Shown here: positions 1-26,098 of the stretch, one piece after another
Numbering within the stretch: position 1 is the stretch's first letter
Layout of the letters: the number at the start of each line of letters is the position of its first letter
Program-made: the position numbers and the translations under genes
IMG/VR virus record: IMGVR_UViG_3300023213_000092
Coordinates: 1-26,098 of that record
Length of the DNA stretch: 26,098 nt
From: a virus
Taxonomy: Duplodnaviria > Caudoviricetes
Strand: one strand, 5' to 3'
The notes under the pieces: model-generated
What the model saw: the letters and a program-made list of their open reading frames with translations, nothing else
What the model was told of the DNA's origin: nothing
The model's database searches: none

Positions 1-26
1 CCCGTTCGCGTTTTTCCGCAAAATTG
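1..26. other. Possible cos-proximal packaging motif
   Basis: CGCGTTTTTCCGCAAAATT lies directly upstream of the first gene of the ParB-to-terminase operon, where 3'-cos phages with P27-type TerS have cos. Resemblance is from memory only. Confidence 0.3.
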
Positions 27-38
27 GAGTGGCCTACC

Positions 39-632
39 ATGCCTGTACACCTGCGCAACCGCGTCGTAGAGCGGCGCAAGGTGCGCGGACGCGACCTCCT
101 GGAGAACCCTGCTAACTGGAGGCAGCACCCCAAGGCCCAGCGGGAGGCATTGGCGGCCGTTCTGGCGGAGATCGGCCAGGCTGGGGAACTCTTGGCGTAC
201 CATTCGACACGCAACGGGGGTCAGCTCACCCTCATCGACGGTCATCTGCGGGCGAAGGAATTCGGGGAGGCGGAATGGGATGTGGCCATTACGGATTTGA
301 CGGACGAGGAAGCGGACAAGCTGCTGGCAGTGCACGATCCTCTGGCGGCGATGGCGACGACGAACAAGAAAGCGTTGGCCAGACTACTCGGCGATCAGGA
401 TTGGAAGCAGAAGGGCACCGCCGGACTGCTGGACGCGCTGCAGGCCTCGACAAGGGAGGCCGAGGTCAGACTCAGGCCCGTGGATGTGCAGCGGCCCCCG
501 AAAATGACCTGGGTGTTGCTGGGCATCCCAACCGTTCGCTTCGGTGAAATAGCCGAGCAGATAGAACGACTGGCGGCTATCGAGGGCATCGTCTGCGAAT
601 CGACGGTGGGCGATGGTGACCAAGACGGATAA
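39..632 (+). CDS. ParB/Srx N-terminal-domain protein
   Basis: NPANWRQH and LIDGHLR motifs typical of phage ParB-N domains. ATG at 39 preceded by GGAG. Confidence 0.8.
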   Translation: MPVHLRNRVVERRKVRGRDLLENPANWRQHPKAQREALAAVLAEIGQAGELLAYHSTRNGGQLTLIDGHLRAKEFGEAEWDVAITDLTDEEADKLLAVHDPLAAMATTNKKALARLLGDQDWKQKGTAGLLDALQASTREAEVRLRPVDVQRPPKMTWVLLGIPTVRFGEIAEQIERLAAIEGIVCESTVGDGDQDG

Positions 633-1182
633 TCACGATCCGGCCGCCAAGCTGGAGTTGCGGCGCTGGTTTCTCCGCGAGTATCATGCGGTGGGTCCGC
701 TGGATGTACTCGACTGCTGTCAGGGCAGCGGCCACCTGTGGGGGCAGCTGCGCCAGGAATTCCAGGTCGATCGTTATTGGGGGCTGGACACCAAGCCCAA
801 GCAAGGCCGGCTCAAGCTCGATTCGATGCGGGTGCTGGCGCAACCGGGCTGGACACAGAATGTCATCGACATAGATACGTATGGAAGTCCGTGGAAACAT
901 TGGCTGGCCCTCTTGCCCAACCTGACTCAGCCCACCACCGTCTTTTTGACGATTGGCCAGCTGCGGATCGGGGGCGGACAAGTGGACCGCATCGCGCTGG
1001 AATCGGTAGGCATCGGTGGCCTGAAGCTACCGCAATCCCTGGGAACCAAGCTGCATGATTTCGCCGTAAGATATTGCTTGACAAGATGTTATGATTATGG
1101 TTTAATAACTGTATCGGCCATGGAGAGTGTCTCGGATGGCAACGCCCGCTACGTCGGGATTCGCCTGGAAAAGAGAGACTAG
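613..1182 (+). CDS. Class I SAM-dependent methyltransferase-like protein (Trm1/TcmP-like motifs)
   Basis: Motif I-like VLDCCQGSG, YWGLD, and motif IV-like IDIDTYGSPW. Overlaps the upstream gene and abuts DUF5131. Confidence 0.65.
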   Translation: MVTKTDNHDPAAKLELRRWFLREYHAVGPLDVLDCCQGSGHLWGQLRQEFQVDRYWGLDTKPKQGRLKLDSMRVLAQPGWTQNVIDIDTYGSPWKHWLALLPNLTQPTTVFLTIGQLRIGGGQVDRIALESVGIGGLKLPQSLGTKLHDFAVRYCLTRCYDYGLITVSAMESVSDGNARYVGIRLEKRD

Positions 1183-1184
1183 CT

Positions 1185-1943
1185 ATGTCGGAAAAGACCC
1201 TGATCGCCTGGACGGACCACACATTCAATGTCGCCTGGGGCTGCACCAAGGTCAGTCCCGGCTGTAAGAACTGCTACGCCGACGAACTCAGCGAGCGGTA
1301 TGGATTCGACGTCTGGGGTGCGGGCAAGGCACGACGGACATTCGGCGCCAAGCACTGGCAGGAGCCGGAGAAGTGGCAACAGCGGGCGGCGGCGGAGGGA
1401 CAGAGCCGGCGGGTCTTCTGCTCGTCGATGTGCGATGTGTTCGAGGACCATCCCACCATCACACGTGAGCGCCGCAAGCTCTGGGACCTGATCCGCCGCA
1501 CTCCCCTGCTCGACTGGCAGCTCCTGACCAAGCGGCCCGAGCGCATCGCCGGCAACCTGCCACCCGAGTGGGGCGCCGGCTGGCCGAATGTCTGGCTCGG
1601 TACGACCATCGAGAACGCCGACTACGCCGGGCGTGCCGACACCCTGCGCCGTATCCCGGCGGCGGTGCGATTCATCAGCTACGAACCGGCGCTCGGCCCG
1701 CTGGCCCACGCGCTGGACCTGGCCGGCATCCATCAGGTCATTTACGGCGGCGAGTCGGGCGCGCATTATCGCCCCGAAGACAAGCAGTGGGCGCGGGACA
1801 TGCGCGCCAAGTGCCAGGCGGAAGGCGTGGCCTTCTTCCACAAGCAATCGGCCGCGCGCTTCACGGAGCGCGGCATTGAGCTGGACGGCGAAATCGTCCG
1901 CGAGTACCCGCGGCCACGGCGATTGGCGCTGGCCATGTGTTGA
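1185..1943 (+). CDS. DUF5131 (phage Gp37/Gp68) three-Cys, radical-SAM-like protein
   Basis: IAWTDHTFN, GCTKVSPGCKNCYA, VFCSSMCDVF, LLTKRPER, NVWLGTTIE, SYEPALG, GGESG, FFHKQ. Confidence 0.93.
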   Translation: MSEKTLIAWTDHTFNVAWGCTKVSPGCKNCYADELSERYGFDVWGAGKARRTFGAKHWQEPEKWQQRAAAEGQSRRVFCSSMCDVFEDHPTITRERRKLWDLIRRTPLLDWQLLTKRPERIAGNLPPEWGAGWPNVWLGTTIENADYAGRADTLRRIPAAVRFISYEPALGPLAHALDLAGIHQVIYGGESGAHYRPEDKQWARDMRAKCQAEGVAFFHKQSAARFTERGIELDGEIVREYPRPRRLALAMC

Positions 1944-1953
1944 CGGAGGGTCA

Positions 1954-2424
1954 ATGGGGAGAGGCCGAAAACCAGTACCGACCCATCTCAAGATTTTGCG
2001 CGGCAATCCCGGCAAGCGGCCGCTCCCGGAAGGCGAGCCGCAGCCGGGGCGTGTGCTGCCAACGTGCCCCAAACATCTCGACGCCGAAGCGAAACGCGAG
2101 TGGAAGCGCATCGCTCGAGAGTTGTACGTGCTCGGCCTGCTCTCGCGCCTCGACCGCGCCGCCCTGGCCGCCTATTGTCAGGTGTGGTCGCGTTGGGTGC
2201 GTGCCGAGGAGGCCCTGGCCAAGACGGGCGAATTGACGATGGCCGGCGACACCATCGCGATCAATCCCTACCTCCACGTGGCCAATCGTGCTCTCCGCGA
2301 GATGCACTCGTTTCTGTCCGAGTTCGGCATGACGCCTGCGGCGCGGACACGCATCAAGGCGCAGCCGGCAGCGGGAGAGGATGCGCTGGCGGCATTCCTG
2401 GGAGCGGCGGCAATCGCACAATGA
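1954..2424 (+). CDS. terS: Terminase small subunit, P27 family
   Basis: MGRGRKPVPTHLKILRGNPGKRPL, LAAYC, NPYL, EFGMTPAARTRI. SD GGAGG before ATG 1954. Confidence 0.95.
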   Translation: MGRGRKPVPTHLKILRGNPGKRPLPEGEPQPGRVLPTCPKHLDAEAKREWKRIARELYVLGLLSRLDRAALAAYCQVWSRWVRAEEALAKTGELTMAGDTIAINPYLHVANRALREMHSFLSEFGMTPAARTRIKAQPAAGEDALAAFLGAAAIAQ

Positions 2425-4055
2425 TCGATGCCCTGACGCGATCGCTGATCCGCACCAAGGCCGATGAGGCGGCCGTCGCCGAGGGCTGCCGCGTCGATAG
2501 CCGCCGCGCCGAGCGGGTGCGGACGTTTCTGCGCACGTTTTGCGCCCACAGCAAAGGGGAGTGGGCCGGTAAGCCGTTTGAGCTGCTGGAGTGGCAATGG
2601 CATGATGTGGTTCTGCCCTTGCTCGGTTGGGTGCGGCCCGATGGCACGCGGCGGTTTCGCCGGGCCTACATCGAGATCCCCAAAAAGAACGGCAAATCGA
2701 CGCTGGCCTCCGGCATCGGCCTGTATCTGCTCATTGGCGACGGCGAGCCGGGGGCTGAGGTATACTCGGCGGCCACCGACCGCGAGCAAGCCTCGATCGT
2801 CCACGGCGAGGCCGTGCGGATGGTGCAGGCCTCGCCGTCGCTGGGCAAGTACCTGGAAATCAACAAGACCACGCACAACATCGCCTTTGCACGCACGAAT
2901 AGCTGGTATCGTGCCCTGTCGGCCGAGGCGGAGACCAAGGAAGGGCTGAATGCCCACGCCATCATTATCGACGAGCTGCACGCCTGGAAGGGGCGGCGGC
3001 TGTGGGACACGCTCCGCTACGCCGGCCGGGCCCGGCGCCAGCCGTTGCTTTTCGTCATCACCACGGCGGGCGATGACGTGCACTCGGTCTGCTATGAGCA
3101 GCACGGCTATGCGCGCGGCATCCTGCGCGGTCGAATCATCGACACGCGCACCTTCGCCCACATCCGTGCCGCCTGTCAGCGTACCGAGGGGGACGAGGCC
3201 GACGACGATTGGACCGATCCGGAGACCTGGCGACGGGCCAACCCCTCCTTCGGCGTGACCATCAAGGAGGACGACTTCGCCGCCGAGGTCGAGGAAGCCA
3301 AGAAGCTGCCCAGCTCCGAGGCGAGCTTCAAGCGCTATTCGCTCAACGTCTGGGCGACCTCGACGAACCCTTGGCTTCGCGCGGAGGATTGGACCAAGTG
3401 CCAGCGGACCTATGCGGAGGATGATCTGCTCGGCTGTCGCTGTTATGGCGGACTCGACCTGGCCAGCGTGAGCGACCTGTGTGCGTTCGTGCTGTGCTTC
3501 CCCTGGGATGAGGATCTCTACCGCCTGCTGAGCTATTTCTGGCTGCCGGAGGAGACGGTGCAGAGCAAGGACGCGCCGGAGCAGTATCGCGTCTGGGCGC
3601 GGGCGGGGCTGTTGCGGACGACGCCGGGCAACGTCACCGACTATGCCTGCGTCAAGCGTGACATCGGCGAGCTGGGCCGTAAATTCCGCATCGCGGAATT
3701 CGCCTTCGACCCGTGGAACGCCGAGAAAACCACTCAGGAGATCGAGGAGGAGTTCGGCATCAAGCGCTGCGCGTTCGGGCAGACGATCGGCAATTTCGCC
3801 CCGGCCTGCCAGGCGTTCGAGCGGCTGCTCCTTGGCGGCAAGCTCCAGAACAATGGCAACCCGATTTTGGCGTGGCAAGCCGGGCACGTGCAGGTGCGCA
3901 CGGACCCCAGTGGCAACAAGCGGCCGGTCAAGCCGGAGCAGGGCGACCGGCGGAAGATCGACGGCATCGTGGCTGCCCTGATGGCGCTGGCCCGAGCCAC
4001 ACTCAGCGCTGAGGGGCCGAGCCGTTATGAAACTCAGGGGATCGCGTTTCTATGA
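2421..4055 (+). CDS. terL: Terminase large subunit
   Basis: Walker A IPKKNGKST, Walker B IIIDELH, ITTAG, nuclease GGLDLAS and KIDGIVA. ATGA overlap with terS. Confidence 0.97.
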   Translation: MIDALTRSLIRTKADEAAVAEGCRVDSRRAERVRTFLRTFCAHSKGEWAGKPFELLEWQWHDVVLPLLGWVRPDGTRRFRRAYIEIPKKNGKSTLASGIGLYLLIGDGEPGAEVYSAATDREQASIVHGEAVRMVQASPSLGKYLEINKTTHNIAFARTNSWYRALSAEAETKEGLNAHAIIIDELHAWKGRRLWDTLRYAGRARRQPLLFVITTAGDDVHSVCYEQHGYARGILRGRIIDTRTFAHIRAACQRTEGDEADDDWTDPETWRRANPSFGVTIKEDDFAAEVEEAKKLPSSEASFKRYSLNVWATSTNPWLRAEDWTKCQRTYAEDDLLGCRCYGGLDLASVSDLCAFVLCFPWDEDLYRLLSYFWLPEETVQSKDAPEQYRVWARAGLLRTTPGNVTDYACVKRDIGELGRKFRIAEFAFDPWNAEKTTQEIEEEFGIKRCAFGQTIGNFAPACQAFERLLLGGKLQNNGNPILAWQAGHVQVRTDPSGNKRPVKPEQGDRRKIDGIVAALMALARATLSAEGPSRYETQGIAFL

Positions 4056-4213
4056 GAGAGATGTGGGACTGGACGGCCGGTGCGGGGCTGCTCTTGAGCT
4101 GCTTGGCCCTGTGGTGGATTTATCCGCCGCTGGCCTTGCTCGTTTTGGGGTTATCGCTGCTGGCGCTGGGACTCTGGGGAGCGCGTACATGGGCCAGAAG
4201 CGGCCGCGAGTGA
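4052..4213 (+). CDS. Small membrane protein (53 aa, not in ORF track)
   Basis: MREMWDWTAGAGLLLSCLALWWIYPPLALLVLGLSLLALGLWGARTWARSGRE. ATGA overlap with the terL stop and GTGA overlap with the next gene. Two hydrophobic segments. Confidence 0.75.
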   Translation: MREMWDWTAGAGLLLSCLALWWIYPPLALLVLGLSLLALGLWGARTWARSGRE

Positions 4214-4404
4214 TTGGCCTATACACCAAGCTGCTGCGCAGGCATGTCCGCATCCTGGGCTGTGCGCCGAACGCGCGCGAGATGGGGCGAATGGGCGAGA
4301 TCGTCTCGGTGTATCTCACGGCCGGCGGCCCGCGCTACACCGTGATGCTCAAGGATGGCCGGCTGATCGAATCCTCGGGGGAGGGGATCATAGTCGAGAG
4401 GTAG
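4210..4404 (+). CDS. Small hypothetical protein (64 aa, beta-rich, possibly SH3-like)
   Basis: GTG start overlapping the upstream stop. GEIVSVYL...RYTVMLKDG pattern. Ends 3 nt before portal. Confidence 0.55.
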   Translation: MIGLYTKLLRRHVRILGCAPNAREMGRMGEIVSVYLTAGGPRYTVMLKDGRLIESSGEGIIVER

Positions 4405-4407
4405 TGA

Positions 4408-6492
4408 ATGGGTTTGCTCACCGAAATCTTTCGCCGCTCGCTGGAGAACCCCTCCACGCCGCTGAGCGCTCCCGATGACTGGCTGTTCGACAGCCTCGGC
4501 AGCTTCCGGGCCAGCTCCGGCGTCAACGTCAACCGCGAGACGCTGCTGACCTGGGACGCCTACTGGCGCTGCGTCAACCTCATCTCCGGCGATGCGGCCA
4601 AGCTACCTTTGTGCGTGTACCAGAAGACCGACACGGGCAAGCAGCACGCCACCGATCACGACGCCTATCGGCTGCTCCGCTACAAGAGCTGTCCGGAGCT
4701 GATGGCCCTGATGCTCAAGCGGGTGCTGACCTTCCACGGCCTCTCCGAGGGCAACGGCTATGCCTACATCCTCCGCGACAAGGCGGGGCGGCCGCTGGAG
4801 CTGTGGCCCCTGTCGCCCATGAAGACCTATCCCGTCCGCGAGGACAGCACGCTCTGGTACGTGACGGAGGTCAACGCCCAGCAGCGGAAAATCCGCAGCG
4901 AAAACATTTTCCATCTCAAAGGTTTGTCTTTTGACGGCTTGGTCGGTTACTCGGCCGTCTCGAAAATCCGCGAGACGGGCGGCATGGCCCTGGCGACCGA
5001 GAACTTCGGTTCGATCTTCTTTCGCAACAATGCGCGCCCGAACGTCGTGCTCAAGCACCCCGGCCGCCTGAAGCCGGAGGCCAAGCAGAACCTGCGCGAA
5101 TCGTGGGAGCGCATGCACTCGGGCCTGGAAAACGCCCATCGGACCGCCGTCTTGGAAGAGGGCATGGACATCGTCACCTTGCAGCACAATGCCCGCGATG
5201 CGCAGCTGTTGGAGCTGAAGGGTTTCACGCGCCTCCAGGTCGCTAATTTCTTCGGCGTGCCGCCGCACAAGGTCGGCGATAGCTCCCGCACCAGCTACAA
5301 CTCGCTGGAGCAGGAGAACGAGGCGTATCTCGACGATGGGCACGGCCTGGGCTACTGGCTGGCGGCCTGGGAGGCCGAGGCGTGGGACAAGCTGCTCTCC
5401 GAAGAGGAGAAGGACAGCCTGAGCCACACCGTCGAGTTCGACCGTTCGGGCCTGCTGCGCGCGAACCTGGGCGCGCGCACCACCTACTACACGGCGATGC
5501 TGACCAATGGGGTCCTCTCTCCCAACGAGGTCCGCGCCCAGGAGGGACTGAACCCGCGCGACGGTGGCGACGATTACCTGACGCCCCTGAACCTGAGCAA
5601 CGGTGCCGACCAGGGCGGCGCGGGCGATGAGGACCCGGGGCCCGACCCCGGCCAGACGCCCGATCGCGCCGTGCCGCTGCGGCTGATCGACGCGCACCGC
5701 GAGCTGCTCACGGATGCTCTGGCCCGCATGGCGCATCGGCTGGCGTTTCACGCCCGGCGTGCGGCGAAGAAGCCGGGCGAATTTCTGGGCTGGCTCGATC
5801 AGCTCGACGGCGAACATCGCGAGGTCATCGCCGCGGCCCTGGCCCCGGCGGTCACGGCGGGCGCGGTCCTGCTCGACGAAATCCGCTCGCCGGCGGCCGT
5901 GACCGAGGAGCTGCTCGGCACCTTCCGCGCCGAGCTGCTCACCCTGGCCGGAGCGACCAGGGCCAGGGAGCTGGAGGCGGCGGTCGAGGCGTTCTGCACG
6001 CGCTGGGAGGGTCAGACGCCGCGGCAGCTCGCCGGTGAGCTACTGCTGCGCGCCGTCGATGAGCCAGGTCGCTCGGTTGAGGACGCCCTGGCCATTCTGG
6101 AGCAAATACCCGAGCGCCGCGCGGGCACGATCCTGCCGCCGTTCCCCGTCAATCAGCAGGTGCCTTATCTGCTGACCGCGGAACGGCTGCGCGATCTGTG
6201 GGCGGCGGACCAGGTGGTCAAGGGCAAGGTCCGCCTCCGCGAGCTGATCGCCACCCAGGACTGGGTCATCAAGGACGTGCTGCGGCAACATCTGAAGGAC
6301 GAGACGACGCCCGTCGATCCGTTCAACATCGAGGGCTCGCCGGACGACCGGCCCTACATCGTGCAGTGCCAGGGGCTGTTGTGGGTCTACGACGGGCACC
6401 ATCGGCTGAGCGCGAAGCACCTGCGGGCGATCAGCAAGACGAAGGCATACGTCGTCGCGGGTGACGCGAAGGGCCTGCTACGGGGAGGTTGA
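4408..6492 (+). CDS. HK97-family portal protein with approx. 295-aa C-terminal extension ending in a ParB/Srx-like domain
   Basis: GNGYAYI, IFHLKGLSFDGLVGYS, FFRNNARP, VLEEGM, FFGVPPHKVG, SYNSLEQ, PNEVRAQEGLNP, GGDDYLTPLN. Later LIATQDWV...YDGHHRL. Confidence 0.93.
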   Translation: MGLLTEIFRRSLENPSTPLSAPDDWLFDSLGSFRASSGVNVNRETLLTWDAYWRCVNLISGDAAKLPLCVYQKTDTGKQHATDHDAYRLLRYKSCPELMALMLKRVLTFHGLSEGNGYAYILRDKAGRPLELWPLSPMKTYPVREDSTLWYVTEVNAQQRKIRSENIFHLKGLSFDGLVGYSAVSKIRETGGMALATENFGSIFFRNNARPNVVLKHPGRLKPEAKQNLRESWERMHSGLENAHRTAVLEEGMDIVTLQHNARDAQLLELKGFTRLQVANFFGVPPHKVGDSSRTSYNSLEQENEAYLDDGHGLGYWLAAWEAEAWDKLLSEEEKDSLSHTVEFDRSGLLRANLGARTTYYTAMLTNGVLSPNEVRAQEGLNPRDGGDDYLTPLNLSNGADQGGAGDEDPGPDPGQTPDRAVPLRLIDAHRELLTDALARMAHRLAFHARRAAKKPGEFLGWLDQLDGEHREVIAAALAPAVTAGAVLLDEIRSPAAVTEELLGTFRAELLTLAGATRARELEAAVEAFCTRWEGQTPRQLAGELLLRAVDEPGRSVEDALAILEQIPERRAGTILPPFPVNQQVPYLLTAERLRDLWAADQVVKGKVRLRELIATQDWVIKDVLRQHLKDETTPVDPFNIEGSPDDRPYIVQCQGLLWVYDGHHRLSAKHLRAISKTKAYVVAGDAKGLLRGG

Positions 6493-6493
6493 C

Positions 6494-6682
6494 ATGCTGA
6501 GACCGGGTCAGATCACCCTGCAATGGGACGGGCAGGGGCACCTGAAATTAGCGGCCCCGATGGACCAAAAAGAGACCTGCTACATCATGCTGGCCGAAGC
6601 CGTGAAGGCCATCGTCAACTATCAGGCCGGCCTGGCCCTGCCCGGCAATGTGCCCATCCGCGACCTGTACAATCGCAATTAG
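6494..6682 (+). CDS. Small hypothetical protein (62 aa)
   Basis: Strong SD GGAGGT before ATG 6494. Fills the gap between portal and protease. Confidence 0.65.
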   Translation: MLRPGQITLQWDGQGHLKLAAPMDQKETCYIMLAEAVKAIVNYQAGLALPGNVPIRDLYNRN

Positions 6683-6710
6683 GGGCCAGCCGCAGAAAGC
6701 GAGGACGGAA

Positions 6711-7355
6711 ATGGAACGGCGTTTCCTGACGGGCCGCGAGGGCCGCGAGGTCCGCGTCGAGCAGCGCGGCAGCGATCCGCCGATCATCGCCGGCTATGGG
6801 GCGGTCTACTACGTCGCCGGCGATGCCGGGACGGAGTACGACCTGTTTGGCGACGGCACGCTGATGGAACGGCTCATGCCCGGCTGCTTTGACCGGGCCT
6901 GTCGCGAGTGCGATGTCCGGGCCCTGTTCAATCACGACCCGAATTTAATCCTCGGCCGCAACGTCGCCGGCACGATGACGCTGGCCGCCGACGCGCGCGG
7001 GCTCCGCTACGAGATTCGCGTGGACCCGGATGCACCGCTGGCCCAGGGCGTGCTCAGCGCGATTCGCCGCGGCGATGTGTCCGGCTCGTCGTTCGCCTTC
7101 ACGGTGGTCCGCGAGCAGTACGTCAAGCCTACCCAGAAGGGGCAGCCCTACGTGCGCGAGATCTACGACGTGCAGCTCTACGACGTCGGCCCAGTGGTGT
7201 ATCCGGCCTATGACGGCACCACCACGGCCGTCCGGGCCGCCGGCGACACCGCCGAGGCTCGGGCCGCCTTTGAGGCGTGGCAGAAGAGCCTGGCTGGGCA
7301 GATCACGCGCATGCAAGCCCTCGTCCGCGCCCGCTGTGCCGAGCTGGGGCTGTAA
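6711..7355 (+). CDS. HK97-family prohead protease
   Basis: IAGYGAVY, ALFNHD (catalytic His), GLRYEI, RRGDVSGSSFAF (catalytic Ser), LYDVGPVVYPAY. SD GAGGA. Confidence 0.95.
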   Translation: MERRFLTGREGREVRVEQRGSDPPIIAGYGAVYYVAGDAGTEYDLFGDGTLMERLMPGCFDRACRECDVRALFNHDPNLILGRNVAGTMTLAADARGLRYEIRVDPDAPLAQGVLSAIRRGDVSGSSFAFTVVREQYVKPTQKGQPYVREIYDVQLYDVGPVVYPAYDGTTTAVRAAGDTAEARAAFEAWQKSLAGQITRMQALVRARCAELGL

Positions 7356-7430
7356 AATTCGGCGCTGGGGTGGGACACGGAGGGCGCGCTAAACGTCTAG
7401 TGTAGGTAAAGGGGCACCGCTCCTGGCAAA

Positions 7431-7498
7431 GGCGGCCGGGCCAGTGCTCAGCCGGGGCTCATTACCCCGGTGGCCAGGGGCAGCACCTGGGGCCGACA
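7431..7498 (+). ncRNA. tRNA-like cloverleaf with CAU anticodon (non-canonical or pseudo tRNA-Met)
   Basis: Acceptor GGCGGCC/GGCCGAC (6 of 7 pairs) plus discriminator A. Mini D-arm GGGC-CAGT-GCTC. Anticodon arm CCGGGG-CTCATTA-CCCCGG. T-arm CCAGG-GGCAGCA-CCTGG. No encoded CCA. Confidence 0.72.
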
Positions 7499-7730
7499 TT
7501 GGTTATGAGCCTGGCGTCCGAGGCGGCGATAGAGCCGCGCCGGCGCCGACAATCCGACACACCCCTGCGGCATCGACGCCGACCATTCGACCGAGTCACC
7601 GCGGGGCGACGCAAGTCGTCTGCTGACCATGCAGCGGGCGTTTGCTGGCGAACAGTCCACCGGACTTTCGCCGGGAGGCGCCCGCTGTCTCTTTGGGCCA
7701 TCCCCGGCGAACAACGACCCGAGGATAGCC
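7499..7730 (+). promoter_or_regulatory. Structured leader of the major capsid gene
   Basis: GGCGAC-GCAA-GTCGTC hairpin (7605-7620). Long hairpin 7631-7688 followed by TCTCTTT. SD GAGGA at 7721. Confidence 0.5.
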
Positions 7731-9134
7731 ATGCCCGAATCTGTCAAGGCCCTCCGCGAAAAAGCCCTGCCGCTCGTCAAGCGCATCGGCGAACTCCGCG
7801 ACCTGCTCACCGATCAGCACCCCGACTTCACCGCCGAGGAGAAGGAGCAATGGGACAAGGTCAACAAGGAGTACGACGTCCTGCGGACGCGGCTGACGGT
7901 CGCGGAGCGTGCCGACGAAATCGACCGCGAGCTGCGTCAGCCGGTCGATGATGATCTGCCCATCCCCGCCAATTACGATCCGGCCCGCGAGCAGAAGAAG
8001 CGCGACAAGGACGCCAAGCACCAGCAGCGGCAGGAACGGCTGCAGGCCAAGCGCCAGCGCGAGCTGGGCTGGCTGGCCCCCTCGATCACCGAGGAGGACC
8101 GCTGCAACGCCCTGCAAGCCTGGTGCCGGGCCCAGACCGGCCGCCCGCTCAAGTGGTATCACCGCCATGCCTGCCGCAAGACGGGCATGAACCCCAAGCG
8201 CCGCGAGATCGGCCTGGGGCTGCCGCGCGATTACCGCTCCGTCCTCAAGATGGCCGCCGAGCACCGTGCCCTGGCCCTCAACGCCAATGCCGCCGCCGGC
8301 TACACGGTGCCGGAAGGGTTCGTCAACAACCTGGAGATCGCCCTGCTCGCCTACGCCGAGGTCCGCAAATGGGCCACGGTCATGCGCACGGCCAGCGGTC
8401 AGGACCTGCCCTGGCCGACGGTCAACGATACGACCAACAAGGGCGCCATCCTCGTCGAGAACGCCACGGTCGGCCAGCAGGACGTGACGTTCCAGCAGGT
8501 CGTGTTCCACGCCTACAAGTACACGTCCAAGATGGTGCTCGTGCCGGTCGAATTGATGGAGGACTCGGCCTTTGACCTGGCGGCGACCCTGGGCCAGCTC
8601 CTGGGCATCCGCATCGGCCGTATCCAGGCCGACCATTTCACCACCGGCAGCGGGGCCAGCCAGCCGCAGGGCTATCTCATCGGGGCGACGTCCGGCGTGA
8701 CGGCGGCCAGCTCGACGGCGATCGGCGGCGACGACTTGTACAAGCTCAAGCACTCGGTCGATCCGGCCTATCGCTCGCAGCCGGGCGTCGGCTGGACGTT
8801 CCATGATTTGATCTTGCAGTCGATCAAGCTGCTCAAGGACGGCTCCGGCCGTTACCTGTGGCAGTCCGGACTGGCCGGCGGCGTTCCCGACACCATCGAT
8901 GGCGACCCCTTCTACATCAACCAGTCGATGGCCTCGACGATCGCCAGCGGCAACAAGACGGTCGTCTACGGCGCGCTCAAGAAGTACGTCGTCCGCGACG
9001 TGTCGCAGGTCCGCATGCGGCGGCTGGTCGAGCGCTTCGCTGACAGCGATCAGGAAGCGTTCCTGATGTTCATGCGTTCGGACGCGAACTTGCTCGACGC
9101 CGGTACGCACCCGATCAAGTACCTCGTGCACTAA
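7731..9134 (+). CDS. Major capsid protein, HK97 fold, with N-terminal scaffold (delta) domain
   Basis: Coiled-coil N-terminus, AGYTVPEGF, VPVELMEDSAFDL, GSGASQPQG, LKDGSGRYLW, LVERFA. SD before ATG 7731. Confidence 0.96.
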   Translation: MPESVKALREKALPLVKRIGELRDLLTDQHPDFTAEEKEQWDKVNKEYDVLRTRLTVAERADEIDRELRQPVDDDLPIPANYDPAREQKKRDKDAKHQQRQERLQAKRQRELGWLAPSITEEDRCNALQAWCRAQTGRPLKWYHRHACRKTGMNPKRREIGLGLPRDYRSVLKMAAEHRALALNANAAAGYTVPEGFVNNLEIALLAYAEVRKWATVMRTASGQDLPWPTVNDTTNKGAILVENATVGQQDVTFQQVVFHAYKYTSKMVLVPVELMEDSAFDLAATLGQLLGIRIGRIQADHFTTGSGASQPQGYLIGATSGVTAASSTAIGGDDLYKLKHSVDPAYRSQPGVGWTFHDLILQSIKLLKDGSGRYLWQSGLAGGVPDTIDGDPFYINQSMASTIASGNKTVVYGALKKYVVRDVSQVRMRRLVERFADSDQEAFLMFMRSDANLLDAGTHPIKYLVH

Positions 9135-9146
9135 CGGGAGGGTCTC

Positions 9147-9473
9147 ATGGCGGCAGCGGCCGAACGGGAAAAGACGGTCAAGGTCCGACTCAAGGCGTCC
9201 CTGGCCAACCCTTACGGGGCGCTGGAACGCGGCCAGGAGGTCGAGGTGGCCCTCGCCGACGCGCGGCGTCTGATCGTGCGCGGCCTGGCTGAGGAGATCA
9301 AGGGCGAGGAGCTGCCCCGGGCGAACGCGGCCGAGGATGCGGCGGCGCGGGTCGTCTACGTGCAAACCCAGCGCACCCCGGACGGCCGGCTGCGCCAAAA
9401 GGGCAATCGCTGCCGCTACGAGCCGGCCGCACCGCCGGCCGGCGGCGACACACCGGAAATCGAAGCGGTCTAA
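9147..9473 (+). CDS. Small post-capsid phage protein
   Basis: KVRLK...GQEVEV...ARRLIVRGLAE pattern common directly after capsid genes. SD GGGAGG. Confidence 0.75.
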   Translation: MAAAAEREKTVKVRLKASLANPYGALERGQEVEVALADARRLIVRGLAEEIKGEELPRANAAEDAAARVVYVQTQRTPDGRLRQKGNRCRYEPAAPPAGGDTPEIEAV

Positions 9474-9483
9474 CCCAGATTTC

Positions 9484-9514
9484 TCACCGCAGAGAACGCC
9501 GCGAGCGCAGAGAG
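9484..9514 (+). repeat. Degenerate 9-nt tandem repeat, single arm of a REP-like dispersed element
   Basis: TCAC followed by CGCAGAGAA, CGCCGCGAG, CGCAGAGAG in an intergenic gap. Confidence 0.5.
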
Positions 9515-9522
9515 AAGAAAAC

Positions 9523-10041
9523 ATGTACAACCTGAGCAAAGAAGCGAAAACCATCCGCGTGAGCAACGCGGTGGCGGCCTCGCAGACGACCCTGAGCACG
9601 TCGATCGTGGACCTGGGCGGCTCGGCCGGCGCCGGCGGCTACGATGCCGTGATGTTCGTCGTGCTGCTGAACACGATGACGGCCGGCTCGGTGCTGACGG
9701 CCACCGTGCAGGACAACAGCACGAACGCGGCGGGCGGCATGGCCAACGTCACCGCCTCTTACGCCGCAGTCAGCCAGACCAACGCCGCCAATGCCACGGT
9801 CGCGCAGTCGGCCAGCAACGCCGGTGTGGTCTTCACCGATGTGGGCGGCTTGAGCAGCAACGAGGTCTTCCTGGTGGACTGCGCCCTGCCGCAGAAGGAG
9901 TTCGTCCGCCTGCAAATCACCATCGCCACGGCCAACGCGGCCTTCGATGGCGTATTGGCCATCCTGTACCGCTCCAAGAACCGGCCCACCGTGGTGGACA
10001 CCTCGGTCGGCGGCGTCGGCTACTTCGTGGCCTCCAGCTGA
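9523..10041 (+). CDS. Putative capsid decoration/cement protein
   Basis: Beta-rich A/T/S/V composition, VDLGG...YDAVMFVV and EFVRLQIT. Lies after the capsid gene. Confidence 0.7.
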   Translation: MYNLSKEAKTIRVSNAVAASQTTLSTSIVDLGGSAGAGGYDAVMFVVLLNTMTAGSVLTATVQDNSTNAAGGMANVTASYAAVSQTNAANATVAQSASNAGVVFTDVGGLSSNEVFLVDCALPQKEFVRLQITIATANAAFDGVLAILYRSKNRPTVVDTSVGGVGYFVASS

Positions 10042-10053
10042 GAGGGCTGATTC

Positions 10054-10590
10054 ATGGCGACCGGACAGGACACCAATTATTCCGGCCAGAGCAAGATCTA
10101 CATCAAGCAGCAGCCGGCCGGGACCACGCTCAACAACAACACCGTCACCACCGAGGAAGTGACCGACGTGGGCGGCCTGCAATCGCAGTTCGGCCTGGCC
10201 GCCGTCAACGGCACCATCCTCGCCCAGAAGGTGGCGTTTGCCATCGCCGCCGGCGCCGCGAACGTGACGAACATCACCATCACGTTGCAGGACAACGGCG
10301 GCCAGGCCGTCACGGGCCAGCCGTTCGATGTGGACGTGATCTTGTCCGACGCCGCCACGGGCATCGGCGTGACGGCGACGACGCCCTCGGGCGGCATCGC
10401 CATCACCACCGGCACCCAGCTGAACGTCTACGTCACCAGCAAGGCGCTGTACGTGCAGAGCAACGGTTCGGGGCAGATCGTCGTGCAAATCACCGACACG
10501 GCCAAGACGGGCTTTTGGATCATGATCCAGGGGGCCACGCTGCCCTACGCCTACGTCAGCCGTCGCCTGGTGACGGCCGATTACGGTTAA
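10054..10590 (+). CDS. Putative head fibre/decoration protein (Ig-like, beta-rich)
   Basis: T/G/V-rich, ITITLQDNGG and QSNGSGQIVVQITD. Lies between capsid and neck genes. Confidence 0.65.
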   Translation: MATGQDTNYSGQSKIYIKQQPAGTTLNNNTVTTEEVTDVGGLQSQFGLAAVNGTILAQKVAFAIAAGAANVTNITITLQDNGGQAVTGQPFDVDVILSDAATGIGVTATTPSGGIAITTGTQLNVYVTSKALYVQSNGSGQIVVQITDTAKTGFWIMIQGATLPYAYVSRRLVTADYG

Positions 10591-10674
10591 TTCGGGAGGC
10601 GGGTGTGCCGCTCAACAGCGCCGACATTCAGTTCAAGGGCAGCTGGCCGGTGACTTCTGGGCTGAGGGGGAGAA

Positions 10675-11337
10675 ATGCCGACCGGCCTGGTCGTCGTCAC
10701 GCCGCCCGCCGTGGAGCCGGTCAGCCTGGCGGACCTGAAGCTGTGGCTCCGTCAGGACATCAGCGACGATGACAACCTCATCGCCTCGCTGGGGCTGGCG
10801 GCGCGGCGGCTGATCGAGCAGACCTTCGACCGGGCGCTGGTGACGCAGGTGCTGCAAGCCACCTACGATCGCTTCCCGCGCTACAGCAGCTCGGCCGTGT
10901 GGCAATACAACTCGGACGCCATCTGGCAACAGCGGCTGCCGGTGACGCAGCTTTCCGGCCAGTGGTATCCGGACCGGGCCAGCTTTCGGCTGCCGCGTCC
11001 GCCCCTGGTGTCGGTCGCGTCGATCACCTACTACGACGGCACCACGGGCCAACTGCTGACAGTCGATCCGGCGACCTACAACCTCGACACGAGCACGGAA
11101 CCCGGCCGCGTCGCCCCGAGCTATGGCAATATCTGGCCCATCGTCCGGCAGCAACTGGCCTCCGTGAAGATCACCTTCACGGCCGGCTATGGCAGCGACG
11201 CCAGCGTGCCGGACACGATCAAGACGGCGATCAAGATGCTCGTCGGTCAGTGGTACGAGAATCGCGAGGAAGCCGGGCAGATGTCTGACGGCGTGCGCAA
11301 CCTGGTAATGAGCGAATGGGACGCGGAGTACAAGTGA
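10675..11337 (+). CDS. Head-tail connector (gp6 / phiE125 gp8-like)
   Basis: VVTPPAVEPVSLADLKLWLR, DDNLIASL, FTAGYG, VPDTIKTAIKMLVGQWYENRE. Confidence 0.92.
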   Translation: MPTGLVVVTPPAVEPVSLADLKLWLRQDISDDDNLIASLGLAARRLIEQTFDRALVTQVLQATYDRFPRYSSSAVWQYNSDAIWQQRLPVTQLSGQWYPDRASFRLPRPPLVSVASITYYDGTTGQLLTVDPATYNLDTSTEPGRVAPSYGNIWPIVRQQLASVKITFTAGYGSDASVPDTIKTAIKMLVGQWYENREEAGQMSDGVRNLVMSEWDAEYK

Positions 11338-11340
11338 GCC

Positions 11341-11697
11341 ATGCAAGCCGGCATGCCGACCTGGAAGGGCTGGCCGCGACCCAAGCGGGTGAGCCTGTTG
11401 GCCCCGACCGGGCCTGAGGAGGCGCGGAACAGCCTCGGCGAGGCCGCGCTGGCCTTCAGCGAGGAAGCGAAAATCTGGGCCTCGATCCGGCCCCTGTCCG
11501 GCCGGGAGCTGTGGCAGGCGCAGCAGGTGCAGGCGGACGTGACGCACGCGGTCCGCATCCGCTATCGCAACGGCGTCGATGCGACCAAGGCGCTGGGCTT
11601 CGACGGGCGACAGCTCAATATCGTGGCGGTCCTCAACGTCGAGGAGCGCAACCGCACCCTGGAGCTCTTGTGTCTGGAGCAACCGCTCAATGCGTAA
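11341..11697 (+). CDS. Head closure protein (SPP1 gp16-like)
   Basis: IWASIRPLSGRE, THAVRIRYR, LELLC. Start may be 11353. Confidence 0.9.
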   Translation: MQAGMPTWKGWPRPKRVSLLAPTGPEEARNSLGEAALAFSEEAKIWASIRPLSGRELWQAQQVQADVTHAVRIRYRNGVDATKALGFDGRQLNIVAVLNVEERNRTLELLCLEQPLNA

Positions 11698-11791
11698 ACA
11701 CGCTCCCAACCTGATCGGCGCCCTGATCTCGCTGGCGGCCTGGTCGGCCAGCGTGGCGGCCATCCTGTCCCTGTTGTGGCGGCAGCACTGA
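11690..11791 (+). CDS. 33-aa single-pass membrane peptide (not in ORF track as such)
   Basis: MRKHAPNLIGALISLAAWSASVAAILSLLWRQH. GGAG upstream. Overlaps the previous stop and abuts the next ATG. Confidence 0.6.
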   Translation: MRKHAPNLIGALISLAAWSASVAAILSLLWRQH

Positions 11792-12343
11792 ATGGCGTTC
11801 GCCGTCAAGGCCCGGCTGACCGGCGTCGAGCAGGCGCTGCGAAACCTCGGCGCGATGACGCGCACCGTGCGGAACACGATCCTCCGCAAGGCCGTCAATG
11901 CCAGCAGCCGGCTGGTGCTCGACGCGGCCCGCGCGCTGGTGCCGCAAGGGACGGGCATGCTCAAGCGATCGCTGGCCGTGCGCATCCAGACCTACCGGGG
12001 CAGCGGGGCCGTGGTGGCGGTCATCGGCCCGCGGACCGGCTACCAGAAGACCAGGCAGGGCAAGAAGCAGACGGCCTTCGGGCGCAAGATCAAGGACAGT
12101 GGACAGGACCCGAGCAAGTATGCCCACCTGGTCGAGTTCGGCCGTGCGAGCGTGCAGGTGAAGAAGGCCAGGGTGCTGTCCGACGGCGCGACCTTTTACG
12201 GCAGGGTCGTCCAGTCCGTGCCGCCGCGGCCCTTCTTGCGACCGGCCTATGAGCGCGAAAAAGCGCGCGTGATCGCAACGATGTACCAGCTCATTGCGGA
12301 GGAGCTGAACAAGGCGGCCAAGGCGCTAGGGGGCAAGAAGTGA
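11792..12343 (+). CDS. HK97 gp10-like tail completion protein
   Basis: VPQGTGMLKRSL, YAHLVEFG, PPRPFLRPA. Confidence 0.9.
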   Translation: MAFAVKARLTGVEQALRNLGAMTRTVRNTILRKAVNASSRLVLDAARALVPQGTGMLKRSLAVRIQTYRGSGAVVAVIGPRTGYQKTRQGKKQTAFGRKIKDSGQDPSKYAHLVEFGRASVQVKKARVLSDGATFYGRVVQSVPPRPFLRPAYEREKARVIATMYQLIAEELNKAAKALGGKK

Positions 12344-12762
12344 GTGCCGAGGCGGCCCTGGTGGCGTATCTCGATGCCGACCCGGATGTGGCGCGGATGG
12401 CCGGGCCGCGGATTTATCCGCAGTCGATCCTGCAGGGCGGCGGGCTACCCGCGGTGACCTATTACCGCACCGGCCAGCAGACGGTCAAGTCGCTGGGCGG
12501 CCTGTCCGGCACGAGCTGGGCACGAGTGACGCTGGACTGCTGGGCCGCCAACTACACGGACGCCAAAACGCTGGCCGACGCCATCCGCGGCACGAAGACG
12601 ACCCCGAAGCTGGACGGGTTTCGCGGCACGGTGGGCGGCGTCAAGATCCTGGCCTGTTTTTGTACGAGCGTCGTGGACGTTCGCGAGCGGCCTGTTCATG
12701 GCGACGAGGTCGGCGTGCCGCACGTGGCGATGGATTTCGACATCATCTTCGAGGACGTGTGA
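12340..12762 (+). CDS. Tail terminator (DUF3168-like)
   Basis: RIYP, LPAVTY, VTLDCWA...AKTLADAIR. GTGA overlap. Lies before the tail tube gene. Confidence 0.85.
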   Translation: MSAEAALVAYLDADPDVARMAGPRIYPQSILQGGGLPAVTYYRTGQQTVKSLGGLSGTSWARVTLDCWAANYTDAKTLADAIRGTKTTPKLDGFRGTVGGVKILACFCTSVVDVRERPVHGDEVGVPHVAMDFDIIFEDV

Positions 12763-12768
12763 GGCTTA

Positions 12769-13206
12769 ATGGCCAACTCGACCGGCGTTCATAGTTATTC
12801 GACCGCTTTCGCCGTGGACCCCGCCGGCGGCACGACGTTTGTGGCGCAAGCCGAGGTCAAGGAGTTGTCGTTCCCCGGCATCAAGATCAGCAGCTCCGAC
12901 CGGACCAACCTGAGTAGCCCCTCGGCCTTCCGTGAGTTCGTGCCCGGCTTGGGCGACGCCGGCGAGATCACTCTGAAGCTGAACTGGACCAAGGCGCAAT
13001 ACAACCTGTTCGTCAGCAACGTCCGCAAGTCGCTGATGGGCTGGAAGATCACCTTCCCGCTGGTGGGGAGTGAGATCACGGCGTCCACGTTGACGGGCAA
13101 TGGGCACTGGACCGATATCGGCGGCCCCTTCCCCGAGGATGACATCATCACCAACGAAGTCACCCTGAAGGTGTCCGGCCTGCCTGTGTTCACTCAGGGC
13201 AGCTAG
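12769..13206 (+). CDS. Tail tube (major tail) protein, lambda gpV-like
   Basis: TNLSSP..FREFVPGLGDAGEITLKLNW, WKITFP, TLKVSGLP. Confidence 0.9.
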   Translation: MANSTGVHSYSTAFAVDPAGGTTFVAQAEVKELSFPGIKISSSDRTNLSSPSAFREFVPGLGDAGEITLKLNWTKAQYNLFVSNVRKSLMGWKITFPLVGSEITASTLTGNGHWTDIGGPFPEDDIITNEVTLKVSGLPVFTQGS

Positions 13207-13246
13207 TCCGTCGAGTTGACCAAATTGGCATCCCTGGGGAGGGACA

Positions 13247-13651
13247 ATGCTTCTGACGCGCGAACAGATTTTGCAGGCCAACGACTTGCCCCGCGAGCGA
13301 GTGCCCGTGCCGGAGTGGGGCGGCGAGCTGTTCGTCCGCACCATGACCGGCAGCGAACGTGATGCGTTCGAGTCGGAGTCCGTCATTTTCGAGTCCAAGG
13401 GACGGACGGCGCCGAACATGGACGCGCTCAACCAGACGAGAGCCAGGCTGTGCGCTCGCACCATCTGCGATGAGCAGGGGCAGCGGCTATTCAGCGATGC
13501 CGATGTGGCAGCCCTCGGTGCGAAGTCCTCTGCCGCCTTGGATCGCGTCTACGAGGCCGCCAGCCGGCTCAACAAGATCAGCACGCAGGATGTGGAGGAG
13601 CTGGCAAAAAACTCCGCGAGCGCCCCCGGCGGCGCTTCCTGTTCGTCTTAG
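13247..13651 (+). CDS. Tail assembly chaperone G
   Basis: LTREQIL, VPVPEWGG, ERDAFE, DEQGQRLFS, ends ELAKN. Confidence 0.9.
   Translation: MLLTREQILQANDLPRERVPVPEWGGELFVRTMTGSERDAFESESVIFESKGRTAPNMDALNQTRARLCARTICDEQGQRLFSDADVAALGAKSSAALDRVYEAASRLNKISTQDVEELAKNSASAPGGASCSS
13606..13612 (+). other. -1 programmed ribosomal frameshift slippery site A AAA AAC
   Basis: X XXY YYZ heptamer in the correct phase. The -1 frame is open from there to 13956. Confidence 0.88.
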
Positions 13652-13956
13652 CCCGCACGCTCGGCCGCAGCATCCGCGAGCTGCTGGCCACATTGGACGC
13701 GGCCGAGCTGGCCGAGTGGGAAGCGCTCTACAGTGTTGAGCCGTGGGGCGAAGTGCGTGGGGACTTGCAGACGGCCCTGCTGGCGGCTGTCCTGGCGAAC
13801 CAGTGGCGAGAGAAGGGCAAAAGCAAGGCAGCCGTCAAGGACTTCCTGCCGGACTACTGGGGCAGCAAGCAGCAGACGCCGGATCAGATGCGGGCGCTGG
13901 CCGAGGCGTTCGCCCTGCGAATGGGACCGCAGTCGCGGCTAATGGGGACACGATGA
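13612..13956 (+). CDS. T portion of tail chaperone GT (made as a frameshift fusion from 13247)
   Basis: LRERPRRRFLFVLARTLGRSIRELLATLDAAELAEWEALYSVEPWGEVRGD...DFLP, lambda gpT-like. Confidence 0.85.
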   Translation, partial: LRERPRRRFLFVLARTLGRSIRELLATLDAAELAEWEALYSVEPWGEVRGDLQTALLAAVLANQWREKGKSKAAVKDFLPDYWGSKQQTPDQMRALAEAFALRMGPQSRLMGTR

Positions 13957-13967
13957 CCTGTCCTCAC

Positions 13968-14336
13968 TCACCGCCGGCGATGACTGTTGCCGACTCCGGG
14001 AGATGCTCGATCGTGTGGCCGGACGTAGGTGCCATCCTTCCGGACGTACCCTTTGACGTGAACCGGACCATCGCCTTCCAGCGATTGCGGCCGTCGCTTC
14101 GCCGGCTGCTGAGCCAAGATTGGCATAGGTGTGGCCTGCTGGAGTTCTGGAGCCGGGGGCATGGCATTGATGGCCGGTCCTTCGCGTGATGCCGCTTGCG
14201 TCGTCCGGGGCGGCTGTGACCTGCCGGTAAAGACGCTGCTGAGGATTCCACCGCAGGCGAAGAAACCTACGACGCAAAGGCCGAACGCAATGGCCGCACA
14301 GCAGGTGATTGGGTGAGTCTTGGCCTTTTTGGACAT
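13968..14336 (-). CDS. Moron-like membrane-anchored protein
   Basis: N-terminal hydrophobic helix, P/Q-rich linker, C-terminal VHVKGYVRKDGTYVRPHDR motif. Exactly fills the GT to tape-measure gap on the opposite strand. Confidence 0.8.
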   Translation of the reverse strand: MSKKAKTHPITCCAAIAFGLCVVGFFACGGILSSVFTGRSQPPRTTQAASREGPAINAMPPAPELQQATPMPILAQQPAKRRPQSLEGDGPVHVKGYVRKDGTYVRPHDRASPGVGNSHRRR

Positions 14337-14399
14337 GAGATGGTCCCCGGAAAAGGCATGTGGCGCTGCTTAGGATGAGTTTAGCAGAAGAAGTGGCTG

Positions 14400-16046
14400 A
14401 TGGCAACGATTGCGAGCTTGGCGGTGCAACTGGTGGCGGACCCTAGCAAGTTCGTCGCCGGCCTGTCCGTCGCCGAGAAGGCCATGCAGCGCATCGGCAG
14501 AAGTGGTTTCAACCCCGGCACCTGGGCGAAGCTCGCTTCCGGCGGACTCGGCAAGCTGCAAGGCATTGTCGATACGGTTCTCGGCCCGATCAAATCCCTC
14601 CTCGGCAGCATTCCCCTTATTGGCGGCGCGCTGGCTTCCTTTCCGACCTCGGTTGGCGGTTTCGCCGAATGGTTCAAGGAAGGGTCGGAGCGCATCAACG
14701 AGATGCGCATCACCTCCGACAAGCTCGGCATCGACATCGAGCGCATGGCCGGTTTTATGCTCGCCGCGGGGCCAGCGTCGGAGTCGATGGCCACGGCGAT
14801 GCTCCGGCTCCAAAAGGAGTTGGGTGAGTCCGCCGCGAAGGGCGAGGGAACTGAGGTCACGTTCGCTCGTCTTGGGCTGAACGCCAAGCAGCTCGCTCAG
14901 ATGCCGCTCGATCAGGCGTTCGGTCAGATCGCCGACGCGATCAACCGTCTCGACAATCAGGCAGCCAAGGGCGTAGCCGTGTTCTCGATCTTCGGCAAGC
15001 GCGGGGCGGAGTTGCTGCCCATGCTCGCCCGCGGCTCGAAGGGGCTGGAGGACTTTCAGCAGAAGGCCAGGGAGATGGGCCTCGCCGTCTCGGCGGTTGA
15101 CGCCGAGAACGTGCGGCAGGCGACAATGGCGATGAAGAGCCTTAATCGCTGGATGACGGCGGCCAAACAATCGGTCGCTGTGGAGATGTCTCCCGTTGTC
15201 GTCGCCCTGGCGGAGCAGTTCGGACAGGCGGGCGTCAATGCCAAGAGCGTCGGCCAATTCGCACTGACGGCGGCGAAGGTGATTGCCTATGGCGGCGCGG
15301 TGGCCGTCGAGGCGTGGAAAGGGTTGCAGATCGTCTGGACGATGCTCAAGGTCGGCTTTCAGGCGATGGTCGCGGTCTTCGTGGAGCAGCTCGGTGTGAT
15401 GCTCCAAGCTGGCGCCCTATTGCCCGACGCGATGGGCGGCGACAAGTTCCGCCAAGCTGCCGAATCGGTCAAATCCTTCAGTCAGGGGATCTGGCAGGAC
15501 ATCGACGCGACGCGCAGGGAGTTCCTGGACAAGTGGGCCAATGACAAAAGCGCCTTCCAGTCCGTTGATGAGTTTTTTGCTGGCGTCGCGCGCAAGGTCG
15601 AGGATGCCAAGAAACGCATGGCCGAGGGGCCGAAGGGAAAGGACGGCAACTGGGAACGGCTCTTCGAGCTGTTCGAGCGCGGCCAGAAGGTGACTCAGGA
15701 GTTTCGTTCGCCGCTGGAGAAAATCCAGGACCGCATCGGCGAGCTAAACGAGCTGCTCAACGCCGGCGTCATCCAGTGGGACACCTACGCCAGAGCGATC
15801 GGGGCCGCGACTGCTGAGCTGGTGAAAGCCTCGCAGACCGAATTCAAGATGGCCGGCAGCGCCGACTTCGGCTCGCAAGAAGCGTTCACGGCGATCGCGA
15901 AAGCCCAGTTCGGCAACCAGTCGCAGAGCGGCGTCGATGCGTTGAAGGACGGCATCAAGCAGCAGATTGAGATCCAGAAGCAGCAGAAGCAACGGCTCGA
16001 TGACATCGCGATCGCAGTGCGCGGGGGACTCTTCCAACTGGCTTAA
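14400..16046 (+). CDS. Tape measure protein (548 aa)
   Basis: MATIASLAVQLVAD start, IFGKRGAELLPML, helical A/G-rich, RSPLEK...LNELL..G.I.WDTY. Follows the GT chaperone. Confidence 0.92.
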   Translation: MATIASLAVQLVADPSKFVAGLSVAEKAMQRIGRSGFNPGTWAKLASGGLGKLQGIVDTVLGPIKSLLGSIPLIGGALASFPTSVGGFAEWFKEGSERINEMRITSDKLGIDIERMAGFMLAAGPASESMATAMLRLQKELGESAAKGEGTEVTFARLGLNAKQLAQMPLDQAFGQIADAINRLDNQAAKGVAVFSIFGKRGAELLPMLARGSKGLEDFQQKAREMGLAVSAVDAENVRQATMAMKSLNRWMTAAKQSVAVEMSPVVVALAEQFGQAGVNAKSVGQFALTAAKVIAYGGAVAVEAWKGLQIVWTMLKVGFQAMVAVFVEQLGVMLQAGALLPDAMGGDKFRQAAESVKSFSQGIWQDIDATRREFLDKWANDKSAFQSVDEFFAGVARKVEDAKKRMAEGPKGKDGNWERLFELFERGQKVTQEFRSPLEKIQDRIGELNELLNAGVIQWDTYARAIGAATAELVKASQTEFKMAGSADFGSQEAFTAIAKAQFGNQSQSGVDALKDGIKQQIEIQKQQKQRLDDIAIAVRGGLFQLA

Positions 16047-17236
16047 TGGCGATCATCGACTGGCAGGAAATCTGGAACGGCCGGCGCGGGGAGCTGGACA
16101 ACCTCCGGGCCATGCGAAAGTATGAGCGCGTCTTTCGCGCGATCACCAACAATTCCGGTGACGGCCCAGCGGAGATTTTCACGGAGACGGGCTTGCCTGG
16201 TCTGCTGGCGAGCTATGTCGATGCCAACGGCAACGCGGTGGATACTGGCGCTATCCTCCGCAATATCCGCATCGAGCAGGAGGATGACAATCCCTTCTTC
16301 TGGACGGTGCGCTGCGAGTACAGCTCCGAGCCGTATGACGTGCAGCAGCGCACCGAGGAGCAGCAGGACCCGCTGTCGCGCCCGCCGATCTTCAGCGTCG
16401 GCACGTCGCGCGTGCAGCGCGTCTTCGATCATGACGCCTGGGGACAACCCGTCGTCACCTCGGCCGGCGCGCCATTCTCGCCCCTGCCCGAAGCCGACGA
16501 TACGCGCATTGTCTTGACGGTCGAACGGAATGAGTCGTCGCCGGACTGGCTGACGATCCTGTCCTATCAGGATGCGGTCAATAGCGACAGTTTTCTGGGT
16601 TTTCCACCAGGCACTGGCAAGGTGAAGATCGAAGCCCAGAGCATGTACGAAAACAACAGCTATTACTGGAAGCTGACATACACCTTCGAGCTGCGCAACT
16701 TCGTGACGATCCAGGGCACGCAATGGTACGGCTGGGACACCCACATTCTGGATCGCGGTTTTTATGCGCTCGACGCCAATGGCAAGCCGCGCCTGATCCT
16801 CGACTATCAGGGCAACCCGCCCGCTGATCCGGTGCTGCTCGACGGCACCGGCAAACAGCAGACGACGAACTCCGTGACCAACGTCAAGGTCACAAACGGC
16901 GGGTCCGGCTATGACGTGCGCAACAGTGGGGTGACGGTCAGCTTCTCCGACGGCGGCGGTTCCGGGGCGACGGCGATCGCCGTGACGGCCAACGATGCCA
17001 TGCACCAGAACAAGCCCTACGATCCCGCCAATCAGCAGGTGATCGCCATTCTGGTCACGAACGGCGGCTCGGGCTATACGAGCGCCCCGACCGTGACGAT
17101 CACCGGCAGCAACGGAGTTTCCGGCACGAACGCCGCGGCGACGGCGATGATCGGGCTGACGCCCGTTTTTCTCCATTTCCGGCCTTACAACTGGCTGCCG
17201 TTCAGCGTCTTCAATCTGCCCAGCAGCATCACCTAG
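16046..17236 (+). CDS. Tail tip protein with two NGGSGY beta repeats
   Basis: TAATG overlap with the tape measure gene. TSAGAPF, YQDAVNSD, LDRGF, PVLLDG motifs. VTNGGSGY twice. Confidence 0.75.
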   Translation: MAIIDWQEIWNGRRGELDNLRAMRKYERVFRAITNNSGDGPAEIFTETGLPGLLASYVDANGNAVDTGAILRNIRIEQEDDNPFFWTVRCEYSSEPYDVQQRTEEQQDPLSRPPIFSVGTSRVQRVFDHDAWGQPVVTSAGAPFSPLPEADDTRIVLTVERNESSPDWLTILSYQDAVNSDSFLGFPPGTGKVKIEAQSMYENNSYYWKLTYTFELRNFVTIQGTQWYGWDTHILDRGFYALDANGKPRLILDYQGNPPADPVLLDGTGKQQTTNSVTNVKVTNGGSGYDVRNSGVTVSFSDGGGSGATAIAVTANDAMHQNKPYDPANQQVIAILVTNGGSGYTSAPTVTITGSNGVSGTNAAATAMIGLTPVFLHFRPYNWLPFSVFNLPSSIT

Positions 17237-17248
17237 ATCGGGAGGCGA

Positions 17249-17749
17249 ATGAGCCAGACGATTCAGAACAGCGATTTCTATGTGGCCGGCAATCTGTCGG
17301 CCAAGTCGTTTACCCCGCCGGTCGGCTCGATCGGTGATGCCGCCGTGCTGGGCGCCGCCGGCGTGCAGGCGTCCAAGCTCCAGCACCAATACGAGCCGGT
17401 CTACCAGCAGGCCAGCGGCGTCAACGCCGTGACGGAAACGCGGACCCTGCACGTCGTCAAGGGAGGCACGGCGACCGTGGTGGACTTCGCCGCCGGAGCG
17501 GTCACGCCCCTGACCGGCAATGACACCTGCACCGTGGACCTGAAAAAGAATGGCACCTCCATCCTGACCAGTGCCATCAGCCTGGCCAGCACGGACACGG
17601 CGCGCACGCTCAAGAGCGCCGCCGGCTATACCAGCACCGCGCTGGTCGCCGGCGACTGGCTGGAAGTGGTCGTCACGGTGACGCACAACACCGGCACGCA
17701 GCCGCAAGGCGTCGCCGCCCGACTGACGCTCCGGGAAGATGCACAGTAA
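17249..17749 (+). CDS. Putative structural tail/fibre protein
   Basis: TVDLKKNGTSILT and LVAGDWLEVVV beta-sandwich pattern. SD GGGAGG. Confidence 0.72.
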   Translation: MSQTIQNSDFYVAGNLSAKSFTPPVGSIGDAAVLGAAGVQASKLQHQYEPVYQQASGVNAVTETRTLHVVKGGTATVVDFAAGAVTPLTGNDTCTVDLKKNGTSILTSAISLASTDTARTLKSAAGYTSTALVAGDWLEVVVTVTHNTGTQPQGVAARLTLREDAQ

Positions 17750-18687
17750 TGGGCGACAAGCCGTTTGTCCTGTCCGACCGCAGTCTCGACCGGCTGCTCA
17801 CCACTGAGGACCGGGTCGATGCCCTGCCGCCGCGCCGCGACGGACAGAGGCAGGGGCCGCGCGGACCGGGCGCGGCCCCGCTCAACTGGATCAAAGTCAC
17901 CTCGACGACGGCCCAGACGGTCAATCTGCCCAACAGCCACACCATCCAGGCCTACCCGGCCGTGTGGTCGTATTTCGACTCGGGGCTGGGGCAATGGGTC
18001 GATGGCACGGCCCCGCAGAATTCGGTGTGGTACCTCGATGCCAACGGGTCGCCGGTCGCGAGCGCTCAGCGCTATCTGGCCCGCTGCGTCGGCGCCGATC
18101 TCAACGGTCAAACTATCTGGAGCATGTCAGCGGCCGCCGGCGATGAGGACGTGTTGATTACGATCAGGTCGGCTACGTCCAGCACCGTGACGACCTCGGT
18201 GGGGACATTCACGTCCTACCCGGCGCTCTCTTATGTTCCGGGCGGGACCGGGCAGAACGGTTGGTGCGTCTATCCGAACGGCGTCCCTATTGGCGTGCCC
18301 ACGGCCAGCCCGATCCTGGCCAGACAGATTGCCACCGAAACATCGTCGGGCAAGCCGGTCTGGGAAATCAGCTTCTGGCCGACGATACACACGGACGTGA
18401 CGCCCAGCACGCTGACGGGCTACGTGGGCCAACCTTACGCCGCGTTCACGCCTGCCGGCAACGGTTTCACGAACCCTTCGTTCATGACGACGAGCTCGGT
18501 CATTGTCGGCAGCAATTTCATCGAGGTCGCCGGGGGTGATGTACTGATCGGAGCGGGGCCGTCCAGCACACAATACGCCGGCGGCCTCTATCTGGGCGCT
18601 TCCGGTCCCGATGGCGTGGGCAGCGTGTTCGTCAATGGCGTGTGCGTGGCGGTCGGCAATGGTCCCGACGATGGGAGCTACTGGTAA
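17749..18687 (+). CDS. Putative minor tail protein
   Basis: TAATG overlap. Beta-rich G/T/S composition. Ends DDGSYW. Confidence 0.7.
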   Translation: MGDKPFVLSDRSLDRLLTTEDRVDALPPRRDGQRQGPRGPGAAPLNWIKVTSTTAQTVNLPNSHTIQAYPAVWSYFDSGLGQWVDGTAPQNSVWYLDANGSPVASAQRYLARCVGADLNGQTIWSMSAAAGDEDVLITIRSATSSTVTTSVGTFTSYPALSYVPGGTGQNGWCVYPNGVPIGVPTASPILARQIATETSSGKPVWEISFWPTIHTDVTPSTLTGYVGQPYAAFTPAGNGFTNPSFMTTSSVIVGSNFIEVAGGDVLIGAGPSSTQYAGGLYLGASGPDGVGSVFVNGVCVAVGNGPDDGSYW

Positions 18688-19334
18688 TGCCGCTGCCCAA
18701 ACACCCCAACCCGAACACCGACCGCTATCCGTGGCTGCACCCAGCCCCACCGTTCTTCGAGGGTCTGGTCGAGATCGACAACCTGAACAGTTTCTATGTC
18801 AGCATCGCCGTAGTGGTCTCGCCCGTGGTCTATGTCAACCCCGCGGGGGTGAACAATCCGCTGTGGAACCTGGCCCTGACGGACCTGGGCAACACGTTGC
18901 AGGGCAGCATCATCTACGATGCGAACCAGAATCCGCTCGCCGCCGGCGGCTACTCCGTACCGATTTATCTGCAATGGAACGGCGTCACTTATTCGGGTTA
19001 CAGCTCGGTGAATACCAATGACGCGGATGGCGCGCCGCTGGATGGCAGATCCTTGGCCTCGTTTCCCGGCTTGAACGTGTCGGAGCTGCTCGTTGCCGCC
19101 TATGTGCCGGCCGGAGGGTTCGGGGAGCCTGCCCTCGGCGAGAGCCAGGTTGTGCCCCTGTACCTGAGCCTGACGGAGGTGAACTTCCACAGCAAGCAGG
19201 CGTCGCCCTCGTCTGGCTCGCCCGTGCTGATCGCGGGCAATTCCTTCTCGCTGTCGCTCCTGCCCTGGAGCGCCACCTTGAAGGTGGGCGCTCATACCTA
19301 TGGTGTCATCGGACCATTCAAGGGGCCGGTATGA
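18687..19334 (+). CDS. Putative minor tail protein
   Basis: TAATG overlap gives a start at 18687 (MPLPKHPNP...). Beta-rich. Confidence 0.65.
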   Translation: MPLPKHPNPNTDRYPWLHPAPPFFEGLVEIDNLNSFYVSIAVVVSPVVYVNPAGVNNPLWNLALTDLGNTLQGSIIYDANQNPLAAGGYSVPIYLQWNGVTYSGYSSVNTNDADGAPLDGRSLASFPGLNVSELLVAAYVPAGGFGEPALGESQVVPLYLSLTEVNFHSKQASPSSGSPVLIAGNSFSLSLLPWSATLKVGAHTYGVIGPFKGPV

Positions 19335-19666
19335 CGATCCGCATCCGCCGCGGGCCTTACCCGCCGAACCCGATAGTCCTTCCCGAGGGGCAACCCTGCG
19401 AATGCGGGATCATCTCCGGCGGCAGCACGTTCACGATGTTGTTTCTTGGCAGCCACGATGGCCAGAACAAACTGCTCGGCGGCGGCTTCCAGCTGGTGAG
19501 CGGCACCCCCGCGTTTGCGGCGCCGCAAGGAGCTGTCCTTTTCGATCCCTTGTCGCAAACGCTGTATGTCAGCACGTCCTACCCGACACCGTCCTGGCTC
19601 GCCATCGGTGGCGGTGGCGGAGGCGGAGGCGGGTCGGGAACGATTGACGGCGGCACCTGGGTTTAG
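19331..19666 (+). CDS. Short fibre/adaptor-like protein
   Basis: IRIRRG...LPEGQP N-terminus, poly-Gly linker, IDGGTW C-terminus. ATGA overlap. Confidence 0.68.
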   Translation: MTIRIRRGPYPPNPIVLPEGQPCECGIISGGSTFTMLFLGSHDGQNKLLGGGFQLVSGTPAFAAPQGAVLFDPLSQTLYVSTSYPTPSWLAIGGGGGGGGGSGTIDGGTWV

Positions 19667-19709
19667 GGAGCAAACGAGTCTCTCTGTTTTTCCTGTAGAA
19701 AGGAGCTTA

Positions 19710-20168
19710 ATGGCTGGTTTGAAGTATCGCGTGGCCACCGGCGAGGTGGCCATCACCTCCACGGCGAAAACCGTGGTCACGATCAGCGCGCCGGCTAACC
19801 AGCGCGTCAAGATCCGTGGCATTTCGATCTGGGGCAAAGGCACGTCCAATACGGACTCGCCTGTCAAGGTCGAGTACATTCGTGCCAACTCCATCACTGG
19901 CGGCACGGCCGGCACGGTCACGACGACCAAGTCGGACGGCGACATCGGCGAGACGATTCAGTCCACCGTCGCCGGCAACTACACGGCCGAGCCAACCTAT
20001 ACCAGCGGCGTGACCGAGGAGGTCAAGGAGGTCCATCCGCAAAGCGGCTGGGAAATCTGGCCGCCGAGCGAAGACGACATCGTCCTCAAAGGAGGCACCG
20101 TGTTCGCGCTGCGCCTGACCAGCGTGCAAAACGAGACGGTGGCCGTGGTCCTCTATTGCGAAGAGTAG
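19710..20168 (+). CDS. Putative structural protein (beta-sandwich)
   Basis: SD AAGGAG before ATG 19710. T/V/G-rich, ends LYCEE. Confidence 0.78.
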   Translation: MAGLKYRVATGEVAITSTAKTVVTISAPANQRVKIRGISIWGKGTSNTDSPVKVEYIRANSITGGTAGTVTTTKSDGDIGETIQSTVAGNYTAEPTYTSGVTEEVKEVHPQSGWEIWPPSEDDIVLKGGTVFALRLTSVQNETVAVVLYCEE

Positions 20169-20178
20169 TCGGCCTGTC

Positions 20179-20208
20179 GCGGCGTGGAGTGATGCAGCTC
20201 CACGCCGC
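20179..20208. repeat. REP-like intergenic palindrome
   Basis: GCGGCGTGGAG-tgatgcag-CTCCACGCCGC, a perfect 11-bp stem with no U-tract. Confidence 0.65.
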
Positions 20209-20238
20209 CTCCTGATCCTCGTCTAAGTGGGTGCGCCG

Positions 20239-21624
20239 ATGCCCTGGTCCCCGGTACAATCGACGGGCAGCCAGAACCAGAACACGGCCTCTCTGGCGAC
20301 GGCGTTCAGCTCCAACGTCACCAGCGGCAACGTCGTGATCGTGGCGATCACGGCCGACAACGCCGTGGCGCTCACCTTCGGCGTCTCCGACACGCTGGGC
20401 ACAACCTATACGGCTGTCGCCAGTCCGGTCGTCAATGGCACCCGGCAGGTCCAGATATTCTACGGAGCGCTCACCAGCTCGGGGGCCAACACGGTCACCG
20501 TCTCGACCGGCGCCACGTCGGGCCCTCTCAGCGCTGGCATTGCCGAATACTCCGGCCTCTACACCGGCAGTCCGCTCGATGCGTCGTCTTCCGCGACGGG
20601 GACCAGCAACAGCCCGACCACCGGCAGCATCCCCGTCAGCGGCAACGGCGAGCTTGTTCTGGGCGTGCTCGCGGCTGGCCAGCCCGGAATGAATTTCAGC
20701 ATTACGGATGCCGGGGGCTTCACGAATCGCTATTCCGGCGTCACGAGCGGTAATTCCACGATCGATGTGGAGGACACGTCGGCCTCATCGGCGACGGCGG
20801 CGACCTGGACCATCACCAATAGCCCATCCTGGGCGGCAATGGGGGCCAGTTTCACGGCGCTGATCGCGGTCCCCATCGACGGCATGAAGCGCGTGTGGAT
20901 CAGGGACCAGGAACCCGACCGGCCACAAGGGTTCATCGGCCCGCTGCCGCCTCCGCTCATCCCGGCCGCCGGCGGCGCGCCAGCGCCCTTTGTGCTGCGC
21001 TGGGATGAGGACCGGCCCGCCAACGTGGTGCAAGCCCGTGTGCCGATCGTGCCGCCCTCGGCGCTGCGGCCGTTCACTCCGGTGGTGGTGCGCTGGGACG
21101 AGGAACGACCGGGGCTCGTTTGCCTGCTGCCGCTGTTGGCGCCGCCCGTGCCGGGCCCGGCACCTCGGCCGCGCATCCTGGCGAGCGATGACGACCGGCT
21201 CCCCGTCCTCTGGATCGGCCGGCCGCTGCCGGTCATCAACCCGCCGCGGATAGCCGGCGGTGCGCCGCCGCCCTTTGTGCGCGCCTTCGTGGAGCCGGCG
21301 GCGTCCGATCTGGCGGCCGTTGTGCTGCGCGCGGCCCCGTTACCTCTGGCAGCGGCCGGCCGTCCCGGCACGCTGATCCTGTTCAAACGCGGCCCGCTGG
21401 GCACCATACCCACTTTGCGCCAGGGCGAACCGGGTTGGATGACGGATACGAACCAGCTGTTTGTCGGCGACGGTTTCGCGGACCATTACATCGGCGGCCT
21501 CGCCGGCGTGCCCGCCACCAATACCGCGGCCGGCTATCCCGGCATGCTCGCCACCGATGGCACCTATTTGTACCTGTGCATAGCTGCCAACCAATGGAAG
21601 CGCGTGGCCCTGTCCGTTTTCTGA
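20239..21624 (+). CDS. Putative tail fibre protein
   Basis: N-terminal T/S-rich beta domain, Pro-rich repeats, ILFKRG..LRQGEPGWMTDTNQLFVGDG module, C-terminal GTYLYLCIAANQWKRVAL. Start 20239 or 20227. Confidence 0.78.
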   Translation: MPWSPVQSTGSQNQNTASLATAFSSNVTSGNVVIVAITADNAVALTFGVSDTLGTTYTAVASPVVNGTRQVQIFYGALTSSGANTVTVSTGATSGPLSAGIAEYSGLYTGSPLDASSSATGTSNSPTTGSIPVSGNGELVLGVLAAGQPGMNFSITDAGGFTNRYSGVTSGNSTIDVEDTSASSATAATWTITNSPSWAAMGASFTALIAVPIDGMKRVWIRDQEPDRPQGFIGPLPPPLIPAAGGAPAPFVLRWDEDRPANVVQARVPIVPPSALRPFTPVVVRWDEERPGLVCLLPLLAPPVPGPAPRPRILASDDDRLPVLWIGRPLPVINPPRIAGGAPPPFVRAFVEPAASDLAAVVLRAAPLPLAAAGRPGTLILFKRGPLGTIPTLRQGEPGWMTDTNQLFVGDGFADHYIGGLAGVPATNTAAGYPGMLATDGTYLYLCIAANQWKRVALSVF

Positions 21625-21636
21625 AGCGAGCGGCGA

Positions 21637-22242
21637 ATGCGATCCGCCCCGGTCCGTTATAGGCTGCCGGCGACGTTTCGTGTCTGGCTCGAAATTACCC
21701 TCGGGCTCGGCTTGCTGCTCGTGCTGCTGCTACCGGGGCTGGTGGCGCGGGCGTGGTGGTGGGCGAGAGCGAAGAGGAGGAGGTGGACCATGAGGCGCGT
21801 GCTGTTGCTGGCGGCGTGTGCCCTGCTGGCGGTCGCCAGCAGGGCCCCGAGTGAGCTCGTGCCGGTCTGGGAGTGGCACCGGCTCGACCGGGAGCATTAC
21901 GTGCTCTGTCGCTACGGCTTCCCGGCCGGCACGCTGCGCCTGGCGGACGGCGTGTACCTGCGCTGGCTACCGCCCGCTGGCTGGCAGCGCTGCAACCCGC
22001 CCTATCCGCCCTCAGCCGAAATCCTCCAGGAGCTGGAGCGCCGCCGGCGGATCACCTGGCAGCGGCAGGGACCACCAGGGGACAGGGGACGGGAGACGGG
22101 AATCGGGTTTCCGTCTCCTGGCTGTGGCCCCCTGTCTCCTGGCCCTGCTCATCGACTGACAACGACTTGTCAGTGCGCAGCAACTTGCCCAGCTTTTTTC
22201 CCAGGGCGAGTCAATAAATCCACCAGCTCGCGCATCAACTAA
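21637..22242 (+). CDS. Membrane/secreted hypothetical protein with a possible second in-frame start at 21790
   Basis: N-terminal TM helix. Internal GAGGAGGAGGT SD precedes MRRVLLLAACALLAVAS, a signal-like sequence. The C-terminal part runs through a repeat hairpin and is doubtful. Confidence 0.5.
   Translation: MRSAPVRYRLPATFRVWLEITLGLGLLLVLLLPGLVARAWWWARAKRRRWTMRRVLLLAACALLAVASRAPSELVPVWEWHRLDREHYVLCRYGFPAGTLRLADGVYLRWLPPAGWQRCNPPYPPSAEILQELERRRRITWQRQGPPGDRGRETGIGFPSPGCGPLSPGPAHRLTTTCQCAATCPAFFPGRVNKSTSSRIN
22066..22147. repeat. Heptamer-based inverted repeat element (MITE/REP-like)
   Basis: CAGGGGA CAGGGGA CGGGAGA CGGGA pairs with TTCCGTCTCCTG (22109-22120) and CCCCTGTCTCCTGG (22129-22142). 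Confidence 0.7.
22155..22174. promoter_or_regulatory. Palindromic protein-binding-site candidate
   Basis: ACTGACAA-cgac-TTGTCAGT, a perfect 8-bp inverted repeat, AT-richer than the background. Confidence 0.5.
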
Positions 22243-22462
22243 GGTAGTCGGCCCCGGACGCAGGGGACAGCCAGTGCGACCGCGGCGAAATGGCGGGAGG
22301 TCCGAGCCGTGACGACGGCCTACCAGGGGAGCCAAGGGAAATGTGGCCTTGCGGGGAGCCAGCGAGATCGGCCTAGCCGGGGAGCCCAGCGAAGTGGGGC
22401 CTAGCGACGACGGCGAAGCGGTCGGACCAAGGCCCTGGCGGACTGCCAGGGCCTTTTGTGTT
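22243..22462 (+). ncRNA. Candidate multi-hairpin small RNA
   Basis: Five stems with similar 9-nt loops, three GGGGAGCC..GGCCTWGC units, ending in an intrinsic terminator. The 5' end is undefined. Confidence 0.65.
22429..22462 (+). terminator. Intrinsic terminator
   Basis: AAGGCCCTGGCG-GAC-TGCCAGGGCCTT followed by TTGTGTT. Confidence 0.85.
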
Positions 22463-22490
22463 GACGGCCTCAGCGCCGGCGCCTATCCAT

Positions 22491-22623
22491 CCCCCAAGCC
22501 CCCAAGATGCTGAACCTCCGGAGCTGTCCGAAACGGTCCAGAAACACAGCAAGACGCAAGGAGAGGCAGAAAGACGCAAGTAGAGGAAGAAAGACGAACT
22601 TGCAAGAAGGAACTTGCAAGAAG
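22491..22623. repeat. Cluster of short tandem direct repeats
   Basis: CCCCCAAG x2 (22491-22506). A 20-mer AAGACGCAAGKAGAGGMAGA x2 plus partial (22551-22596). GAACTTGCAAGAAG x2 (22596-22623). Confidence 0.8.
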
Positions 22624-22787
22624 GAAGGAAAACATAGGGGACCAGCCCGCATAACCGGACCTTGCATCCGGCATTTTCGGCAAGAATTGCGGAGAGTGTG
22701 GTCCATTCTAAGCACCCAACGCGTTATGATATGTAGGCAGTGACACTGATATGGCATCCAGCGGGGCATCCAGAGGAGCAGACAGAC

Positions 22788-22985
22788 ATGACGAAAACAT
22801 GGCCCGAACGAATGCGCGTCGCCGAGGCATGCCTATACTCCGGCCTCGGTGACCAACTCATCAGGCAACTGATCCGGCGGGGCGTCCTCACCGCATACAG
22901 GCCGACGGCGCGTCGGACCATGATCGAAAAGGCATCCCTCGACGCTTATCTCGCCTCGGTGCGATTGCCGGCGGCTGCGAGTTGA
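22788..22985 (+). CDS. Excisionase-like HTH DNA-binding protein
   Basis: MRVAEACLYSGLG...IRQLIRRGVL.A......TMIEKASLDAYL winged-HTH pattern. SD GAGGAG. Upstream of the integrase. Confidence 0.85.
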   Translation: MTKTWPERMRVAEACLYSGLGDQLIRQLIRRGVLTAYRPTARRTMIEKASLDAYLASVRLPAAAS

Positions 22986-23064
22986 AACACCCAAAATGAG
23001 CGGCCGCCGCGACGGCGCGCAGCTGCCCGACGATGCCGCGCTCGCGGCTGTCCCTTTCGAGGAG

Positions 23065-23098
23065 GCCCGCTGGTCCCTAAGGACCAGCGGGCTTTTTT
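23065..23098 (+). terminator. Intrinsic terminator
   Basis: GCCCGCTGGTCC-CTAA-GGACCAGCGGGC followed by TTTTTT. Confidence 0.93.
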
Positions 23099-23122
23099 AT
23101 TGCGATGAGGGGAAAGCTGGGA

Positions 23123-23151
23123 TCGACATATTTGTACGAAGTGGATACAAT
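23123..23151 (+). promoter_or_regulatory. Sigma70-type promoter (distal integrase promoter)
   Basis: TCGACA-N17-TACAAT. Confidence 0.7.
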
Positions 23152-23163
23152 AGCTGGCAGTGG

Positions 23164-23192
23164 TTGACATTTTGGCAAATCTGGGCTAAGTT
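23164..23192 (+). promoter_or_regulatory. Sigma70-type promoter (proximal integrase promoter)
   Basis: TTGACA-N17-TAAGTT. Confidence 0.7.
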
Positions 23193-23209
23193 TGCGGGAG
23201 GGCGAAACC

Positions 23210-24916
23210 ATGAAAACCTTGATGCACGTAGGGGAAGTATCGACTATGCCACGGCGGGCCTATTCTTATAAGCGCGTTTCGGATCGGAAACAGCGAAAGG
23301 GCGATGGTCTGGATCGCCAGGCCGACTTCGCGGCTAGGATCTGTGAACGCAACGGCTGGACCCTGGACGATACTTTGCGATTCACGGACAGGGGCCGCTC
23401 CGGCTATCATGGCGATCACCGCCGCGGCAAAGGCCAACTGTTGCAATTCTTGGAGATGATGAACAGCGGCCGCATCAGCAAGGGGTCCGTGCTCATCATC
23501 GAGAACCTGGACCGGCTCTCCCGCGAGGAATTAGACGAGGCGCATGACTTGTTCAAATCCATCCTCCGCGCCGATATCTGGATCGCTACCGAAATGCCTG
23601 AGCGTGTCTACAGCCCGGAGAGCCTGAAGACCTTGCTCGGCACCATCGAGCCGTTGCTGCATATGTATGTGGCACATGAGGCGTCGCAGAAACTGGCCGA
23701 GCGCATCAAGGACAAGTGGGAACGACGCCGGGCCCGCGCCCAGCTCGAAGGGCGGCCGATTGGCCGGAAGTGCCCCGGCTGGCTCCGGCTCGCTGGCGGT
23801 GGCTATGAGATTATCCCCGATGGGCTGGAGACAGTGCGGACCATGTTCCGCTTGGCGCGGGAGGGGATGGGAGCCGGGCGGATCACGCAATGGTTGCGCG
23901 CACACGCAGACAAACATCCGGCATGGGGGAAAGGACTGTGGCTTCGTGCCACCGTGCGCAACATCCTCAGGGGCCGCGCCGTGCTCGGCGAATGGCAGCC
24001 GCGGCAAGGACGCAATGGGTATCGGATGAAAAACGTCGGAGACCCTGTCCGCAGCTATTACCCCGCCGTCATCACGGAGGAAGAATGGCAGCTCGCACAG
24101 GCCGCCGTCGAAGGTCGCAAGCTGGCCCGCGGCCGTCCCGGCGAGCACGAGGCGAACCTCTTTACCGGGTTGGTCTACGAGGGGATCAGCCATGAGCGCA
24201 TGAGTGTCAAGCCCATCCAGGGAGGGCCGAAGAATGCCCGGCGCACCTACCGCTACCTGGTGGCTTCCCGGCTCGGCGAGGACGCCAAGAGCGGCCGCGG
24301 CACCGCCTATCCGGCGTTTGAGCGCGCCATGCTCCGGACGCTAGGCCAGCTTCGGCCACGCGATGTACTTCCCCCTAGCAAGGCGCGGGACGAACTGGAA
24401 TTGCGTATCGCCGCCCTGACAACTCGCTTGCCCGCCCTGGACTATCGTAAGCGACAGCTCCAGGCCGACGCCGCCGATCCCGATAAGGATTACCTTTTGC
24501 CCGTCCTCGCCCAGGTCGTCAAAGAGATAAAGGCCACCGCGAAGGAACTAGACCGACTGAAGCTGGAAAGTACGACGGGCCGTGCAGAGGCACTGGCGGA
24601 AGTCCAAAGCACCATCGACCTGCTGGAAAAAGTCCGCGGCACTGACCAGGAGGAGGACATTCGCCGCCGCGTCAAGGCCGCGATCGGTTGGCTCGTCGAT
24701 TCCATTTGGATAGTCGTCCAGCGCTTCAACCAACTACGCGCGATCGTCCATGTGCAGATCTACCTCCGCGCCGGCGGGCGGCCGCGGTATGTGGCCTACG
24801 GGCCGGCCACCCTCCGACCTAAAGAGAACCCCTGGGATCTAAGCGATTACGATTTCCGGAGCGGTGAGTTGCCGGGGTATGTAGTAGGGCAGGCAACAAT
24901 CGCCGCCATCGCGTAG
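23210..24916 (+). CDS. int: Large serine recombinase (integrase)
   Basis: AYSYKRVS catalytic Ser, DRGRSG, LIIENLDRLSR, recombinase domain, YYPAVITEEEW, coiled coil. Start 23210 (SD GGGAGG) or 23246. Confidence 0.95.
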   Translation: MKTLMHVGEVSTMPRRAYSYKRVSDRKQRKGDGLDRQADFAARICERNGWTLDDTLRFTDRGRSGYHGDHRRGKGQLLQFLEMMNSGRISKGSVLIIENLDRLSREELDEAHDLFKSILRADIWIATEMPERVYSPESLKTLLGTIEPLLHMYVAHEASQKLAERIKDKWERRRARAQLEGRPIGRKCPGWLRLAGGGYEIIPDGLETVRTMFRLAREGMGAGRITQWLRAHADKHPAWGKGLWLRATVRNILRGRAVLGEWQPRQGRNGYRMKNVGDPVRSYYPAVITEEEWQLAQAAVEGRKLARGRPGEHEANLFTGLVYEGISHERMSVKPIQGGPKNARRTYRYLVASRLGEDAKSGRGTAYPAFERAMLRTLGQLRPRDVLPPSKARDELELRIAALTTRLPALDYRKRQLQADAADPDKDYLLPVLAQVVKEIKATAKELDRLKLESTTGRAEALAEVQSTIDLLEKVRGTDQEEDIRRRVKAAIGWLVDSIWIVVQRFNQLRAIVHVQIYLRAGGRPRYVAYGPATLRPKENPWDLSDYDFRSGELPGYVVGQATIAAIA

Positions 24917-25081
24917 GCGGGTGACGAGGGCAAGACAGTCAGCATAAGGATCTCCAGGCCCGCCAAACTGGCGGGCCTGCGTCCATTCCGCTACCCATCC
25001 CTGAGCAGACCAGAAGAAACCGTCGGTCCGCAGCACTACGAAACAGTCGCCAAACAACTCCACCCTTGCGGCGTCCGGCAT
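24839..25081 (-). CDS. Small hypothetical protein (80 aa), convergent with and overlapping the integrase 3' end
   Basis: GGAG upstream of the ATG. Aromatic-rich, protein-like sequence FVVLRTDGFFWSAQGWVAEWTQARQF. Confidence 0.5.
   Translation of the reverse strand: MPDAARVELFGDCFVVLRTDGFFWSAQGWVAEWTQARQFGGPGDPYADCLALVTRLRDGGDCCLPYYIPRQLTAPEIVIA
24955..24979. other. Perfect hairpin downstream of the integrase
   Basis: CAGGCCCGCCA-AAC-TGGCGGGCCTG, with no U-tract on either strand. Confidence 0.55.
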
Positions 25082-25100
25082 CTTGCTGAGCTCCGGCGAA

Positions 25101-25130
25101 TTGACAACGCGCTGGCACTCTGACTATACC
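25101..25130 (+). promoter_or_regulatory. Possible sigma70-type promoter
   Basis: TTGACA-N18-TATACC. Confidence 0.45.
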
Positions 25131-25257
25131 CGCGCCGTGGCACTGACAGCCGGATCGCCATGCGGATTTCCCGCAGCTTCCGCGTGGTTCTCGCAAGTTC
25201 GCCGTAGTGCTGGTGCTGATCGACACCCTGCAAGCGGAGGTGGACTGGCGCAAAGAC

Positions 25258-25285
25258 TTGACAATTCATACAAGACAACGATAAT
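25258..25285 (+). promoter_or_regulatory. Sigma70-type promoter of the RHH gene
   Basis: TTGACA-N16-GATAAT in an AT-rich patch. Confidence 0.65.
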
Positions 25286-25320
25286 ACCCGTAGGTACACG
25301 ATCACTACGGAGCCAGTCGC

Positions 25321-25506
25321 ATGTCTTCCAACGCCACGCCGCCCCGGCAATTTCGGCTGGAACCATCGGTCCTCGCGGACCTCGATTTGATCCAGCGCTG
25401 GCTGAAACAGGAGCGCGGCGGCAAGCAATCGCGGGCCGATGCCGTGCGTTTCGCGGCCCGCGAGGCGGCGAAAAAAATCCAGAAAAAAACCGAAAAGAGG
25501 TATTGA
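25321..25506 (+). CDS. Ribbon-helix-helix (CopG/Arc-like) transcriptional regulator
   Basis: RQFRL beta ribbon, LADLDLI helix, SRADAVRFAA helix. SD GGAG. Confidence 0.8.
   Translation: MSSNATPPRQFRLEPSVLADLDLIQRWLKQERGGKQSRADAVRFAAREAAKKIQKKTEKRY
25411..25456 (+). repeat. 46-bp direct repeat, copy 1
   Basis: Identical to 26053-26098. Confidence 0.97.
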
Positions 25507-25531
25507 CACTGTAGCTACAGCCGAGTAGTAT
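25503..25531 (+). promoter_or_regulatory. Strong sigma70-type promoter with a palindromic operator in the spacer
   Basis: TTGACA-N17-TAGTAT. The spacer contains the perfect palindrome CTGTAGCTACAG (25509-25520). The -35 overlaps the RHH stop codon. Confidence 0.85.
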
Positions 25532-25594
25532 AGAGAGTAGATGCGAGTCGCAGTGACTCGTAGGGGCGAGGTGGTCAGGAATAGGAGTACGAAC

Positions 25595-26044
25595 ATGAGT
25601 GGGCTGAAAGAGACGGACTGCGGGGTGGGGTACGCTTACAACGAGTTTGCCGACACGACCGTGTCGCGGAGCGAGTTGGAGCGGCTGGCTCGATTGGTGC
25701 TAGCCGGGCCTGACGGCCAGACGCCCTACAAATATCGCCGTCCAGGCGTCGCCGTCGAGGAGGACGATACACCATTGCGGCCGTGCAATTATCCGCTTTC
25801 CCTCGATACCGAGCTGCGTCCCCAGCTCCGCTACTCTCGGACCTGGGATCAGGCGAGAGCGATGGTCGCGATGCTCGCCTGTCAGATGTCGCAGACGGGC
25901 TTCGCTGGCAAACGGCGGGCGACGAAAGAGGAGCGGGAGTGGGGGCACCTGATGTTCGCGGCGTCAAGGGCGTGGCAGCAGCTGGAGCGGGTGCCGGGCA
26001 CTTGCACGGGCTGCAACAGCGCCCCATGCCGCTGTATCGCGTAA
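25595..26044 (+). CDS. Hypothetical protein (149 aa) with Cys-rich C-terminus
   Basis: SD AGGAG before ATG 25595. Ends CTGCNSAPCRCIA. Confidence 0.72.
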   Translation: MSGLKETDCGVGYAYNEFADTTVSRSELERLARLVLAGPDGQTPYKYRRPGVAVEEDDTPLRPCNYPLSLDTELRPQLRYSRTWDQARAMVAMLACQMSQTGFAGKRRATKEEREWGHLMFAASRAWQQLERVPGTCTGCNSAPCRCIA

Positions 26045-26052
26045 AGAGAGAT

Positions 26053-26098
26053 GAGCGCGGCGGCAAGCAATCGCGGGCCGATGCCGTGCGTTTCGCGG
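26053..26098 (+). repeat. 46-bp direct repeat, copy 2 (truncated by the window end)
   Basis: Identical to 25411-25456. Confidence 0.97.

Follow-up and report, generated by a model that had tools for sequence, protein, structure and literature searches.

The locus considered here raises the question of why a phage should carry, in the spacer between the genes for its prohead protease and its major capsid protein, what looks like a shrunken initiator tRNA followed by a complement of a tRNA anticodon arm. The window, meaning the whole stretch of DNA analysed (26,098 nt), is a linear virus record of 26 kb that is 57% complete (IMGVR_UViG_3300023213_000092), and it encodes an HK97-type head module with terminase, portal, protease and capsid genes, along with a large serine recombinase. 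The host is probably a planctomycete, since both of the capsid homologues for which an organism is named (2 of the 120 listed) are Planctomycetota, the names given being Planctomycetota for one and Pirellulales for the other. The protease-capsid spacer is 375 nt long, contains both the tRNA-like element and its trailer, and is laid out with its flanking genes as follows.

6711 to 7355, plus strand: prohead serine protease gene (Pfam Peptidase_S78, E 7e-35), the upstream boundary of the spacer.
7359 to 7549, plus strand: block holding the tRNA-like element and the trailer, missing in the nearest relatives.
7398 to 7403, plus strand: TAGTGT, a hexamer that resembles a -10 site but lacks a TTG -35, and a possible displaced capsid promoter.
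7431 to 7498, plus strand: compact tRNA-fMet-like cloverleaf of 68 nt, predicted to take the cloverleaf fold when excised, with a homologue in L140.
7501 to 7516, plus strand: antisense trailer, a 16-nt complement of nt 25-40 of tRNA(CAU), absent from homologues.
7547 to 7730, plus strand: separate and conserved capsid leader, common to L081, L082, L083, L085, L090, L091, L092 and L002.
7731 to 9134, plus strand: HK97-type major capsid gene (Pfam Phage_capsid, E 1.6e-49).

The edges of the block form a 15-nt inverted repeat (7359-7373/7535-7549, 80%). The protease-capsid spacer of L082 holds a tape-measure-like gene (1169-2761; PHROG 9483, tested in L082 alone), and similar spacers of 1.9 kb are seen in the closest relatives L085, L090 and L091, an unusual gene order; in the window the tape-measure-like gene lies at 14400-16046. 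In L083 two minus-strand tRNA-like units (1034-1096 and 2067-2129), with D and T arms and without a normal anticodon arm, score 48 and 39 bits against the Rfam tRNA model; the protease-capsid spacer there has an inserted DNA methyltransferase gene with direct repeats on either side, and the two units lie within these repeats. Elsewhere in the window there is a 53-nt direct repeat of 94% identity (25404-25456/26046-26098), the second copy of which reaches the contig end, and a strong G+C hairpin followed by a T run (23056-23101) just upstream of the serine recombinase gene, which is a likely intrinsic terminator and gave weak Rfam sRNA matches.

As to what the element is, its excised sequence (7433-7497) is predicted to fold into a cloverleaf (P 0.79), with an acceptor core at 7433-7437/7491-7495, the discriminator at A7498 and three arms.

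7438 to 7449, plus strand: short D-like hairpin of 4 bp with a 4-nt loop, carrying a G·U in the window and a G-C in L140.
7451 to 7471, plus strand: anticodon arm, identical in L140 over 7451-7467.
7474 to 7490, plus strand: T-like arm of 5 bp with a 7-nt loop without the T-loop consensus, showing two two-sided changes relative to L140.

The D-like hairpin stacks straight onto the acceptor stem without a linker, and it lacks the D-loop GG; both that GG and the T-loop consensus are absent from the window element and from L140 and present in the cellular tRNA-fMets of L300 and L309. CCA is encoded in neither copy, the 1:72 pair is G-C in the window and U-A in L140, A73 is found in both, and the window copy has a G·A at 2:71. 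The anticodon loop, CUCAUUA (7458-7464), presents CAU at 7460-7462 and a U at position 37 (7463), and is abutted by three consecutive G-C pairs (7455-7457/7465-7467), so that the hallmark of initiator tRNAs as given in the available part of PMC2528185 is present together with CAU. A purine at position 37 is described as strictly conserved (PMC7812866, in excerpt), and because A37 makes a base triple in free tRNA-fMet (PMC2528185, same excerpt), U37 should alter the anticodon loop of the element. On the window ARAGORN makes no tRNA call for the element and Rfam leaves it below the RF00005 tRNA score; on 7340-7760 no Rfam match to a T-box or, up to E 10, to C4/CI antisense RNA was found, and the folding z-scores of the element are just -0.6 to -1.3. 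No published description of it was found in the literature searched; viral tRNA-like candidates are reported in PMC10690425 (10,006 candidate viral RNAs), none of them named as Met in the available text.

The case that such a structure has been maintained comes from L140. Searches with blastn and nhmmer of 261 loci, gathered by protease or capsid similarity, returned L140 as the one non-self match to the block below E 0.01 (E 9e-7), a locus found via capsid relatives and not via the loop pattern. Its capsid is 40% identical to that of the window, and its copy of the element follows the capsid gene, with a G+C terminator-like hairpin on one side and a ribosome-binding site on the other. The two elements agree in 49 of 70 columns (70% identity), the stems having diverged; the longest identical run, 17 nt, falls over the anticodon arm, which is partly selected for in that BLAST favours matches with a long identical run. 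Among the 21 pairs there are four two-sided and three one-sided changes and one broken pair, leaving 41 of 42 cells paired against just 36-55% in slid controls; the covariation score was reached by 37 of 500 shuffles, which is near the limit for two rows. Both copies also share the 4-bp D hairpin without a linker, the non-consensus T loop, G2, C3-G70 and A73. The alignment demonstrates, at the level of the predicted fold and of an exact initiator-type anticodon arm, that the element has been kept in two distant phages.

Applied to 200 sources (the window plus 199 loci out of the 261, the rest being mostly duplicates), a model built from these two copies (R1) gave no further close member, and a stricter mimic pattern returned L140's contig only. 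The element is likewise missing from the protease-capsid spacers of the other 128 of 129 relatives and from L140's own, and when the spacer was compared with INPHARED phages by distant BLAST, nothing but short chance matches came up (best E 0.4). R1 had 0 matches in 141 genomes from the phylum to which the Gemmatimonadota bin G002 belongs, a search without a positive control and hence uninformative; a U37 tRNA pattern gave one spurious match in 61 genomes of that phylum.

Its wider kin are phage tRNA-Met genes. Scans with a U37-arm pattern returned 16 and 19 stretches, mostly unrelated matches, from which the frequency of U37, being part of the pattern, is not measurable. Full-length phage tRNA-Met genes with the same core arm occur in L272, L274, L276, L283 (initiator-type, beside an integrase) and L295 (initiator-type), and L290 has a copy with a shrunken D arm and the U37 arm; a model made from the element ranks L290 and the U37 tRNAs at the top of 40 sources, with the tRNAs at E 0.003-0.02. 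The best explanation of these sequence relationships is that the element derives from a phage initiator-type tRNA-Met and has become compact and non-canonical; a tRNA-fMet-derived element, in line with the mimic of the initial annotation, is supported, as is its conservation. It may be added that in L272, L274 and L276 (about 1973-2048) a full U37 tRNA-Met(CAU) precedes a small gene and the portal gene, with a terminator-like late leader upstream and a start codon following after about 10 nt, that L268 and L275 (1974-2061) have long-arm tRNA-Met(CAU) in tRNA arrays, and that tRNA-Met(CAU) genes with U37 are found again and again in phages unrelated to one another, among them large A+T-rich phages where the tRNA has a long variable arm.

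The reading that we favour, with about even confidence, is that the element is a compact tRNA-fMet mimic with a working anticodon arm, accompanied by a private inverted tRNA fragment. The mimic may be seen as a small cassette that moves between late-operon spacers, because it lies before the capsid gene in the window and after it in L140 and is missing from the spacers of other relatives; it would be transcribed with the abundant capsid message, then trimmed out, and would not act as a translating tRNA. The T/D elbow and CCA of a tRNA are the parts read by RNase P, the elbow is needed for elongation, and the anticodon arm is not needed for tRNA processing. Because the arm has been kept exactly and the elbow lost, a role of the arm as the ligand of a protein that reads tRNA-fMet would be favoured; the likeliest target would be an fMet-cutting anticodon nuclease of the VapC type, with the mimic as its decoy, and MetRS or the 30S P site would be less likely ones. 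VapC toxins cut the anticodon stem-loop of tRNA-fMet (PMC4705866 and PMC8522696, both in excerpt), and the available part of PMC10264068 describes anticodon-loop changes as frequent in phage tRNAs and linked to nuclease resistance. The same part has phages of enterobacteria generally avoiding the encoding of tRNA-fMet, which counts against the favoured reading, and both the single close homologue and the predicted probability of at most 0.001 for the cloverleaf in the precursor count against the mimic reading.

Among the alternatives, the cloverleaf may be a signal for RNase P or 3' nuclease processing, or for stability, that punctuates the late message, with the trailer incidental; we consider this unlikely. 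It is favoured by the position of the units of L140, L272, L274 and L276, each of which has a terminator-like hairpin on one side and a ribosome-binding site on the other, by the compensatory change that keeps the stems, and by the two units without a normal anticodon arm in the L083 spacer, although these are on the opposite strand. The parts that RNase P reads, the T/D elbow and CCA, are however precisely those that were lost, and the anticodon arm is what stays invariant. Slightly less probable again is a functionless element, a decaying tRNA pseudogene beside an inverted repeat that is a scar or due to chance. The want of an ARAGORN or Rfam call, the low z-scores and the patchy occurrence would all suit such a relic, as would the ease with which an inverted repeat to some part of the element arises (p 0.26), but 20 of 21 pairs are kept at 70% identity, with non-canonical D and T loops in common, between phages whose capsids are 40% identical, and independent decay is not expected to yield such shared pairs and loops.

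The trailer has a different history. The initial annotation had pointed out that GGCTCATTACC (7456-7466) and GGTTATGAGCC (7501-7511) are complementary at 10 of 11 positions, with A7505-U7506-G7507 set against the CAU at 7460-7462, and that the complement starts 3 nt after the discriminator; all of this stands, the placing of the discriminator at A7498 being in agreement with the 7-bp acceptor register of L140. The extended pairing that it described is also present in the sequence (7451-7453/7513-7515, with one G·U and one bulged G), and the 11-mer is an exact complement of three cellular tRNA-fMets from other phyla (L298, L300 and L309), matching the claim made for the usual bacterial initiator arm. 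The helix is in fact longer than first reported, with 16 contiguous bp between 7501-7516 and nt 25-40 of tRNA-fMet, including one or two G·U, whereas against its own element or the U37 relatives the longest uninterrupted helix of the trailer is 8 bp. Read on the minus strand, the trailer corresponds to part of an anticodon arm in sense orientation, identical at 16/16 positions to the arm of the phage tRNA-Met of L337 and at 15/16 to those of L300 and L309; it differs by 0-1 changes from canonical arms and by 3 from its own element.

Taken as after-the-fact probabilities, the values for a helix of 16 bp at the tRNA-fMet loop are p=6e-6 to 9e-5 within a 200-nt flank and p=0.002 to 0.024 over the whole window with both strands counted, while a complement of at least 10/11 that covers the loop has p=0.003 in the 200-nt flank and one to any 11-mer of the element p=0.26. 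The possibility that the trailer is part of a whole tRNA that has decayed on the minus strand was considered and rejected (combined p 0.14-0.16), the extension beyond the trailer having p 0.73-0.77 upstream and 0.045-0.05 downstream. A phage attachment site was rejected too, on the inverted orientation, the position in the head operon and the encoded serine recombinase. As separate observations, L323 and L363 contain a remnant of tRNA-fMet, beginning with nt 25 and with a deletion after nt 40, that has the same boundaries as the trailer and resembles an attachment-site scar, and a cellular genome has a partial copy of the tRNA-fMet anticodon arm (the region L309:1471-1495) with the full gene about 140 nt downstream of it.

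Pairing of loop and trailer, which had been put forward as a possible two-state switch, is not kept in homologues: L140 and all U37 tRNA relatives are without the trailer, an outcome that the initial annotation had itself named as refuting its proposal. The combined loop-plus-trailer pattern has 0 matches in IMG/VR viral contigs, the 11-mer is matched in 21 of 278 loci and in two copies in none, and no trailer was found near the elements of relatives in 5/5 whole records with up to 3 mismatches allowed. A scan for the free antisense 17-mer gave 51 viral stretches, 40 of them inside same-strand reading frames of 100+ codons, 4 others, and on the other strand 5 tRNA genes and a single tRNA remnant present in 2 copies; a mimic is near none of the 51. 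The distribution is best explained by a trailer that is private to one lineage and is not a conserved regulator. A private inverted fragment is suggested because the trailer is absent elsewhere and is nearer to canonical arms than to its own element, and it might have been left from a tRNA(CAU) arm by inverted duplication or, through the loop that both have in common, by recombination. Against the scar reading, decay would be expected in a scar of some age, a 16-bp match is very unlikely by chance, and the flanks have no significant similarity to a whole inverted tRNA (p 0.15).

Folding predictions suggest what the trailer may do in the precursor. With the full spacer, the loop-trailer helix has P 0.86-0.95 and the full cloverleaf P of at most 0.001, the two conformers being about 4.5 kcal/mol apart with the cloverleaf the higher; transcripts from 7406-7412 give the helix P 0.70-1.0, and in some shorter windows the anticodon stem wins over it. 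When the trailer is kept from pairing, the transcript from 7409 has the cloverleaf as its minimum-energy fold. The earlier suggestion that the trailer masks the mimic in unprocessed RNA agrees with these models, in which the predicted helix dominates and its blocking releases the cloverleaf; on the favoured reading of a mimic with a private fragment, the trailer would fold back on the mimic until 3' trimming removes it, without coupling to capsid synthesis. Pairing with host initiator tRNA or its 5' halves, likewise suggested earlier, is predicted to be feasible at a net -3 to -12 kcal/mol (-3 to -6 for intact tRNA-fMet, -5 to -12 for 5' halves), values that ignore tRNA tertiary structure, modifications and bound factors and that were obtained with tRNA-fMets other than the host's.

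From this pairing follows the rival view that the trailer was selected as a sensor that binds host tRNA-fMet, best as 5' halves, and so frees the cloverleaf, with the mimic as the output. The 16 bp that it can form with cellular tRNA-fMet, as against 8 uninterrupted bp with its own element, the predicted net binding and the emergence of the cloverleaf on blocking of the trailer in the transcript from 7409 all point this way. Nevertheless we regard it as improbable: the trailer has been found once, is neither in L140 nor near the elements in 5/5 whole records, and has no counterpart behind a mimic among the 51 viral antisense 17-mers, and the energies are subject to the simplifications just given. 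A shade more improbable is its specific form as a counter-defence switch, in which the trailer would keep the decoy folded away until tRNA-fMet 5' halves made by an anticodon nuclease anneal over 14-16 bp and release it, so that by RNA alone the phage would both sense and damp abortive infection directed at fMet.

That the conformers, or the binding of tRNA-fMet, set capsid synthesis through the leader or through an IRES-like pseudoknot is very improbable. The two conformers about 4.5 kcal/mol apart would offer the states for such control, and the block occupies the position of the capsid promoter of relatives (8/11), so that the capsid message may begin with it. Specifically, TTGnnn-(16-19)-TAnnnT stands directly before the capsid leader in 8 of the 11 relatives examined, a comparison of hand-chosen regions without a shuffle control; no such site was found in the window at 7341-7560, where the -10-like hexamer at 7398 is all that is seen, and no sigma70 site was found. 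Because relatives have the promoter-like site there and the window only this hexamer, the mimic block may have been inserted at the capsid transcript start.

The leader that follows consists of a GACAA start motif, a first hairpin, and a long hairpin (7632-7687) with a pyrimidine tail, and the capsid ribosome-binding site is GAGGA (7721-7725). The ribosome-binding site has a predicted unpaired probability of 0.19-0.21 whether the trailer is freed or blocked, and the long hairpin has P 1.0 in either state, so that the supposed coupling of capsid synthesis to tRNA-fMet finds no basis in the models. Nor does the idea of an IRES-like start at AUG 7505 hold: the AUG is in frame 2 and the capsid in frame 0, 226 nt away, and because it is out of the capsid frame such a start cannot make capsid. 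The frame opened by this AUG is arginine-rich and junk-like, with a third-position GC of 0.68 vs 0.91, and the open reading frames 7444-7626 and 7505-7951 were ruled out as genes by composition. Pairing of the loop alone amounts to 5 bp at -3.6 kcal/mol, the full helix displaces the anticodon stem, and the trailer is unconserved, all of which is against capsid control. As an observation on the leader itself, it has two-sided changes in 6 of 18 consensus pairs (in a rough alignment of eight relatives) and no Rfam match over 7547-7730, and with its terminator-like hairpin and the promoter-like site in relatives it is a candidate attenuator or capsid autoregulation motif.

We know of no half-tRNA priming in bacteria of the sort used by Hemivirus-like elements. 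The notion that the trailer is such an initiator half-tRNA primer-binding site, through which a reverse transcriptase copies and spreads the mimic, is hardly to be entertained: the helix does end at tRNA nt 40, the priming nucleotide of Ty5/copia (PMC1181622, in excerpt), and the cassette position does differ between phages, but the window and 4 related records, all incomplete, have no RVT_1 match (0/5), the element has no flanking repeats, and L140 is without the trailer. A link to a diversity-generating retroelement is likewise not supported, with no RT and no template/variable repeat pair seen.

What these readings would mean differs. Rfam does not contain the compact mimic, and ARAGORN does not detect it. 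Should it act as a decoy, a non-translating RNA route would be added to the known phage answer to tRNA nucleases; if the trailer senses tRNA-fMet halves, it would be a riboswitch-like bacterial sensor of tRNA damage, of which no description was found in the open-licence papers searched; and if neither holds, the locus still warns that late operons have a family of shrunken tRNA-Met units overlooked by tRNA finders.

Set beside known systems, the element is like initiator tRNA-Met (RF00005) in its cloverleaf, three G-C pairs, C32-U33-CAU-A38, G2, C3-G70 and A73, and unlike it in its 68 nt, its 4-nt D loop without GG, the missing linker, the T loop without consensus, U37, the lack of a 1:72 mismatch, the G·A at 2:71 (window copy) and the absence of an ARAGORN or Rfam call. 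With the T-box riboswitch it shares an mRNA leader that might pair with a host tRNA anticodon. The T-box, which switches a terminator, leaves the tRNA folded and reads its CCA end and 3-4 nt of its anticodon; at this locus, in contrast, 16 bp would unwind the arm, no Rfam match is found and the downstream hairpin is predicted to stay unchanged. An anticodon-like loop with a complementary downstream codon in the same RNA also recalls pseudoknot I of the dicistrovirus IGR IRES, but the codon is out of the gene's frame and the predicted helix destroys the anticodon stem in place of a docking of the loop. The complement of an initiator-tRNA arm ending at nt 40 is like the primer-binding site of Hemivirus (Ty5, copia; PMC1181622 and PMC5371799, in excerpt), whereas this is a DNA phage, and neither a reverse transcriptase nor terminal repeats were found in the available part of its genome (57% complete). 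The nuclease-insensitive phage tRNAs of van den Berg et al. (PMC10264068), so far as the available part of that paper describes them, resemble it as RNAs derived from phage tRNAs that have an altered anticodon-loop base, the tRNA concerned being one that VapC nucleases target; those are full and clustered tRNAs that replace host ones, whereas the element stands alone in a head operon and is unlikely to translate.

Follow-up and report, generated by a model that had tools for sequence, protein, structure and literature searches.

Tandem mini-pseudoknots in a phage-borne array: an apparently undescribed RNA family and candidate decoy

What kind of RNA, if any, lies between the tail genes and the recombinase region of this phage, and what would it do there? 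The window, by which we mean the whole stretch of 26,098 nucleotides that was analysed, comprises the whole of a 26-kb virus sequence that is 57% complete. Its + strand runs from terminase, portal, capsid, head-tail and tail genes through the array to a gene for an excisionase-like HTH protein and one for a large serine recombinase (Table 1). A preliminary description had pointed out, in front of the xis-int region, five different stems that present the same nine-nucleotide loop and are followed by a terminator. It had read them as a multivalent protein-binding RNA, which could be a CsrB-like sponge, a decoy or an antitermination array.

All five stem-loops were found where they had been described, each with three to four Watson-Crick pairs. 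The same was true of the three GGGGAGCC units (starts 22326, 22353 and 22379, spaced 27 and 26 nt), of two hairpins carrying GACG in the loop and of the terminator (22429-22455 plus a T tail). The loop nonamer alone is not rare, with 33 matches in the window against 26.5 expected; two stemmed motifs arose in none of 20,000 local dinucleotide shuffles, and two no more than 200 nt apart in none of 200 whole-window shuffles. Covariation of the stems was borne out, and loop positions 1 and 8 covary as had been noticed.

The part of the earlier structural model that had to be revised concerns the loops. A repeat RNA with paired stems was upheld, but the nine-nucleotide loops do not appear to be free, since the linker upstream of each pairs with it. 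The four letters that follow each hairpin (U-A-N1-N2) are complementary to positions 2 and 3 of the next hairpin's loop, and the resulting order of linker, stem arm, loop and stem arm makes each repeat of about 25 nt an H-type pseudoknot. When the linker was taken from the previous hairpin, it paired with the downstream loop in 39 of 39 cases and with the upstream loop in 19 of 39. Where neighbouring loops differ (n=20), it fitted the downstream loop every time and the upstream loop never. None of 100,000 permutations attained the observed 38 strict linker-loop pairs. In a pairing-blind recount, in which 9 of 82 cores were without a linker, linker and next loop were paired in 73 of 73 units and in seven dinucleotide combinations of N1N2 and loop (GC/GC 46, CC/GG 15, GG/CC 5, CG/CG 3, GU/GC 2, CA/UG 1 and CU/GG 1). 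UU linkers accompany GAG loops in both instances (2/2). A metagenome scan that left both S positions free gave concordant letters in 8 of 8 matches with a second hairpin, compared with 24 of 37 lone matches.

In a 39-row alignment, which omits 5 of 44 two-unit segments as doubtful or overlong, 10 of the 12 named pairs vary on both sides, among units that share ancestry within any one array. The proposed register was 85% paired, against 21-46% in slid registers. Both crossing helices of the predicted unit are shown by covariation; the GA core is invariant by the search rule, and one locus-finding step demanded pairing. The first loop tends to get shorter as the stem gets longer, which is what groove crossing would require. 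Across arrays the period is 22-29 nt (57 spacings). A coding reading of the repeats was rejected, the spacings being spread over all three frames (27, 14 and 16).

A second type of unit, in which GUC precedes a hairpin with GAC in its loop, was found in 11 of 24 cases against 71 of 491; it is enriched, more weakly than type 1, and L001 offers a single compensatory case (GUU/AAC). In the type-1 unit, the letters U-A and G-A-A fit, and probably form, a sheared A.G plus a U.A pair of loop-E type. Letters that ought to be fixed covary here, which speaks against a likeness to a kink-turn strand, the HDV J4/2 strand, T-loops, 16S loops, guanidine riboswitches or REP feet.

In the window array, four units are strict and one is degenerate; two more, of the second type, are less certain, and the terminator follows. 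The preliminary description had further proposed a helix closing the array (22299-22305 with 22422-22428). It can form, with a nested energy of -71.0 versus -62.6 kcal/mol, but would break up the last hairpin and one linker and so exclude the last unit. Nested folding of the array is unremarkable (z = 0.25) and does not favour the hairpins, whose single-stem pairing probabilities range from 0.0 to 0.8 with the chosen boundaries; these values come from ViennaRNA, in which folds are nested only and pseudoknots are not scorable.

Table 1. Predicted array features and neighbouring genes in the window.
Feature	Position	Strand	Description
Last ORF of structural-gene strand	21637..22242	+	201 aa; without family match; stop codon 5 nt before array
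Whole candidate RNA	22247..22462	+	up to seven tandem mini-pseudoknot units (22247-22424) and intrinsic terminator; 5' end placed by homologues that begin with GUC after a -10 box
Type-2 unit, less certain	22247..22266	+	linker GUC 22247-22249 complementary to loop GAC; hairpin 22252-22266
Degenerate type-1 unit	22274..22296	+	pairing of linker GUGC with loop GCGA possible; hairpin at 22280-22296; without U-A start, counted as 'no linker' in pairing-blind recount
Type-2 unit, less certain	22299..22319	+	linker GUC 22300-22302 complementary to loop GACG; hairpin 22306-22319
Type-1 pseudoknot	22321..22347	+	linker UACC, loop GGGA; stem GCCA/UGGC
Type-1 pseudoknot	22349..22372	+	linker (C)UUGC, loop GCGAG; stem GCC/GGC
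Type-1 pseudoknot	22374..22400	+	linker UAGC, loop GCGA; stem GCCC/GGGC
Type-1 pseudoknot	22402..22424	+	linker UAGC, loop GCGA; stem CGAC/GUCG
Intrinsic terminator-like hairpin	22429..22462	+	11-12 bp, U-rich tail; pairing probability 1.0 in 5/5 folds containing it
HTH_17 excisionase-like gene	22740..22985	+	
Large serine recombinase gene	23192..24916	+	

Is the array a peculiarity of this phage? Pattern scans returned 3, 9 and 8 viral loci, 40 genome loci and 45 metagenome loci. Loci were kept if a second unit lay nearby, L071 and L102 being added by eye; lone pattern matches (36 of the 40 genome and 35 of the 45 metagenome loci) were not counted as arrays, and duplicates were dropped (L003, near-identical to L002; L112, the same as L033; and repeated contigs). 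The resulting 21 arrays include that of the window and 20 further ones; translated comparison sorts their flanks into 15 groups. The 20 other arrays keep the fold, and the number of units per array varies from 2 to 8. The carriers are phage, prophage-like or metagenome contigs, several of them linked to planctomycetes, and three arrays stand in metagenome-assembled genomes titled Planctomycetota or Planctomycetaceae. One record titled Bifidobacteriaceae (L048, CAZHTC010000017.1) is probably misbinned: its label is doubtful because it is a phage contig that has csrA, is akin to elements of planctomycete type and has 12 ORF clusters in common with the window. The host of the window phage is itself probably a planctomycete, since the only organism-named relative among the 120 listed for its recombinase is a Gemmataceae bacterium (50% identity).

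The array is rare. Among host-class genomes, 2 of 401 contain the exact unit, in both cases in an array already collected. A pattern allowing one mismatch gave 17 matches in these genomes, no more than its reversed control, the exact ones being the two known arrays only. Among the best 40 candidates per genome, a search of 151 genomes of the phylum with model R1, which missed the known G001 array, returned two weak matches, both in coding DNA. Each of seven phage records holds one array region, with one further 17.7-bit match in G553, and each of four genomes holds one among its best 150 candidates. The window array, compared by BLASTN with cultured phages, and the L001 array, compared with phages and plasmids, found chance matches only. 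A 5'-hairpin pattern found nine viral matches (three known arrays and six apparently coding chance matches), and a general two-unit pattern found 18, two of them known arrays. Three further viral patterns yielded only four known loci, one chance match and seven known loci, respectively; the last of these results makes the viral collection look saturated for that unit. As judged by comparison of loci, a chain of predicted mini-pseudoknots is conserved in unrelated phages, with one array per element. In the viral contig L115 (about 2400-2620) the two-unit pattern also caught a tandem repeat that is unrelated to the array and in which a 12-letter core recurs.

No Rfam family accounts for the array. 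The window gave zero matches at the gathering threshold of Rfam 15; up to E 10, a 17.5-bit match overlaps the terminator end and an 11.7-bit match the 5' end. The 20 homologous loci gave no Rfam match over the array and one unrelated tRNA. A literature search that included wording for the motif found no description of a phage RNA made of chained pseudoknots of about 25 nt. The available parts of PMC5737381 and PMC10690425 do not describe a mini-pseudoknot array, and supplement files 3-6 of the latter, as far as available, contain none of the motif words; this is a text-level comparison, as file 3 gives characteristics and no sequences, and an unnamed catalogue entry is possible. The mini-pseudoknot array is thus apparently an undescribed RNA family with a well-supported fold.

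As to transcription signals, 12 of 21 arrays have a sigma-70-like promoter in the 150 nt before them, versus 54 of 565 control windows, a contrast that is inflated because many of the controls are coding. The window array has no sigma-70 consensus promoter (best score 7 of 12), so its RNA may be the end of a late transcript. A strict terminator scan was passed in 3 of 21 arrays, and about ten more have a terminator-like hairpin by eye. L084 is a predicted stand-alone transcription unit of promoter, three units and terminator, with an enolase-family gene diverging from it on one side and a convergent gene on the other. In L026 and L027 a fresh promoter follows right behind the terminator, and in G552 and G553 the array promoter has an operator-like word beside it that recurs beside the next promoter. 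The order promoter, array, terminator-like hairpin and gene is found in L023, L028, L033 and L102. In L001, L002 and L100 no clear terminator separates the array from the gene into which it continues, as would suit a role in cis. Two other kinds of element were seen 3' of arrays. A tRNA-like element (T-arm plus acceptor-like stem) stands on the + strand of L025 (about 2585-2720) and L071 (about 2595-2680), is preceded in both by a common short word and is called by neither ARAGORN nor Rfam; it may be a second uncatalogued phage RNA. Behind the array terminator of L044 (about 1300-1560, + strand) lies a different hairpin element in several copies.

The neighbouring genes offer no constant partner. 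The carriers as a whole share no protein cluster; an integrase-like one spreads furthest, over 5 of 20 groups, and the adjacency to excisionase and integrase genes that had been mentioned for the window is not a conserved, fixed one. The lack of a partner gene common to carriers of 15 flank groups points to a partner in the host. An antisense role was rejected, there being no antisense match longer than 15 nt in nine of the arrays' own records. No ToxN-type toxin was found in 149 neighbouring ORFs, in 31 window ORFs or in 24 ORFs compared with PADLOC, which leaves room for an unknown toxin family at single loci. ToxN (PF13958) was detected in 0 of 401 host-class genomes, a search in which the control genomes were silent too. 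In G554, a complete 90-kb phage with an integrase, none of 146 ORFs matched CsrA or ToxN. Its array belongs to a long stretch of small genes, among which there are NAPRTase, PRPP-synthetase-like and Lar-like matches; NAPRTase, phosphoribosyltransferase and Lar-like genes occupy L175 1078-2771 and 7518-8045 of the same leftward region, and NAD-salvage genes of this kind serve in counter-defence. In L033, an ORF of the operon downstream of the array (2037-2420, - strand) has a sub-threshold match to the Acb2/Tad1 hairpin domain (E 4e-4).

Several other features of the window were recorded. The ORF directly upstream of the array found no match in an Atlas search, and its 3' part contains a long imperfect inverted repeat (22075-22142), an indication that the actual gene is shorter than annotated here or consists of two parts. 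Purine-rich direct repeats with 20-nt and 14-nt copies (22547-22633), possibly recombination or regulatory sites, lie between the array terminator and the excisionase-like gene. The interval between that gene and the recombinase promoter (23123-23151) has a strong terminator together with a GC-rich hairpin (22999-23101). A tail-region protein (20227-21624) has a weak Mtd_N-like match close to its end, and no reverse transcriptase was found among the 31 scanned window ORFs.

For the function of the array RNA, we see about an even chance that it is a phage decoy titrating a host protein. Such an RNA would be a small non-coding transcript of about 100-250 nt in which 2-8 mini H-type pseudoknots, each of 22-29 nt, follow one another head to tail. 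Each unit would consist of (C)U-A-N1-N2, a purine-rich loop of 1-8 nt and a stem of 3-6 bp with the loop R-N2'-N1'-G-A-A-N-Y-N, to which N1-N2 would pair. As the units lie 0-2 nt apart, they could stack into a rod that would show one three-dimensional surface many times, its shape being kept while the paired letters are free to change. In many phages the RNA would be made from its own promoter. It would act in trans as pseudo-ToxI does, titrating a host protein able to recognize the shape; a defence or regulatory protein that binds RNA is the most plausible candidate. That the array moves between unrelated phages without a common partner gene makes a host factor the probable target. Transcription, rod stacking, action in trans and a host protein target are inferred. 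Of the earlier proposal of a multivalent protein-binding RNA, the novel structured repeat RNA is retained and the decoy still appears to be the best option, at the expense of the CsrB-like and antitermination options. A more specific version is tentative: the arrays may represent a new class of counter-defence RNA, a rod of natural pseudoknots that are unusually small, at about 24 nt, and would disable an as yet undescribed host immune protein or soak up its signal. It is equally tentative that, under this counter-defence reading, the RNA has been passed between unrelated phages.

Roles in cis account for part of the layout. A leader whose chain would shield the 5' end from exonucleases as an xrRNA-like roadblock, or control downstream translation, is rather improbable: it fits the fact that the array opens the transcript in most cases and is followed by a head gene in L001 and L002, by a ribosome-binding site 25 nt further along in L100 and by the tRNA-like element in L025 and L071, and tandem xrRNAs exist in viruses, but the L084 array is followed only by a terminator and the convergent gene, the window array would end its transcript, and downstream genes are unrelated among carriers. 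Less probable again is a put- or nut-like antiterminator, through which RNA polymerase would be modified to read through the adjacent terminator. Although this option agrees with the gene order of L023, L028, L033 and L102 and with the operator-like words at the G552 and G553 promoters, it is weakened by the stand-alone L084 unit with its convergent neighbour and by the new promoters behind the terminators of L026 and L027. The terminator hairpin is moreover predicted to be fully paired, no N-like protein is common to carriers, and the number of units is not constant.

A sponge for the many CsrA paralogues of the host, acting through GGA in the first loop, is unlikely, more so than either role in cis. 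CsrA is encoded by all four array-bearing genomes (7, 14, 1 and 7 genes), and we know of no Csr small RNA described for hosts with 7-14 CsrA paralogues. Three elements carry their own csrA 3-4 kb from the array (G003:C17 31046-31195, G550 180-335 and G553 12296-12448), and 49 of 73 units have GGA between linker and loop. Against this, 24 of 73 units are without GGA, the GGGAG word belonged to the search patterns, the presence of csrA is without a baseline from array-free planctomycete phages, and no CsrA match was found in the complete phage G554 or in the partial records G000, G549 and G552. The frequent GGA motifs of the preliminary description exist in the window (8 in 201 nt) but are at chance level across the 21 arrays (125 versus 122.6 in 200 shuffles), and ANGGA is depleted (12 versus 30.6), which speaks against a CsrB-like sponge in its canonical form. 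We rate lower still an array of small-molecule aptamers soaking up a nucleotide immune signal or a metabolite. In being compact pseudoknots with a conserved non-canonical core, the units are reminiscent of small aptamers, and the sub-threshold Acb2/Tad1 match downstream in L033 would agree with this, yet each unit has few conserved unpaired letters and no common downstream gene of a riboswitch-like kind was seen. Least credible is a DNA-level or non-functional repeat, REP- or MITE-like or a product of slippage, which the exact unit duplications in L001 and L002 would suit; single arrays per genome, compensatory changes in two crossing helices, an orientation that follows promoters and terminators, and an excess of G-U over A-C on the proposed strand (7 to 3, small numbers) all argue against it.

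There are few phage non-coding RNAs for which covariation supports the fold, and pseudo-ToxI is one of the few known cases of an RNA decoy against a host protein. With its 6-nt loop engaged in a pseudoknot, a unit of only about 24 nt poses a structural question in itself. Because a 25-nt unit is easily synthesized, probed, crystallized and used as bait, the question is directly testable; were the counter-defence reading true, the RNA as bait would reveal a new anti-phage system in planctomycetes.

How does the array compare with known systems? What defines CsrB and Rsm RNAs is that (A)NGGA recurs, more often than expected by chance, in single-stranded stretches or in the loops of hairpins. Like CsrB and RsmXYZ, the array combines repeated modules with a terminator in what would be a stand-alone small RNA, from hosts with CsrA; unlike them, it has loops tied up in pseudoknots, is depleted in ANGGA and has no Rfam match. 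The put RNA of HK022 and the boxB of lambda nut are structured RNAs just past a phage promoter and before a terminator. The array shares this position but has many units in variable number and includes cases without a downstream gene to serve. It differs from REP/BIME elements and MITEs in having one array region per genome (four genomes, best 150 candidates each, and seven phage records). With xrRNAs it has in common compact viral pseudoknots in tandem, and with the T4 gene 32 operator, from what is available of PMC10690425, a compact viral pseudoknot; in contrast to both, it is without a fixed downstream gene. CRISPR, TIGR and VIPR arrays, according to the accessible portions of two preprints (bioRxiv 10.64898/2026.10.21.760802 and 10.64898/2026.10.15.759431), have periods of 60-79, 18 and 5 nt. 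They resemble the present array as phage-borne tandem arrays of fixed and variable letters, whereas here the period is 22-29 nt, the variable letters pair within the unit, and neither an effector gene near the array nor an outside target was found. The closest comparison is with type III antitoxins. As far as the consulted part of PMC5086642 goes, ToxI, antiQ and CptI have repeats of 34-36 nt or more in near-identical copies, in contrast to units of 22-29 nt that differ in sequence and keep only the pairs. The arrays here have few A-rich tails between units, and unrelated genes in place of a toxin RNase gene follow the array terminator. The pseudo-ToxI of phage TE is, in the portion of PMC3475682 at hand, a toxin-less phage-borne copy that acts as a decoy; here no cognate toxin was found in the host-class sample, in a search of ToxN with a silent control. 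With both type III antitoxins and pseudo-ToxI, as these sources present them, the array shares a promoter, tandem H-type pseudoknot repeats, a terminator and a variable copy number.
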